Below are positions 1-64,000 of a DNA stretch of 64,000 bases, one piece after another; the stretch's first letter is position 1, and each line of letters starts with the position of its first letter. Where the stretch lies: the NCBI GenBank assembly GCA_038850515.1, contig JAWCLV010000002.1:1966-65965 (forward strand), written 5' to 3'. The position numbers and the translations under genes were made by a program. The notes beneath the pieces are model-generated. The model searched no databases, was not told where the DNA came from, and saw only the letters and a list, made by a program, of their open reading frames with translations. The stretch comes from Candidatus Bathyarchaeia archaeon (GTDB taxonomy: Archaea; Thermoproteota; CALKCG01; B24; JAGTQN01).

Positions 1-108
1 CGTATAGAAAATGCTCCCAATCATGACTGGGGGGTTCTGTCCGGGCTGTCCTCCAATTTTTACGCCGGCTATCTCGAAGATTCTTTGTTCCTTCTCGAAT
101 CTGAACAT
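1..108 (-). CDS. MtrH-family methyltransferase, N-terminal 36 codons only (gene runs off the window edge)
   Basis: Reverse-strand ATG at 108-106. The translation MFRFEKEQRIFEIAGVKIGGQPGQNPPVMIGSIFY resembles the conserved N-terminus of MtrH-like proteins (recalled from memory). Absent from the ORF track because it is truncated. Confidence 0.5.
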   Translation of the reverse strand, partial: MFRFEKEQRIFEIAGVKIGGQPGQNPPVMIGSIFYT

Positions 109-251
109 GGCTTAATCCTGTTATCTGAAGCGATTTAAGTCTTTAAAATTCTTAAGGCTAGCCTTAGGTTTTTTAGATTACAAAAATTCAAATAGCCACA
201 CTCCTAACTTTCTCTAGCCTTCGTCTTCGGCTTCGGAAAGAGGCGAATAAA

Positions 252-1337
252 TTGATATTCAGGAGAAGTTCTCTGCGAAAGTACTGGCCTACCCTGTATG
301 AGGTTACAAAGGCTTGCGCCTCCGCTATGAATATTCCCGCCATCCTAAACCTTGTCGTTAGGGAAGTTACGGAAGCCATGAACATAAAGGCTTCATCCAT
401 ACACCTTCTAGATCCTAAGGAAAAAAGCTTGGAGCTTGCAGCCGCCTACGGGCTCAGCGACGATTTTCTTAAAAAGGTCTCAATTTTTCTAGAGAAAAGC
501 CCATTTGATCAGGAAGCCTTACAAGGTAAGCCCATAACCCTTCGAGAAGCCTTCAAAGAACCTAGGATTCCTTACCGAGATGCCTTAGAGAAGGAGGGAA
601 TAGCATCGATGGTCATAGTCCCTCTAATGGTTAGGGATAAAGCCATAGGAATTTTGAAGGCCTATACTTCCGTTCCTAGGAACTTCAGCCCTGCCGAATT
701 GGAGTTTCTCATAGCCCTCGCCGACATCTCTGCAGCTACCATAGAGAACGCAAGGCTAAACCAGAGCCTTCAGAAGCGTTGCAACGATCTTAACACCCTT
801 CTCAACGTCGTAAAAGCCATAGCATCGAGCTTTGGAACACCCGATGTCCTGAATGTGATCGCTAAAAGTGCCGTCGAGGTTTTGGGGGTGAAGGCATGCT
901 CCATAAGGCTTTACGACGAAAAAACGGGGCTCCTTAACCTAGCAGCCGCCTACGGGCTCAGCGACGAATACTTGAAGAAAGGTCCAGTAACGATCGAGAA
1001 GAGTCTCATCGATAAAGAAGCCTTACAAGGTAAGCCCATAGCCATACCTGACTTTGCCAGCGATCCGAGAGTTCAGTATAGAGAAGAGGCGAGAAAGGAA
1101 GGAATAGCCTCCGTCCTCTGCGTTCCACTTCCCTTCAAGGATAAAATGATCGGCACGATAAGGGTATACACGAGCCTTCCCCATGAGTTCACTGAGGAAG
1201 AGCTTTCCCTCCTCACCATGTTCGCAGCCCATGCCGCCATAGTCATACAGAACACAAAGCTTTATCAGATGGTTCTAAGGAACTGGCAGAAGCTTGTGGA
1301 TGAGGTTTTAGAGAAATGGCCCATTCTAACGGGCTGA
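252..1337 (+). CDS. tandem GAF-domain protein with no recognisable output domain
   Basis: 361-aa ORF with two homologous halves (LELAAAYGLSDDFLKK...EALQGKPI / LNLAAAYGLSDEYLKK...EALQGKPI, each followed by GIASxxxVPL...IGxxxxYT), which is the GAF pattern. Confidence 0.7.
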   Translation: MIFRRSSLRKYWPTLYEVTKACASAMNIPAILNLVVREVTEAMNIKASSIHLLDPKEKSLELAAAYGLSDDFLKKVSIFLEKSPFDQEALQGKPITLREAFKEPRIPYRDALEKEGIASMVIVPLMVRDKAIGILKAYTSVPRNFSPAELEFLIALADISAATIENARLNQSLQKRCNDLNTLLNVVKAIASSFGTPDVLNVIAKSAVEVLGVKACSIRLYDEKTGLLNLAAAYGLSDEYLKKGPVTIEKSLIDKEALQGKPIAIPDFASDPRVQYREEARKEGIASVLCVPLPFKDKMIGTIRVYTSLPHEFTEEELSLLTMFAAHAAIVIQNTKLYQMVLRNWQKLVDEVLEKWPILTG

Positions 1338-1382
1338 AGGAAAACTCGAATCCTAAACGCACCTAGAGCCCGGTGAAAAAGC

Positions 1383-1925
1383 TTGGCAAAATCCCTCCTC
1401 AAGACGGATGAAAAAGAGGATTATGTCCTTAAGGTTGTAGAGGATGCGCTAAAGAGATATGGATCCAGAAGGGAAAACCTCATTGCCATCCTACAGGAAC
1501 TTCAGGGAAGTCTTGGATACCTTCCTATGAAAGGCATGAAAGCCGTAGCCGAGATGCTTCGAATCCCCCTATCCCAAGTCTACGGCGTCGCCACCTTCTT
1601 CCACCAGTTCAGATTGAACCAAAGGGGGAGGCACATGATTTTAATATGTATGGGAACGGCTTGCCACTTGAGGGGAGCGAACCAGAACTATGAGGCCCTA
1701 AGGAATTTCCTAAGGCTTAGGGATGATGAGGACACGACGGATGATGGAGAATTTACCCTCCTTAAGGTGCGTTGCATGGGAGCCTGTAGCCTAGCCCCCA
1801 TTATGAGGATAGATGATGCCATCTATGGAAGGGTAACCGTATCGGATATCATCAGAATCCTAAACGCCCTAAGAAGGGAAGGAAAGAAATCGGAGGATGT
1901 GGAAGGGAAAGAAGGTAAGGGATGA
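1383..1925 (+). CDS. NuoE/HoxE-like thioredoxin-fold [2Fe-2S] subunit of an NAD(P)H diaphorase
   Basis: 180-aa ORF with a TTG start. Cys pattern ICMGTAC...CMGAC is typical of the NuoE 24-kDa family. Lies directly upstream of the NuoF-like gene. Confidence 0.8.
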   Translation: MAKSLLKTDEKEDYVLKVVEDALKRYGSRRENLIAILQELQGSLGYLPMKGMKAVAEMLRIPLSQVYGVATFFHQFRLNQRGRHMILICMGTACHLRGANQNYEALRNFLRLRDDEDTTDDGEFTLLKVRCMGACSLAPIMRIDDAIYGRVTVSDIIRILNALRREGKKSEDVEGKEGKG

Positions 1926-1959
1926 AGAACAGGTGGGAGGGGAGTAAGCCTTCAACCTT

Positions 1960-3918
1960 ATGGATAAATGCTGCGATAAGTGTACTCACAGTATCGATAC
2001 GCCTTGTGCTGATTTCATCCTATGCCGAACTAGGGGCCCTATGCCTTGGTGCCATCAATCCGATCGATGCGCAGAGGAAAGGAGAAAGGCGATCGATCTT
2101 CTCCTTTATGGAGAAGGTAACAGGAAGATCTCACTGGGAATGGGAACATGCGGGCAAGCTTCGGGGGCACGAGAGGTCTATAAAGCGATAGTTGAGGAGG
2201 TTGCCAAACTTGGCTTAAGGTCAAGCATTATCCAAACGGGCTGTATGGGTATGTGCTATGCGGAACCCCTCCTTGAGCTTTCTGAAAAAGGCTATCCAAA
2301 CGCTTTGTACGCCAACATGAAGCCAGAATCCGTTCCAAAGATCCTAAGGGATTATTTTTTCGAAAGGGATGTATCAGGAGCCTTCGCCCTAAGGTTCAAA
2401 ACGGGTGTAACCAAGGGAGAGGAGGCTATCCCTCTTTTCGAAGAGCTTCCCTTCAACAAAGGAAGCATAAGGATCGTTACGAAGAAATGCGGTCTCGTCG
2501 ATCCAAGTTCTATAGAGAGCTACATCGCCTACGGAGGCTATCTGGGCTTAACGAAGGCGCTTCGTAAGATGTCGCCAGAGCAGGTTATCGAGGAAATGAA
2601 GGCTTCTGGGCTTAGGGGGAGAGGTGGAGCTGGCTTTCCGACGCATCTAAAGTGGATGATATGCAGACAAGCGATAGGGGATAAGAAATATATGGTCTGT
2701 AACGCGGATGAGGGGGATCCCGGAGCCTTCATGAATCGCATGCTTGCTGAGGGGGATCCCCATAGCATCCTAGAGGGTATGATCATAGCAGCCTATGCCA
2801 TAGGGGCTAGTGAGGGCTACATCTTCGTTAGAGCGGAGAAGCCCCTCATGGCTGAAAGGTTTAGAAAAGCCGTCGAGCAAGCCAAGAAATTCGGATTGCT
2901 TGGCAAGAACATTCTAAAGTCAGGCTTCAGCTTCGATGTTACGGTTATCCTAAGTGCAGGAGCCTTCGTTTGTGGTGAAGAGACAGCCATGATATCGACC
3001 ATCGAGGGTGGAAGGGCCATGCCTAGGGTTCGTCCTCCCTTTCCTGCTACCAAGGGACTTTTCGGGAAGCCAACAACGATAAACAACGTCGAAACCCTAG
3101 CCCACGTCGTCCGAATCATCCAAGATGGAGCCTCCGAATTCGCAAAGGTTGGATCTGAAAGGAGTAAAGGAACAAAAGTCTTCTGCCTTACTGGAAAAGT
3201 TGTGAGGACTGGAGCCGTAGAAGTTCCCTTGGGGACTCCGATTAGAAAGCTCATCTTTGAGATCGGGGGAGGGATTCAAGGAGGAAAAAGGTTTAAAGCC
3301 ATCCAGACAGGGGGACCCTCTGGCGGTTGCCTTTCTGAGAAGTTCCTCGATCTACCTTTGGATTATGAGACCCTCCAAAGTGCAGGTTCCATCATGGGAA
3401 GCGGAGGGCTCGTAGCTATGGATGAGGAAGCCTGTGCCGTCGATGTAGCAAGGTACTTTCTAACCTTCACAACGGCGGAATCTTGTGGCAAGTGCTCCCC
3501 ATGTCGAATCGGCCTTAGGCTTATGCTGGACATTTTGACCAGGATAACTTCAGGCGAAGGGAGGGAAGAGGATCTCGATAGGCTCGTAGAGTTAAGCAAT
3601 ACCATTCGGGATACGTCCCTATGCGCCCTTGGGCAGGGTGCCCCAAATCCCGTCCTCACAACCCTGAACTACTTCAGAGACGAGTATGAGGCCCATGTAA
3701 AGGAGAAGCGATGTCCAGCTGGCGTCTGTACAAAGCTATTAAACTTTTCCATAGATCAGGAAGCCTGTAAAGGTTGCGGGCTTTGCTACAGGTCCTGTCC
3801 TTCCTCAGCCATTCAACAAATTGGGGGGACTAGAAAGTACGCTATCGATGCTTCAAAATGCCTTCGATGCGGGCTATGCTTCACCCTATGCTCCTTCGGA
3901 GCCATCAGAAAGGGCTAG
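1960..3918 (+). CDS. NuoF/HoxF-like FMN- and NAD(P)H-binding subunit with C-terminal 2x[4Fe-4S] ferredoxin domain
   Basis: 652 aa. Contains the GLRGRGGAGFPT motif, ESCGKCSPCR (N3 cluster), and C-terminal CKGCGLCYRSCP and CLRCGLCFTLC. Also has an N-terminal Cys-rich extension and a thioredoxin-like segment. Confidence 0.9.
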   Translation: MDKCCDKCTHSIDTPCADFILCRTRGPMPWCHQSDRCAEERRKAIDLLLYGEGNRKISLGMGTCGQASGAREVYKAIVEEVAKLGLRSSIIQTGCMGMCYAEPLLELSEKGYPNALYANMKPESVPKILRDYFFERDVSGAFALRFKTGVTKGEEAIPLFEELPFNKGSIRIVTKKCGLVDPSSIESYIAYGGYLGLTKALRKMSPEQVIEEMKASGLRGRGGAGFPTHLKWMICRQAIGDKKYMVCNADEGDPGAFMNRMLAEGDPHSILEGMIIAAYAIGASEGYIFVRAEKPLMAERFRKAVEQAKKFGLLGKNILKSGFSFDVTVILSAGAFVCGEETAMISTIEGGRAMPRVRPPFPATKGLFGKPTTINNVETLAHVVRIIQDGASEFAKVGSERSKGTKVFCLTGKVVRTGAVEVPLGTPIRKLIFEIGGGIQGGKRFKAIQTGGPSGGCLSEKFLDLPLDYETLQSAGSIMGSGGLVAMDEEACAVDVARYFLTFTTAESCGKCSPCRIGLRLMLDILTRITSGEGREEDLDRLVELSNTIRDTSLCALGQGAPNPVLTTLNYFRDEYEAHVKEKRCPAGVCTKLLNFSIDQEACKGCGLCYRSCPSSAIQQIGGTRKYAIDASKCLRCGLCFTLCSFGAIRKG

Positions 3919-3938
3919 TCCTTATGGGAGGTTAAATA

Positions 3939-4619
3939 ATGGTAAAGGTTGTAATAGACGGCTCCCAGGTCGAAGTGGTAGAGGGCTCCACTATCCTTGA
4001 GGCTGCAGAAAAGGCTGGAGCCAAGGTTCCAACCCTTTGCTACTTGAAGGGAATATACTCTGGCGCCGTTTGCCGCATATGCTCCGTCGAGGTGAAAGGT
4101 CTTCCTAGGCTTGTTCCAGCCTGTGCCTATCCCGTAGCGGAGAACATGGTCGTTAGTACGGACTCCAGAAGGGTTAGGGAAGCCAGAAGGATGATCCTAG
4201 AGATGATTTTGGCAACCCATAAACAAGACTGCCAGAGCTGCTCCTTAAAGGGTGGGGATTGTAAGCTTCTGGAACTGGCTGCCGAATATTGGCTTCAAGG
4301 CTTTTCCGTCTGCAATGAATGTCGATTCGTAGGTAAGGACTGTCTTCTGGAGAAGGGAGAACTCTGCCTTGGGCCCATAACCCTCGGGGGCTGCAGAGCC
4401 ATCTGTACTGCATCCGGTTATACGTGCGAGGGTTGTAGGGGCCCCCTCCTCGACATAGAGTTTGGGCTTTCAACCCTTCGTAAGTATGGTATCGATTGGC
4501 GGGAGGTCCTTAGGAGGCTCGGGAAGTATTCTTTGACTTCCGAGAGATTCCGAAAGGCTAAGGAACGAATCGAGGCTGAAGCTAATCTTCCCAGGGAAAG
4601 GGTAACGATCGAAAGATAG
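3939..4619 (+). CDS. fusion: HoxU/[FeFe]-hydrogenase F-domain N-terminus (2Fe-2S plus His-ligated 4Fe-4S) joined to the C-terminal FeS-binding half of a group-3 [NiFe] small subunit
   Basis: 226 aa. The N-terminus (VVIDGSQVEV...LCYL...CRICSVEV...AC, then HKQDCQSCSLKGGDC) matches the NuoG/HoxU/CpI N-terminus. The C-terminus (CLLEKGELCLGPITLGGCRAICTASGYTCEGCRGP) matches the C-terminal motif of MvhG/HydD-type small subunits. Confidence 0.75.
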   Translation: MVKVVIDGSQVEVVEGSTILEAAEKAGAKVPTLCYLKGIYSGAVCRICSVEVKGLPRLVPACAYPVAENMVVSTDSRRVREARRMILEMILATHKQDCQSCSLKGGDCKLLELAAEYWLQGFSVCNECRFVGKDCLLEKGELCLGPITLGGCRAICTASGYTCEGCRGPLLDIEFGLSTLRKYGIDWREVLRRLGKYSLTSERFRKAKERIEAEANLPRERVTIER

Positions 4620-4685
4620 GCGAAGAGGGGAGGCGATAAGAACGAAAACAGAAGGGGAGAACAGGAGAAGTGGAGAAGGAAGAGG

Positions 4686-6074
4686 ATGGAAGAGAAAGGA
4701 AGAAGGGTATGGGATGGGCTGGAAAAGGGAAGGGAGGAGAATGCCTTGAAGGTTCTTGAAATTTCTCCTATGGAAAGGATTGTGGGTCATACGAGACTTT
4801 TTGTTGAACTTGACGACGGGATTGTCAAGGAAGCGCGCTTCGAGATTCCAGAGGATGCTAGGTTTTTCGAAGCCTTCCTCGTCGGAAGGCGTTATGAAGA
4901 GGTCCCTGAGATCACTTCGAGGATCTGCGGGACTTGCAATGTAAACCATAGGATTGCAGCCCTAAGGGCGATAGAAAAAGCCCTCGGCATCGAGAATTCG
5001 AGGCAGACGGAGATGCTTAGGGAATTGGCGATATGTGGATCGAACCTTCAGAGTACAGCCCTCCATTTCTTCTTCCTAGCCCTTCCTGATTACCTTGGCT
5101 TTCGGAATACCTTGGAAATGGCTTCGAAGTGTCCTGAAGAAATCGCTAGGGGATTCAGACTAAAAAGCCTTGGGAATCTTATCGTTGAAGCCATAGCCGG
5201 AAGGGCCATCCATACTATAGCCATGGTTGTGGGAGGATTCACCTCCTATCCGTCGAGGGGGAGGCTTATAGGACTCACGAAAGCCCTTAAAGAGGCTGAG
5301 GGGGACTTCTTAAAAGCCCTTGAATTGGCTACTAGCCTAGAGTTTCCAAGGGCAAAGGGCTTCAACCAGACGCATATGTGTATAAAGGGTGATGGCGATT
5401 ACGCCTATAATGGAGACTTCGTCCAAGTAAGCGATGGAAGGGTCTTTCGATCTGAAGAATACAGGAATTTCTTGGAAGAGTCTGTCGTTCCATACGCTTC
5501 GACTAAGAGGTATAAGGTAGGAGGCTCTTGTTTCTACGTAGGCTCTAGGGCAAGGTTTAACATAAACGGAAGCTTCCTAGGGGAAAGGGTAAAAAAAGCG
5601 ATAGGCTCCCTAAACCTGAACCTTAGGCCACGGTTAGACAGCCCCTTCGAAAACCTTCTTGCAAAGGCCATAGAACTTCTCCATTACTATGACAGGAGCC
5701 TTTCCATATTAGAAGAGCTTCTTGATAGGCGATATATCGATAATATGATCATCACGCCTACTAGAACTAAAGGCGAGGGTGTCGGATCGACGGAGGCTAC
5801 TAGGGGCCTCCTAATTCACGAGTATGAGATCGGCGAGGGCGGAAGGATCGATTATGCAAACATCATAACCCCCACCGCTATGAATTCGGGACATATAGAG
5901 GATAGCGTAAAGGTTCTAGTATCGCAGCTTTCGGGGGAAGGGAAGGCTCATGAGGACCTTAAGTTGGAGTTGGAGAAGCTCATCAGGACTTACGATCCCT
6001 GTATAAGCTGTGCAACCCATGCCATACAGGTAATTCTTTCAGAAGAAGGTAAAGAGGCGAATTCCCTTGGATGA
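4686..6074 (+). CDS. [NiFe]-hydrogenase large (catalytic) subunit, group-3-like
   Basis: N-terminal RICGTCNVNH (RxCGxCxxxH) and C-terminal DPCISCATHA (DPCxxCxxH) Ni-Fe ligand motifs. An alternative TTG start at 4746 sits behind GGGAGGAG and would give MKVLEISPMERIVGH. Confidence 0.9.
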   Translation: MEEKGRRVWDGLEKGREENALKVLEISPMERIVGHTRLFVELDDGIVKEARFEIPEDARFFEAFLVGRRYEEVPEITSRICGTCNVNHRIAALRAIEKALGIENSRQTEMLRELAICGSNLQSTALHFFFLALPDYLGFRNTLEMASKCPEEIARGFRLKSLGNLIVEAIAGRAIHTIAMVVGGFTSYPSRGRLIGLTKALKEAEGDFLKALELATSLEFPRAKGFNQTHMCIKGDGDYAYNGDFVQVSDGRVFRSEEYRNFLEESVVPYASTKRYKVGGSCFYVGSRARFNINGSFLGERVKKAIGSLNLNLRPRLDSPFENLLAKAIELLHYYDRSLSILEELLDRRYIDNMIITPTRTKGEGVGSTEATRGLLIHEYEIGEGGRIDYANIITPTAMNSGHIEDSVKVLVSQLSGEGKAHEDLKLELEKLIRTYDPCISCATHAIQVILSEEGKEANSLG

Positions 6075-7587
6075 GTCTCAAGAAATGGAAATGGAAAAGA
6101 AAAAAATTGCCTTTTTCCAGCTTGGGGATTGCGGAGGGGATGAGCTAGAGTTCCTAAACCTCGATGGAAGGGCGCTTGATCTCTTAAAAAGGGCTAAGCT
6201 CGTCCAATCAACCCTCCTTGGGTTAAAGGATGATGGTCCCTACGATATCGCCCTAGTTGAGGGAATTGTAGCCTCTGAAGAAGATCTAAAGAAAATTAAA
6301 GAGATAAGGGAGAAATCGAAGGTCCTCGTAGCCTTAGGTTCATGCGCCACCCTCGGTGGTCTTCCCGGACTGAAGCGGAATGCTAGCGATGAAGATATCC
6401 GAAGCATTTACGGAAACGTAAGGCTCAAGAATCCTCCTATCGATAACTTGGGTCCCTTGGACCTCTTCGTAAAGATTGACTATTACCTCCATGGCTGTCC
6501 CGTAGATAAGGAGGAACTCTTCAGCCTTCTAAAGGGAATCCTTGATGGCTTAGAGATAAGGCAGGGGGAAAAGCGCTTTCCCTTCCTTAAGGCTTCCCAG
6601 ATGGAGCTTCCTGGAAGCGTCATATCGCTTCTACAGGACAAATGCATCCTTTGCGGGCGATGTGTTGAGATATGCTCAAGGGTGGTTTCAGCCATAGGAA
6701 TGGTGAATAGGGGTTTTAATACGATGGTTTCGACTCCCTTCAAGCTAAACTTCGATGAATCCAGCTGCATATCCTGTGGCCTTTGTACGGTCTACTGTCC
6801 TGCTGCAGCCATAATAGCTAGGGACGATTCTAGGCATGTCGAGGAACTTCTAAAGTCCAAGTTGGAGAAGAAGGGAAAGGGGAAAGGAGGGGGGAGAGGA
6901 AGCGAAGAAAATGAAGGAAAGCTTTTGAAGGCCTTCGTTGAGGTTGAAGCCGCGGCAGCAATAGGGGAGGCTTTTGGGCTCGATGGAGTCCAAATGGGAA
7001 GGCTTGCTTCAGCCCTAAGGCTCCTAGGCTTCGATGATATAATCCTCGTTAGTTGGAAAGAAATGGTCCTGAGGCACGGAGCTTCTATTCAAAAAGAAGG
7101 GAGTCCAGCCATGCTAATTCCCTGCAGCGAGGCGGCTAAGAAGTTCGTCGAGATATCGTACCCCGAACTCTTAGGAATGATGACAGAAGTTCCGAAAATT
7201 AGAGTTGATGATCAAGGCGCCATCTGGATAGCTCCATGTACTTCAAAGAAGCTAGATGCTAGGATACCTATCGTAACGACAAGGGAAATTATCCGATTAA
7301 TCAGAAGCCGCATGGAGTTCAAGGAACTCGAGGAAGGAGGCTACAAAGTCCTTTCGGAAGGATTAGGAATTTCTGGAAGGGTCAGGATAGTCCAAGGAAT
7401 CCCTTCGATAAGGGAAGAGCTTGAGAAAATCCAAGGGGGAAGATATTCCATGGAAAGCTTAGCCCTTTTTGTTTGCCCTGAAGGCTGTGTGGGAGGTGGA
7501 GGTCAACCCCCCATAGACATCGACCGTTTGCCAGGAAGAAGATCCATCGCCTCAGAGCTTGAAGCCCTTTCTGTAAAGGCTCTTTAA
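6067..7587 (+). CDS. fusion: [NiFe] small-subunit N-terminal (NuoB-like) domain + 2x[4Fe-4S] ferredoxin + truncated [FeFe]-hydrogenase H-domain-like module
   Basis: 506 aa. FFQLGDCGGDE, LGSCATLGG and HGCPV (small-subunit proximal-cluster motifs). CILCGRCVEIC and CISCGLCTVYCP (ferredoxin). ALRLLGFDDI, LIPCSEAAKKFVEISYPELL, APCTSKKLDA, TTREIIRLI and FVCPEGCVGGGGQP (H-domain P1/P2/P3 positions). ATG codons at 6085 and 6091 are alternative starts. Confidence 0.85.
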   Translation: MDESQEMEMEKKKIAFFQLGDCGGDELEFLNLDGRALDLLKRAKLVQSTLLGLKDDGPYDIALVEGIVASEEDLKKIKEIREKSKVLVALGSCATLGGLPGLKRNASDEDIRSIYGNVRLKNPPIDNLGPLDLFVKIDYYLHGCPVDKEELFSLLKGILDGLEIRQGEKRFPFLKASQMELPGSVISLLQDKCILCGRCVEICSRVVSAIGMVNRGFNTMVSTPFKLNFDESSCISCGLCTVYCPAAAIIARDDSRHVEELLKSKLEKKGKGKGGGRGSEENEGKLLKAFVEVEAAAAIGEAFGLDGVQMGRLASALRLLGFDDIILVSWKEMVLRHGASIQKEGSPAMLIPCSEAAKKFVEISYPELLGMMTEVPKIRVDDQGAIWIAPCTSKKLDARIPIVTTREIIRLIRSRMEFKELEEGGYKVLSEGLGISGRVRIVQGIPSIREELEKIQGGRYSMESLALFVCPEGCVGGGGQPPIDIDRLPGRRSIASELEALSVKAL

Positions 7588-8093
7588 TCAGGAAGGTTTC
7601 CTATCGATAGCTCATCAAAGACCATCTTTATGAGACCTGGGATGGTCCTTCTGACCTTTTCGCTCAAGGAAGCATGAAATCCCTCCAAATTCTCAACCTC
7701 GGCGCCAAGGATAATGACTTCCTTAGGAAATTCCTCACCCATTATCTTCTTGCAAAGAAGGAGGAGATCGATGGAATGAAGGCTATGGACCGATAAAGGC
7801 GTTGGAAGCTTCGAAAGGGTCTCTAGTTCGTTAAGCCTAAACTTCAACAAAGATGCCTTCTGATCACCAGTCTTCAAGGCATCTATTACGATGACCTTCT
7901 CCGCTCCCTTAAGAATCGATGGTAGATTCGTTCTTAAGGGATCCGCATCGTAAACCTTAACATTCTTTGGAAGTTTGATCCTTCGAATTTGCTTCAGAAC
8001 CTCTGGCCCCAATCCATCGTCAGATGCCAAAGGATTTCCAAATCCCAGCACAACTATACGCTTCGCCTTCATTTCCTCTCCCTGCGGCCTCAT
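7584..8093 (-). CDS. hydrogenase maturation endopeptidase (HycI/HoxW/FrhD family)
   Basis: 169 aa. RIVVLGFGNPLASDDGLGPEV is the family signature. Convergent with the hydrogenase operon, overlapping it by 4 nt. Confidence 0.8.
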   Translation of the reverse strand: MRPQGEEMKAKRIVVLGFGNPLASDDGLGPEVLKQIRRIKLPKNVKVYDADPLRTNLPSILKGAEKVIVIDALKTGDQKASLLKFRLNELETLSKLPTPLSVHSLHSIDLLLLCKKIMGEEFPKEVIILGAEVENLEGFHASLSEKVRRTIPGLIKMVFDELSIGNLPD

Positions 8094-8224
8094 AAGCCGG
8101 CTTTCTTATAGAGCTTCCCGTTATCATATCGCTATAAGTCTTCAATTTTAAAGGAAAATCGAGAAAGTCTTAAGATGCAACGTAATAGCATCTTTCAATA
8201 AAAAAGAAATTGGAGGAAAGATTC

Positions 8225-8692
8225 ATGGGGGAAGGTGCATCCAATGATCTAAGGAGGCTATATCCCAAGCATCCTTTCGTCGGCGTAGGCGCCGTTGTCC
8301 AGTATGGCGATAGGGTCCTCCTCATCCGAAGGGCGAATGAGCCTGGAAAGGGACTCTGGTCCATACCTGGGGGGCTAGTTGAGCTGGGCGAAACAGTTAG
8401 GGAGGCGGCAAAGAGAGAGGTTGAGGAGGAAACGGGTGTTTTAGTGGAAATAGGAGAGCTTATCGATGTTATCGACAATATCATTCGGGACGAATCAGGA
8501 GCCGTGAAGTTCCACTATGTCCTTGTCGACTTTCTGGCAAAACCCCTTTCCAAGGAGTCCATGCCCATCATTCGTCCATCTTCCGAAGTCCTAGAGGCGG
8601 GCTGGTTCTTGCCTGAGGAGCTTTCGAAGCTTTCCATGACTAGGACTGCACGGAGGCTCTTAGAAAAACTTGATCTTTTTCGAAGGGTCTGA
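8225..8692 (+). CDS. NUDIX hydrolase
   Basis: Nudix box GGLVELGETVREAAKREVEEETG. ATG at 8225 lies 8 nt after GGAGG (8212-8216). The ORF track extends the frame back to 8210. Confidence 0.8.
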   Translation: MGEGASNDLRRLYPKHPFVGVGAVVQYGDRVLLIRRANEPGKGLWSIPGGLVELGETVREAAKREVEEETGVLVEIGELIDVIDNIIRDESGAVKFHYVLVDFLAKPLSKESMPIIRPSSEVLEAGWFLPEELSKLSMTRTARRLLEKLDLFRRV

Positions 8693-8742
8693 AAGTATGG
8701 ACCTTGAAAGATTAATAAATTTGGAAGTTTTTCTTTGCCTCT

Positions 8743-9561
8743 ATGCACGAGATCCTTTCGACTAGAAGCCTTTGCCCGGGCATCAAGCTTTTTGAAGTCT
8801 CAGCACCCCTTGTGGCTAGGAAGGCTGAGGCCGGAGAGTTCGTCATTATAAGGGTTGACGATAAAGGCGAGCGTATTCCCCTTACGATCGTAGACTGGTC
8901 TAGGCATCGGGGAAGCATTGCAATCGTTTTCCAAGAAATTGGAAGGTCTACTAAGAAGCTTGGAAGGCTGAAGGCTGGTGAAAAGATCCTAAACCTTGTA
9001 GGACCCCTAGGAAAACCCATCGAGAAGAGACTTTATGGCACAACGATCTGCGTAGCTGGTGGTGTTGGAATCGGAGCCATTTACCCTATCGCTAGGGCTC
9101 TAAAGGCTTCGAGAAACAGGGTCGTAACGATCATAGGGGCGAGGAGCAAGGAACTCCTTTTCTTTGAGGAAGAACTTCGATCTGTAAGCGATGAGCTTTA
9201 CGTAGCCACGGATGATGGATCCAAGGGAACGAAGGGCTTCGTAACGGATGTTTTGAAGAATTTGCTTCAAAGCCTTCGAACGGACATGGTTTATTCGGTT
9301 GGCCCTGTTTTGATGATGAAGGCAGTTGCGGAGGTAACGAGGCCCTACGGCATAAAAACGATCGCAAGCCTCAATCCCATTATGATCGATGGAACCGGTA
9401 TGTGTGGCTGTTGCCGGGTGATCGTAGGTGGAAGGATGATGTTTACCTGCGTTGATGGTCCAGACTTTGATGCCCATGAGGTCGATTTCGAGAATCTCTT
9501 GGCTAGAAATAGGCGATTCCTTGAGGAGGAAGCCCTGGCTCTGAAAAAAGATCTTGTTTGA
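8743..9561 (+). CDS. NfnA/SudB-like ferredoxin-NADP reductase-type subunit (FAD/NAD binding, C-terminal 2Fe-2S)
   Basis: 272 aa. Architecture like the PyrK/sulfide dehydrogenase beta subunit, with C-terminal DGTGMCGCCRV...FTCVDGP. Adjacent to a GltD-like gene. Confidence 0.75.
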   Translation: MHEILSTRSLCPGIKLFEVSAPLVARKAEAGEFVIIRVDDKGERIPLTIVDWSRHRGSIAIVFQEIGRSTKKLGRLKAGEKILNLVGPLGKPIEKRLYGTTICVAGGVGIGAIYPIARALKASRNRVVTIIGARSKELLFFEEELRSVSDELYVATDDGSKGTKGFVTDVLKNLLQSLRTDMVYSVGPVLMMKAVAEVTRPYGIKTIASLNPIMIDGTGMCGCCRVIVGGRMMFTCVDGPDFDAHEVDFENLLARNRRFLEEEALALKKDLV

Positions 9562-9579
9562 GGCAAGGGTCGATGAAGA

Positions 9580-11001
9580 ATGGCATCGAATAGAGGCCTT
9601 GAAAAAAGGATGCCCTTTCCCGAGCGCGATCCTAAGGAAAGGATTCGGGACTTTGGGGAGGTTGCCTTAGGCTTCAAAGCCGAGGATGCCATTAAAGAGG
9701 CCCAAAGATGCCTTGAATGTAAAAGATCGCCCACCTCGAAGATATGCATCGATGGCTGCCCTGTGGAGATAGATATCCCTAGTTTTATCAAGGCTATAAA
9801 GAAGGGGGATTTCGAAGAAGCAATACGCATCATAAAAGATCGAAACAGCCTACCGGCCGTATGTGGTAGGGTATGTCCTTGGGAAAAGCAGTGTGAAGCC
9901 TTCTGTACGCTAGGTAGGCGTTGGGAGCCCGTCTCCATTGGAAGGCTAGAACGCTTTGTGGCAGACTTGGAGCACCAAAGGGGCCTTCAGATTCCAGAAC
10001 TTCCACCAAGAAATGGGAAGAAGGTAGCGATCGTGGGATCAGGACCAGCCGGGCTTACGGCGGCTGCTGAGCTTGCAAAGATTGGCTATGAGGTTACAAT
10101 ATTTGAGGCCCTTCATGCGCCCGGAGGCGTCCTTCTTTATGGCATACCTGAGTTCAGGCTTCCCAAGGTCATCGTTGAGGCGGAAGTCGAATACATAAGG
10201 AGGCTTGGAGTCAACATCCTCACAGATATCGTCATTGGAAAAACCCTTACCCTCGATGAGCTATTAGCGGATTTTAATGCAGTCTTCATAGCCACAGGGG
10301 CTGGGCTCCCCCAATGGCTCGGCATATCAGGCGAGAGCCTTAACGGCGTTTACTCAGCCAATGAATTCCTAACAAGGGTCAACCTCATGAAAGCCTATCG
10401 ATTTCCCGATTACGATACTCCAATAAAGGTAGGAAGGGTTGTCGTTACGATAGGAGGGGGTAATGTCGCCATGGACTGCGCTAGGACGGCTTTAAGACTC
10501 GGGGTCGAAAAATCGATTGTAGTCTACAGAAGATCGGAGAAGGAAATGCCTGCGAGGGGTGAGGAGGTTGAAAGGGCGAAAGCTGAAGGGGTCGAATTCC
10601 TTTTTTTGACAAATCCCAAGAGGTTCCTAGGGGATGAGAAAGGATGGGTTAGGAAAGTCGAATGCCTTCGTATGGAGCTTGGGGAGCCTGATGCCTCAGG
10701 TAGGCGCAGACCAATAGCCAAGCCCGGCTCAGAATTCCTTATCGATGCGGACACGGTTATCATAGCCATAGGACAGGCTCCCAACCCCCTTATTCCAAGG
10801 ACCACAGAGGGCCTTAAGACGCGGGAAGATGGAACTATCCTTGTGGATACCCAAGGGAGGACATCGAAGCCAGGGGTCTTTGCAGGAGGGGATATAACCA
10901 CTGGCGATGCGACCGTTGTAGAAGCCATAGGAGCCGGGAGAAGGGTTGCAAAGGAAATCCATCGCTACTTAAGCCTCAAGGAGCCTTGGCCAAGGCTTTA
11001 A
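9580..11001 (+). CDS. NfnB/SudA/GltD-like NAD(P)H-dependent oxidoreductase (glutamate synthase small-subunit family)
   Basis: 473 aa. N-terminal Cys clusters (CLEC...CPVEIDIP, CGRVCP...C), GSGPAGL dinucleotide fold, and a second GGGNVAMDCA fold. Confidence 0.85.
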   Translation: MASNRGLEKRMPFPERDPKERIRDFGEVALGFKAEDAIKEAQRCLECKRSPTSKICIDGCPVEIDIPSFIKAIKKGDFEEAIRIIKDRNSLPAVCGRVCPWEKQCEAFCTLGRRWEPVSIGRLERFVADLEHQRGLQIPELPPRNGKKVAIVGSGPAGLTAAAELAKIGYEVTIFEALHAPGGVLLYGIPEFRLPKVIVEAEVEYIRRLGVNILTDIVIGKTLTLDELLADFNAVFIATGAGLPQWLGISGESLNGVYSANEFLTRVNLMKAYRFPDYDTPIKVGRVVVTIGGGNVAMDCARTALRLGVEKSIVVYRRSEKEMPARGEEVERAKAEGVEFLFLTNPKRFLGDEKGWVRKVECLRMELGEPDASGRRRPIAKPGSEFLIDADTVIIAIGQAPNPLIPRTTEGLKTREDGTILVDTQGRTSKPGVFAGGDITTGDATVVEAIGAGRRVAKEIHRYLSLKEPWPRL

Positions 11002-11293
11002 AAGCTACCGCATTACTCGATACCCAATATGCTTTGGAAATTTCCAAGATCTATTTAAAGAAAAAAAGTTTTTGCCCTTATCCTTTTAGCACATACCTGT
11101 AGCGCGCCGTAATACCTAGATAGGTTCTTTCCGCCTCTATTCCATGGAGAGCCCTTTCTGGGATGATAAATTCATAGCGATAAGGCATGGTGTTTTTAAC
11201 AATCTTGCTTTCATCAGCCTTAAATGGCTGATGGGTTCCTTGTGTCCAGTAAGGATTTGTTGGTGCAAATCCAAAAAGGGGTGAAATGATATT

Positions 11294-11917
11294 ATGCGTC
11301 CCAATACCGTGAAAGGCTGGGAAAGGGCTACAGGCTTGATAAGAAAGCAAGCACCTTTGAAGGAGCGCATTGCCCACTCTTTGTATCGCCTGAAGGTTCA
11401 GCAGAATAGGCTAGAGGGAGCCGCCATGCGTATGCAACAACACGACAGAAACCTCTTTGAAAAGTGCGTAGCAGCCCAGGCTTCAAGGGACTCTTCTAGA
11501 GCAGCCATGTATGCCAACGAATGTGCCGAGGTTAGGAAGATGCAGAAGATCATCCTCAGGGCAGCCCTCGCCCTAGAACAGGTAATCCTCAGGCTTGAAA
11601 GTGTCCAAGAGTTTGGAGATGTCGTGGTTGCCATGGCCCCTGTAGCTGGCGTCGTTCGATCCCTCCAGAGCCAGCTATCGGGCGTCATACCAGAGGTTTC
11701 CTACGAGCTTGGAAGGATAGGAGAAGACTTGGGCAAGATAGTCATCGAGTTCGGAGAGACGACTGGCACGGGATGGGAAATTGAGGCAACAGGCGAGGCC
11801 CAGAGGATCCTTGAGGAGGCTTCAGCCATAGCGGAGCAGAAGATGAGGGAGCGCTTCCCAGAGATACCAGCCGTCATGGAGCCTACCGAGAAAGTTGGAG
11901 AGGCTATGAAAAAGTAG
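11294..11917 (+). CDS. cdvB: ESCRT-III (Snf7-like) CdvB paralog without winged-helix tail
   Basis: 207 aa. Aligns along its length with the downstream CdvB (YANECAEVRKM, LRLESVQEFGDV, GVIPEV, ILEEASAIAEQKMRERFPEIP). Confidence 0.85.
   Translation: MRPNTVKGWERATGLIRKQAPLKERIAHSLYRLKVQQNRLEGAAMRMQQHDRNLFEKCVAAQASRDSSRAAMYANECAEVRKMQKIILRAALALEQVILRLESVQEFGDVVVAMAPVAGVVRSLQSQLSGVIPEVSYELGRIGEDLGKIVIEFGETTGTGWEIEATGEAQRILEEASAIAEQKMRERFPEIPAVMEPTEKVGEAMKK
11810..11868 (+). repeat. 59-nt patch, identical at 57/59 positions to 13266-13324 (between the two cdvB paralogs)
   Basis: CTTGAGGAGGCTTCAGCCATAGCGGAGCAGAAGAT(G/A)A(G/A)GGAGCGCTTCCCAGAGATACC occurs in both genes, while the rest of the two genes has diverged at the DNA level. 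Confidence 0.8.
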
Positions 11918-11928
11918 GGTAGGTTAAA

Positions 11929-12699
11929 ATGACCTTAAGCATGGAGTTAGGAAAGAAGTACCTTGGAAAGCCCGTCTTCGACATCTATGGCAGGAACCTA
12001 GGAAGGATTGTAGGGCTAAACGCTGATGTGAAAAATGAAGTAACGCAGATAGAGGTGGAGCTCGGAAGCGGAGAGTTCTTCAGTTGTCCGAGTTCCCTGA
12101 TCCTCATCAAGGGCGACTCCGTAAGCTATGTCTACCAGTGGAAAATTGATGCCCAAAACATAGAGAAGGCCATGACCCTAGCCCTTAAGAGGCTATATGC
12201 CCTCGATGAACTCCTCCGCATAGGAGAAATCCCAAGGGACATATATGAAGACTTCAAGAAATACCATGAATCCTCATTAAACCAATTAAAGGATCGAAGA
12301 AGGATCCTTGTCGATGGATTGAAGGAACGCGTCAACAGGCTCAACTCCCAGATCAAGGAGCTCCAAGTCTTCCTGGCTAGCCTTAAGATGCAACATTCTA
12401 CGGGTGAGCTCGATGAAGGTACCTACAAGGATATGTGCGCCGCAATACAGTCTGGACTGAACAGGACATCCTCGGAGAAGGAGGACATCGAAGCCACTAT
12501 AACGGAGCTTATGCAGCTAGATCTGAAAGCGACTCCGCCTCCTCCTGCACCAAAGCCCTTACAGGAGGCCAAGCCTCCTGCGCCCCAGAGCCCTGTAACG
12601 GTGCCAGATTCCCAACCCGGCAAGTCTCCATCGCCATCAGCATCGGAGTCTAGTGAGGTCAAGCCCCAGAAGCCCATAGTTGTCCAAATCGAAGGTTAA
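11929..12699 (+). CDS. cdvA: CdvA (PRC-barrel N-terminus, coiled coil, Pro-rich tail)
   Basis: 256 aa. N-terminal GKPVFDIYGRNLGRIVGL (PRC-barrel-like), a long heptad region, and a PPPPAPKPLQEAKPPAPQSP tail. Sits between the two cdvB genes. Confidence 0.75.
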   Translation: MTLSMELGKKYLGKPVFDIYGRNLGRIVGLNADVKNEVTQIEVELGSGEFFSCPSSLILIKGDSVSYVYQWKIDAQNIEKAMTLALKRLYALDELLRIGEIPRDIYEDFKKYHESSLNQLKDRRRILVDGLKERVNRLNSQIKELQVFLASLKMQHSTGELDEGTYKDMCAAIQSGLNRTSSEKEDIEATITELMQLDLKATPPPPAPKPLQEAKPPAPQSPVTVPDSQPGKSPSPSASESSEVKPQKPIVVQIEG

Positions 12700-12728
12700 A
12701 GGCTTCTGGGCTTCTAGGAGGGGGTTCC

Positions 12729-13562
12729 TTGACAAAAATAAAATGGGATGATGAGTCCAAGGGAAAGCTTTCAAAGCTCACGGAGAAGCTTCGGATCCCA
12801 AGGCGATCCTTGAAGGAAGCGATTGTAACTGCATGTTTTCGCCTTCAATCTCAAAGGGGAAGGCTTGAGCAAACCATCGCAAGGCTTCAGCAGAGGGATA
12901 GGGAGATCTTCGAACGCTGCATTGGGGCGAAGCTTTCTGGGGATAAGAACCACGCAGTCATGTATGCCAACGAGTGCGCTGAGCTTAGGAAGATGGCAAA
13001 ACTTGTGATGAGTGCCCAACTCGCCTTGGAGAGGGTCATCCTTAGGCTTGAGACAGTCCAAGAGTTCGGAGACGTCATAGCCCAAATCGCTCCCGTTATG
13101 AGCATCCTCAAGGAAACGAGGAGCCGCCTAGCTGGAGTCATACCTGAGGTTGCCATGGAACTGGATCAGGTTAACTCCCTCCTAGGCAATACACTCATAG
13201 AGACTGGTGAAGTCGGAGCAACCCAAAGCATCCTCGAAGCCACAAGTGCTGAGGCTAGGAAGGTTCTTGAGGAGGCTTCAGCCATAGCGGAGCAGAAGAT
13301 AAAGGAGCGCTTCCCAGAGATACCTTCGCTTCCCTTGCCAGAAGGGCCGCTACCCGAAGGGGTGTCCCTAGGATCCGTAAGCCTTAGGGCATCCTTAAGC
13401 TTGGATCCCTTATCCTTGGAGGATCAGGTTTACGATTACATAGTCAAACACGACGGAAGGATCAGCACAACGAAGTGCGCCTCAGAGTTGAAGGTATCCG
13501 AGGGCGATGTCAGGAAAGCCCTATCGATTTTGAAGGAGAAGGGGAGGATCGTGATTCCCTAG
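12729..13562 (+). CDS. cdvB: ESCRT-III CdvB with Pro-rich MIM2-like linker and C-terminal winged-helix domain
   Basis: 277 aa with a TTG start. Snf7-like core, then PSLPLPEGPLPEG, then YDYIVKHDGRISTTKCASELKVSEGDVRKALSILKEKGRI (wH). Confidence 0.85.
   Translation: MTKIKWDDESKGKLSKLTEKLRIPRRSLKEAIVTACFRLQSQRGRLEQTIARLQQRDREIFERCIGAKLSGDKNHAVMYANECAELRKMAKLVMSAQLALERVILRLETVQEFGDVIAQIAPVMSILKETRSRLAGVIPEVAMELDQVNSLLGNTLIETGEVGATQSILEATSAEARKVLEEASAIAEQKIKERFPEIPSLPLPEGPLPEGVSLGSVSLRASLSLDPLSLEDQVYDYIVKHDGRISTTKCASELKVSEGDVRKALSILKEKGRIVIP
13266..13324 (+). repeat. second copy of the cdvB 59-nt conserved patch
   Basis: See 11810-11868. Confidence 0.8.
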
Positions 13563-13631
13563 TAGAATAGATGTAAGCCCTAACGCCTCGAACAGCCCTA
13601 GAAGAAGATCAAAGCGGAGTGATGATGGAGG

Positions 13632-14786
13632 ATGGCCGCCGAGTACCTGGAACAGCTGGCGGCTAAAAACGCTAATGAAGCCATTCAGCTAGATCGCCAA
13701 GGCTCCGCCGGAATGGCCGTCGCCAAATATCAAAGGGCAGTTGAGATACTCCTAAAGCTCTGTTCCCTTTACCCCTCTTCCCCCCATAGCCAAATCTATA
13801 TGGACCGCCTTCACTGTTATCAAAGGAGGATCCAGGAACTCCAGAGATATATTACCTATAATGGAACCTATGAGAGGGCTAATAGGCTTGGAGAAGGCGG
13901 AAGCCCTGGTCTAGGAAAGTTTGATCAACTCATCCTGAACGAAAAGCCCAACGTTAGATGGGAGGACATCGCAGACCTAAAACAATGCAAGAAGGCTATA
14001 GAAGATGCCATCGTTTTCCCTGTAAAAAGGCCAGATCTCTTTCCGCTAGGATGGCCAAGGGGAATCCTCTTCTTCGGACCTCCAGGCTGTGGAAAGACTA
14101 TGCTAGCAGCGGCGGTAGCCACGGAAATCGATGCAGCCTTCTTCTGTGTAGATGCAGCATCCATCATGTCTAAGTGGCTTGGAGAATCTGAGCAGAACGT
14201 TGCCGCCCTTTTCGCTGAGGCAAGGCACATCTCCGATGGCGGTAAACCAGCCGTCATATTCTTGGATGAGGTTGATTCCCTTGCTGGCCTTAGGTCCTAT
14301 GAGGTAGGTGGTGAAGTAAGGGTTCGTAACCAGTTCTTGAAGGAGATGGATGGAGTCTTGGAAAAGAGCCGAAAATCCTATGTTTACATCATAGGAGCCA
14401 CCAACAAGCCTTGGGCTTTGGATGAACCCTTCATAAGGCGCTTTCAGAAGCGCATCTATGTACCGCTTCCAGATGAGGAAGGTAGGCTCGAACTCTTAAA
14501 CCTCCTGACGAAAAGCCTTAAGATTGCTCCGGATGTGGACCTTGCGTATCTTTCTAAGGTAACGGAAGGCTATACAGCCAGCGACATTACAGACATCGTC
14601 CAGGCAGCCCATCTAAACGTCGTAAGGGAATTCTTTGAAAGCCATGCTCCAAACGATAAATCCGGGGAAACTAGGGCCCTAAGCCTCGATGATTTCCTCA
14701 AGGTTCTGAAAGATCGGAAGCCTACTGTTTCGAAGGAAATGCTTAGGAACTACGAGCGCTGGTTCGAGGCGTACAAAGGGTTGTAG
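13632..14786 (+). CDS. cdvC: Vps4-like AAA+ ATPase CdvC (MIT domain plus AAA)
   Basis: 384 aa. N-terminal MIT-like helices, Walker A GPPGCGKT, Walker B IFLDEVD, and the second region of homology. Confidence 0.9.
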   Translation: MAAEYLEQLAAKNANEAIQLDRQGSAGMAVAKYQRAVEILLKLCSLYPSSPHSQIYMDRLHCYQRRIQELQRYITYNGTYERANRLGEGGSPGLGKFDQLILNEKPNVRWEDIADLKQCKKAIEDAIVFPVKRPDLFPLGWPRGILFFGPPGCGKTMLAAAVATEIDAAFFCVDAASIMSKWLGESEQNVAALFAEARHISDGGKPAVIFLDEVDSLAGLRSYEVGGEVRVRNQFLKEMDGVLEKSRKSYVYIIGATNKPWALDEPFIRRFQKRIYVPLPDEEGRLELLNLLTKSLKIAPDVDLAYLSKVTEGYTASDITDIVQAAHLNVVREFFESHAPNDKSGETRALSLDDFLKVLKDRKPTVSKEMLRNYERWFEAYKGL

Positions 14787-14801
14787 CATGGGGGGATTTT
14801 T

Positions 14802-15302
14802 TTGATCAATTTGGATGAGAAAGATATGAAGATCCTAGCAGAGCTTTCCGAGAATGCCAATGCAACCTTCGTAGAGATAGGGAAACGCCTTAACCTCCAT
14901 CCCAATGTAATAGCCTATAGAATAAGTAGAATGGAGAGGGCCGGGATCATAAAGCGCTATACGGCTCTCTTGGACCTTGAGAAAGTTGGTCTAGGAGAGA
15001 GCGTCCTCGTAGGGCTAAGCTTTCCAAACCATTCACTCCGCGATGAGATTGTTAAGCGCCTCACCGCCATACCTCAGGTTACACAGGTTTTGAGTTCTTT
15101 AGGAAATCCCGAAGGATTCGTCTATGTTGTCGCTCAGAATAAGGCTGAGGTTGATAGCGTTATCTCAAAGATGAGGGATCTTAACGTGAAGATAGAGTTT
15201 GCGACATCGATAATAAAGACACATCAAGATGGGCTCCTCGCGAGAATATTGAGACTTCAAGCCGAAAAAATGATCGAAGAATCGAATCCCTTGCCCAGGT
15301 GA
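14802..15302 (+). CDS. Lrp/AsnC family transcriptional regulator
   Basis: 166 aa. LDEKDMKILAELSENANATFVEIGKRLNLHPNVIAYRI is an HTH, followed by a RAM-like C-terminus. Confidence 0.8.
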   Translation: MINLDEKDMKILAELSENANATFVEIGKRLNLHPNVIAYRISRMERAGIIKRYTALLDLEKVGLGESVLVGLSFPNHSLRDEIVKRLTAIPQVTQVLSSLGNPEGFVYVVAQNKAEVDSVISKMRDLNVKIEFATSIIKTHQDGLLARILRLQAEKMIEESNPLPR

Positions 15303-15412
15303 AAAGTCCATGGTAGCTAAGGCTTCAAGGAGAATTCCAAAAATCTTTTTCCTACGATGGTTTTTGGATGCCGAAGGCTTCCATACCTTTGTCACAATAG
15401 GAGGGTTGTAGG

Positions 15413-15682
15413 TTGGTGGAGTCTATTACCATTACGGTTCGAAGGGACATGGAAGCCAAAGTGAGGCGCAATTCATATAACCTTGCTCCCCTATACGTCC
15501 GATGCCATGGTTGTGGCCATAGAAGGGCTTCCCATAACATCCGATATTGTCCCCATTGCGGGAGGATCCTCTGTTACAAATGCTTCGTCCCAACGATGCA
15601 TGGTAAGGATATATGCTCATCGAGACATGTAAAACATCTTGAGAGCGATAGCAAAAAATCCTTGATAACCGATGGACGATAA
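15413..15682 (+). CDS. hypothetical small Cys-rich (zinc-ribbon-like) protein
   Basis: 89-aa ORF with CHGC...CPHCG...CYKC. No other support. Confidence 0.3.
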   Translation: MVESITITVRRDMEAKVRRNSYNLAPLYVRCHGCGHRRASHNIRYCPHCGRILCYKCFVPTMHGKDICSSRHVKHLESDSKKSLITDGR

Positions 15683-16185
15683 ATATTATATAATATGCTT
15701 TTGAAACCATGGATCTGTTAAACCTTTGTTATACAATTAAAGCTTCCATGAAAAAGGATTAGAAACAATTATAGTTAATCTCAGAACCTTTGACCTATAG
15801 AATGATCAGCTTTAACCATAGAAATGTTGGTTAAGACCATATTGCTAAGCGGTCAAATGTTCCTAGATCTACCATAGTCGAGTTTCCCCCTCTATTCGAA
15901 AATCGAAGCTTCCATTCCTACCTTACTATTTCCGAATTCTACCAAAGATCTCGATTTATATAAAATTCTCTACCATCTTCTTCCATATTTTTGTCCAAGA
16001 TCTATGGAAATTTCTTTCCTTTCTACTAGCCCAATTGCCTTAAAAATGCAACGGAATTAGGGGAAGAGCAGGTTAAGATTTAAATAGAATTGGCATCTTG
16101 GTACTTCAAAAAAATGATTTTTTTGATCTTAACGCATATAGGAATAGATATCATACCCCTATGAACGTTTGTAGAGGGGACGTGA

Positions 16186-16338
16186 ATGAAGCTAATCACG
16201 ATACATGTTCCTGAGAGGTACCTTAGGGAATTAGATAGGCTCGTGGAAAGTAAATATTATCACAGCAGAGCAGACGCCATTAGGTCAGCAGTCAGAGATC
16301 TTCTTATGAGGGAGCGAGATATCCTTGAATATCGCTGA
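16186..16338 (+). CDS. ribbon-helix-helix (CopG/Arc/MetJ-type) DNA-binding protein, 50 aa
   Basis: Not in the ORF track (under 60 aa). Runs from ATG 16186 to TGA 16336-16338 and translates to MKLITIHVPERYLRELDRLVESKYYHSRADAIRSAVRDLLMRERDILEYR. It is a paralog of the ORF at 35529-35678. Confidence 0.6.
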   Translation: MKLITIHVPERYLRELDRLVESKYYHSRADAIRSAVRDLLMRERDILEYR

Positions 16339-16909
16339 GCAAACCAATAGCACTCCCAAGGCTCCAATGTTAGTAGCTTTAGGCGCCCAAGGAAAATCGA
16401 AGGGTTTTATCATGACCCTTGTTTCTACAAGGAAGGAAGATGAGACAGGGCTTGGGGTCTTTAATTCCCGTGAGAGAATGGAATTCCTCTATAGGCTTAT
16501 CGAAAAGCCTTCCATGAAAATATATATCGAGGATAACCCCTTTGAGGAGTTTGCTCTTAAGGATTTCTCTGAGTTCGGAACCCTGAGCGAGTTAGGGGAG
16601 GTTCTTAAATCGAAAAGAAAGGATTCTAGAGAAGGCATGAAATTCCTTCTCAACTTTGGAAATGGAACCTCCTCGGAAATAAAGGGGGCTATAGATATCT
16701 TGGAAAAGTTCGGTGGGAAGGGGATAAGAATCTTTAAGAGCCCAGAAAGTTCATCTAGCTTCCTTTTTGTCGAATTCGAGCCCGAAGGTCTTTCAAGGAA
16801 AGATAGTCTTAGCTTGGATCTCTTCGACCTTGAACCTGATGCGGGAAAGGAATCTCCCTTATATCTTGACCTGGTGCTACCCAGGATAGATGAGGAGCAT
16901 CAAACCTAA
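16325..16909 (+). CDS. hypothetical protein with possible N-terminal P-loop (ALGAQGKS)
   Basis: 194-aa ORF overlapping the RHH gene by 14 nt, which suggests translational coupling. I recognised no family. An internal ATG (MLVALGAQGKSKG) is a possible start. Confidence 0.45.
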   Translation: MNIAEQTNSTPKAPMLVALGAQGKSKGFIMTLVSTRKEDETGLGVFNSRERMEFLYRLIEKPSMKIYIEDNPFEEFALKDFSEFGTLSELGEVLKSKRKDSREGMKFLLNFGNGTSSEIKGAIDILEKFGGKGIRIFKSPESSSSFLFVEFEPEGLSRKDSLSLDLFDLEPDAGKESPLYLDLVLPRIDEEHQT

Positions 16910-17043
16910 AGAAAAGGATGAAAAACGAAATGTAGAAAACGATTTGATTTTTCTTAGAGCGAAGGGTTCTTTGGTCATCAACGTTCGGCGACGTTCTTGG
17001 GCTCTGTAGGTTTGACTAAACTAAGATCACGGAAAAGAAGAAC

Positions 17044-17058
17044 TTTAAATTTAAATTT
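17044..17058 (+). promoter_or_regulatory. TATA-box-like element upstream of the tRNA at 17081
   Basis: TTTAAATTTAAATTT ends 23 nt before the first tRNA nucleotide, which is the usual archaeal TATA spacing. Confidence 0.45.
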
Positions 17059-17080
17059 CAGAACTTTCTTCCTATTTTCA

Positions 17081-17251
17081 GGGGCCGTGGTCTAGCCTCA
17101 GCCAAGGATGGCTGCTAGACAGGTATGACGACAAGGACCCCTCGTCAAGGGCTCCAGAAGGCGCGATTTACCGACCCTAGGTTAGGGATGAAGAGGTTCT
17201 GGAGCGCGTGAGGACACCCGTATGTCGCCGGATCGAAGCCGGCCGGCCCCA
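17081..17251 (+). tRNA. intron-containing tRNA gene (171 nt), tentatively tRNA-Trp(CCA); exon structure only partly resolved
   Basis: Acceptor GGGGCCG (17081-87) pairs with CGGCCCC (17244-50), followed by A73. T-arm is GCCGG-ATCGAAG-CCGGC. D-stem is GTCT/AGAC. A CTCCAGA loop lies at 17152-58. About 95 nt is surplus over a mature tRNA. Confidence 0.65.
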
Positions 17252-17412
17252 CTTCTTATTCATTGATCTTTTCTTAGGCAACCTAACGTTCGCACAGTCT
17301 GATTATTTATTCCCAATTTATAATAAGACCTACGAAAAAATTTGCCTGAAGATTCTTATTTTTCATGAAACCTTAACTTGAAATAAAGTCCCCTTAATGA
17401 CTTGGAGGGAAT

Positions 17413-19077
17413 ATGGTATCCGATGGAATCCTTTTCCAAAATGCAAAGGTTATCGATGGATCTGGAAACCCTTGGTTCAGGGCGGATGTGGCTGTCGAGG
17501 GAAGCTTCATAGTAGACATAGGAAAAGGCCTGAAAAATCCTGGAAGGATCATCGATGTCGAAGGGCTTATTCTTTCCCCTGGATTCGTGAATATCCATGG
17601 GCATTCAGACAGCACAATCTTAATGAATCCTCGATCGGAAAGCCTCCTCATGCAGGGCGTTACAACAGAAGTTATAGGAAACTGTGGCTACAGTCTTGCT
17701 CCATTAAAGGAAGGGACGAAAAAACTAGTAATAGAAAATTTCCCCTTTCCTCTGGAAGGCCTGAAGATCTCGTGGCATAGCTTCGGGGAATATTTGAAGG
17801 CGATAGAGGATGCGCATCCCTCCTTAAACATTGTATCCCTTATCGGCCACGGAACGATAAGGTTGGCAGTTATAGGAATGGAGGCTCGAAGACCTACTAA
17901 GGACGAGCTTGATGAAATGAAGGCCCTTATAGCTAAGGCTATGGAAGATGGGGCCTTTGGTTTATCTTCAGGCCTCGCCTATCCTCCTGGCTTTTTCGCA
18001 GATACGGAGGAACTCGTCGAGCTATGCAAAGTTGTTGCTGATTACGGAGGCTTCTATGCCACCCACATACGAGGAGAAAAGGATATGGACTTCCTTAAGG
18101 CTTTAAAAGAAGCCCTCGAAATAGGCGAAAGGTCTGGAACGTCTGTCCAAATTTCTCATATTGAAACTCACTATCCATCCTTCGGGAGGCAGAAGGATGC
18201 ACTAAGGCTTCTTGAGGAAGCGAGAATAAGGGGCTTGGATGTTACATGCGACGTCCCGCCTTACCTTTACGCCTATACGGCCCTCTACTCCCTTCTTCCT
18301 GAATGGATGCATGAAGGAGGCCCTGAGGCTCTCCTGAGGCGCCTTTCCGATCCGAAGCTCCGGGAAAAGGCAATTCTAGAAATAGAGACATACCCAGCCA
18401 AAACGGCTGCTAGGGCGATGGCAAAGGATGGAAAATGGGATAAGATCTTTCTTTCATCATGTCCTAGAAGGGTGGACCTTGAGGGAAAAAGCCTTCTAGA
18501 AGTCTCCAGCCTCATGGGAAGGAAGCCCCTAGAAGCTGTTCTTGACCTTCTTGGCTTAGGGCCTCCCTTTCCTACGATAATGATGGAGGTCCATTCCGAG
18601 GAGGATATAAGGGAAGTCCTTAGGCATGAGACTTCCATGATTGAGACGGACTTCTACTCAGGTCCCGTAGGCATCGGTAAGGCGCATCCCAGGGGCTATG
18701 GAACTTTCCCAATGATTTTTAGGAAGTATGTGAGGGGTGAAACGAGGCTTGAGATGCCTAAAGAAAAAGGGGAGAAGCTTCTGAGCCTAGAGGAAGCCGT
18801 AAGGAAGATGACTTCCTTTCCAATGCAAAGGCTTGGGATCTGGGATAGAGGCATCGTAAGAAAGGGAATGAGAGCCGATATAACGATTTTTGACCCGAAA
18901 AAGATCATGGATAGGGCTACTTACGAGAATCCTGAAGCCTATCCACAAGGCATAGAGTATGTCCTCGTGAACGGCCAGATGGTTGTCGAGGAAGGGACCT
19001 TTAGGGGCATAAGGCCAGGTAGCGTAATTCGAAGGAATGAAGGGCGAAGGTCCTTTGATTTTGCCAGAAAGTTTTGA
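17413..19077 (+). CDS. N-acyl-D-amino-acid deacylase (D-aminoacylase) family amidohydrolase
   Basis: 554 aa. GFVNIHGHSD metal-binding motif and the family's typical length and C-terminal beta domain. Confidence 0.75.
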   Translation: MVSDGILFQNAKVIDGSGNPWFRADVAVEGSFIVDIGKGLKNPGRIIDVEGLILSPGFVNIHGHSDSTILMNPRSESLLMQGVTTEVIGNCGYSLAPLKEGTKKLVIENFPFPLEGLKISWHSFGEYLKAIEDAHPSLNIVSLIGHGTIRLAVIGMEARRPTKDELDEMKALIAKAMEDGAFGLSSGLAYPPGFFADTEELVELCKVVADYGGFYATHIRGEKDMDFLKALKEALEIGERSGTSVQISHIETHYPSFGRQKDALRLLEEARIRGLDVTCDVPPYLYAYTALYSLLPEWMHEGGPEALLRRLSDPKLREKAILEIETYPAKTAARAMAKDGKWDKIFLSSCPRRVDLEGKSLLEVSSLMGRKPLEAVLDLLGLGPPFPTIMMEVHSEEDIREVLRHETSMIETDFYSGPVGIGKAHPRGYGTFPMIFRKYVRGETRLEMPKEKGEKLLSLEEAVRKMTSFPMQRLGIWDRGIVRKGMRADITIFDPKKIMDRATYENPEAYPQGIEYVLVNGQMVVEEGTFRGIRPGSVIRRNEGRRSFDFARKF

Positions 19078-19142
19078 AGATGTCGGTGCCAATAAGGATT
19101 AAGAGAAACATTGGATGAAGAAGTAAAAAAGAAGGGATTATC

Positions 19143-20063
19143 ATGAAGCGTTTGGGAAAAGAGAGGCTCCATTTTACTATAGGACCCTATAACGAGCCAG
19201 GATTAAGGGTAAAGCCAGGGGAAACCTTTATCGTCGAAACGGAAGATGCCTTCATAGGAATGATTAGAAAACAAGGAGATTGGAAAGACAATTCGAGGAT
19301 TCCATGGGGCAATCCAGTAAGCGGTCCAATATATATTGAAGGGGCGGAGAAGGGGGATACCCTCCTCATAGACGTGAAGGAGATCAAGCCCCTTATTGGG
19401 CAAGGGGCTACCCGCGTTGCTTCTTTGGCAATCCTTAGTGGGGTCGTACCCTTAGAGCGGTTTCTGAAGACCGAAATTCCTCGAAAGGTTTGGATATGCC
19501 CCATAAGAAACGGATTCGTCTACTGGAGGGAAGATCTACCTTTACCCTATAAGCCCATGATAGGTACCATCGGAACGGCTCCTGAAAACCAAGCCATTTC
19601 CACAGGCCTGGCAGGACCCCATGGAGGAAACCTTGACCTGCCCGACATTTGTCCAGGAAACAGGCTTTTCCTTCCTGTCTTCGTTGAGGGAGCCTTACTC
19701 CATGTAGGGGATGTTCATGCCCTTCAGGGGGATGGGGAGCTTTGCGGTACGGCCATCGAGATGCCAGCCGAGATTACTCTAACCATCGACCTGATAAAAG
19801 GGAAGAGGATTGCATGGCCAAGGATAGAGTCCGAAAAATACATAATGGCTGTAGGCGTAGGAAAACCATTAGAAGATGCCATAAGGATTGCCTTCTCCCA
19901 GCTCATCTTCTGGCTTGAAGAAGAATACAGCTTCGATATCTTGGATGCCTATAATCTATGTACCCATGTAGCGGAAATTGGAATAGGATACTATCTCCAA
20001 TCGTCCGTGGCCGCGAGGTTTCCAAAGGATTACCTACCCGAGAAAAGAGGCAATTTAAGATAG
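19143..20063 (+). CDS. acetamidase/formamidase family protein
   Basis: 306 aa. The N-terminus (HFTIGPYNEP...PGETFIVETEDA), GNPVSGPIYIEGAEKGD and GDVHALQGDGE are typical of the FmdA/AmdA family. Confidence 0.75.
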   Translation: MKRLGKERLHFTIGPYNEPGLRVKPGETFIVETEDAFIGMIRKQGDWKDNSRIPWGNPVSGPIYIEGAEKGDTLLIDVKEIKPLIGQGATRVASLAILSGVVPLERFLKTEIPRKVWICPIRNGFVYWREDLPLPYKPMIGTIGTAPENQAISTGLAGPHGGNLDLPDICPGNRLFLPVFVEGALLHVGDVHALQGDGELCGTAIEMPAEITLTIDLIKGKRIAWPRIESEKYIMAVGVGKPLEDAIRIAFSQLIFWLEEEYSFDILDAYNLCTHVAEIGIGYYLQSSVAARFPKDYLPEKRGNLR

Positions 20064-20129
20064 TGGAATTAAATTAAAGGGAATTCCTTTGCTCGAGTTT
20101 TCTTGAATCGATAATACAGTAAACTTCCT

Positions 20130-21734
20130 CTATCTAAGACGACCCTTATGCTTGAACTGGGCTTCAAAGAGTCTTCGAACCGTTTCCAAAGTATCGACAT
20201 CTTTGGGAGACTTGTCATCCCTTATCCTCACTATTCTGGCGAACCTAAGGGCGTAACCAGACCTGTATCGGGGACTTCTTTGGACTTCGTTAAAGGCAAC
20301 TTCTACAACGACTTCAGGCTTTACTGTTACTGTATGCTCCGTTTCCGAAACCTTTAGGCTCAAAAGCCTCTTTGTCATCTCCTCGAATTCCTCATCCTTA
20401 AGCCCCTTGAAAGTCTTTCCTACGAGTTCATAGCGTCCTGAAACCTCATCGAAGGCCGCCAAATAATAGTCGCTAAGCCAGCCTTGACGCCTTCCATAGC
20501 CCCAATCGGCAGCCACGATAATGAGGTCCAAACGATGGAAAGGCTTGATCTTGAACCAATACTTGCTTCTTTTTCCAGGGGAATAGGGGCTTGTTAGTGC
20601 TTTGGCCATAAGCCCTTCATGGCCAGCCTCCATAGCTTCCTTAAGGAAGGCCATCGCCTCCTCAGGATCCGAAGTTATAATACGTTTTGCTAAGTACTTC
20701 TCCGGGCATATACTCCTAAGATGGTTCCAACGATCTTCATAGGCTTCATCGATTAGGCTCTTTTCCCCTAGACGTAGTATATCGAATAGGTAAAGCCTCA
20801 ATGGTATCTCCGATGCCTTTTCTTCCACTTCCTTTACCCTCCTGAACCTTCGCATGAGATCCTGAAAAGGTAGAGGCTTCGAAGATGAGTCCATAGCCAA
20901 AACTTCTCCTTCTACGATATACTCATCTGCCGAAAGTTCGTTAAGGGCTATTTCAAGGATTTCAGGAAGACTTTCCGTTACATCGCTCAGCCTCCGACTG
21001 AAGATACGCACTTTTGAACCCTTTCTATGGATCTGGATACGGGCTCCATCAAACTTGTATTCGAAGGCTGTTATGCCCCCATGCTCTGCTAGAACTTCAC
21101 TTACATCGTAGGACATTTCTGCCAGCATGGGCTTAATCGCCCGAAAAGGCTCCAAGCCTATCTTCGAAAGGCCTAAGGCTCCATCTGAGAGGGCAATGGA
21201 AGCGATCTTACCTAGGTCTCCGGTCAAGGTGTAAGCCCTTTGCACGAGTTCTTCCGAAACCCCAGAAGCCTTAGCTATGGCATCGAGCATTATTCCCTCA
21301 TTAACACCGTGCTGCATTTCACCGAAAATATTCTTGAGGATCCATTTCGCTTCGAGCTCCGTCGATTGGGCGAGAAGGCCCTCTAAGAGAGCCTTCTTTC
21401 TTCCCCGGGAACCCGGACCTTTTGTATTAGCGATCCTTTCGAAGCTCTCCCTTACGGCTTTTATGGTCAGGGGAGCCTCCAGAAGCCTCCCCTGCCTTCC
21501 CGCCTTTAAAGCCGATGAGACGATGGTGTAGCCAAGTTCAAGAGGCTTAGAATCCGCCTCAGGGAATATCCAACCAATGATGAGGGGGATGGCAGGGGCA
21601 ATCTCATCCGGGCTTAAGGATCGCAGAAACTTGCCTATCATAGCTACCTTCTCGTTCCTTTTTGTAGTCCCTTCGAGGGCTTCACAAAGTTTTGCAAGGC
21701 TTAAAAAGGGTTCCAAGCTTAGGCCAATCCCCAT
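20130..21734 (-). CDS. lig: ATP-dependent DNA ligase
   Basis: 534 aa. Motif I EYKFDGARIQIH, and downstream ligase motifs (EGEVLA, LYLFDIL, EGLMAK, WFKIKP). Confidence 0.9.
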   Translation of the reverse strand: MGIGLSLEPFLSLAKLCEALEGTTKRNEKVAMIGKFLRSLSPDEIAPAIPLIIGWIFPEADSKPLELGYTIVSSALKAGRQGRLLEAPLTIKAVRESFERIANTKGPGSRGRKKALLEGLLAQSTELEAKWILKNIFGEMQHGVNEGIMLDAIAKASGVSEELVQRAYTLTGDLGKIASIALSDGALGLSKIGLEPFRAIKPMLAEMSYDVSEVLAEHGGITAFEYKFDGARIQIHRKGSKVRIFSRRLSDVTESLPEILEIALNELSADEYIVEGEVLAMDSSSKPLPFQDLMRRFRRVKEVEEKASEIPLRLYLFDILRLGEKSLIDEAYEDRWNHLRSICPEKYLAKRIITSDPEEAMAFLKEAMEAGHEGLMAKALTSPYSPGKRSKYWFKIKPFHRLDLIIVAADWGYGRRQGWLSDYYLAAFDEVSGRYELVGKTFKGLKDEEFEEMTKRLLSLKVSETEHTVTVKPEVVVEVAFNEVQRSPRYRSGYALRFARIVRIRDDKSPKDVDTLETVRRLFEAQFKHKGRLR

Positions 21735-21804
21735 ATTGATAAAAGAATAATGGGGATAAAAGAATAAGGGGCAACGAAGACGGGGATAAGATGCTTAGAG
21801 ATGC

Positions 21805-22854
21805 TTAGGATCTTCGTTTAGAAAATCCTTTGAGAATGGCTTCTTCACAGACTTCTAAAGCATAGTCAATATCTTCCTTCGTTATACCCATATGCGTAAC
21901 CATCCGAATCCTTCTTCCGAAGGCTAAGGCCTTTACACCCCTTTGGCTTAGTGCCTCTAAGAATTCATGGGGCTTTAGATCAAAGTTCTCCAATTCAAAA
22001 AAGACGATATTCGTCTGAACCCTTTTCAAGTCTATTGCTATCCCTGGAATCTTCGAAAGACCTATGGCTAGGCGCTTGGCGTTTTCATGATCCTCCGCAA
22101 GTCTTCCGACCATCTTTTCGAGAGCAATGATCCCAGGAGCCGCAAGAACTCCGGCCTTCCTCATGCCCCCTCCAAGGATCTTCCTAACCCTCCTTGCCTT
22201 TTCTATGAAATCTTCATTCCCAACAACCAAGGATCCAGCCGGACAGCAAAGTCCCTTGGAAAGGCAGAACATGACAGAATCGACCGGCTTTGCAAGCTCC
22301 CTAGCTTCCGTTCTTAAAGCTACGGAGGCGTTGAAAATACGGGCTCCATCCATATGGACAGCCAAGCCATGGTCCTTGGCTAGGTCCCCGATGGCTTTTA
22401 TGCTTTCAGGAGGCCAGCATGTTCCTCCAGCTAGGTTATGGGTATTCTCGATGCAAATCAGGCTTGTCCTCGGTTGGTGAATGTCGGGAGGCCTTATGGC
22501 TTCTTCTACATCCCTTGGGTCGAGGATTCCTAGCCTTCCTGGTACAAGCCTCGGCATAAGACCTGCTATGGAAGAAAGACCTCCAACTTCGAAATGATAT
22601 ATATGGGCATCTGCCTCAAGGATCACTTCATCTCCTCTCTTCGCATGGACCATAAGGGATACAAGGTTGCCTTGGGTTCCACTCGTAACAAGAAGGGCAG
22701 CTTCCTTTCCAAGCTTTTTAGCTGCCAGTTCCTCAAGGGCGTTTACCGTAGGATCCTCACCGAAGTTGTCATCCCCAAGCTTCGCATGGTGTATAGCCTC
22801 TAGCATCTCTTCAGTAGGAAGTGTGACGGTATCGCTCCTAAGGTCAACAATCAA
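21805..22854 (-). CDS. ltaE: low-specificity L-threonine aldolase (PLP-dependent)
   Basis: 349 aa. DLRSDTVTLPTEEM...LGDDNFGEDPTVNALEE...SGTQGNL is the family N-terminus. Confidence 0.8.
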   Translation of the reverse strand: MIVDLRSDTVTLPTEEMLEAIHHAKLGDDNFGEDPTVNALEELAAKKLGKEAALLVTSGTQGNLVSLMVHAKRGDEVILEADAHIYHFEVGGLSSIAGLMPRLVPGRLGILDPRDVEEAIRPPDIHQPRTSLICIENTHNLAGGTCWPPESIKAIGDLAKDHGLAVHMDGARIFNASVALRTEARELAKPVDSVMFCLSKGLCCPAGSLVVGNEDFIEKARRVRKILGGGMRKAGVLAAPGIIALEKMVGRLAEDHENAKRLAIGLSKIPGIAIDLKRVQTNIVFFELENFDLKPHEFLEALSQRGVKALAFGRRIRMVTHMGITKEDIDYALEVCEEAILKGFSKRRS

Positions 22855-23008
22855 TTTTTCAACCCTTCCATTGAAGGGAGGAAATATGAGAAAATTCTCC
22901 CGATCGCTCTTCTAAAAAGCTTTCTAATCAAGGCGTAAATTAAGGCAATAAAATAGAAATCTTTGGAATCATAGAAGAGCACGTTTCGGATAAGATATAG
23001 TAAAAAAA

Positions 23009-23017
23009 TTTATAAAA
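23009..23017 (+). promoter_or_regulatory. TATA box upstream of tRNA-Tyr
   Basis: TTTATAAAA ends 24 nt before position 1 of the tRNA. Confidence 0.45.
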
Positions 23018-23041
23018 GCCTCTACTACTTCCTTTAATGGT

Positions 23042-23186
23042 CCCGCGGTAGCTCAGCCTGGAAGAGCTTCCGATCCGGCATAAACCGGAGAAGATGCTGT
23101 AGACTTCGCCAATTCTTGGCGGAGCCATTCAGCCTTCTAGGCTAACAGAAACCGGAGCGTCCCCGGTTCAAATCCGGGCCGCGGGA
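23042..23186 (+). tRNA. tRNA-Tyr(GTA) with two BHB introns (23073-23095 at position 30/31; 23103-23150 at canonical position 37/38)
   Basis: The C1:G72 acceptor (CCCGCGG/CCGCGGG, A73) is the archaeal Tyr identity pair. D-arm is GCTC-AGCCTGGAA-GAGC and T-arm is CCCGG-TTCAAAT-CCGGG. The spliced anticodon arm is TCCGG-CTGTAGA-CCGGA. Exons total 74 nt, and 74+23+48 = 145 nt, the genomic length. Confidence 0.85.
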
Positions 23187-23262
23187 TACCTTTTCTAATA
23201 TTCTGATGAAGAAAATAAAATTCTTCTTATAAGACAATTCGATTAGTTATCCTTGATAGATT

Positions 23263-24015
23263 ATGTCTTCCATAGATGCCTATATAAGGAGCTGGAGGCA
23301 AAGCCTTCCGACAAAAAGCCATGGAACTTTGATCGAAAGAAGGATTTTCTCGAGGATAAACCTAGGTAACCCATCGGAGCCAGGAGCCGTTATGCAGCAT
23401 GTCAAAAGCTTCTCAAGGGCTATTCTCGATGGAGGCGTTTCGACGACACCTACTATTCACGAAACGGAACAGGAGGTTCTTTATGTCGTTATGGGCGAGG
23501 GAAGGATAGAAGCCGAAGGGTTGGTGGAGAAAATCTGGGAAGGCTCATGCATTCTTATTCCGCCGAAGGTTTGCCACACGATCGTGAATGAAGGCAAGGA
23601 CCCCCTTGAGCTTCTTATCGTTACGGAGGATGTGCCCAAAGAAGCCTTCGATAAAGTTTCAAAGAAAGCCATCGTTCGAAACTATCATGAACTTCCAGTA
23701 AGCGTTGGTGGGCACTGGTGCCACATATCGAGGAAGCTCTTCGGAAGCGAAGACGGGCTCGTTACGCTCCATAGTGTTCTCGTGGTATCCATCGATGGTA
23801 TGAACATAGGGGAACCGCATCCCCATGGGCCAGGAACAGATGAAGTCTGGTACCAGCTGAAGGGGACTAGCCTCCTTTTTCTAGGAAGAGAGATAAGGAG
23901 ACAACATCCAGGGGAGGCCTTCATGATACCTCCTGACGGCAAGACACCCCATTCTTCCATCAACGACACCGATGAAACCATGTGGTGGTTCTACTTCGCC
24001 CATTATGGTAAATAG
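23263..24015 (+). CDS. bicupin-like protein
   Basis: 250 aa with two cupin-type segments (VLYVVMGEGRIEAEG...CHTIVNEG and GEPHPHGPGTDEVWYQLKG...HSSIN). Confidence 0.55.
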   Translation: MSSIDAYIRSWRQSLPTKSHGTLIERRIFSRINLGNPSEPGAVMQHVKSFSRAILDGGVSTTPTIHETEQEVLYVVMGEGRIEAEGLVEKIWEGSCILIPPKVCHTIVNEGKDPLELLIVTEDVPKEAFDKVSKKAIVRNYHELPVSVGGHWCHISRKLFGSEDGLVTLHSVLVVSIDGMNIGEPHPHGPGTDEVWYQLKGTSLLFLGREIRRQHPGEAFMIPPDGKTPHSSINDTDETMWWFYFAHYGK

Positions 24016-24367
24016 ATAATTTTTTGCCGAAGTATAGTTGGAGGGGCTCATTTAGGAAGACGATACCTACAGTTGAATGCTACGCTTCAAACCTTCTAAT
24101 ATTCCTATTTCTATCTCAGGAAGCTTAGGCATCTTAATTATCCATGACATAACATAATATGCTCATCGATAAGCTTAATCAAAAGATCATGCCATAGGAT
24201 CCCTCCTCCTTAGGCAAATCCATATGGGAGATAATTTCTAAAATCATCAATGAAGGCTTCTCTCAAATTGCTTAAGGCAATAAATAACCTGAAAGCGAGG
24301 TTGCTGAGGTTCAGCCACCATAGTTTTTAAGAATCTATGAAGGTTAACAATAATAGGGGTCCTTTTA

Positions 24368-24832
24368 TTGAGGGAATTAGATGATCTTGACCTGCGCATT
24401 TTATCAACTTTGCAGCGAAATGCCCGCTCTTCCTTCTCTTCCATTGCAAAGGCCTTGGGCGTTAGTGAAGGAACAGTCCATCTAAGGGTGAAGAAGCTCT
24501 TAAAGAAGGGAATCATAAAGGGATTCTTTTCAATCCTAAATCCCGAGAAGCTGGGAATAGGTATGAAAGCAATAATATGCCTGAAGGCAGATCCTCAACG
24601 TTATGAAGAAGTCCTAAAGTCCCTTTTAGACATCCCTGACATCCACGAGATCTATGATGTAACTGGGGAGTTCTACTCGGTGCTTAAAGTAAGGACTAAG
24701 AACAAGGAAAGCCTAGCTCAAGTAATCGATAGGATAGGAAGGATACCGGGCATTACATCGACAAGTACGATGGTAGTCCTCAGGTCCGTAAAGGAGGAGC
24801 TCCTCCTTAACCTCGAGGAACTCAGGACATGA
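24368..24832 (+). CDS. Lrp/AsnC family transcriptional regulator
   Basis: 154 aa. LDDLDLRILSTLQRNARSSFSSIAKALGVSEGTVHLRVKKL is an HTH, followed by a RAM domain. Confidence 0.8.
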   Translation: MRELDDLDLRILSTLQRNARSSFSSIAKALGVSEGTVHLRVKKLLKKGIIKGFFSILNPEKLGIGMKAIICLKADPQRYEEVLKSLLDIPDIHEIYDVTGEFYSVLKVRTKNKESLAQVIDRIGRIPGITSTSTMVVLRSVKEELLLNLEELRT

Positions 24833-24990
24833 AAGGGTCCAAGGCAAAGGAATAAGTCCTCGAGTTTCATAAAATCCTGAGGCTCCATAGAAAGACTGAC
24901 GAGAATCCCCATGAAAAATAGCGATTAAAAGCATGGAATAATGGAAAAATCTTTTTCTTAGAGAACAAAAATCTCCATGGTATCCAGCAT

Positions 24991-25401
24991 ATGGCAATAG
25001 ATGCAGATAGGCTAAGGCGTTGGAGGCGAAGGGGATTCTATTCGGAACAGGCATTAGTAAAGAGACTTCTTTCAAAAAAATATGGAGCAGTTCGAATCCC
25101 ATGCTCTAATCCTTCGCAAGAATATCTTCCTGATGTTTTCGCCTCGAAGGATGGGGAAGTTTATGCCTTTGAAGTGAAGAAGCAGAGGCATTACGTATAC
25201 ATTCGGAAGGATCAGATAAGGAAGCTCTTCGACTTTCTGGACCTCATTCCAATCCATGAATCCCACAAGCATGCCATAATAGCCTGCCACTTTGGGAAGA
25301 AGTGGAAGTTCCAAGAGATAAAGAAGGAAGATTTTGAGAGACTCGAAGAAGAAGAGCCTCTAAGGATCACGAAGTCGAGCCGTGGTAATTGGAAGCCTTA
25401 A
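24991..25401 (+). CDS. hjc: Holliday junction resolvase Hjc/Hje family (PD-(D/E)xK)
   Basis: 136 aa. RRGFYSEQALVKRLLSKKYGAVRIP...LPDVFASKDGEVYAFEVKK reproduces the Hjc E...PD...E-x-K pattern. Confidence 0.7.
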   Translation: MAIDADRLRRWRRRGFYSEQALVKRLLSKKYGAVRIPCSNPSQEYLPDVFASKDGEVYAFEVKKQRHYVYIRKDQIRKLFDFLDLIPIHESHKHAIIACHFGKKWKFQEIKKEDFERLEEEEPLRITKSSRGNWKP

Positions 25402-25421
25402 AATTGGCTTTAGCTTTCTCT

Positions 25422-25820
25422 TCAACTTTGAGGCCCCCTCGCATGACTACGCTTCTTTGAGCCCTCTGGAATCTTTCTTTGTTTTTCTTCGGCACTCCTA
25501 GCCTTTATGATAAAGGCTCCAGAATCGATCGCGAGCCACGATATCCTATCGCCAGGTTTTAGACCCATAGCCCTAGCGATTTCTTCCGGAACCGTAGTAG
25601 CAAAGGGGCTGTTTCCAATAGGCCGGGTAAGGGTGTAAAAGACTGGAAAAGTTCCCGAACTCCCCTTGGACTCTGTAACCTTCTCCATAACCTGGATGGC
25701 TAAACTTCTCTTCAAAAGATCAAGGTTGACAGAGAAAACATAACCCCTCTCCTCAAGAAGGGCCCTTGCTAGAAGGACAACTCGATTGAAGATGGAGCTT
25801 AATTCTCCAATTTCACTCAT
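25422..25820 (-). CDS. hypothetical protein with C-terminal AbrB/SpoVT-like segment
   Basis: 132 aa. TVPEEIARAMGLKPGDRISWLAIDSGAFIIKA resembles a swapped-hairpin DNA-binding fold. Confidence 0.4.
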   Translation of the reverse strand: MSEIGELSSIFNRVVLLARALLEERGYVFSVNLDLLKRSLAIQVMEKVTESKGSSGTFPVFYTLTRPIGNSPFATTVPEEIARAMGLKPGDRISWLAIDSGAFIIKARSAEEKQRKIPEGSKKRSHARGPQS

Positions 25821-25978
25821 ATTTTATCCCCTTATGTAATTACTTCGTATAATACTCTGTATTTAAAGGGATAGTCATCTAAGATGAGGGGGAGATGAAA
25901 GGAAAAAATTTCCGCCGGTTTACAATGATTAGAAAAAGGAATTCAAGGTTAAGGCTTCCCGTAATCTATTCGGAACGC

Positions 25979-27604
25979 TTACATCCAAGGATAAAGGCAT
26001 CCCTTATCGGCTTGCATACAATGGTTATACCAAAGGGCTAGGGGTCCGCGCTTATAGTTGTACTGGGGCTCAGGGGGCTTCCATTCTTTAAGGCGCTCCT
26101 CTATTTGCTTATCCGTAAGCTTAACATCTATTCTACGATGCTTTAGGTCAAGCTCAATGACATCCCCATCCTCGACGATAGCCAAGGGACCGCCTACATA
26201 AGCCTCAGGGGATACGTGAAGGACATTCGTACCATAGTGGGTGCCGCTCGTCCTTCCATCTGAAACCCTGACCATGTCCATGATACCCTTTCTTACAAGG
26301 ACTGTAGGAATCGGAAGCATTCCTGTTTCTGGCATGCAGGCAGCCTTTGGTCCCTGATACCTAAGTACGAGGATATGGTCCTCAGAGACCTCCAAGTCCT
26401 CCTTTAGGAGGGTCCTGTAGGCTTCAGTAGTTGAGTTGAAGACTAAGGCTGGACCTTTGTGCTGAAGAAGTTCCCTATTGAGGCTTCCAGAATGCTTCAG
26501 AACAGCTCCATCCGGGGCAAGGTTTCCCCGAAGGATGGCCAAACCTCCCTCCGGTAGTATAGGATGATCAAGGGGCTTTATGACTTCCCGGTTCTTAACG
26601 GAAACCTTAGCAAGATTCTCCCCTACGGTTTTTCCAGTTACGGTAAGGGCATCCAAGTGAAGAAGGGGTTCAAGCTCCTTCATAACCGCCGGGATTCCTC
26701 CAGCTTTATGGAGATCCGTAGCGGCATAGCGCCCGCTTGGCTTTACGTCAGCGATAAAGGGCGTCGTACGGCTTAGTTCATCGAAGCGCTCTAAGGGAAG
26801 CCTCAGATCCGCCTGCCTGGCTAGGGCTATAAGGTGAATGATGGCGTTCGTAGAGCCTCCTATAGCCATAAGGACCCTTATGGCATTCTCCATGGACTTT
26901 TCCGTGATAATATCCTTGGGCTTTATGCCCTCCTTTAGAAGTTCCAAAACCTTCTTTCCGCTTGCCTCTGAAAGGGCTGAGGCCTCCGCCATGACGGCTG
27001 GAACGGATGCTGAGCCGGGAAGGCTCATGCCTATGGCTTCCGTGAGGCTCTGCATCGTATTGGCAGTCCCCATAGGGCCGCAGGCACCTGAACAAGGAAG
27101 CACGCATCGATGGAATTCTTCGAGATCCTCCTTCGTTATCCTTCCAGCCCTGTATTCGGCTTCAACCCATTGATAATCAGTACAGCATACGACTTCCTTT
27201 CCTTTCCAAGATCCAGGAAGCATGGAGCCTCCGAGCACGAATATAGATGGGATGTTAATCCTTACGCTTGCCATAAGTAAGGCTGGTATGTCCTTATCGC
27301 ATGTGCATATGAAGACTGACGCATCAGCGGGTTCAGATAGAAAGACTGACTCCGTTTCCATGGCTAATAGATTCCTATTCGGTAGGGTCTGGCCTGGGCA
27401 AAGGCTTAAGGTATTATACTCGAGGGGAAAGCCACCCGCTTGCCAAACTCCCCTTTTTACGGCTTCCGATAGATGCCTAAGATGGTTATGCCCCGGATTC
27501 CATTCGCTCCAGGTATTTACGACTTCCACGAGGGGTTTTCTTAGGTCCTCATCCAAGAAGCCCCCTGTTCGTATTAGGGCATCGAGGATCCAGCTCCTTG
27601 CCAA
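25979..27604 (-). CDS. IlvD/Edd family dehydratase (dihydroxy-acid or sugar-acid dehydratase)
   Basis: 541 aa with family-wide similarity (VVNTWSEWNPGHNHL, CDKDIPALLMA, GACGPMGTANTM, SDGRTSG). The substrate cannot be assigned. Confidence 0.85.
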   Translation of the reverse strand: MARSWILDALIRTGGFLDEDLRKPLVEVVNTWSEWNPGHNHLRHLSEAVKRGVWQAGGFPLEYNTLSLCPGQTLPNRNLLAMETESVFLSEPADASVFICTCDKDIPALLMASVRINIPSIFVLGGSMLPGSWKGKEVVCCTDYQWVEAEYRAGRITKEDLEEFHRCVLPCSGACGPMGTANTMQSLTEAIGMSLPGSASVPAVMAEASALSEASGKKVLELLKEGIKPKDIITEKSMENAIRVLMAIGGSTNAIIHLIALARQADLRLPLERFDELSRTTPFIADVKPSGRYAATDLHKAGGIPAVMKELEPLLHLDALTVTGKTVGENLAKVSVKNREVIKPLDHPILPEGGLAILRGNLAPDGAVLKHSGSLNRELLQHKGPALVFNSTTEAYRTLLKEDLEVSEDHILVLRYQGPKAACMPETGMLPIPTVLVRKGIMDMVRVSDGRTSGTHYGTNVLHVSPEAYVGGPLAIVEDGDVIELDLKHRRIDVKLTDKQIEERLKEWKPPEPQYNYKRGPLALWYNHCMQADKGCLYPWM

Positions 27605-28011
27605 GGACGATCACTCCTTGAATAAACCCTAAAGCCTCACTAGAAGCCATTAAGACGCTAAGCCTTCAAAAGCCTTTCTAATCCCATATTTTGTTAAAGG
27701 ATTCGAGACTTTGGAAAGTCGTCTCCTAGCGTCGATAAGCTATTGATTTAATGATCATAAATCCTGAATTTTGCGTAATTATTCCTAGACAAGTTAGTAA
27801 TGATCATCTGCTCGCCTTTCTAAAGCATCCTATATTAATACACCTTTGTCCTCAATGGATAATGAAGCTTCCATAGAGCTTAATTTAAACCTATTGAACT
27901 GAACGAACAATAGATTTCGAATTTTCCATCAACCATATTCCGGTTAACTTTTGAACATAACCTTTTCGAAAAATATCTTTTAAAGCTTTCCAAAGTTATA
28001 GTGCCTTTTCT

Positions 28012-29142
28012 TTAATGAATCTCTATATACGATCTAAGTCTTCTAAGGGCATAGAGCCTATCACGTTCTCCAAGCTTCGCCTTGTGGATCGAGTCTTCAA
28101 GGATTGCTATGGCTTCATCGTACTCCTTTCGCTTCACTGGAAAGGGCACACCATCCTTACCACCAAAGGCGAAGGAATATTTAACGGGATCCCTCCAGCT
28201 TGCCTTTTCTCCGAAAATAAGCTCGGATATAAGGGCAAGGCCCCTAACTGTCGCTGGACCTATACCTTCAAAGGCAAGGACCTGCTCATAGTTCTTTGGC
28301 TGGAATTCATAAAGCTTTGCTAGAGCTTTCCAGTTCATAGCCCTAGGGTTGAGCCTGTATTCAACTATATACTCAGGCTCTTTAAAGCCAAGGCTTTTAT
28401 GGGATAGCCATCTATCCAAGGATTCCTGACTCTTGAGGCGAAGGCTTTGGTAGAGCCTTTCAATCTTCGATGGAGGCTCCTTCGCAAGGTCTGTAGAAGC
28501 CTTTCGGCATCCATCACTCTCCCTAGCCGTCATATCGAGAACGTTCTTATGGACCATGCTTCCGATAATGCCTTCATGGGGCTCCTCAACGAAGCTCCTC
28601 ACATTCTTAGATAGCCAATGGTATCTTCTGGCGGCCCGAAGATCGGGATTCATACCCTGCTGTACTACGCACCATTCTCCATCTCTGGAAACAAAGATTG
28701 TATGATGATAAATCTTATAGCCCGCTTGTATAGCCGCATTATCGACCTTAGCCGTCATCCTACTCGCATACTGAAGCCTCGATAGATCCTCCTCCGAAAT
28801 ATCGAATCGTTTGGCGATATCCAAAAGATCTTCAGGAGCCTTTCTAGAGTGTTTCCCCTTCCCTCCAGCCACCTTAAGCCCTAGGTCCTCCTTATCCAAG
28901 ACTGTCTTCAAGACTCCACAGACTACCGTTGTTGTTCCGCTACTGTCCCAATCATACGCTAAAGCGCAAGAAAGGGCTTGAAACCAAAGGGGGTCCGAGA
29001 GCCTCTTTAAGACTTCTCCTTCTCCATACTCATCGATTATGACCTTTAGGATCCCTTGTGCAAGACGCTCCATCCTCGAGACAAGCCATTCAGGCGCCCT
29101 TCCATCGTGAAGCACTAGATCCGCATAGCCAGTTCTTTGCAA
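28012..29142 (-). CDS. DUF763-family protein
   Basis: 376 aa. The N-terminus MQRTGYADLVLHDGRAPEWLVSRMERLAQGI resembles the DUF763 N-terminus as I recall it. Confidence 0.5.
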   Translation of the reverse strand: MQRTGYADLVLHDGRAPEWLVSRMERLAQGILKVIIDEYGEGEVLKRLSDPLWFQALSCALAYDWDSSGTTTVVCGVLKTVLDKEDLGLKVAGGKGKHSRKAPEDLLDIAKRFDISEEDLSRLQYASRMTAKVDNAAIQAGYKIYHHTIFVSRDGEWCVVQQGMNPDLRAARRYHWLSKNVRSFVEEPHEGIIGSMVHKNVLDMTARESDGCRKASTDLAKEPPSKIERLYQSLRLKSQESLDRWLSHKSLGFKEPEYIVEYRLNPRAMNWKALAKLYEFQPKNYEQVLAFEGIGPATVRGLALISELIFGEKASWRDPVKYSFAFGGKDGVPFPVKRKEYDEAIAILEDSIHKAKLGERDRLYALRRLRSYIEIH

Positions 29143-29499
29143 GGCTCTCTTGAAAAAATATTACGATGCCTTTATTTAGCTTTTCGTGGAATTATTCTTG
29201 AATTTCAAATCAATCTTGTTAGCTTGGTTAGAAGGGACTACGTTTGGTTGGGCTTTGAAAATTTATAATAGCATTCGTCATGAAAACTTAATCTTCCCCT
29301 TCTAAGAAATTATCTACATATAAACTGAATAACGTCTTTTTATCAAATCGTCAAAATTGAAAATACGAAGCATATGCCAAGAAAAATCTTTCCCATTTTG
29401 CCAAATTTACCAAAGGCTTTCGTTAAAATAATTTTGATGATTTCTATATTGTGTGTAATTCTTCAGTTCGTAATAGGCAGAGGATGCCTGCTTCCGAAG

Positions 29500-30162
29500 T
29501 TATAGAATTTGCTTTCTAGGTAACCTTCTCAAAACTTCTATTCGAAGATCTTTCGCTAAGTTCTCGGCAGCACTATCGATCCTTATGCCAGCTATAAGAG
29601 CTCTTGTAGGCCTTTTAAATGTCCTTTCTACAATTTCTTGCTTTCTTGCAAGGTTTCGTACATCTTCACCTCGGACAACACTCTTGACCTCAATAACAAT
29701 GGCTTCATTATCCCTGAAGACTGCATCGATCTCCCTTCCCTCGACCATCAGGCTTCTGATTTCCTCGAGGCCCAAGCCACGACGCCTAAGGTCATCCCCA
29801 AACTTTTCGATTAAATAGTCCTCCACAAGGACGCCAAGAGTCTCGCCCAGCCCACCAATCTCCTTCCTTAAACTTCTCAGTTCTAAGGCTATTTCATTGA
29901 ATTTTTTGTCATGTTCTTCAAACCTTGCGCTAAACTGTGCATACATTTGGCCAAAGTCCTCCCTAAGCTTTGCCTGTTCCTTGGCTAACCTACTTTGCTC
30001 TTCCACCAGCTTCCCAAAGTCCTCCCTAAGCTTTGCCTGTCCTTCTGTGAGGTCGCCCAGCTTTTTTAGAATCTCAGATAAACCTAAATATCCAGCCACT
30101 GTGTATCTGAACTCCTTGTCCTTATCAAGGAGCTCTAAGATTTCGCTTTTTAATACATCCAT
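29500..30162 (-). CDS. coiled-coil protein with C-terminal PD-(D/E)xK-like module (DUF3782-like)
   Basis: 220 aa. Repeated AKLREDFG heptad region, and a C-terminal EIDAVFRDNEAIVIEVKS. Flanked on both sides by AT-rich spacers of more than 300 nt. Confidence 0.45.
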   Translation of the reverse strand: MDVLKSEILELLDKDKEFRYTVAGYLGLSEILKKLGDLTEGQAKLREDFGKLVEEQSRLAKEQAKLREDFGQMYAQFSARFEEHDKKFNEIALELRSLRKEIGGLGETLGVLVEDYLIEKFGDDLRRRGLGLEEIRSLMVEGREIDAVFRDNEAIVIEVKSVVRGEDVRNLARKQEIVERTFKRPTRALIAGIRIDSAAENLAKDLRIEVLRRLPRKQIL

Positions 30163-30472
30163 TGCAAGAAAATAAATTAAAGGTAGTATTTAAACCTGCA
30201 TCTCCATTTGCGATTGGCGTGAGCATCAGATCTGTTCTTTTATCATTATTATTAGATATTTTTTCAAATAAGATTTTTATAAATCTTATTTCATCTTAAC
30301 GCCTAAGAGCAACTTTCATCAATTTTCTAAGTTTTATAACCTTATAGAAAATGGGGTTTAAGGTTGAGTGTAAAATTGGAAACTATCAAACTTAGAAATT
30401 TTTATCATAGTTATACATATTTTTCAAGTCCTTTACTCTTCTGCGACGGTAAAGGCTTAAATTCCCGCAACC

Positions 30473-31282
30473 TTGGATTATGAGACGAAAGGATTTTGGC
30501 GAAATTCCTCCTTTGGCTTAAAGCCATGGGCATCTCGTGGGACTTGGTGTAAAGCCTTGGAGGCTAGTTTCCTAGAGGCTATAAAGGAAGTTCTTGCAAA
30601 GAAGATAGCCGGAGAAATCGTCTTTTCTCCAAATCCAAGTTTCATGTTTAGAAAGTGGAGGGAAGCCTTTGGATGTTCCGAGGCAAATCTCGCTAAGAGA
30701 CTCGGAACCAGGCCATCTGTCATAAGCGACTACGAAACCGGGAGGCGCCAGTCGCCAGGAGCTGCCTTCATTCGCCGCTTCATCGAGGCGCTAATATCCT
30801 TTGATGAGGAAAGAGGGGGCATGCGCATTATGGAGTTTGCCCGTCTCATGAGCAATCTTCCAGACGCTATTTTGGACATGAAGGAATTCGCCACTCCTGT
30901 AAGCGCATCCAAGCTTTGTGAAGCTGTTATGGGAGTGGTAGTCGCTTATCCTAAAGGACTTAACCGTCTCGTGTATGGCTATACGGTTGCAGACTCAATA
31001 AAAGCGATATTGACCCTTTCAGGAAGTGACTTCTTGCGCCTCATAGGCTCTACGACTGAGAGGGCCCTCATCCTTACAAGGGTTACCCACGGAAGATCTC
31101 CTATGGTTGCCGTGAGGGTTCATCCTTTAAAACCTTGTATGGTTGTCCTCCATGGACTTAGAGAAGAAGAAGTCGATAGGGAACTAGCTGTCAAAATAGC
31201 GGAATTCGAGAGGATCCCCCTCATCGTTTCAAAAGCTCCAAGCATCGACAAGATAATCGAAGCCCTCCGAGGCCTGGGATAA
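30473..31282 (+). CDS. HTH (XRE-type) transcriptional regulator, COG1395-like
   Basis: WREAFGCSEANLAKRLGTRPSVISDYETGRRQSPG is an HTH. The likely true start is the in-frame TTG at 30557 (MEASFLEAIKEVLAKKIAGE). Confidence 0.65.
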   Translation: MDYETKGFWRNSSFGLKPWASRGTWCKALEASFLEAIKEVLAKKIAGEIVFSPNPSFMFRKWREAFGCSEANLAKRLGTRPSVISDYETGRRQSPGAAFIRRFIEALISFDEERGGMRIMEFARLMSNLPDAILDMKEFATPVSASKLCEAVMGVVVAYPKGLNRLVYGYTVADSIKAILTLSGSDFLRLIGSTTERALILTRVTHGRSPMVAVRVHPLKPCMVVLHGLREEEVDRELAVKIAEFERIPLIVSKAPSIDKIIEALRGLG

Positions 31283-31455
31283 AGGACTTTGCACAAATAG
31301 AATTAAAGAATACCAAAACGACATAAACAGGAAAATCTAAGCAAACCTGAAGAAAGATGAAGACATGCAATAAGTCATATAATACTAAAGGGACTCTAAT
31401 AAAGAAAAACTTTTCTAACTTTCTGATATTTTATTTTTCTTGGCGAATATTTTAA

Positions 31456-31551
31456 TTAAGGAATGCCAATAAAACCCGCTAGAAGATAACCTAAAGCGAT
31501 CGATATGAGGATAATAACCGCCATTAGGAAGGTCATCTCCGTAGAAGACAT
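31456..31551 (-). CDS. possible 31-aa single-pass membrane peptide
   Basis: Reverse-strand ORF MSSTEMTFLMAVIILISIALGYLLAGFIGIP. Supported only by its hydrophobicity. Confidence 0.2.
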   Translation of the reverse strand: MSSTEMTFLMAVIILISIALGYLLAGFIGIP

Positions 31552-31848
31552 CGACCTTTTCAACAATCTATCCCTCCTTAACTTTTTCTTGGAAACCTCT
31601 AAAAGGAGAAGCTAGCTTATAAAGTTTCGAGAAAGGAAAAGTCCTTTCAAAGGGTAGAGATCAACCTTGAGCATTTTTACGAGGCGGGCGAACAATCTTT
31701 TTTAGATGGGAAATGCTCTATGGGACAAACCTATGAAGAATGATTCAATGAAACCTCTGGAGATTAGTAAGAATGTACAATGATTCTAAGTTTAATTCCT
31801 TCTTAAGCCCATTTTTATTCAAAAATCACTTTTTGATAGGAGAAGACC

Positions 31849-32709
31849 TTGATAACCCTCGGAAAACTCCGTGGTTTCATACGTTTGATGCGCCCGGTAA
31901 ATTGCCTTATGATGGGCTTTGCCGTTATTGTGGGCGCCGTAATATCATATCCAAAGGCCTTGATCTTCCTTTGGGGGAAAATTTTCCTAGGAGCCCTCAC
32001 AGGATTTCTTCTAACAGCTTCTTCCATGGCGATAAATGACTACTACGATAGAGAAATCGATGCTATCAACGAACCTAGTCGTCCAATTCCGAGCGGCCTC
32101 ATAAAGCCAAAGGAGGCTTTCTCATACGCCTTCCTTCTTATGGTTCTAGGATTCATAGCCTCTTTCTTTACAAGTCTCCTTTGTCTTATCATAGCTGCCT
32201 TGGCATGGATTATTTGTGTAACTTATACGACCGTCGGTAAACGAACTGGATTTCTAGGAAATCTTCTCGTGAGTGCATGCGTTTCTGTACCTTTTATTTA
32301 TGGAAGCGTTGCAGCCGCCGATAAAATCCATGAAAATATCTTGATCTTCGTCTTGATGGTCTTCCTTTCTAATACGGGAAGGGAGGTTAATAAAGGAATT
32401 GTCGATGTCGAGGGAGATAGGGCAAGAAATGTAAAGACCATAGCCGTCTGCTATGGTGAAAAAAAGGCGGCCATGATAGCTTCAGCTCTTTACATTTTTT
32501 CGGTATTCCTAAGTCCCATGCCCTGGATCCTTGGTTTAGTTTCCTTTCCCTTCGTCCCTATTGTTGCCATAGCCGACTTTGGACTCATGGTATCCTCTAT
32601 TCTTCTCCTAAAGGACTTTTCAAAGGGTATGGCGAAGAAGGTGAAGAATCTAGCCCTCCTTTCCTTCATGGCTGGCCTTATAGCCTTTCTTTTCGGGACC
32701 CTTTTTTAG
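31849..32709 (+). CDS. UbiA-family prenyltransferase, likely digeranylgeranylglyceryl phosphate (DGGGP) synthase
   Basis: 286 aa, multi-pass membrane protein, with the NDYYDREIDAINEPSRPIPSG Asp-rich motif. Confidence 0.8.
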   Translation: MITLGKLRGFIRLMRPVNCLMMGFAVIVGAVISYPKALIFLWGKIFLGALTGFLLTASSMAINDYYDREIDAINEPSRPIPSGLIKPKEAFSYAFLLMVLGFIASFFTSLLCLIIAALAWIICVTYTTVGKRTGFLGNLLVSACVSVPFIYGSVAAADKIHENILIFVLMVFLSNTGREVNKGIVDVEGDRARNVKTIAVCYGEKKAAMIASALYIFSVFLSPMPWILGLVSFPFVPIVAIADFGLMVSSILLLKDFSKGMAKKVKNLALLSFMAGLIAFLFGTLF

Positions 32710-32812
32710 ATTAGTCGAGTGCCCTTGATAAATTAAGGAATCTTCGATTATATTCGAAAAGGGCTGAGGATAAAACTAATGGGGATCTCTCAAGAATCAT
32801 TTATGAAGGGCC

Positions 32813-33607
32813 TTGGCAGGAATTATGAAGGTAGGATGTTGCGGCTTTGCCATAAAGGGTGGAATGAGGGCCTATTTCGAGACCTTTAGGCTAGTAGAAC
32901 TCCAATCGACCTTCTACAAGCTTCCGAAACCTGATACGGCGAAGCGATGGAGGGAAAAAGCTCCGGAAGATTTTGAATTTACTATGAAGGCCTTCCAAGG
33001 CTTAACCCACCCTCCTACAAGCCCCACATGGCGAAGGGCAGGCTTCAAACCTGATCCTTCAATGGCTTCGAAGATAGGTTTTTTAAAGCCTACGGAAGAG
33101 AATCTTCGCTTCTGGGATAAAACGCGCCTGATCGCAGAGGTTTTAAAAGCAAAAATCGTAGTGATCCAATGCCCTCCTACCTTCGCCTATTCAGACGAAT
33201 CCGTCTCAAACCTTAGAGCCTTCTTTAACTCGATTCGAAGAGATGGTTTATTCTTGGCCCTTGAGCTTAGGAATCCTAGCTGGAGCATCGAAAAGGCAGA
33301 AAGGCTTCTAGAAGAGCTCTCCCTGATCCTTGCGGTTGATCCCTTCAAAAGGAGCCCTGTCGAATCTAAAGAAGGGATCCTATACTATAGGCTTCATGGC
33401 CTTGGGCCTCGACCGTACGCGTATAGATATACGGAGGAAGATATGAAGCGCCTTTACTTCGATTTTGTTAGACCCTTCCTAAAAGTCCATAGGGAGATTT
33501 ATGTCCTTTGGAACAATATTGCAATGGCTAAAGACGCCAAACGTTTTTTGGAGCTCTATGGAAAGATTAGTGATAATCAGGTTCGCGCTCGTTCCTCTAG
33601 TCAATGA
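32813..33607 (+). CDS. DUF72 (UPF0759) family protein
   Basis: 264 aa. VGCCGFA...FRLVELQSTFYKLP...WREKAPEDFEFTMKA is the typical DUF72 N-terminus. Confidence 0.7.
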   Translation: MAGIMKVGCCGFAIKGGMRAYFETFRLVELQSTFYKLPKPDTAKRWREKAPEDFEFTMKAFQGLTHPPTSPTWRRAGFKPDPSMASKIGFLKPTEENLRFWDKTRLIAEVLKAKIVVIQCPPTFAYSDESVSNLRAFFNSIRRDGLFLALELRNPSWSIEKAERLLEELSLILAVDPFKRSPVESKEGILYYRLHGLGPRPYAYRYTEEDMKRLYFDFVRPFLKVHREIYVLWNNIAMAKDAKRFLELYGKISDNQVRARSSSQ

Positions 33608-34455
33608 TACTTGGTATATCTCCTATCTTCTTATGTCCTTTATGACTTGAGAGATACGTCTGGCTTTGGCGATAGCCAAGAAGGGGGTTTTGAACTCATC
33701 CCTAGGCAAGGTGACTCGTGGAGTAGGATGCCCTTAATGAGGATCGGAAGCTGTTAAGAAGGGCAGACTTGCAAGAGATCTTATGATCAGCATAGCGATA
33801 TCTTTGTAGGATTTGCTAGAGACAGATCCGCGACCTTAACGGAACCTTGTTCGCTTGGACTGGGCTTAGACTTGGAGGCTCAAACCGTAACAAATCTACA
33901 CTACAAGCTTGGCATGGCTCCTTGGATTCGGCAATGGAAGGTTGATAGGGTAGAAAGGCCTTCGGGAAGATTGTGGAACCCTTTGGCGATGCATGAATTA
34001 AAACAATCTCAGCACCTCGGGGCTTAGCGAGAGGTTGAGAGTGGTGAAGCTTTTAGGCATAAGGAGATTAAGGGCAAGTCAAAGCAAAGCCTAAGCCTTA
34101 GACCAATGATCGGGGAAGGCTTAGGGAAAGCTCTACTAAGGATAGGCTTCCATTCTCTTCTTCACAGCCCTAGTGGATGCAGGCTCAGTCTCGCCTCCAG
34201 AGCATCTTAAGTAGAATCGGCTGTAGTAGAGGGACCGTACTGGGAAGGTCTCCTATTATGCCAAAGGTACCCCGCGAATACGAGGATGTAGATAGAGAGA
34301 CCTATATTCGCAAGGCAACCGAATGGCTAATAGCGGTAACCATGGGAGGGGGCCAAGGCGTTTAGGTTTACATATACTCAATATTTTTTCCGTATAAAAT
34401 ATTTATCTAGGAATATTATAATCAATTATTCGCTCGTTATAAGGGAGATAGAAAA

Positions 34456-35532
34456 ATGGCTAAAAAGATCCGAGTGGCTCTAGTAGGTATCGGTAATTGT
34501 GCCTCAGCCCTCGTTCAAGGAGTCCATCTATACAAAAGCTCAGAAATGGCTGATTCGGCCCTTGGGCTTCTACAACTCAACCTAGGAGGCTATAGACCTG
34601 GCGATATCGAATTCGTTGCAGCCTTCGATGTAGATTCCAACAAGGTTGGAAAGGATCTTTCGGAGGCGATTTTCCAAAGACCCAACAACACGAGGAGAAT
34701 GGTAGAGCCCCCAAGACTTGGGGTTCCCGTTCTTAGAGGACCTGTCTTGGATGGTTTGGGGAGATTTGTGAAGCCTCTAATCAAGACAGATCCAAGCCTT
34801 AGACCGGTCGATGTGGCTCAAGCCTTGAAGGAAGCTGAAGCCGAGATCCTTATTAACTATCTGCCCGTGGGGAGTGAGGCGGCCTCAAGGTTCTATGCCA
34901 AAGAGGCCTTGAAGGCCCGATGTGGCTTCATCAATGCGATTCCTGTCTTCATCGCCTCGTCAAAAGAATGGCAAAGGCGCTTTAAGAAAGCTGGTCTTCC
35001 CTTGGCTGGGGATGACGTTATGAGCCAGCTAGGGGCTACGGTCCTTCATAAGACCCTCGCGAAGCTTCTAGTAGAGCGAGGAGTTAAGGTGGAGGAGAGC
35101 TATCAGCTAAACATCGGTGGCGATACGGACTTTCTAAACATGCTTGAGGAAGGGAGGCTAAAATCCAAGAGGGAGAGCAAAACAAGCGCCGTAAAGGCCA
35201 TGATACCCTATGATATTCCTCTGCGTATCGGACCCAGCGACTATGTCGAATTCCTTGCCAATAAGAAGATATGCTACATTTGGATAAAGGGCTCATACTT
35301 CGGGGGAACACCCTTAAGCCTTGATGTGAAGCTTGAGGTCTGGGATGCTCCGAACTCCGCAGGAGTCATCATCGATGTCGTAAGGGTTATGAAGGTTGCT
35401 CTGGATAGAGGAATCGCAGGACCCTTGACGAGTATCTCCGCTTACGCCTTCAAGCATCCGCCCATCCAGCTCCCTTACGAGGTTGCCAAGAAAAGAGTTC
35501 AAGAATTCTTAGAAGGATTAAGGCAACGCTAG
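34456..35532 (+). CDS. ino1: myo-inositol-1-phosphate synthase (archaeal short form)
   Basis: 358 aa. The N-terminal Rossmann IRVALVGIGNCASALVQG and the overall length fit archaeal MIPS. Confidence 0.8.
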   Translation: MAKKIRVALVGIGNCASALVQGVHLYKSSEMADSALGLLQLNLGGYRPGDIEFVAAFDVDSNKVGKDLSEAIFQRPNNTRRMVEPPRLGVPVLRGPVLDGLGRFVKPLIKTDPSLRPVDVAQALKEAEAEILINYLPVGSEAASRFYAKEALKARCGFINAIPVFIASSKEWQRRFKKAGLPLAGDDVMSQLGATVLHKTLAKLLVERGVKVEESYQLNIGGDTDFLNMLEEGRLKSKRESKTSAVKAMIPYDIPLRIGPSDYVEFLANKKICYIWIKGSYFGGTPLSLDVKLEVWDAPNSAGVIIDVVRVMKVALDRGIAGPLTSISAYAFKHPPIQLPYEVAKKRVQEFLEGLRQR

Positions 35533-35678
35533 GACTTCTTATCCCAAAGCTCTCTTCTTAGGAGATCCCGAACCGCCGCCCTTATGGCTGCGCTTCGACT
35601 CGGATACATGCCGGATCTCACAAGCTCATCGATACCTTCGATGAGGGCCTCTGGAAGCTTGATGGTTACGAGCTTCAT
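35529..35678 (-). CDS. ribbon-helix-helix protein, 49 aa (paralog of 16186-16338)
   Basis: Not in the ORF track. Translates to MKLVTIKLPEALIEGIDELVRSGMYPSRSAAIRAAVRDLLRRELWDKKS. Its stop codon overlaps the ino1 stop within a shared CTAG. Confidence 0.55.
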   Translation of the reverse strand: MKLVTIKLPEALIEGIDELVRSGMYPSRSAAIRAAVRDLLRRELWDKKS

Positions 35679-35815
35679 GGCGAGCCATCCAGGGTATCCA
35701 TAGAGAACTAGTCATAACTGTTATAGTAAATCGGTAATAAGCTTAATTATCGAAAAGAATAAGGTTTCAAAAATTTTTTATCGATCCTTAGCTTTGAATT
35801 AGGAGGGATGAAAAA

Positions 35816-36148
35816 TTGGGTGGTGCTAGGAAGAAGTCGATTTCTCAGATGATGAAATCCCAAGTCATCGAAACGAAAAAAGAAGAAAAGGGTAAGAAGA
35901 AAGAAGTAAAGCCTTCCAAGACTTCTGAGAAAGGCGAGGGGGCCATCCAGAACCTCAATATCGAAAGCAAGGAGTTTCTAGAGGAAATCAAAAAAATGGG
36001 TGCCATCACTCCCTATGCCATCGCCTCCAAGTTCGGCGTAAGGATAAGCACCGCCAAAGAGGTTCTTCGAAGGCTTAATTCAAGGGGAATTCTCCAAAGC
36101 ATCGGGGGAAACAATAGAATTAGAATCTTTCGGATGGCATCCACTTAG
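35816..36148 (+). CDS. rps25e: ribosomal protein eS25
   Basis: 110 aa. MGGARKKSIS..., a Lys-rich linker, and ITPYAIASKFGVRISTAKEVLRRL (wH), as in archaeal S25e. Confidence 0.8.
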   Translation: MGGARKKSISQMMKSQVIETKKEEKGKKKEVKPSKTSEKGEGAIQNLNIESKEFLEEIKKMGAITPYAIASKFGVRISTAKEVLRRLNSRGILQSIGGNNRIRIFRMAST

Positions 36149-36518
36149 AGACAACGATTCTCGTCCCACTTATGACGGGTTTAAGAATTTCTGGGTCATC
36201 AAGAATTCTTCCAACAAGGCTTAGAGGAGTCCTCATTTTAATATTATCATAAAAGAGACAAAGGGCGTTGGCGAAGGGCCAGTAGCCAATCGACCCCCTT
36301 TTCGCGAAGCTTACACCTTTCTCCACTCCAAGCCCTAGTTTAAAAGGAATTGGAATATAAAGGACTCCTTCGAGAAGGGCAGCCCTTCCAGCGATTGGAA
36401 GAATTTTAATAATGGCGTCAACTGTCCTTGGTGCTAGAAAACGCTGTAAAAGACCATCAATGCTTCCGATACTTTCAATAAAAATCGAGATACGTTCTCC
36501 AGTTAAGGAAGAGCCCAT
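36120..36518 (-). CDS. hypothetical protein (possibly cyclophilin-like fold)
   Basis: 132-aa ORF. The assignment is weak and from memory only. Confidence 0.35.
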   Translation of the reverse strand: MGSSLTGERISIFIESIGSIDGLLQRFLAPRTVDAIIKILPIAGRAALLEGVLYIPIPFKLGLGVEKGVSFAKRGSIGYWPFANALCLFYDNIKMRTPLSLVGRILDDPEILKPVISGTRIVVSKWMPSERF

Positions 36519-36713
36519 TTAATGGACTGTACGGGTTTTAGAATTAAAATTATTCTATTCGTATTTCCTATTCAACCTGAGCCTTCAACTTATATGCTTT
36601 CAAGGATGCATTAATGGAGAAAGCGAAAAGAAAGACGGAAGAACCTGGAAGAATCGAGGGGAGAATTTCCGCAAAGAATAAGTAGTCGAAGCTCGAATAA
36701 TCGTTGAGCTGAG

Positions 36714-36929
36714 ATGAAAGATCCCAAGGCAATGAAGCAGAAGCTAAAGGAACTCGAGAAGCGCAGAGATGAGCTCCTCAAAGAACTCAAGGAGCTCAAA
36801 AGGCGATTCGAGAACAAGGAGCTTTCCCAAGAGGAATATGAAATCAAGCGCCATGGTGTGGAGAGGGAGATTGTTGAAGTTATGGATAGATTAGTTCAAA
36901 TCCAATTTCTTTTAGGTGGCGGGCCGTAA
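36714..36929 (+). CDS. small coiled-coil protein
   Basis: 71 aa, heptad-rich (KLKELEKRRDELLKELKELKRRFENKE). Confidence 0.35.
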   Translation: MKDPKAMKQKLKELEKRRDELLKELKELKRRFENKELSQEEYEIKRHGVEREIVEVMDRLVQIQFLLGGGP

Positions 36930-36974
36930 AAAATAAAGATCATCTTCAGTCGTGGAGTCGAAAGGGCAAAGGCC

Positions 36975-37241
36975 ATGGATTTTTTGCTTATTTGGTGGAT
37001 CTTAATACTAGTTTCATTTCCTGCAAGCTATGTAGCCATAAAGAAGGCGACTGCAGGGGATCTAAGGATTAGGACGAGGTTTATAAAATATTTAGCCATG
37101 TATCTTTTAACGACCTTTCTCCTCTATGTCTTCTGGCTCATCAACTATCGTACAGGAAATGATCCTATGGATCTATCTCCTTTGTTTGGTTATGCTATTG
37201 CCATCTTATCGCCGTGGCTTTTTGCCATTAAAAAGCTCTAG
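36975..37241 (+). CDS. small membrane protein
   Basis: 88 aa with three hydrophobic segments. Confidence 0.35.
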   Translation: MDFLLIWWILILVSFPASYVAIKKATAGDLRIRTRFIKYLAMYLLTTFLLYVFWLINYRTGNDPMDLSPLFGYAIAILSPWLFAIKKL

Positions 37242-37418
37242 GCGAAAACAAGGGAGGATGCTAAGTATCACCGTATTTAAGGCAAAAAGCTTACTAATGA
37301 AGATGCTGAATCATGAAGATGTTTTAAATGCATTAGCACTGACTTCCAGCAATTTGGAAGAAGTCGTATACAACTAGGTTCGAAATGGGAATTATGGAAA
37401 AATACGAATTAGTCAATT

Positions 37419-38414
37419 TTGTCGACTTATAAAGCCCGTATCATTTTGTTCTCAAAATCGCTTTTTTCGTTTTTCTCAAATTTTTCGGAGATTTTATCTT
37501 CTGGCATGACCACTCGTCTCATAGCCTTCTCAAAGATGGATAGAAGCAAAAAAAGGATTTTTATTGCATTTCAGAGATTTATTGAAAGGGAAATTGCGTT
37601 GAACTATCAAGCCCAAACCTTTGCCATCATAGGCTTTGGCAGATCATCTGGAAAAACCACCGTGATTGGAGCCCTTATCAAAGAGCTCAGGCAAAGGCGT
37701 TACCCGGTCGCTACGATAAAGCATATCCATAGGCGCTTTGATGTAGCCAATAAGGATACGGAACTTCATGCGAAGGCTGGAGCCATATCCGTTACGGCTG
37801 TTTCGCCAAGGGAGTTGGCGATAATGCACTATGATATTCCTCCAAACCTTGAAAACGCACTGAAGTCCGTATCCCCAAAGGCATCCTTCATCCTCATTGA
37901 GGGTTTTAGACGCTCTGAGTTGCCTAAGATCCTATGTTTGTCTAATAGTAATGATATCGAGGCTTTGAATAAGAGGGAAGGTATAGGAGGATCCATCATG
38001 GCAATCATCGACATCTTCGGGAATCCTAACCTTTCAGGAAGCCTTATGGGAATACCTGTATTCAGACTTGAAGAAATCCCGAAACTTGCAGATCTTTTGG
38101 AAATGCATGCCCTAGAAGCCCTAGGAAAGGCCCTGCCTGGTCTAAACTGTGGACGATGCGGCTACAAGGATTGTCTAGAGATGGCCAAGGCAATTCTGAG
38201 GAAAGAAGCGTCCATTAGCCAATGCGTTCCCCTTGGCTATCAGGAAACTATCCTTGAAATCTATGGAGAATCAATCCCCATGGTTCCCTTCGTCCAAAGG
38301 CTTTTGAAGAATACGATCCTTGGACTCATATCGACTTTAAAGGGTACTGAAAGACTCGAGGGTACGGATCCCTCGAAGCTTCGTGTAAGTGTAAAAATTG
38401 AGACTATCGAATAA
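37419..38414 (+). CDS. mobB: MobB-like P-loop protein with C-terminal Cys-motif (Fe-S-type) domain
   Basis: FAIIGFGRSSGKTTVIGALIKELRQRRYPVATIKHIHRRFD is the MobB signature. The C-terminus carries LNCGRCGYKDCLEMA. The start is probably an internal ATG (MTTRL or MDRSKK). Confidence 0.7.
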   Translation: MSTYKARIILFSKSLFSFFSNFSEILSSGMTTRLIAFSKMDRSKKRIFIAFQRFIEREIALNYQAQTFAIIGFGRSSGKTTVIGALIKELRQRRYPVATIKHIHRRFDVANKDTELHAKAGAISVTAVSPRELAIMHYDIPPNLENALKSVSPKASFILIEGFRRSELPKILCLSNSNDIEALNKREGIGGSIMAIIDIFGNPNLSGSLMGIPVFRLEEIPKLADLLEMHALEALGKALPGLNCGRCGYKDCLEMAKAILRKEASISQCVPLGYQETILEIYGESIPMVPFVQRLLKNTILGLISTLKGTERLEGTDPSKLRVSVKIETIE

Positions 38415-38438
38415 AATTGATGGTAAAATAAGAGTTGC

Positions 38439-39608
38439 TTAGGAGCCCCAGAAGGGCTTTAGCCATTCTTCCTTTATGCGTACTCCGAAGCCAGGCTCCT
38501 TGCTAGGTGCGACATAACCGTCTTTAGGTATCGGAGCCCCTGGCATCCATTGCGCCTCCTCCAAAGGAACCCCCGGAGGGGATCCTATGAAGTATTCGGC
38601 CCATGGCATGTTGGGCATGGCATAGGTTAAATGAAGTCCGTAGGGGCTATTGGCTCCTCCATGAAGGCAGACCATTAGACCCGCTAAATCAGCCATATGA
38701 CAGATCTTTAGGCAGGAAGTTATGCCACCAACCCAGAAGAGGTCGGGCTGAAGAATGTCTAAGGCTCTCATTTCTATAGCCTCCCTAAAGCGCCACGGTG
38801 AGAACCAGTGCTCTACACCAGCCAAGGAAACCCAGTTGACCGCCCTCCTCACCGCCAGATAGCCATCCAAGTCTTCCGGTATGAGGAATTCCTCGATCCA
38901 TTTAAGACCGTAAGGCCTAAGCCTCCTCGCCAGTCGTATCGTGTAATCGACATCGAAGGCCATGTAACAATCTAGCATAATATCCACGTCATTACCTACA
39001 AGTTCCCTCGTCCTTGCTACTAGATTCTCATTCTCCTTCAGCCCCCAAAGGCCATCCGCCGGACCATAGGGGCATGCCAGCTTCACGGCTTTGAAGCCCA
39101 GCTCAAGCTGCCAATCCGTATCGTTTCCTGTAGCATAGCAGAAGATCCGATCCCTAGCAGGGCCGCCGAGGAGTTCATAAACGGGAGCTCCGTTAAGCTT
39201 TCCTACAAGGTCCCATAAGGCCATGTCGATGCCGCTAATGGCACACATGGCAAGGCCCTCGGAACCATAGGGCTTGGTGAGGCGGAACATCATATCCCAT
39301 AGCTTTTCTATGGCAAAGCAATCCTCGCCCTCGAGCATGGGGGCAAGGTGATCGTCTATTATGGCTGCGACTGGTCGCCCGTAAGAGGCGGGGGCAGCCC
39401 CCCATGTGCCATCCTCAGCCGTTACCTTAACCCATAGGCCTCCCCATTTTGGAAGCCATAGCCTCCTATGCCTCTTGAACCTTGGATACTTAGACATAGG
39501 GTTGGCAACTTCTGCATCCTCTACCCAGGATGGCCTTCGAGGCTTGGTCCTAGGTCCCTCCTTTTGAGGCATCTCGAGCCTCATGGCTCTGATTTCCTTT
39601 ATCTTCAT
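38439..39608 (-). CDS. enolase-superfamily (mandelate racemase/muconate lactonizing) sugar-acid dehydratase, rhamnonate-dehydratase-like
   Basis: 389 aa with a capping domain plus barrel pattern (DVDIMLDCYMAFD, WIEEFL, GVEHW). Confidence 0.8.
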   Translation of the reverse strand: MKIKEIRAMRLEMPQKEGPRTKPRRPSWVEDAEVANPMSKYPRFKRHRRLWLPKWGGLWVKVTAEDGTWGAAPASYGRPVAAIIDDHLAPMLEGEDCFAIEKLWDMMFRLTKPYGSEGLAMCAISGIDMALWDLVGKLNGAPVYELLGGPARDRIFCYATGNDTDWQLELGFKAVKLACPYGPADGLWGLKENENLVARTRELVGNDVDIMLDCYMAFDVDYTIRLARRLRPYGLKWIEEFLIPEDLDGYLAVRRAVNWVSLAGVEHWFSPWRFREAIEMRALDILQPDLFWVGGITSCLKICHMADLAGLMVCLHGGANSPYGLHLTYAMPNMPWAEYFIGSPPGVPLEEAQWMPGAPIPKDGYVAPSKEPGFGVRIKEEWLKPFWGS

Positions 39609-39854
39609 TCTATCACCTTTGAAAAAAATGAGGCAAAGTGTTCGAATAAGCTTTTGCTTGCGAAGGCATCATAGCCTTTGCATAGCTTTCTTTCTTGAGC
39701 CTTGAAAAGCTTATTGTAGCTAAGAATCGATCTTCGAGAAGGAGGGACAAGTAAAGGGCTTTCTTGCCTTCGAAGAGGTCGTTATCTCTAAACTTCTCGA
39801 TGGTTTTTCCAACGGAACGGAAGGGTTTTAAACCGGGGAAGGATAGCATTTCTC

Positions 39855-40256
39855 ATGGCTTCAACTGTTCGGAGGGATGTATGGGATTGGCTTGAGGAGG
39901 CTTGGGAAGAGTATAGAACGGCGCTACAATTGTTTGGGGCTGGAAGGTATGCTCATGCATGCTTCCATTTCCAGCAGGGAGCTGAAAAGGCTTTAAAAGC
40001 CCTTATCCTTTTCCATAAAAGGCTAGTGCATAGGTCCCACGACCTTTTAGAGCTTTATAGCGAAGTGAAAGACATTCTTGAGCTTGAGGAGGAAGTGAAG
40101 GAAGCCCTTCCAGAGCTTTCCGCTTACTATACGCAAGCTCGATATCCAAACGCAGGTTTGAGGAGACCTTCTCTTGAGATCGGCAAAGTTCAGGCCGAGA
40201 GGGCTTTGAAAATCGCTGAAGGTGTTCTAAATGCCGTCTCTAGAAGGGTTACCTGA
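39855..40256 (+). CDS. HEPN domain protein
   Basis: 133 aa. FHFQQGAEKALKALI and the SHDLLEL (RxxxH-like) region. Overlaps the downstream nucleotidyltransferase gene. Confidence 0.75.
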   Translation: MASTVRRDVWDWLEEAWEEYRTALQLFGAGRYAHACFHFQQGAEKALKALILFHKRLVHRSHDLLELYSEVKDILELEEEVKEALPELSAYYTQARYPNAGLRRPSLEIGKVQAERALKIAEGVLNAVSRRVT

Positions 40257-40545
40257 AAAATTTAGGAACGCTATAAGCGCCTTTCTAAAGGCTCTGGAGG
40301 AAAACTTCAAAGGGGGATTCAGCGTCTATCTTTTCGGAAGCTTGGCTAGGGGCGACTATTTGTTAGATAGCGATATAGACATTATCGTAGTCATGGAGGA
40401 ATTAAGGAGCTTAAAACCTTGGGAAAGAACAGCAATGCTTAGAAGGATAGCACCGAAGGATGTGGGCTTCGATATCATAGGTTATTGCGAGGAGGAATTT
40501 AAACGGATGCGGGAATACTTTGAACCCTTATTGAGACTTAGATAA
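40231..40545 (+). CDS. minimal nucleotidyltransferase (MNT) domain protein
   Basis: 104 aa with the LFGSLARGDYLLDSDIDI motif. Overlaps the HEPN gene by 26 nt. Confidence 0.8.
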   Translation: MPSLEGLPEKFRNAISAFLKALEENFKGGFSVYLFGSLARGDYLLDSDIDIIVVMEELRSLKPWERTAMLRRIAPKDVGFDIIGYCEEEFKRMREYFEPLLRLR

Positions 40546-40776
40546 CCTTCTTGAGATTTATCCAATCAAATGTTAGGAGGACTTAACCTTAATTGCGTAT
40601 CTGCTTTATGGGACCAATATATTCTTAATTCTTTATCAGAAAAGCTTTGATGATCCTTCCGAGGGTAAGCATCAAAGCCAGGCAATGGGGCTTTATTCTC
40701 CGATGTAAATAAAAGCCTTCCTTTAGAGGGAAGTTTTTAATTTGAAAATCGCATCTTAAAGTGGGATGATTTATCG

Positions 40777-41499
40777 ATGAAGATATTACATGAGTTCGTT
40801 CCCAGCCGGAAATTCCTGAAACTTGCTGAAGAAGTTAAAGATTTAGTTGATGGTTGGAATGTAACCGATAGCGCTGCCGGGATACCAGCGCCAAGCGGTA
40901 CGGCGGTTGGCTGCGTTCTTAAATCCAAATATCCCGAGAAAATCGTCATACCTATCTTCGTAATTCGCTACAAAGGACCTGTTGAAGTGGGGGGTTTGGC
41001 TTTAGCCGCAGATGCCGTAGGCATAGATGGTCTTGTGTTGACGATGGGTGATATACCGAAGTTTGGCGACCCAATAAATATGATCAAATCCTCGGAGGAA
41101 GCCAGAGATTTTCTACGTGAAACCATACGCGTAAAAAATGTTAAGTTAGGATGCCTATTAAGTGCAAGGCGCTCCATCGATGAAGCCATTGTCCGGATCA
41201 GAGAGCCCTGGGACTTCGTTTTCTTTATGAGACTTGAGGACAAAGCCTTCGGGATCCTAGAACAATTGGCAAAAGAATGTAAAGCCTTGAAAAAGCCCAT
41301 ATATACATATTTCCTTGTCGGCACAAGGAAAAACGAAGAAATTGTGAAGAGGATCGGATGGCCAATTAGTGCTACTATCGATCGAGTTGAGGAAGCTGTC
41401 TCAAAAATTGAAGGACTAGTTGATGGCTTAATAGCTACGTGTGCAGGAGACTTTGAAGGCGATAAAGAACTATTAAAAAGGCTTCAAAAGTTTCGGTAG
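40777..41499 (+). CDS. TIM-barrel protein, methylenetetrahydrofolate reductase-like (tentative)
   Basis: 240 aa. HEFVPS, VTDSAAG and GIDGLVLTMGDIP parallel the MTHFR motifs EFFPP, VTYGAGG and GIxNxLALRGDxP. Confidence 0.4.
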   Translation: MKILHEFVPSRKFLKLAEEVKDLVDGWNVTDSAAGIPAPSGTAVGCVLKSKYPEKIVIPIFVIRYKGPVEVGGLALAADAVGIDGLVLTMGDIPKFGDPINMIKSSEEARDFLRETIRVKNVKLGCLLSARRSIDEAIVRIREPWDFVFFMRLEDKAFGILEQLAKECKALKKPIYTYFLVGTRKNEEIVKRIGWPISATIDRVEEAVSKIEGLVDGLIATCAGDFEGDKELLKRLQKFR

Positions 41500-41690
41500 A
41501 AATATGTATGAAGGTTTAACTCTCTTAATCAGGGAATTTTTTGGCGATCGAGAACTCGTCCATGGATTTGGTGGACACCAACAATCCTGTGATTAAGAGC
41601 GAGGTTTAATTAATGTATCATCCAATAAATACTTCTTTTTTCCTTTCTCTATAAGCATGAAGATTCTATTGAACGATTAAGAATTTAGCA

Positions 41691-42341
41691 ATGGAGAAGG
41701 GCATCGTGAACGCTTCTCTCATAATCCTTGCAGGAGGCCTTTCTAGACGTTTCGGGTGTAACAAATGTCTAAAATTCCTCTCAGGCAAACCCCTGATCTT
41801 CCATATTCTCGATAGGGTTTATGGATTATGTTCCGAGATGTTTGTTGTTATAAGCCATCTTGAGATGAAGCCAATTTTTGAAAATGTCGTTCATGAAAGG
41901 GCGAAGGTTCTGATCGATGATTATTATGGCATAGGTCCCTTGGCCGGAATCCGAAGGGGGGTCGAAGAAGCCCACGAAAAATTCGTCCTTGTCCTAGCTG
42001 GAGATCTTCCATTTGTCTCAAAAGATGCCCTAAGCTTCATGCTAAGGGAAACGAAGGAAGGAGGCTTTCATGCCCTTATCCCCAGATGGCCAAATGGATT
42101 TATCGAACCTCTTCATGCCATCTATCGTAGGGATGCCTTAAAGGAAGCCGTAAAGAGATCAGTTGCAAATGGAAAGCTGAAGGTCTCGGATGCTATCTCA
42201 GGTATTAGGAAGGTGCGCTTTCTCGAAGTCGAGGAGCTACGAAGGTTTGATCCGGAGCTTCTAACATTCTTTAACATCAATACGCTCGAGGATTACATCA
42301 GAGCAACAGAAATCTTAGGATGTCGATCGGTGAGTAGGTAG
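41691..42341 (+). CDS. mobA: molybdenum cofactor guanylyltransferase MobA
   Basis: 216 aa with the ILAGGLSRRFG motif, plus VLAGDLPF. Confidence 0.8.
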   Translation: MEKGIVNASLIILAGGLSRRFGCNKCLKFLSGKPLIFHILDRVYGLCSEMFVVISHLEMKPIFENVVHERAKVLIDDYYGIGPLAGIRRGVEEAHEKFVLVLAGDLPFVSKDALSFMLRETKEGGFHALIPRWPNGFIEPLHAIYRRDALKEAVKRSVANGKLKVSDAISGIRKVRFLEVEELRRFDPELLTFFNINTLEDYIRATEILGCRSVSR

Positions 42342-42415
42342 AACAATTTTGATTCCAAATGAGATGTTTTGGTCTTTTTGAATGAAGGGTAACGCCACGA
42401 AAAAGACTCGAAAAA

Positions 42416-43180
42416 TCATCTAAATAGATCCTGCTGTATTGGACGAATGAGTTCCTTTGCTGTCCCCTCGCCTCTTTCATACTCATAGCCCCTGATAATG
42501 ACGACTGGGATTCCCGAGGATTTGCCCATAACAAGCTCGGCAGCGGCTGCAATCTCATCCGCTACTGCCATGGTAGTAACTTTTAATTCATAGCCGAACA
42601 TGTCCTTTTGACCTCGATAGTCTCTTAGGGGCTTCATTCCAGCAACGCCTATAGCAAAGTCCACATGTCCTAAGCGCCATGGTCTTCCGAAGGTATCAGA
42701 TATTATAACGGCTACATCTACGCCTCTAAGCCTTCTTATGCCCTCTCGAATCCTCGATGCTGAGGCATCAGGATCCTCGGGAAGAAGGGAAGCCACATCG
42801 CCTCCAGAAACATTCGATAGGTCGACTCCCGCATTTGCGCAGACAAAGCCATGGCGGGTCTCCATGATCATATGCCCATCTCTCATGCGAACCGCTCGAT
42901 TACTTTCCCTTAGAACAAGCTCTACGAGGCGTGCATCCCGGTTCGTCAGTTCTGCTATGCGGAGGGCAAAGGATGATGGTGATACCCCTGAAAGCTCGAT
43001 AAGGCGTCCTTCAGCCTTCGAAACAATCTTTTGGGCGACGACGACTATATCACCATCCTTAATTCCTATGGCAGAGGCTTCCGCAGCTTCTACTATCATA
43101 GAAGCCAGATCGTCGCCCTTCTTTACGATGGGAATTCCCTGAAGGCCTAGGATTTGGATCTGATAAGTGTTCAACTGCAA
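42416..43180 (-). CDS. cofE: coenzyme F420:L-glutamate ligase CofE
   Basis: 254 aa. GIPIVKKGDDLASMI...VVVAQKIVSKAEGR...CANAGVD is the family pattern. Confidence 0.8.
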   Translation of the reverse strand: MQLNTYQIQILGLQGIPIVKKGDDLASMIVEAAEASAIGIKDGDIVVVAQKIVSKAEGRLIELSGVSPSSFALRIAELTNRDARLVELVLRESNRAVRMRDGHMIMETRHGFVCANAGVDLSNVSGGDVASLLPEDPDASASRIREGIRRLRGVDVAVIISDTFGRPWRLGHVDFAIGVAGMKPLRDYRGQKDMFGYELKVTTMAVADEIAAAAELVMGKSSGIPVVIIRGYEYERGEGTAKELIRPIQQDLFR

Positions 43181-43538
43181 CTTCTCTCCTTTCCTTGGAA
43201 TTAGATTTTTAGCGGAGGCGCTCCTATTAAATTGATGCTCTAATAGCCTCTCCGTCTAAAATTCGCATCGATGGATGGCATCGAAAGCTTCTGCTATCAT
43301 CGAAAAATTAAGAAAAAGAAATTCGAAGTCTGAGCATAGTAAAGGCACTCGAATCGTAGCCCTTGGTTTTCCATTTAACCGAAAGTCTTGGTTTTTTGGG
43401 CCTATATAGGAGGGGGGACGGATCCCTACATCCGGGAACGACATGTTTTTTATGAGCTATTGATGCTTTAGCATAGAGAGTTAAGTAACTTGTATTATTT
43501 ATAGAGGAAGGCTCTGGAGCTAGGAGAAAGAGGATCAT

Positions 43539-45140
43539 ATGAGTATACGACGAGCCGTGAAGTTTAAGCTTAAGGCTATTCTCGAGACGAGCGATTCACT
43601 CCCTAAGGAAGCCCTTGATTCCATGAAGGAATTCATCGAGGATGCCAACAAAGGGCTCCTTCTCAAGGGCTTGAGGCCCGAAGAAAAGGAGGAGGGGGCC
43701 TCAGTTACAGGTTGGAGCCTAGACGGTAACCATATCCGCTTAAACATTGAGTCTGGAAGGGGAGTGAGGGCCCATGATGCTCTCCTAAGGCTTCGAAGGT
43801 TCTTAGCGGATAAGTTAGGAAGGGCTTATCGCATAGGCATTCGGGAGGTTGGAATCGAAAGTTGCATTGTAGAAATGCCATCTCAGGCGGCCTTCCTAGA
43901 GGATGCCAAGAAGCTCCTCGATGGAATTGCAAAAGTTACGAAAATAGGAGATAGCTTAGTCATAGGTTTTGAGGGACTCAGTGAAAAGGACCTTCAGGAT
44001 AGGCTCATCGATAGAGCCATAGGAAAACTCGAAGCCCTTATGGCTCAAGAAAAGCCGAAAAGCATTGGGGAAAAACCTAGCCTAGTTCCTCTTGGTACCA
44101 CGATAAGGACGGGGAGCCGAAAGCCTGTAAAATTCATGGGCGATGTGACAGCCGAGGCTGAGGCCCTAGGTTGGATCAAGCGCTATCCTGGAAGGGGTCA
44201 ATGGATCCTTACGGCTCCTATGGCATGCCTTGTCATGACGATAAAGGATCTTATCATCGAGACGATCCTTAAGCCCATGGGCTTTTTAGAATGGATGCTC
44301 CCGAAGCTAACGCCCTTCGAAGTAATGGCTAAGATGCCTGGCTATTTCGACCAACTGGCCGAAGGGATGATCTACGCCTCTACGCCTCCGAGGAATCCTG
44401 AAGCCCTGAAAGACTTCAAGAGGGATTTTGAGCTAAGGAAGAGGCTTAACCTAGAAGCCCTGAAAGCTGAGTTGAGCGATCCTGCCTATGTTTTGGAGCC
44501 AGCCCAATGCACGCCTTTCTATGAGTTCTTCTCAGGTGAGACAGTTGCCTTAGAAAATCTTCCCATCAAGGTATACGATGCCAGCGGTTGGACATGGAGA
44601 TGGGAGGGGCAGGCAACCCATGGCTTAGATAGGACCGTAGAGTTTTATAGGGTTGAGTCCGTATGGATGGCGGATCCAAAGGAAGCCTTGGAGATCAGAG
44701 ATCAGGAGGCTGAAAAAAGCCTTGAATTCGCCGATAAGATCCTGGACCTTGAGGTCCGCCTCGTCATAGGGGCACCCTTCTACATGACGACAGAAGCGGC
44801 ATCGAAGACGATGATCGATATAAGCGATCCCGCGAATTACCCAACCATAGACCTCGAAGCTTGGCTACCCTACAGGGGTGAAAGGGAAAAATCTGAGTGG
44901 TTGGAGATAGGGGGCGCCTTTACCTGCGCCAAAGAAAAGTATGTGAAGAGCTTCAGGATCAGGGAAGCGAAGGGTCGGGAAGTCTGGACTGGATGTGGAG
45001 GCTTTGGCATCACGAGGTGGGCGGAAGCCTTCCTAGCCCAGCATGGTTTTGACTTTGATGGATGGCCAAAGGCTGTTAGGGAAAGAATTGGAAAGCTCCC
45101 AAGTCCAATAAATCTCGTGACGTGGCCAAAACGGGCCTAG
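43539..45140 (+). CDS. serS: seryl-tRNA synthetase, rare methanogen-type (type 2)
   Basis: 533 aa. The N-terminal domain (KFKLKA...GWSLDGNHIRLNIESGRGVRAHDALLRLRRFL) and the C-terminus (EAWLPYRG...WLEIGG...WTGCGGFGITRWAEAFLAQHGFD) parallel Methanosarcina barkeri SerRS as I recall it. It is unlike the bacterial-type coiled-coil SerRS. Confidence 0.75.
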   Translation: MSIRRAVKFKLKAILETSDSLPKEALDSMKEFIEDANKGLLLKGLRPEEKEEGASVTGWSLDGNHIRLNIESGRGVRAHDALLRLRRFLADKLGRAYRIGIREVGIESCIVEMPSQAAFLEDAKKLLDGIAKVTKIGDSLVIGFEGLSEKDLQDRLIDRAIGKLEALMAQEKPKSIGEKPSLVPLGTTIRTGSRKPVKFMGDVTAEAEALGWIKRYPGRGQWILTAPMACLVMTIKDLIIETILKPMGFLEWMLPKLTPFEVMAKMPGYFDQLAEGMIYASTPPRNPEALKDFKRDFELRKRLNLEALKAELSDPAYVLEPAQCTPFYEFFSGETVALENLPIKVYDASGWTWRWEGQATHGLDRTVEFYRVESVWMADPKEALEIRDQEAEKSLEFADKILDLEVRLVIGAPFYMTTEAASKTMIDISDPANYPTIDLEAWLPYRGEREKSEWLEIGGAFTCAKEKYVKSFRIREAKGREVWTGCGGFGITRWAEAFLAQHGFDFDGWPKAVRERIGKLPSPINLVTWPKRA

Positions 45141-45800
45141 AGGAACCTTATAGAAAAGGCATGCTTTCTTATGAAATCTTTTTAGCTTCTCGGCTCCTAA
45201 CCCGCTAGATCCTTCCTTATTTCTTGACTTAAAGATCCATTATCCCAAGGTAACGGTCCGATTGAGCCATTATCCATTTTTCAGTCCCGATCTTCATTGT
45301 AGGCATACCTTTTGCGGGTGCTATTTTAGGAACCTATGTTTTTACATAAACATGCAAAAGCCTTTTAGGGCTTTAAGTATGGAGATTTTCGTCACTACCT
45401 TTTCATGAGGCCCCCGTATTTTCCAAAAATATGGAGGTTTCCATGCCTTTAGGACAAGAAAGTCCCTTTCTATAAGGAGGCTATTTCGCTACGAGGAATG
45501 TTTACTAGATTTTGTGTAAAATGTCCTGAAGTGGGAGGAAATTCTTGGAGAAGCCATAGCGATTGTGTCCAATTCGATCTCTACATGGCTTCCATGTTCA
45601 AAGAAAAAGTGAAGATATCTCAAAGACGAGAATAACTATAGTCGATTATTTTAATGCCTTGACCATAATTTGCAGGATTAAAGCTTGGGAGCCTCATCCT
45701 AGATCGAAAAAGATGATGAAGAAGCATATGGAAATAATTATGAGGATCAAGAATCTTTTTTTATCCTTCCTAAGGAAGCCCATATGGAGTTGAGGTATCA

Positions 45801-46619
45801 TTGGATATAGTAGATACCCACGTCCATCTCTATTCTGAGGATGAAACTCGGTACCCTATGAAGAAAGATCCCCTTCGTCCTCCATCGGGAACCGGGACGG
45901 TAGCCCATTTGAGAAGGGTAACAAGCCATGCAGGTGTTAAAAAGATCGTTGCGATTCAAACTGGAACGGCTTATCTTTACGATAATCGATTCTTGGCAGA
46001 TACAGTAAAGGCAAATCGAGATTGGATGAGGGGCGTCTGTACTTTAGATCCTAGCGACCCCTCCAGTCCTACGGAGCTTACACGCCTTGTGAATGAGTAT
46101 GGGATGAGGGGGCTGCGCGTTCCTTTTTCTGAGGCTAAGGGGCATGAAGACCTAAAAAGGATGTGGAAGGCGGCTAGTAGCCTTGGAATAGTCATCTGTG
46201 CCCATTTTCGCGGCGACTACTATAATACCTTGGCTAATCTCTTGGAGCTTTTCCCGGAGGTTCCTGTGGTTCTCGACCATTGCGCTTATCCTTCGGTCTT
46301 GGAGGCGCCCGAATACACCACGATAAAAAGGCTTTTGGAGCTAAGCCTTTTCCGAAACTTATACGCGAAGCTGAGCTTTGTAGTCATGGCTTCAACCATG
46401 CCCTATCCATGCTCTGATGCGCACATTCTTGTGAAGAAGGTGATTGAAGGATTTGGGGCTGAACGATGTATGTGGGGAAGCTGCTTCCCTACAGAGCTAT
46501 GGATACCTAAGGTAACATATGAGCAACACCTACAAATTTTCACAAAGGAGATGGATCTCGATGAAGATGTCAAGAGAATAATCTTGGAAAGGACGCCGTT
46601 AGAACTGTGGTTCAAGTAA
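45801..46619 (+). CDS. amidohydrolase-2 family protein (lactonase/decarboxylase type)
   Basis: 272 aa. IVDTHVHLY, VLDHCAYP and other features typical of PF04909-like enzymes. Confidence 0.7.
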   Translation: MDIVDTHVHLYSEDETRYPMKKDPLRPPSGTGTVAHLRRVTSHAGVKKIVAIQTGTAYLYDNRFLADTVKANRDWMRGVCTLDPSDPSSPTELTRLVNEYGMRGLRVPFSEAKGHEDLKRMWKAASSLGIVICAHFRGDYYNTLANLLELFPEVPVVLDHCAYPSVLEAPEYTTIKRLLELSLFRNLYAKLSFVVMASTMPYPCSDAHILVKKVIEGFGAERCMWGSCFPTELWIPKVTYEQHLQIFTKEMDLDEDVKRIILERTPLELWFK

Positions 46620-47125
46620 GGATCCTCCTTCTGAACCAAATATCCCTATGAACTTTAAAGCTGGAACTGAAATCCTTTGGAATAATCCGCCTTTATTTCT
46701 TCGCGTTTTATTTCAGTCGTTCGAAGGTATTCTTATAGTATAGATTTGAAGGTATCGTCATATTATGCAAGAAAGATATTCTTTTATGGCTTCCAAGCTA
46801 TTCATATAATCTTTTTTACAGAAGTTCGGCTTCTATGAAATCCAATAAAGGAAATACGTCCTTATTTTCATAGGGCTAGAGCGGCTAGAATATCTCCTCG
46901 CTGTCTACCGAAGGTAGGAAAGCCGATGAATCTTTCAAAAATGCCTTAAGAACGCATATGTACGATAAAATCGGGAATTATCGCTTTACGAATGGAAGTA
47001 AAGAATTCGAATGGGAATCGAATTTGGTAGGGATAAGGAGCTGTTTTTCATCTATCAGAAGGTTTAACTTTTCGATAAACGATTTATGTAAATGCCAGTA
47101 GCATGCAAGGAGGATTAATATTACA

Positions 47126-47356
47126 ATGCCCCTATCAAAAATGGTCGATAAGGCCGATAAGCTTCTAAGGCAAAAGAGAGTAGCGCCTTTGGATGGAGGA
47201 AGGTATAATGTCATAGGGGATCATGGTACTTATCTCGTCCAGGTCTCGCCTAACGGAAGCCTCTCATGCAACTGCCCAGGATTTCAGTCGAAAAGACGTT
47301 GTAGTCATGTTGCAGCCGTCCTAATTCTTCGAGAAATAAAAAAGGGAAAAGGCTAG
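47126..47356 (+). CDS. SWIM zinc-finger protein
   Basis: 76 aa. CNCPGFQSKRRCSHV matches the CxCxnCxH pattern. Confidence 0.6.
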   Translation: MPLSKMVDKADKLLRQKRVAPLDGGRYNVIGDHGTYLVQVSPNGSLSCNCPGFQSKRRCSHVAAVLILREIKKGKG

Positions 47357-47397
47357 GCTGATCGAAGTCGAAGCGCTGCGAGCCTAGACGATATAAG

Positions 47398-48588
47398 CTA
47401 AATTTCTAAAAATTCCAATTGTCGTAGTACGTGGCTTCTAATCTCATCGACCGAAGGGAGGGAAGATACGATTTTTCCATCTATGAGAAGGGGCTTTAGC
47501 ATGGATTCCATGACGCCTCCGCATCTTGGACATTTAGGAGGCGCATTAGATGAAGGCTGGACAATGTCTATGAGGCATCTAAGGCATCGGAACACATCCT
47601 TCCTCCCACCAAGCTTCCCCCTCTTCGCAAGGGGCTTTCCTTCGACCTCGACGATGTCTAGGGCAAAATCGATGGTGGGTGCATTGCTCACAGAAGTCCC
47701 TACACCGAAACCATCGGCCCCTGCCTCTATCAAGCTTGGTATATTCCTTTCGTTAAGACCTCCAGAGGCTATGATCTTTACCTTTTGAAAGCCCCTTATA
47801 TCGAGCTCCCACCTAACCTCCTTGATAATCGTGGCAAAATCTCCCTTCCTAGATCCTGGAGTATCGAGCCTTACGCCATAGAGGGCTTCCCCCAAGGCTT
47901 CTGCTGCCATCAAAGCTTCTATTTTCTCATCATAGAAGGTATCAACAAGGGCTATGCGAGGCACATCCGGTGGCATCAAGGCATGGAAGGCCTTCCATGC
48001 CTTTATCTGATCCCCGAAGACTATGATGAGGGCGTGGGGCATGGTCCCCATGGGCTTTTTCCCGATATATTTGGCTCCGATAAGACTGGAGACTCCATCA
48101 AAGCCCCCTATATACGTAGCCCTATCGATCATCGGTGCCAGGGCTGGATGCATCCTTCGGATTCCAAAGCCTATGAGAAGCCTGTTTCCCGCGACCTTCC
48201 TTATGCGGGCTGCCATGGTGGCGATGCCAGAAGCTTGGCATAGAAGTCCTAGCAAGGGTGTTTCAAGAAGGCAGAATTCCCCATAGGGGCCTTCGATCGT
48301 AAGGACAGGGACCCTATAGCCCCTTGCATCAGTAGGTCGGAAGAAGGAGCCTTCGGGAAAGGCTTTTACGCTTACTGGATAGCCCTCCAAGAGCCTTATA
48401 GCCTCCTCAAGACCGCATAGGATTCCCCATGGCCATCGTTCCGGAAGATCTGAAGTAGTGCATTCCATAAGAACATGCTTACGACTTAGACCATAGGCTT
48501 CAAGGATCTGGCGGGTTCTAAGGAAGTAAACGTCTGTCGTTCCTCCTCTTTTGATCTCTTCGGCTGAGGAAATGAAGAAGGAATCCAT
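47398..48588 (-). CDS. nicotinate phosphoribosyltransferase (archaeal type) with C-terminal zinc ribbon
   Basis: 396 aa. N-terminus GGTTDVYFLRTRQILE, barrel motifs, and C-terminal CLRC...CPRCG. Confidence 0.8.
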   Translation of the reverse strand: MDSFFISSAEEIKRGGTTDVYFLRTRQILEAYGLSRKHVLMECTTSDLPERWPWGILCGLEEAIRLLEGYPVSVKAFPEGSFFRPTDARGYRVPVLTIEGPYGEFCLLETPLLGLLCQASGIATMAARIRKVAGNRLLIGFGIRRMHPALAPMIDRATYIGGFDGVSSLIGAKYIGKKPMGTMPHALIIVFGDQIKAWKAFHALMPPDVPRIALVDTFYDEKIEALMAAEALGEALYGVRLDTPGSRKGDFATIIKEVRWELDIRGFQKVKIIASGGLNERNIPSLIEAGADGFGVGTSVSNAPTIDFALDIVEVEGKPLAKRGKLGGRKDVFRCLRCLIDIVQPSSNAPPKCPRCGGVMESMLKPLLIDGKIVSSLPSVDEIRSHVLRQLEFLEI

Positions 48589-48741
48589 TACAAAGACCTC
48601 TTTTTTCTTTTCTTTTTATTCTCCCGTTTCCTTCCTATCGCAATTCTCTCCCAATTAGAGTTATAACTCTATGAATCTTAAGCCCTAGCCCAGCTATCCT
48701 TAAATCCCTTCCCTCGAGAAAAAGGAGGTGGCGACAAAACC

Positions 48742-49269
48742 TTGCCTTGCGGTGAAAGGAAGGCTTCCGATTATTTTCAAAAAACCTTTAAGGTTGTAGC
48801 CCTTGGAGGGACCTTTGACATTTTCCATAAGGGACATGAGGCGATGATCCTTAAGGCTCTAGCCATTGGAGAAAAGGTAATAATTGGTCTAACGAGTGAT
48901 GATTTTGCCAAAATACTAGGGAAGCCCCATCCAATTAAGGGATTTGAGGAAAGGAAAATCGTCCTAGAGGAATTTCTAAGAGGCCTAGGAGCCCTTTCTA
49001 GGGTCGAGATCGTACCTCTGAACGATCCATATGGAATCGCAGCCACGAGCCAGGACATCGAAGCCCTTATCGTATCGGAAGAGACGGAGCATCGAGGCCT
49101 TGAGCTGAACGATTTGAGGAAAAGAAGGGGTCTCAGGCCCCTAAGCATTATAGTGGTTCCAATGGTCCGGGGGATGGATGGCAATCCTATAAGCAGTACA
49201 GCCATAAGACTTGGCCGAATAAAAAGGGATGGAAGTCTACCAGAAGCTCCTTCGAAGAGTTCTTCATAG
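48742..49269 (+). CDS. phosphopantetheine adenylyltransferase, archaeal cytidylyltransferase-family type
   Basis: 175 aa. VALGGTFDIFHKGHEAMI contains the HxGH motif, and ISSTAIR is present. Confidence 0.7.
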   Translation: MPCGERKASDYFQKTFKVVALGGTFDIFHKGHEAMILKALAIGEKVIIGLTSDDFAKILGKPHPIKGFEERKIVLEEFLRGLGALSRVEIVPLNDPYGIAATSQDIEALIVSEETEHRGLELNDLRKRRGLRPLSIIVVPMVRGMDGNPISSTAIRLGRIKRDGSLPEAPSKSSS

Positions 49270-49371
49270 ATTTCACGAACTTCATCGGTTGAATTGATCT
49301 AAGAAATTCCTAAAAGAAAATAGCCTTATCTATGGTTTAGATAAAAAGGGATTAGGTGGAATGCGTAGCAT

Positions 49372-50709
49372 ATGTATGACCTCATCATTGCGGGGGCAGG
49401 AACTGCCGGATGCTTGGTGGCAAAGACAGGGGCATCCTTTGGGCTTAAGGTTTGTCTCTTGGATGCAAAGCCCCTTTCAAGAATAGGGGATAAGGTATGT
49501 GGCGATGCCATTGGGAAGCATCATTTCGACAAGCTTGGCTTGGCCTATCCAAAAAACGAAGAGCTCACTGGCGAGCTGAAGGGTTGTAAGGTCCTATCAC
49601 CAGATAGCCAGACCTCTTTTACCATAGAAGGCCTCGGAGCCAAGGCCTTCATGGTAAACCGCCATGCCTTCGGCCAACGCCTTCTTAAGGAAGCTATGGA
49701 TGCGGGTGCCCTTGTCCTTGAAAGAACCATAGCCTTGGAACCGATTTTTCAGGATGGATTCATTCGAGGTGTAAGGGTCCTAGGACCTAATGGAAAAAGG
49801 GAGATGCATGGGAGGATTATCGTAGATGCTACAGGGTTTCAAGGAGCCTTGAGGAAAAGGCTTCCACCCAAGCTAGGCATACAGGTGCAGGTTGCCCAAG
49901 AGGACCTTCAGGTTGCCTATAGGGAAATTAGGGTCCTTGAGGCACCCTTGGAAAATCAAGACTATGGGCTTATCTTCCTAGGATCGAAGATCGCCCCGGG
50001 AGGATATGCATGGCTATTCCCGAAAGGAAGGGAGATAGTGAATGTAGGCGTCGGAGTCCAGGCGAGGGAGGGGTATCCAAATCCAAAGCGTCAGCTTTCC
50101 CTTTTCTTGGAAGAACATAAGTTTTTGAAGGCTTCGAAAGTCTTGGATGCAGGGGGTGGAATCGTTCCAACAAGGCGACCGCTTCTATGCCTTGTGGCAG
50201 GAGGCTTCATGATCGTAGGGGATGCAGCATGTCAGGTGAACCCTATCCATGGAGGGGGTATAGGGCCTTCCATGACAGGTGGGAAGATGGCGGCGGAGGC
50301 TGCCGTAGAGGCTTTGGAGAAAGGGGAAGCAAGCCGGGAAAATCTTTGGAGCTACTGCCTCCGATACCTAAGGGGCTATGGGGCTAAGCAAGCCGTCCTT
50401 GATGTTTTTAGGCACTTCCTTCAAGAAGCTAAAGATGAGGAGCTTAACTATGGCATGAGCCATCATATCATTGAGGAGGAGGATGTCCTAAAGGTAAGCC
50501 TCTATGGAGAAGTGAGGCTAAATATAACTGAAAGGGCAAGGCGCTTTTTCAAGGCGAAGGGATGCCTCGGCTTCCTCCTACGCCTAAGAAGGACTACAAG
50601 GCTTATGAAGAGGGCCAAGGAACTTTATGAAGCCTTCCCCAATCCTGAAGATTATGAAAGGTGGCTCAAGGCAGAAAATAGGCTTTTCGAAGAGGTTCGG
50701 AAGCTTTAG
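49372..50709 (+). CDS. geranylgeranyl reductase family flavoprotein (digeranylgeranylglycerophospholipid reductase-like)
   Basis: 445 aa. YDLIIAGAGTAGC is an FAD fold. Also GDKVCGD and VGDAACQVNPIHGGGI. Confidence 0.85.
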   Translation: MYDLIIAGAGTAGCLVAKTGASFGLKVCLLDAKPLSRIGDKVCGDAIGKHHFDKLGLAYPKNEELTGELKGCKVLSPDSQTSFTIEGLGAKAFMVNRHAFGQRLLKEAMDAGALVLERTIALEPIFQDGFIRGVRVLGPNGKREMHGRIIVDATGFQGALRKRLPPKLGIQVQVAQEDLQVAYREIRVLEAPLENQDYGLIFLGSKIAPGGYAWLFPKGREIVNVGVGVQAREGYPNPKRQLSLFLEEHKFLKASKVLDAGGGIVPTRRPLLCLVAGGFMIVGDAACQVNPIHGGGIGPSMTGGKMAAEAAVEALEKGEASRENLWSYCLRYLRGYGAKQAVLDVFRHFLQEAKDEELNYGMSHHIIEEEDVLKVSLYGEVRLNITERARRFFKAKGCLGFLLRLRRTTRLMKRAKELYEAFPNPEDYERWLKAENRLFEEVRKL

Positions 50710-50785
50710 GAGGCTTTGTAAAGCCAAAGTGAAAAAGAAAAAGACTTTAACTCCTGCTTTCTATAAAAGGACGAGGAAGATCCAG

Positions 50786-51503
50786 TTGGGGCTTGAGGAA
50801 CAGAAGGAAAGGCTCATACAAGCCTACATACGCCAGGGCATCCTTCAAACTCCATCCGTCATCGAGGCCTTTCGAAGGACGCCTCGGGAAGAATTCCTTC
50901 CGAGGGACTTAAGACCCTATGCCTATAACGACACCCCCCTTCCAGTTGGATGGGGACAGACCATATCGGCGCCTCTTAGCTCGGCCCTTGGGACCGGCTA
51001 GGCGATACATGGTTTGTATAATGAATGAAAGCCTGGAGCTTAAGCCTGGGCATAGGGTCCTCGAGGTTGGAGCAGGGACAGGATATCATGCCTGTACGAT
51101 AGCTGAAATAGTTGCTCCTTTAAGTCTTCCACGGGAAAGGAGAGGGCATGTCTGGACGGTAGAAATCGTTCCCCAACTGGCCGATTTTGCGAGGAAGAAC
51201 GTGGAAAGACTTGGATATGGAGATAGGGTTGATGTTATTCTTGGGGATGGCTCCCTAGGCTTGCCGAAGTATGCACCCTACGATAGAATTCTCGTGACTG
51301 CTTCAGCACCTGACATTCCAGAGCCCCTCTTCGAACAGCTTGTTCCAAAGGGAATTCTCGTCATTCCTGTAGGGCACATATCCTTTTATCAAGAGCTCCT
51401 TCGTGTTCGGAAAAGGAGCGATGGCTCAAAGGATGTGGAAAGACTTGGAGGCGTAGCCTTTGTTCCTTTGAGGGGGGAAAAGGGCTGGAAGTTCTCATGG
51501 TAG
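50786..51503 (+). CDS. pcm: protein-L-isoaspartate O-methyltransferase, interrupted by a 31-nt BHB intron; exons 50786-50975 and 51007-51503
   Basis: Two overlapping-frame ORFs (50627-51001 and 50919-51503) carry the N- and C-terminal halves of PCMT (GQTISAP / MVCIMNESLELKPGHRVLEVGAGTGY). Joined at the BHB sites they give 687 nt, or 228 aa. The start is uncertain: TTG 50786 or GTG 50729. Confidence 0.75.
50976..51006 (+). other. predicted bulge-helix-bulge intron inside the pcm coding sequence
   Basis: Central helix CGCC (50970-73) pairs with GGCG (51001-04). The 3-nt bulges are TCT (50974-76) and ATA (51005-07). Inner helix TAGC (50977-80) pairs with GCTA (50997-51000) and extends through CGG/CCG. 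Cutting after the second bulge nucleotide on each side removes 31 nt. Confidence 0.7.
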
Positions 51504-51574
51504 TTTCTAATCTCAACTAAATAATAAAGGGAATTCTCAGACATCTTTCGAAATAGAAGAAGGAGGCGCCGTGT

Positions 51575-52024
51575 ATTTCTTCCCAAATCCGAAAATCGCA
51601 GCCTAAAAGGCTAGAATTCATAGAAGCTCATGGCCACCCTAACATTACAGCCCTCCATAGGACGACCTTAGAAATTACTAAGGAAAAGAAGCTTACGCCA
51701 AAGGGCACATGCATAGTTGCCGTAGGAGCTACTAAAGGGGCAGCAGACCTAAGCCCCTCCTTCAGAGAGCTCGTACGCATGGGGGGATTCGTAACCCTAA
51801 GGCTGAAGGTTGACGATATGATCTTTGAAGTCCATGGAAAGGGTGCAAAGGAACTGGAGCTGAGTCATCCAACGGATATCGTTTGTAGGAAGAGTTCTTA
51901 CATTTGTCAAAGAACACTCATGATAGATGCTGACAAAGCGGCCTGCGATGTTCCTAGGCGAATGGTTGAGATGTTGAAGGATCCAGCTAAGACAATAAGG
52001 ATCGAGTTGGAAGCTTCAATCTGA
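51575..52024 (+). CDS. DUF371 family protein (start codon unresolved)
   Basis: The frame is open from 51557. EAHGHPNITALHRTTLEITKEKKLTPKGTCIVAV matches the DUF371 N-terminus and lies upstream of the first ATG (51779). No ATG, GTG or TTG precedes it in frame. ATT at 51575 lies 8 nt after GGAGG. Confidence 0.55.
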   Translation: MSSQIRKSQPKRLEFIEAHGHPNITALHRTTLEITKEKKLTPKGTCIVAVGATKGAADLSPSFRELVRMGGFVTLRLKVDDMIFEVHGKGAKELELSHPTDIVCRKSSYICQRTLMIDADKAACDVPRRMVEMLKDPAKTIRIELEASI

Positions 52025-52037
52025 TTTAGATTCCTCT

Positions 52038-53120
52038 TTACGCTCCAAACTTCTTCCTAAGCTCCCGTCGTCTCACGAAAGCGTCTATGACGATTTGGTA
52101 CTTGTGGGGGGCTATTTCCCTAACAATTCTCTTGGCAAGAACTCTAGCCTCCACTCCCTGGCATTCTATCGAATTCTTCAGAGTTTCTTCGGCATCCTTC
52201 AAAGGATCTGGATCCCTTGCAAAACTGTAGAAATGGATTATGCCGCCTTCCGGCTTAAGGGCCTTCAAAGCAGTATCTAAAAATTCAAATGCCTTTGATG
52301 GAAGGTTCATGATGATTCGATCACCGATGCCCTTTAGCCTTTCCTCCACAACCTCCCTTGCATCGCCCTCAAGGACGGTCACAAGACCCTGGACCCTGTT
52401 CTCTATGACATTTTCCATCAAGTATTTGACGGCATAAGGATTTACATCGATGGCAAAGACCCTCCCGTTCTTTAAGCGCTTGGCAATTTGAATGGCGAAG
52501 GGACCAACACCAGAGAAAAGGTCTATGACCGTTTCTCCGGGACCCACAAAGGACGCAACTCGTTGACGCTCGAAGGAAAGCCTAGGGCTAAAGTAGACCC
52601 TCGAAACATCCAAGCGAAAAATGCATCCATTCTCACGATGCATCGTTTCCGTAGAACCCGTTCCGGCTATGACCTCTAGGTCCCTAACCCTTTCCATTCC
52701 ATAAACTGCTCCTTTCTCTGCCATTACGAGACGTATGTGCCTATAGAGACTGAGGACCCCTTCCCCTATGGAATTCCTGAAGTCCCAGAGGCTCTTAGGA
52801 AGTCTCAAGATGGCTATATCTCCAATAATGTCTAGGCTCTTAGGAAGCTTTGATAGCACTTCCTTAGGAAGGTATAAGGCTAGGGCATCCTTAAGACATC
52901 TTGGCCTTTTGAAAGCCTTTCGACAGGAGGTTTCCAAGATTTTCCAATCCTTTCCAAGGTTGGTATCAAGCTCTACGGACGAAGGATTCCTAAGAATTGG
53001 AATGTAGAGGAATTCGCCCTTCCGAAGAATCTGGTACGATTTATCGATGATTTTCATTGCCCTGAGTAATGTTATGGCATCTTGACCCTTTTTCTTATGA
53101 ACTTGTAGGCAGAGGGTCAA
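52038..53120 (-). CDS. trm5: tRNA (guanine37-N1)-methyltransferase Trm5/Taw22 family (Met-10+ like)
   Basis: 360 aa. SAM motif VIDLFSGVGPFAI, plus NLP and the family architecture. Confidence 0.8.
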   Translation of the reverse strand: MTLCLQVHKKKGQDAITLLRAMKIIDKSYQILRKGEFLYIPILRNPSSVELDTNLGKDWKILETSCRKAFKRPRCLKDALALYLPKEVLSKLPKSLDIIGDIAILRLPKSLWDFRNSIGEGVLSLYRHIRLVMAEKGAVYGMERVRDLEVIAGTGSTETMHRENGCIFRLDVSRVYFSPRLSFERQRVASFVGPGETVIDLFSGVGPFAIQIAKRLKNGRVFAIDVNPYAVKYLMENVIENRVQGLVTVLEGDAREVVEERLKGIGDRIIMNLPSKAFEFLDTALKALKPEGGIIHFYSFARDPDPLKDAEETLKNSIECQGVEARVLAKRIVREIAPHKYQIVIDAFVRRRELRKKFGA

Positions 53121-53169
53121 AGATGAAGGCCTCTATCTGGCTTTCTATACTATCCAATGGCAGACAATG

Positions 53170-53177
53170 TTTATAAG
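53170..53177 (+). promoter_or_regulatory. TATA box upstream of tRNA-Lys
   Basis: TTTATAAG ends 22 nt before the duplicated GGGCCCGT leader and 30 nt before tRNA position 1. Confidence 0.4.
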
Positions 53178-53207
53178 CAAACCATATATTCATTGCTTTG
53201 GGCCCGT

Positions 53208-53326
53208 GGGCCCGTATGGCTAATGCCAGGGAAGCTCAGCAAGGTAGAGCGGCAGGCTCTTAACCTGTTGGACGTCTCCTTGGAACGTCCGGGGAATGGT
53301 CAGGGGTTCGATTCCCCTCGGGCCCG
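53208..53326 (+). tRNA. tRNA-Lys(CTT) with two non-canonical BHB introns (53217-53233 at position 9/10; 53269-53296 at the anticodon-stem/variable-loop junction)
   Basis: Acceptor GGGCCCG/CGGGCCC plus G73. D-arm GCTC-AGCAAGGTA-GAGC. Anticodon arm GCAGG-CTCTTAA-CCTGT. T-arm AGGGG-TTCGATT-CCCCT. Exons sum to 74 nt, and 74+17+28 = 119 nt, the genomic length. Confidence 0.85.
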
Positions 53327-53469
53327 CTACATCTTTGATCCGATCGATAAAAATAGTATTTTTTTGAGTCATTTTCTTTTTATGAAAAGTAATTTTCACC
53401 TTCGTAAATAAAATTTAAAGGAAAGAAGTTTGATAAGAAAAGCAAAAAGTATTTAAGTTTATATGAGTC

Positions 53470-53826
53470 TTATGGCCAAATTGTTATCCCTTTTCTTTCT
53501 ATTTCCTTATGTATCGAACTTCCAGAAATTCTAAGTCTTTCATATTCATCCTCGGTGTAAATATGTAGTTCAATTTGAGGAATATTAATGGAATCCCAAC
53601 AAAGGTCATAATCATCTTTCTGCTTCTCGCCTCGGTAAATAACTAGCAAGTCCACATCGCTAGCAACCGTATGCCTGCCTTCAGCATAGGATCCGAAGAG
53701 TACAACCTTCTTTATGGGGAGTTTTTTCGATAGAACCTCAGATCCCTTCCTCAGCTTTTCAATAAGTCCTTCTCTATTGAATTCTGGAAAGTAAATCCTC
53801 ACAATGCCTGATGATCTCTCGTGCAT
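53470..53826 (-). CDS. minimal nucleotidyltransferase (MNT) domain protein
   Basis: 118 aa with the VVLFGSYAEGRHTVASDVDLLV motif. Confidence 0.8.
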   Translation of the reverse strand: MHERSSGIVRIYFPEFNREGLIEKLRKGSEVLSKKLPIKKVVLFGSYAEGRHTVASDVDLLVIYRGEKQKDDYDLCWDSINIPQIELHIYTEDEYERLRISGSSIHKEIERKGITIWP

Positions 53827-54148
53827 AACCTATCAATCTCCTGGCCTCATCTTCCGTATATAGTTCGAATGGGGCACCCTCGGGATGTACATTCGGATAT
53901 CTAGTCGGAATATATGCTTTATCCAGCTCTTTTGCGATTTCCAAAAGCTCCTTCCTCAGCTTAAATTGTTCCGGTAGTCTCTGGAGAAGTCCAGCAACTG
54001 AGTGCCCGAAGGCTTCCGCCCCAATCCTTTGGAAGAGAGCTTTAATCGCTTTCTCGGCAGCTTGTTGCGAAAGAAAGCATGCCCATTCGTAAAAACCGCC
54101 CCTAAGCTCATATTCGGCATTTTCTAAATCTCTTTTCGCCTGCCTCAT
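53774..54148 (-). CDS. HEPN domain protein
   Basis: 124 aa. ACFLSQQAAEKAIKALF, GHSVAGLL and the RYP motif. Overlaps the downstream MNT gene by 53 nt. Confidence 0.75.
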   Translation of the reverse strand: MRQAKRDLENAEYELRGGFYEWACFLSQQAAEKAIKALFQRIGAEAFGHSVAGLLQRLPEQFKLRKELLEIAKELDKAYIPTRYPNVHPEGAPFELYTEDEARRLIGYAREIIRHCEDLLSRIQ

Positions 54149-54403
54149 CCAGTCCCTGCTTCTTTCTACAATAATTGAACCCTCATTTTTATTAAATAAG
54201 TTCGCTCTTAAATAAATTCGATCAAAAGCCTTGTGGGGTTCATTCCATTCTGGGAATAGACAAAAAAATGGAATCCTGCTTCATCAAATATGGGAGTCAA
54301 GCCTAAATCGATTCACCACTATAGCCCTGGGCCTAAAGTTCTCAAGCACCCATTGCTTTAAAGATTAAACGTGTAAAGGAAAAAGATTCATTGTCTTGAA
54401 GCC

Positions 54404-55441
54404 TTACGAAGAAGAGTCCTTCAAAGAACCGAATCCCTGCTTCTCGATGGCCTGGGCGAGGCCAACCATATATCCTATGGCAAAAACCTTTCCTAGCAAA
54501 TAGTAGCCCGAATGTCCTCCAAGGATCCCATCGTATTGCATTTTTGGCGCATGATCTGGCCTCATCGGACCTTCAAAACCTACCTCGTAATAAGCCTTCA
54601 TGGCTTCATACATGTCGACCTGTCCAGATGGATCGTCATGAAAGATCTCCTGAAAACCCCCTGGTGAATGGACCGTTCCTTTGACATTCCTGAAGTGGGC
54701 GAAGAAAATCTTACGTTTCGATCCAAAGTGGCGTATGGCAGCCGGTACATCGGCTCCCATCTCGGCAAAACATCCCTGACAGAAGCATATGCCTACATAA
54801 TCGCTACGCACGAGGCTTAAGAGGCGATCGAAGGCTTCAACACTTCTTAGGATTCTAGGAAATCCTTGGAGGGGCGATATGGGTGGATCATCTGGATGGA
54901 AGGTTATGACGACTCCAGCATCCTCAGCCGTAGGAACAACGTTCTCTAAGAAGTAAGCCATATTCTTCCATACATCTTCCTCCCGATAGGTCCCAAACTT
55001 GCTTGTGGGGGCAACATCCTTTACTAATTCGTAGTCGAAGGCCGTTGAAGTAGCCCCTCCCCTAGTCGGCTTATCCGTCTCCGTCCTCCAAATGGCATTA
55101 GGAACGGGGGGCATGTGCTGGGGCTTTATCACCTTTATGCCAGCCTTCCCAAGGTTCTCGAGGGACTTACAGAAGCTTTCGAGCTGCTCTTCACGGCCTG
55201 GGAGATTGTAGATAATCTTTTCGATCCTAGGTCCGTCTTCGAGAACCTCAAGCCTGAGCCCATGGCTTTCCACATGCCTTTTAAGCTGGAGAAGATCTCC
55301 GTGCTCCCAGACCTCAGAACCCTGTATGAGCGATGGCCCATGCCCTATGACATCCGTACAGCCTAATTGCTTGCTAAGAATTAGGTTTTCTGTCTTGTAG
55401 GCTCCGCCTGGAAGGATTACGGCGAATCTCATCCTAACCAT
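54404..55441 (-). CDS. uxuA: mannonate dehydratase (UxuA)-like xylose-isomerase-fold protein
   Basis: 345 aa. Contains FAHFRNVKG and the overall TIM-barrel pattern of UxuA, recalled from memory. Confidence 0.6.
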   Translation of the reverse strand: MVRMRFAVILPGGAYKTENLILSKQLGCTDVIGHGPSLIQGSEVWEHGDLLQLKRHVESHGLRLEVLEDGPRIEKIIYNLPGREEQLESFCKSLENLGKAGIKVIKPQHMPPVPNAIWRTETDKPTRGGATSTAFDYELVKDVAPTSKFGTYREEDVWKNMAYFLENVVPTAEDAGVVITFHPDDPPISPLQGFPRILRSVEAFDRLLSLVRSDYVGICFCQGCFAEMGADVPAAIRHFGSKRKIFFAHFRNVKGTVHSPGGFQEIFHDDPSGQVDMYEAMKAYYEVGFEGPMRPDHAPKMQYDGILGGHSGYYLLGKVFAIGYMVGLAQAIEKQGFGSLKDSSS

Positions 55442-55565
55442 AGCCCATCGAAGCTAAAATAGGCTTCTAGGAATTAAAAGCTTCACTAGAAATGATTACG
55501 GGGCTCAAAGTTTCATATCCGAAGAATCCTTAAAACTCAGGAAATCGAAGGATGCATGAATTGGC

Positions 55566-56615
55566 TTGAGGACAATAGTCCTTAAAGTGGATCCAAAGAA
55601 TCCAGAGGAAGAAAAAATTAGGGAAGCTGCGAAGGTCATCGAAGCCGGAGGCCTCGTAGCTTTCCCAACCGAAACCGTCTATGGATTGGGAGCCAATGCC
55701 TTAGACCTCAAAGCCGTCCTAAGGATATATGAGGCGAAAAATAGACCCCCCGATAATCCTGTCATAACCCATATAGCCAGTAGGGAGGATGCTTATAGAC
55801 TTGCAAGGGATGTCCCATCGGATGCAGAGAAGCTTATGGATGCCTTCTGGCCCGGTCCCTTAACGCTTCTTTTGAAGAAGGCAAAGGACATTCCAAGGCT
55901 TGGAGGCCTCGACGAAATTACAATAAGAATGCCAGCGAATAAAATAGCCCTTGCCCTGATAGCGGCCTCAAAGCCCCTCGCAGCCCCAAGTGCAAACCTA
56001 TCCGGACGTCCAAGCCCAACGACGGCGGAGCATGTTCTTGAAGACTTGGATGGACGCATAGAGATGATCCTTGACGGAGGTCCTACAGCGGTTGGGGTCG
56101 AATCAACAGTTCTCGACATGACAAAAAAGCCTTATCGAATCCTTAGACCTGGAGGCGTCACCTTGGAGGCTTTGAAGAAGGTTGTAAAGGACGTGGAAGT
56201 TCACCCTGCAGCCTTTGCTAAGGCCCCTACGGATCTAGCGAAGGCTCCGGGGATGAAGTATAGGCATTATGCACCCAGAGCTCCCATGATCCTTGTGGAG
56301 GGAAGGGTTAAGGATATAGTAAGAACGGTCCGGGAACTTGCCTTAAAGTATGGAGGTCAAGGAATAGGTATTATGGCAACCCAAGAAACCGCAAAAAGCT
56401 ATGATACAGGAATCGTAAAAATAGTAGGGAGCAGGTCAGAGCCGACAAGCATAGCCAAAAATCTTTTCAAAACCCTTAGGGAATTTGATCAGGTAGGCGT
56501 CAAGCTCATCATCGCCGAGGGAATAGAGGAAAAGGGCATAGGTCTTGCCATATCGAATAGGCTCAGAAAGGCGGCAGGCTATAACATCGTTAAGGCTAGT
56601 GAGGGAGAAGCCTAA
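55566..56615 (+). CDS. sua5: L-threonylcarbamoyladenylate synthase Sua5 (YrdC domain plus Sua5 C-terminal domain)
   Basis: 349 aa. GGLVAFPTETVYGLGANA, KNRPPDNPVI, SANLSGRPSPT. Confidence 0.9.
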   Translation: MRTIVLKVDPKNPEEEKIREAAKVIEAGGLVAFPTETVYGLGANALDLKAVLRIYEAKNRPPDNPVITHIASREDAYRLARDVPSDAEKLMDAFWPGPLTLLLKKAKDIPRLGGLDEITIRMPANKIALALIAASKPLAAPSANLSGRPSPTTAEHVLEDLDGRIEMILDGGPTAVGVESTVLDMTKKPYRILRPGGVTLEALKKVVKDVEVHPAAFAKAPTDLAKAPGMKYRHYAPRAPMILVEGRVKDIVRTVRELALKYGGQGIGIMATQETAKSYDTGIVKIVGSRSEPTSIAKNLFKTLREFDQVGVKLIIAEGIEEKGIGLAISNRLRKAAGYNIVKASEGEA

Positions 56616-56765
56616 TACGATATCGTCTTCTCGAATAGCCTTATCATGATGGTATGAACTTAAGTCTTCAAGGCCCATGACTTATTATGGAAAAGTAATA
56701 CCTAAATTCAACCACCTTTTCATTGACCGCTAAACTTATATCCGAAACGAATGTCGCCTTCCTAA

Positions 56766-57842
56766 ATGGTGAGGGCTCCTTTGAGGATTAATAAAGTCGA
56801 ATTTTCGCCTGTAAGAGTTCCCTTCGTGTCTTCGATGGATGTCCTTAACAAGGGGGAGAACTCCTTAGCATCAATCCCTAAGATCATAATAAAAGTGCAT
56901 ACGGACGAAGGGATAGTAGGCATAGGGGAAAGCTATAGGGGCGTCTCTGAGGGACATGTCCAGAAAGCTTCCCAGATCCTGATAGGACGGGATCCCTTGG
57001 AAACGAATTTCCAAGAGCTCAGTATGCCCTATGGCTTAGATCATCTCTTCGAACAGGCTATCCTCGACATCGTAGGAAAGGCCCTAAAGATGCCCGTCTA
57101 TAAGCTTCTAGGAGGTGCCTACAGAAAAGAAGTTCCCGTATCTGCTTGGTCCCCCTATCATGGGGAGGATAATCCTGGGAAGGTAGCATCCATAGCAAAG
57201 ATGGCTTTCGATAAGGGCTACAATGTCATAAAACTGAAAGCTTACGGCAAGGTTGTCGAGACCGTCGAGGCCATTCACAAGGCTGTAGGTCCTGAGATGG
57301 CTATCGTCCTCGATCCGAATACAGGCTTTCGTTATCCTTCCACTACGATAAAATTGGCAAGGAAGCTGGAAGGCTATAACATCGTATGCCTCGAAGATCC
57401 CGTTCCCAAGGCAAACCTAGACTGGTACGTCCTTTTAAGGCAGAAGATAGACATTCCTATAGCTCTCCATATATTCGGGACTGATATCGTAAATGCCCTA
57501 AGGAAAGGAGCTTGCGACATTATCAATACTGGCGGGACTATGTACGAGTTTAAAAAGAATGCCGCAATAGCTGAACTTGCGGGCATACCCGTCTGGCATG
57601 GCTCAGGGAACGACCTTGGTATTTTAGAGGCTAGCTATCTCCACGCATGCGCTGCCACCAAGAACGCAACCCTTACGAGCGATATCTTCGGCGAGTTCTG
57701 TCGTGTTGATGATCTGATCGAGGAGCCCATACACATCGAAAAAGGATTGGCAAGGGTCCCCCAAGAGCCGGGCCTTGGGGTTAAGTTGGATGAAAGGGCA
57801 CTCCTACGGCATAAAGCCGGTGATACAAAAATTGTATCCTAG
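56766..57842 (+). CDS. enolase-superfamily enzyme (mandelate racemase/muconate lactonizing family)
   Basis: 358 aa. VHTDEGIVGIGES, KLKAYG, LDPNTG and LEDP give the metal-ligand spacing. Confidence 0.8.
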   Translation: MVRAPLRINKVEFSPVRVPFVSSMDVLNKGENSLASIPKIIIKVHTDEGIVGIGESYRGVSEGHVQKASQILIGRDPLETNFQELSMPYGLDHLFEQAILDIVGKALKMPVYKLLGGAYRKEVPVSAWSPYHGEDNPGKVASIAKMAFDKGYNVIKLKAYGKVVETVEAIHKAVGPEMAIVLDPNTGFRYPSTTIKLARKLEGYNIVCLEDPVPKANLDWYVLLRQKIDIPIALHIFGTDIVNALRKGACDIINTGGTMYEFKKNAAIAELAGIPVWHGSGNDLGILEASYLHACAATKNATLTSDIFGEFCRVDDLIEEPIHIEKGLARVPQEPGLGVKLDERALLRHKAGDTKIVS

Positions 57843-58141
57843 AATTTATTCTTAGTTTTAATTCTCTCCCAGATCAATTGGAACTCATGAAAATTTTCTT
57901 CCATAAAATCTGACAAAATGTAAACTGCTCCATATCTACCTTCTTTTTCAACTGTAATAAGCCTATTTTCCATGAGAATGTTGAGATGATGTTTCACGGT
58001 TTTATAATCAAGATTAAGAACCTTTGTTAGCTGATTCGCGTTATAAGGCCTCTCCTTAAGGGCTTTTATTATCTCAGCCCTAGTTTCCCCTCCTTTTGTA
58101 CCTGCGAGAAGGTACCAGAGGAGGCGTCTTGGATAGGACAC
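57839..58141 (-). CDS. ArsR-type winged-helix transcriptional regulator
   Basis: 100 aa. RAEIIKALKERPYNANQLTKVLNLDYKTVKHHLNILMENRLI. Confidence 0.7.
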   Translation of the reverse strand: MSYPRRLLWYLLAGTKGGETRAEIIKALKERPYNANQLTKVLNLDYKTVKHHLNILMENRLITVEKEGRYGAVYILSDFMEENFHEFQLIWERIKTKNKF

Positions 58142-58386
58142 TTTTTATCGCCATTAAATTTTTAAAAGTTCTAATAAAGATAATCATGAGCCCTTAAGGC
58201 TAATTTTCAGCTCTATCTGAAATTCTTCTTTAGCTTAGAATCTTCATGAAAAATCTTAGTTTGAGAATTCATGCTATCTTTGAATGACGCATCGTATATT
58301 AGAATGAATTTTAGCATTCTAAAGCCTTCGTACAAAAACAAATGTCAATAAGTAAGGAGAACGGTTTAAGCCTCACGTATAAACAA

Positions 58387-59595
58387 CTATTCGTAACGTA
58401 AAGCCTCTACGGGTGAAAGCCTTGAAGCCCTAAAGGCTGGAAGGAATCCTCCCGCTATTCCCACAGCTATAGACATCAAGACAGCCGTGGCTACAAGTTC
58501 TGGAGTAATAATTGGATTCGCAACGATCGATACTCCTTCAATTATCATCAGAGCCCTCCTTGTAAGAATGTATGATCCAAGGATGCCAGTTGCCACACCG
58601 GCCGTTCCTCCGATAAAGCCCATGATCAAACTCTCAGAAAGGATGAGGATGAGGATCTGAAAATTCGTAAAACCAACAGCCTTCATAACCCCTATCTCCC
58701 TAGTCCTTTCCATAACGGATGTGAACATCGTAGCCATAATTCCTGTAATTGCCACAGCAAAGCTTATTGACGACGTTGAGAACAAAAGAACGTCGAGGAT
58801 TTTCATGATATTATCTACAGTCTTAGCGATCTGTTTGATGGATATTACTTCAAAGTAATCTCCATAGAGTTCCCGTATCCTGCTTACGATGTACTCGACC
58901 CTATCAGGACTTCCAGCCACAAGAAATATTCCCGTATACTTCTTCTGACCAAGAACTGAGGGACCCGAATCAAGAGGCAGAAAGATCGATCGATCTGGAT
59001 TTACGATCATCATAGTACCATAGGGCTTTAGTATGCCCGATATCCTCAAACTAGCGATCTTAATCTTCACAGATTCACCTTCGATAATTGGTACTCGAAG
59101 GGTTATGGGAGATCCAACCTTGTAAAGCTTTGTACCGCTTCGCCTAGATATGGAAAGCTCAGATCCGAGGAGACACGATGTATAGGCTCTAGATGCCGGT
59201 ACTATACCTTCCTCAACTTCCAAACCGCCGATGGCTTTCATAAGAACCGTAAGATCTATAGCGTAGGTTTGAACCCTGACCTCTTCGCCATCAGGCTTTC
59301 GAATCTCTCCCATGCTCTGATAGAAAGGCGTAATGTACGCTACGCCTAATATTCTTCTTAGTCTATCGATGTCCGTTTGGGAAATTTCAAAACCCTTAGA
59401 AGGGAATAGGACTATCGTATTCTGACCTAGGGATGTGAGCTGGTTGGAAATAAAGTTCGTGTAACCTCGAGTTGCTCCTACGATTGAAACAAGGGCTGCA
59501 GGACCTATCATGATTCCCAAAATCGTTAGAATTGCCCTAATCCTACGCTCCTTTAGAATACTTAGGGATAAGCTAACGACATCAGGGATTCTCAA
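58387..59595 (-). CDS. ABC transporter permease, FtsX/MacB-like
   Basis: 402 aa. N-terminal TM segment, a large extracytoplasmic loop, and three C-terminal TM segments with the FtsX-like signature. Confidence 0.85.
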   Translation of the reverse strand: MRIPDVVSLSLSILKERRIRAILTILGIMIGPAALVSIVGATRGYTNFISNQLTSLGQNTIVLFPSKGFEISQTDIDRLRRILGVAYITPFYQSMGEIRKPDGEEVRVQTYAIDLTVLMKAIGGLEVEEGIVPASRAYTSCLLGSELSISRRSGTKLYKVGSPITLRVPIIEGESVKIKIASLRISGILKPYGTMMIVNPDRSIFLPLDSGPSVLGQKKYTGIFLVAGSPDRVEYIVSRIRELYGDYFEVISIKQIAKTVDNIMKILDVLLFSTSSISFAVAITGIMATMFTSVMERTREIGVMKAVGFTNFQILILILSESLIMGFIGGTAGVATGILGSYILTRRALMIIEGVSIVANPIITPELVATAVLMSIAVGIAGGFLPAFRASRLSPVEALRYE

Positions 59596-59888
59596 GGCCT
59601 AACTACCTTCATTCTCCTTTTTTTAATTCTCTTCCTCTGGATTAAAATTTCCCATGAGGACAGAGGACCTGAATTCATTCGCCAAAAATCGATCGTCTTC
59701 ATAAGATTTGAAAAGGGCTTTTCGATAAAGAAGATACGACTTGTTGATTTAGGGATAGGGTGGAGTGAGAAGGACTAGAGCCTTTTGGTCTCTTCTTAAA
59801 GTTCGGATTAAAATCTTGTAATTTCTAACATTCTTTCCATGCAATGCCGATCGCTCAAAAGAATCTTCCTTTAACCTAAACTCGTCCA

Positions 59889-62800
59889 TTAACTTCTTAA
59901 TTTCATGCGCCTCACATACCTAAGAATCAAGTAGCCCATAACCACCAAGAAAGCGGAGGCTATGGCTATAGGCGCTATTCTATAGAGTAGTTCCTCCAGG
60001 GATGGCTGGGGAGGTTTTGGAAGTTCGCCAACTTCAATCTTAGCCGCGTAAGTCTGATGATAGCTTCCGCCATACTCATCCATATAGTCGGCTCCAATGA
60101 ATAAGGTATAGGAGCCTATGTCCGTCATAACTTCAGCTTCGAGTATGAAGGGCATTTGGGCATCTGGATCCACGTTGCCCAGATACTGGCTTGATTCCTG
60201 CTTAAGTCTAAGCTCCTCGCATTCTTTTAGGTAAACGCTTACATGCTTTGCTGTTTCCCTTCCTATATTGAGCAAAAGCCCCGAAATAGTAATCCTCGCA
60301 CCCTTATAAGCGGGCGATGGTACAACGGTCAAGTCGAGGAGCTTAAACTCAATCCTCCCCTTTACGTTTACCAAAAACGTAGCGTTGTATCTCCTGCTAT
60401 AGCCATAGCAGTCCTTAAAGGATATCATGGCCACAGCCGTCAAGGCTCCTTTATAGGGAGCATTAGGGTTTCCATAGGCTTGGGTTTCAGCTATTATAGA
60501 ATTCCCTGCCTCTATCCTTGGAATGTAGAATACCTGTTTCTCCAAAGAGACTCCAGGAGGCATATTAAGGAATATGAAGTATACATCGTAGGCAGGAGAA
60601 GAGCCTCGATTCACGATTCGAACTGAGAAGTTTCCACATCCCCCCACTGGCACATCTGTAGCTATAGGCTCTACATCGATCAGCTTTATTGAGCCAAGAA
60701 GATAAAGGCTACAGTTAACAACCACACTTTGCGGAGTATTCCATTGATCAAGGAAACTTACTCTTAAATTGAAGGCATGAATGCCTGGTATGGCTGAAGG
60801 ATCTATCGTAACCGGGACGACGAAGTATAGGTAATCGCCTAGATTAAAAGCAGCCCTTGGTTGTACTTCGAAGGGAATAGTAGGCGGTATTATTCCTGAA
60901 GTAAAGAACTGGGATGGAAGGGCTCCCGCTAGGCTTACGGAGGCAAAGCGTCCCTTCGCTTCTCCAGTCGTCGAGACTATGAATCCCTCGGGCAATTCAA
61001 CATCGCCTACTACGCCCATCATGGATGGGATCTCAAGGTTCCTTAGAAGGATAACGAGCTGTATGCCCGTATCGCCCGGACCAGCGCTCGTACCATACCA
61101 AAGGCTTTGGACGAACTCAAGGCCTCCCTCCAGAGTATTGAGAGTTACATTGAACGCATAGCTCTCGTTAAGTCTTATCCCATATCCTCCGCTTTCGAGT
61201 AGGTAATCGCATGAAGCCTCTAGGGTATAGGTTCCGGGATGAGCACTTTTATCTATAGAAATCGTCATGTCTACGTTCCTCGAAGCGGACCTTGCTATGG
61301 CTCCGGGCGCATAAATCTTCGATGCATCGCCTTTCGCTGCGAAGCCTTCTGGGAACTTCATTCTAAGGAGAAGACCAGATATGGTATATGGAGCCCTATT
61401 CACGAAGGTCAAGGTCAGGGTTACATTCTCATCCCCTGGATAGACTGGCTGACCTTGTCCCCAATCTACGGATGCCAATTCCAAATACCCGTAGCCTATG
61501 GGTGGCTGATCAAGCTTGACATTCGAAGAGAAGACCTTAAGCCTCCGTAAAGATGCGCCAGCATAAATAACTGAATACTCCAATTTGAAGGATATGTTAT
61601 AGAATCCAGGCTTAGCCTTTGGATCTATGTCAACCTCTATTGTGGCGGTAGCTATGGAACCGGGATTCATAGTCATAGAAACGGATGTTCTCGGGCTTTG
61701 GGAAGGCATCATCCCTGAAGGCAAGTCATACTCGACGGTCAATCCGTAGGCCGTACGCCTTCCTCTATTGACCAATTCCAATGTCAGGGGCGCATCCTGT
61801 ACGCCTGGTATGGCATCCATAGGGTTATTGGGAGAGCCCCAGTAAACGGATATGAGCTCTATGGAGGTATCGATGCTAGAGGCATCGTAAATCTCGATAG
61901 GGATACTGAGGCTTTCCGTAGAAATGGAGCCGCTTCCGCCGGTTTCTAGGATGTATTCTAGCCTTAATGTTAGCCTATACGAACCTGGCTGAAGCCCATC
62001 GGATAGGTCAAAGGTAGCCGTTATAGAGGCAGATCCTCCCGGAGCGATAGGTTGCAAATTCCCTGGTCTAAGGGCTTTCACCTTAAAGCCTGATGGCGCC
62101 TCAATACGTATCGATGAAGCTGAGATCGCGTATTCTCCAAGGTTCACGAGGCTGATCGCCAAATCTATATTCTCAGCTCCGGCAATCGGGGCTATGGGAT
62201 CGCCTCCATAGCTCCAAGATAAGCCAGAAAGAGCCAAAGATCCCGTTCTATGCGTATAGATGGGCATTCGAACTGCAACCTCGCCGTACTTACTTCTCAC
62301 AAGCTTTCCCTCCAAGTTGAAAGTATATTCGATACTAATCATGCCGGAAGGCGTAAGGATTGAATCTTGGGCTCTATACCTTTCCGCTATATCGGAGGAT
62401 ACATAGATGCCCCTGAATATAGCCGTCCCATATCCTCCAATAGGAATCGTTCCTAGGATGTCGTTTAGGGCATTCTCAGAATACCTTCCGAAAAGACCTG
62501 TGGGAAGTCTCAAGGTTGCCACAACCCCCGTCAGGTCGTAGTTATCCAAGTTTAAGACCTGTATCGTGAAGCTTAGGTCCCTAGATCCAGGCAAGGCAAG
62601 CTCGGATTCTCCAGGCTCCCCCCAAAAACTGTTCACGATAGCCAGTTTGATCGAAGGGACTGGATCAATATATAAGGCGACCTTTAAACCATTTTGTAAG
62701 CCCCTTGAGCCATCATAAAGGACATATTGGACCGTTAGATTAGCCTCGTATTTTCCAGGAGTTATATCCTCCGCGACATCTATCTGATACGCAAGCGTAA

Positions 62801-63125
62801 ACGTATCCCCTGGTCTCGCCGTCCCACTCCAAGAAGATGTCGCCCTAGGCTCTCCATATACGCTACTAAATCCTTCAGGCAACCCCAGAGTCCCTGTCGC
62901 GCCCGTAATGTTTGAGCTTAGCTCGTTTCTTAAAACGACAGTTAGGATATTGGACTGGGTCCCCGGATATGCCTTCACTGGATTCCTTGGACTCCCCCAG
63001 TAGGAATCTATGACCGTAATAGCCTCATTTCCCAAAGTCCTTTGCCCAATAGGAAGCCAAGCTGCGAATACGAAGGAAACCATAAGCACAAGGCTGAAAA
63101 TCTTCAGCATTTCGTACTTCCTCAT
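59889..63125 (-). CDS. large secreted/surface-anchored protein with tandem CARDB/COG1361-like beta-sandwich repeats
   Basis: 1078 aa. N-terminal signal-like hydrophobic segment and a C-terminal TM anchor followed by RYVRRMKLRS. At least six repeats of the pattern (S/V)xWG...P(G)...L(x)LxNxG...LPxGF. Confidence 0.7.
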   Translation of the reverse strand: MRKYEMLKIFSLVLMVSFVFAAWLPIGQRTLGNEAITVIDSYWGSPRNPVKAYPGTQSNILTVVLRNELSSNITGATGTLGLPEGFSSVYGEPRATSSWSGTARPGDTFTLAYQIDVAEDITPGKYEANLTVQYVLYDGSRGLQNGLKVALYIDPVPSIKLAIVNSFWGEPGESELALPGSRDLSFTIQVLNLDNYDLTGVVATLRLPTGLFGRYSENALNDILGTIPIGGYGTAIFRGIYVSSDIAERYRAQDSILTPSGMISIEYTFNLEGKLVRSKYGEVAVRMPIYTHRTGSLALSGLSWSYGGDPIAPIAGAENIDLAISLVNLGEYAISASSIRIEAPSGFKVKALRPGNLQPIAPGGSASITATFDLSDGLQPGSYRLTLRLEYILETGGSGSISTESLSIPIEIYDASSIDTSIELISVYWGSPNNPMDAIPGVQDAPLTLELVNRGRRTAYGLTVEYDLPSGMMPSQSPRTSVSMTMNPGSIATATIEVDIDPKAKPGFYNISFKLEYSVIYAGASLRRLKVFSSNVKLDQPPIGYGYLELASVDWGQGQPVYPGDENVTLTLTFVNRAPYTISGLLLRMKFPEGFAAKGDASKIYAPGAIARSASRNVDMTISIDKSAHPGTYTLEASCDYLLESGGYGIRLNESYAFNVTLNTLEGGLEFVQSLWYGTSAGPGDTGIQLVILLRNLEIPSMMGVVGDVELPEGFIVSTTGEAKGRFASVSLAGALPSQFFTSGIIPPTIPFEVQPRAAFNLGDYLYFVVPVTIDPSAIPGIHAFNLRVSFLDQWNTPQSVVVNCSLYLLGSIKLIDVEPIATDVPVGGCGNFSVRIVNRGSSPAYDVYFIFLNMPPGVSLEKQVFYIPRIEAGNSIIAETQAYGNPNAPYKGALTAVAMISFKDCYGYSRRYNATFLVNVKGRIEFKLLDLTVVPSPAYKGARITISGLLLNIGRETAKHVSVYLKECEELRLKQESSQYLGNVDPDAQMPFILEAEVMTDIGSYTLFIGADYMDEYGGSYHQTYAAKIEVGELPKPPQPSLEELLYRIAPIAIASAFLVVMGYLILRYVRRMKLRS

Positions 63126-63847
63126 ATCCTTCTCTCCTCATCGACGATTTTTCCATCTTTGATATATACGATCCTTTCAGCCTCGTAGGCTACGCTTTTG
63201 TTATGGGTAACAACAACGATCGTCTTTCCCTCCTTGTTAAGTTTTCTGAATAATCCGAGGATTTCGGCTTCAGTCTTAGAATCCAAGGAGCCAGTAGGTT
63301 CATCAGCCATGATAATCTTTGGATCGTGAACAATGGCCCTTGCAAGAGCAACCCTCTGTTGCTGCCCCCCTGAAAGCTGGTTTGGCCTTTTCTCAAACCA
63401 ATCTTCACCCTCGACCTTGAAGAGGGCTTCCATGGCAAGTCGCCTGCGTTCGTTTCTAGGCATCCCCCTCGGAATCAAGGGAAGCTCTATGTTCTCTAAA
63501 ACTGTCATCCTATTTATTAGATTGAAATACTGAAAGACAAAGCCTATCTTGATGCCCCTTAAGTCGGCTAGCTCTTTGTCAGAAAGCTTGCTCGTATCGG
63601 CTCCATCGATGAGAACCTTTCCTGATGATGGACGTTCTAAGAGGCCCATGATGTGGAGTAGTGTGGACTTCCCATGACCCGAAGGGCCCATGACTGCGAG
63701 ATATTCTCCTTCTCTGACCGATAGGCTTACACCTCTTAAGGCCCATGTTTCCACCGATTCGGAAAGCTTGTAGACTTTCGTTACATCGATAACATCCACT
63801 ACCGATTTTGCGGATTGGGACAAATCTCCATTCCCTTTCGTTTTCAA
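63122..63847 (-). CDS. ABC transporter ATP-binding protein (MacB/LolD-like)
   Basis: 241 aa. Walker A GPSGHGKST, signature LSGGQQQR, Walker B IIMADEPT. Shares a 4-nt overlap with the downstream 1078-aa gene. Confidence 0.9.
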   Translation of the reverse strand: MKTKGNGDLSQSAKSVVDVIDVTKVYKLSESVETWALRGVSLSVREGEYLAVMGPSGHGKSTLLHIMGLLERPSSGKVLIDGADTSKLSDKELADLRGIKIGFVFQYFNLINRMTVLENIELPLIPRGMPRNERRRLAMEALFKVEGEDWFEKRPNQLSGGQQQRVALARAIVHDPKIIMADEPTGSLDSKTEAEILGLFRKLNKEGKTIVVVTHNKSVAYEAERIVYIKDGKIVDEERRI

Positions 63848-64000
63848 AAAAGCTTTCTCTGCGATTATATGAAGGTTTGGGATCTCCGCAATTTCTCTTC
63901 GGCTAGAGGCATGTAGAGGATTTAAAGTTAATCCGTTCGTTAATGAATCTTCTTACGATTTGTCTGATGCTATTTTCTTATATTTTTCGCAATGCATGCT

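Follow-up and report, generated by a model that had tools for sequence, protein, structure and literature searches.

The pcm gene in the window, by which we mean the whole 64,000-nt stretch of DNA analysed, is broken by a 31-nt insertion. We propose that this insertion is a relaxed bulge-helix-bulge (BHB) intron, which would be cut by the endonuclease EndA and whose flanking exons would be ligated by RtcB. We hold this reading to be highly probable; the splicing itself is inferred, and there are no RNA data.

The interruption is visible as two overlapping open reading frames on the forward strand. The upstream frame (50627..51001) ends in ...GQTISAPLSSALGTG at a TAG at 50999-51001, and the downstream frame (50919..51503), one frame over, has the translation ...ARRYMVCIMNESLELKPG.... 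Deleting 50976-51006 (31 nt) in silico joined the two as ...GCG CCT C|AC ATG GTT..., translated as ...GQTISAPHMVCIM. The predicted DNA junction 50975|51007 reads ...GCGCCTC|ACATGGTT..., and the predicted junction peptide is TISAPHMVCIMNESLELK, which includes ...TISAPHMVCIM.... Exon 1 (50786..50975) consists of 63 codons, MGLEEQKERL...GQTISAP, followed by the C of a His codon. The putative intron (50976..51006) lies in phase 1, and the unspliced frame runs through it to the TAG at 50999-51001. Exon 2 (51007..51503) completes the His codon with AC and continues with MVCIMNESLELKPG...EKGWKFSW to a stop codon at 51501-03. The start codon, a TTG at 50786, was picked by comparison with the gene calls in loci L014 and L017; it is preceded on the same strand by GAGGA at 50773-77 and by a TATA-like TCTATAAAAG at 50760-69.

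From the TTG at 50786 to the stop at 51501-03, the spliced product is 228 aa long. It matched the Pfam family PF01135 (PCMT) with E = 2.8e-62 over profile positions 2-208 of 210, with a score of 210.7 bits against a cut-off of 20.3, and thus met the test for a full-length PCMT. In alignments to the solved PCMT structures 2yxe, 1jg1 and 4o29 the junction was free of gaps, and the GQTISAPHMV stretch, which holds the SAPHMV motif, was aligned to 1jg1 and 4o29. A first-pass annotation had placed the break in the PCMT frame after GQTISAP, with the stop at 50999-51001, and the translations of the open reading frames agree with it. Its further claim, that removal of 50976-51006 restores both the frame and the His of SAPHMV, was borne out by the full-length PCMT obtained here and by the His recreated in 71 of 71 intron-bearing loci.

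In the predicted structure, the central helix H is formed by CGCC at 50970..50973, which is exonic and belongs to the Ala-Pro codons GCG CCT, and by GGCG at 51001..51004, which is intronic; this pairing is supported by the family variants, RNAalifold and covariation. The two 3-nt bulges are UCU at 50974..50976, with an inferred cut at 50975|50976, and AUA at 51005..51007, with an inferred cut at 51006|51007. The former is TCT or ACA in nearly all variants, and the latter is AAA, AGA or ATA. The inner helix h' is formed by 50977..50986 (UAGC paired, U50981 bulged, CGGCC paired) and 50991..51000, around a loop at 50987-50990 in the window fold; TAGC at 50977-80 pairs with GCTA at 50997-51000, and CGG at 50982-84 with CCG at 50994-96. 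Its 3' strand is supported by the fold, RNAalifold and covariation. On the exonic side, G50969 closes the 3' bulge by pairing with C51008, the sole conserved pair of the exonic helix h. A possible distal helix of 50956..50964 with 51009-51017, which sets Gln-Thr-Ile codons against Met-Val-Cys codons, was also present in the minimum free energy (MFE) fold of the window. The positions of the central helix, the two bulges and the TAGC/GCTA inner helix with its CGG/CCG extension were already in the first-pass annotation and proved exact to the base. Its view of a weak outer helix also holds, a single G:C or G:U pair being all that is conserved there.

The 68-nt stretch has a folding energy of -28.6 kcal/mol (z = -3.16). 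The MFE fold of the window slightly favours a register shifted by 1 nt, in which U50974 pairs with A51000 (P = 0.59, versus P = 0.40 for the canonical register). The predicted pairing probability of G50969:C51008 is negligible (0.001), and because the exonic helix h consists of this one G:C pair, the 3' splice site of the window lies in an internal loop and not in a clean 3-nt bulge. The strict hBHBh' definition asks for at least 2 Watson-Crick pairs in each of the helices h and h' (PMC7714728). Two 3-nt bulges with exactly 4 bp between them were found in the window and in 57 of 57 variants, and the inner helix, with about nine pairs, satisfied the requirement for h'. The requirement for h failed, with G50969:C51008 as the single conserved pair. 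The structural requirement of the relaxed HBh' type, namely a central helix, h' and at least one canonical bulge with the other site in a looser setting, was satisfied, with the 5' site in a canonical 3-nt bulge between H and h' and the 3' site directly after H, in a 3-nt bulge or internal loop. The pcm motif is a relaxed BHB, not a strict hBHBh'.

A relaxed BHB by itself is not significant, because about 2000 candidates occur in the window: 983 and 1001 were counted on its two strands under criteria of four base pairs in the central helix (G:U allowed once), bulges of 3 nt, and minimum lengths of 4 bp for the inner and 1 bp for the outer helix. From these counts we calculated a density of about 1.1e-4 per (start, end) pair, which is low, and it is therefore improbable that a BHB would fall by chance at the exact pair of positions that restores both the frame and the His. 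When the scan was combined with a test for the joining of open reading frames, 49 frame-joining candidates were obtained in the window, and only that in pcm survived inspection. The best of the 49 inspected, at 63046-63122, 40244-40301 and 51480-51586, were rejected as chance fusions of intact adjacent genes, the gene pairs being ABC ATPase/large surface protein, HEPN/MNT and pcm/DUF371. The DUF371 gene 3' of pcm was rejected as a second intron host, being contiguous from 51602 and having no BHB. As a separate oddity, DUF371 has either no in-frame start codon or a possible +1 shift.

We also rejected the idea of a dispersed mobile element. A structure-aware pattern search of 0.79 Mb (both strands counted) found the intron in pcm only: 48 of the 50 matches were the pcm intron, and the other two were one chance match present in two loci, antisense to an intact FEN-1 gene. 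As far as the case can be settled by sequences, it is the comparative data and not the motif alone that are decisive.

The window comes from a hot-spring Bathyarchaeia archaeon. The closest genome locus to it was L001, in the metagenome-assembled genome (MAG) QZM_A2_bin_28, with 97% protein identity. Among 13 GTDB species-representative genomes, all Bathyarchaeota or Bathyarchaeia MAGs except one labelled only 'uncultured archaeon', pcm was broken at the same site in nine. The closest database proteins to the spliced product were C-terminal fragments of 164 aa, with 99, 89 and 82% identity, and the contigs behind these fragments, from ENA, JGI and Logan read-level assemblies, showed the same split. 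An intron identical to that of the window was present in three independent Logan assemblies (L018-L020). A metagenome scan contributed 80 further pcm loci. Altogether, 71 of 101 pcm loci from independent assemblies were interrupted immediately behind nucleotide 1 of the His codon. The insertions were 29 nt (5 loci), 30 nt (35), 31 nt (8), 32 nt (3), 33 nt (15), 34 nt (1), 36 nt (3) and 39 nt (1) long, and 46 distinct intron sequences of 29-39 nt were represented. The comparison with uninterrupted pcm orthologs, which the first-pass annotation had suggested as a check, found the remaining 30 of 101 loci to be without an intron at the exact site, where they read GCN CCN CAY ATG. Protein identity among the compared loci ranged from 57 to 99%. 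The proportion of 71/101 is not an unbiased intron frequency, because one of the two peptide patterns used in the metagenome scan, PHMVCIM, can match only intron-less genes.

For the family comparison, 57 distinct variants were anchored on the splice sites. All four pairs of the central helix were formed in 57 of 57 variants. At its second position, G:C (49 variants) is replaced by A:U (7) via one G:U, which is a covariation of the wobble base of the Ala codon, in the exon, with a base in the intron. Nine pairs make up the inner helix, and as many as six of the standard pair types occur at one position; 92.3% of its cells were paired, and both sides had changed in eight of the nine pairs. In a MAFFT alignment of the 46 variants the gaps were confined to the loop, and RNAalifold recovered de novo exactly the central helix, the 3-nt bulge and the inner helix, with compensatory changes at 9 of 12 predicted pairs. 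The covariation score was 0.333, compared with 0.177 for shuffles (0 of 500 reached 0.333) and 0.02-0.11 when the partners were slid by 1-3 columns. The equivalent of G50969:C51008 was G:C in 55 and G:U in 2 of the 57 variants; beyond this lone pair of helix h, pairing was seen in 11 of 57 variants at the next position and in 0 of 57 at the position following it. We rejected the outer helix of 9 bp, the distal one, as part of the motif, with 73% of its positions paired, about 58-60% at wobble positions, and no convincing covariation. The distal helix 50956-64/51009-17, which falls in conserved codons, is not supported as a selected structure.

The positions of the inferred cuts rest on the rule that cleavage occurs after the second nucleotide of each bulge, which follows from the canonical 37/38 geometry of tRNA introns, a matter of reasoning and not of testing. 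Applied to the family, this rule yields CAC in 69 loci and CAT in 2, hence His in 71 of 71. Judging from the bulge sequences, a cut after the first nucleotide would yield Asn, Asp or Tyr, and a cut after the third would yield Leu, His or Arg; only the second-nucleotide cut gives His in every variant. When it was applied at both sites, frame and His were restored in all 71 loci across the eight length classes. The first-pass annotation had calibrated the rule on tRNA introns in the same window, and we could reproduce this with tRNA-Lys(CUU) at 53208-53327. Once two introns were removed by the second-nucleotide rule, one of 17 nt after nucleotide 9 (53217-53233) and one of 28 nt after nucleotide 43 (53269-53296), a perfect 75-nt cloverleaf remained. 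Both introns are at non-canonical positions and have relaxed motifs, with 3 of 4 central pairs. Since the same rule gives the cloverleaf, the organism processes relaxed introns at non-canonical positions; a broad-specificity endonuclease in the host, predicted to be an (alpha-beta)2 or epsilon2 type EndA that can cut relaxed motifs, is an inference, with only indirect support from these tRNA introns. For the tRNA at 23041-23187, none of the intron combinations tried yielded a clean cloverleaf.

Purifying selection on both pcm exons is strong, with dN/dS values, computed between the window and its relatives, of 0.03-0.05 in exon 1 and of about 0-0.06 in the first part of exon 2. An in-frame stop was present in 34 of 34 distinct introns whose length is a multiple of 3, compared with 31% of composition-shuffled sequences. 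In 32 of these 34 the stop, TAG or TGA, occupied nucleotides 6-8 of the intron and fell within the inner helix, and the alternation of TAG and TGA was mirrored by CTA and TCA on the partner strand. In the other length classes the frame is shifted into an early stop. Taken together, the dN/dS values, the stops and the length classes rule out a pseudogene or an assembly artefact as well as any single frameshift rule and stop-codon readthrough.

In a neighbor-joining tree of the spliced products, intron-bearing genes were spread over most of the pcm diversity sampled from Bathyarchaeia, in hot springs as well as in sediments, and several intron-less clades were nested among them. The tree was built from a short protein and is not robust, so it is indicative only. 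This distribution fits an intron that may be old in Bathyarchaeia and was presumably followed by repeated precise losses in sublineages, as has been proposed for cbf5 (PMC2738675).

We propose the following pathway for the pcm intron. The gene would be transcribed as a pre-mRNA containing the 31-nt BHB intron, in which C-G-C-C of the exon-1 Ala-Pro codons would form the 4-bp central helix together with the GGCG located close to the intron's 3' end. The variable intron hairpin of 7-10 bp would serve as the inner helix, and the bulges UCU and AUA would hold the splice sites. We infer that EndA cleaves each bulge behind its second nucleotide (50975|50976 and 51006|51007) and that RtcB then joins the exons to ...GCG CCU C|AC AUG..., encoding SAP-H-MV. 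The excised intron would be released, probably as a small circle, its circularisation being likewise an inference. Full PCMT would be made from the spliced mRNA only, and translation of the unspliced mRNA would end at the intron-borne stop. A 2026 survey that also covered Bathyarchaeia reported EndA and RtcB from all the circularised or near-complete archaeal genomes it examined (PMC12918454). Neither an assembled spliced transcript nor a near-identical intron-less copy was found in the protein and contig collections. The best full-length protein was at most 65% identical to the spliced product of the window and at most 77% to that of locus L028, and intron-less contigs were at most 80.4% identical in nucleotides to any intron-bearing contig.

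Explanations other than splicing, namely a split protein, cleavage without ligation, translational recoding, and a pseudogene or artefact, are unlikely even when they are taken jointly. One of them keeps the insertion and has two pieces translated separately, an N-terminal piece of 63 residues with a short tail and a C-terminal piece of 164 residues beginning at the ATG after the insertion, which would assemble into an active enzyme. Gene callers do annotate two open reading frames, such as those of 71 aa and 164 aa in L014, proteins of 164 aa form the clusters P0001, P0002 and P0004, and an ATG always follows the insertion while a stop always lies within it. However, this ATG encodes the invariant Met of SAPHMV and is also present in the intron-less genes. 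A split protein would either be missing the conserved His or carry Asn, Tyr or Asp ahead of its start codon, and a translational restart needs neither a 4-bp helix nor 3-nt bulges nor exon-intron covariation over 46 intron variants. In addition, inspection by eye showed no obvious Shine-Dalgarno sequence in the GGCGAAAC before the ATG, in contrast to the GAGGA ahead of the real start. That the C-terminal part is translated on its own is not excluded, because the ATG for the Met of HMV directly follows the intron, but we consider that two separately made pieces have a poor chance of being the explanation.

A similarly slim chance is left for cleavage of the BHB by EndA without religation of the exons, which would make the element a built-in destabiliser or down-regulator of the pcm mRNA. 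Conservation of the BHB proves only that the structure is under selection, and yeast TSEN is known to cut some mRNAs without splicing them (PMC10485636). On the other hand, no full PCMT could be made in this way, yet purifying selection acts strongly on each exon in its own frame, and the cut sites are such that ligation recreates the His codon in 71 of 71 loci, whichever of the eight intron lengths is present. Nor was a second pcm copy seen: the window has none, and each of the 13 genomes had at most one match.

Translational recoding is very improbable. Ribosomes would have to cross the insertion by frameshifting, by stop readthrough or by hopping as in T4 gene 60, whose bypass element is the basis of the comparison. 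The likeness to that element, with a short, structured insertion and a stop near its 5' end, is superficial. With lengths of 29-39 nt in all three phases, no single frameshift rule fits; the in-frame length classes carry stops, and readthrough would place 10-13 extra residues within the active-site motif SAPHMV, whose His would be lost. The junction sequences show no evident match between take-off and landing codons, and what is conserved is the BHB geometry and not a slippery site. A pseudogene or an assembly artefact, the usual cause of a single broken reading frame in metagenome-derived sequence, can scarcely be entertained at all and is refuted by the recurrence of identical or homologous insertions across separately built assemblies that cover many samples and pipelines (GTDB MAGs, ENA, JGI, Logan), by the compensatory changes within the insertion and by the low dN/dS on both sides of it among loci with 57-99% protein identity.

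The BHB intron we propose for pcm relies on a known mechanism; what is new is its host gene, its lineage and how widely it is conserved. The cbf5 pre-mRNA intron of Crenarchaeota was reportedly described by Watanabe in 2002. According to reviews up to 2023, the only archaeal mRNA introns removed by EndA are that in the coding sequence of cbf5 in Crenarchaeota and that in the 5' UTR of HVO_1309 in Haloferax, and further cases are expected. The first-pass annotation had named cbf5 as the only archaeal mRNA intron known to it and had stated that one in pcm would be a new case. The former statement has to be amended, since the Haloferax HVO_1309 5' UTR also has a BHB intron (PMC7714728, PMC10485636). 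The latter stands: no prior report of an mRNA intron in pcm or in Bathyarchaeia was found in the full-text literature searched, subscription-only papers being outside its scope.

The cbf5 intron of Desulfurococcales and Sulfolobales (Yokobori 2009, PMC2738675) resembles that of pcm in being short and lying inside a protein-coding sequence, in having a relaxed BHB-like motif that undergoes EndA cleavage and exon ligation (inferred for pcm), in its lineage-specific distribution with an inferred ancestral gain and independent precise losses, and in being routinely missed by genome annotation. The genes differ, pcm encoding a protein-repair methyltransferase and cbf5 a pseudouridine synthase, and so do the lineages, the pcm intron being found in Bathyarchaeia, including marine-sediment and hot-spring clades. 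The pcm intron therefore fails as a member of the cbf5 type, both in its host gene (PF01135) and in its host organisms, and the two introns have no common origin. They also differ in the kind of support, the cbf5 intron having been confirmed by cDNA and in vitro cleavage and the pcm intron being supported so far by comparative sequence analysis only. The intron of HVO_1309 in Haloferax volcanii (Schwarz 2020, PMC7714728; PMC10485636) is likewise a BHB mRNA substrate of the splicing endonuclease, as is inferred for pcm, and its removal matters for expression. It lies in a 5' UTR, with no reading frame depending on it, and is known from a single euryarchaeon, whereas the pcm intron lies in a coding sequence, within an active-site motif, and is conserved class-wide.

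Introns at non-canonical positions of tRNA genes with relaxed BHB motifs are said to have been described by Marck and Grosjean in 2003. The non-canonical tRNA introns of Thermoproteota (HBh'-type, PMC3241643) share with the pcm intron the 4-bp helix, the 3-nt bulges, the cut after the second nucleotide and the weak exonic helix. They fall in the same size range, and such introns are present in the tRNA-Lys of the window. In contrast to them, the host of the pcm intron is an mRNA, codons constrain the exon bases of its central helix, and what splicing would yield is a reading frame and not a cloverleaf.

A more distant parallel is found in HAC1 and XBP1, whose mRNAs are cleaved by IRE1 and then ligated by RtcB or Trl1, the XBP1 intron being 26 nt long. 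Like the splicing we propose for pcm, this is a non-spliceosomal, protein-catalysed excision of a short structured intron, with a change of frame and joining by a tRNA ligase. Unlike it, HAC1/XBP1 splicing uses IRE1 instead of EndA/TSEN, recognises twin stem-loops and is a proven stress-regulated switch, and no regulation has been shown for pcm. The role of RtcB in XBP1 splicing is documented (PMC8718801). We can only speculate, and rather doubt, that the pcm intron may be a conserved post-transcriptional switch and not a relic that is merely tolerated, with PCMT synthesis in Bathyarchaeia depending on how active EndA and RtcB are or on a BHB fold that responds to temperature or stress, the stop embedded in the helix silencing the unspliced mRNA, and pcm being the tip of a wider set of EndA-spliced mRNAs. 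Any such regulatory role is inferred. If it were true, pcm would be an archaeal counterpart of the regulated unconventional splicing of the HAC1/XBP1 type in an uncultivated lineage.

Splicing of its BHB intron would make pcm the second protein-coding sequence in Archaea that is known to depend on RNA splicing. Protein-catalysed splicing of archaeal mRNA has so far been represented by one coding-sequence case (cbf5) and one 5'-UTR case (HVO_1309), and pcm would be an independent second case of the former kind, in a different gene and a different major lineage, with 46 intron variants and intron-less sister clades. The dataset documents a co-evolution of exon codons and intron that maintains the BHB, the wobble base of the Ala codon covarying with the intron, and pcm could serve to trace how introns are gained and precisely lost in prokaryotes. 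In current annotations the pcm gene of Bathyarchaeia is systematically misrepresented as two fragments or a pseudogene, and because of mis-annotation of this kind, inferences of metabolism and completeness from MAGs can miss genes with BHB introns.

The gene order around pcm (49372-53327 of the window), namely geranylgeranyl reductase, pcm, DUF371 and, on the opposite strand, a Trm5/TYW2-like methyltransferase, was also found at the pcm loci of four close relatives (L014, L015, L018 and L019). An intron-rich tRNA-Lys follows the methyltransferase in the window. Upstream of pcm (50760-50777), a TATA-like sequence, TCTATAAAAG, is located about 20 nt 5' of the TTG start codon, and a GAGGA motif is located 8 nt 5' of the same codon. 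With this spacing of the two elements to the start, the leader of the pcm transcript may therefore be very short.

The DUF371 gene 3' of pcm (51571-52024) has an unusual start region. Its reading frame is contiguous from 51602 but contains no in-frame ATG, GTG or TTG. A GTG with a well-placed GGAGG was observed at 51571, but it is in a different frame, which ends at a stop codon at 51604-51606. The same arrangement is present in L018, with ATG as the start codon, and partly in the locus from MAG QZM_A2_bin_28 (L001), while the ortholog in L014, unlike that in the window, is a single ORF. Possible explanations for this oddity are +1 recoding, initiation at a non-canonical start and a shared indel.

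The tRNA-Lys(CUU) gene (53208-53327) is interrupted by two introns at non-canonical positions, one of 17 nt after nucleotide 9 (53217-53233) and one of 28 nt after nucleotide 43 (53269-53296). Both are flanked by a relaxed BHB in which three of the four central pairs are formed. ARAGORN and Rfam did not read this gene correctly, giving Val or only a partial tRNA. A second copy of the 8-nt acceptor start, GGGCCCGT, is located immediately 5' of the gene, at 53200-53207. A further tRNA gene at 23041-23187 was assigned as Arg-CCG by ARAGORN and contains an intervening sequence of about 73 nt. No division of this sequence into BHB introns yielded a clean cloverleaf; it may comprise several introns, or a single one with a very relaxed motif. 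Elsewhere, two small overlapping ORFs at 39855-40545 look like a HEPN/minimal nucleotidyltransferase toxin-antitoxin pair, judged by eye without a family search.

Among the pcm introns of L017 and L025-L100 (e.g., L028, 1501-2202), those whose length is a multiple of three have a TAG or TGA stop codon at intron nucleotides 6-8, within the inner helix of the BHB. The stop is kept by compensatory changes, TAG pairing with CTA and TGA with TCA. This helix-embedded stop suggests selection against translation of the unspliced mRNA.
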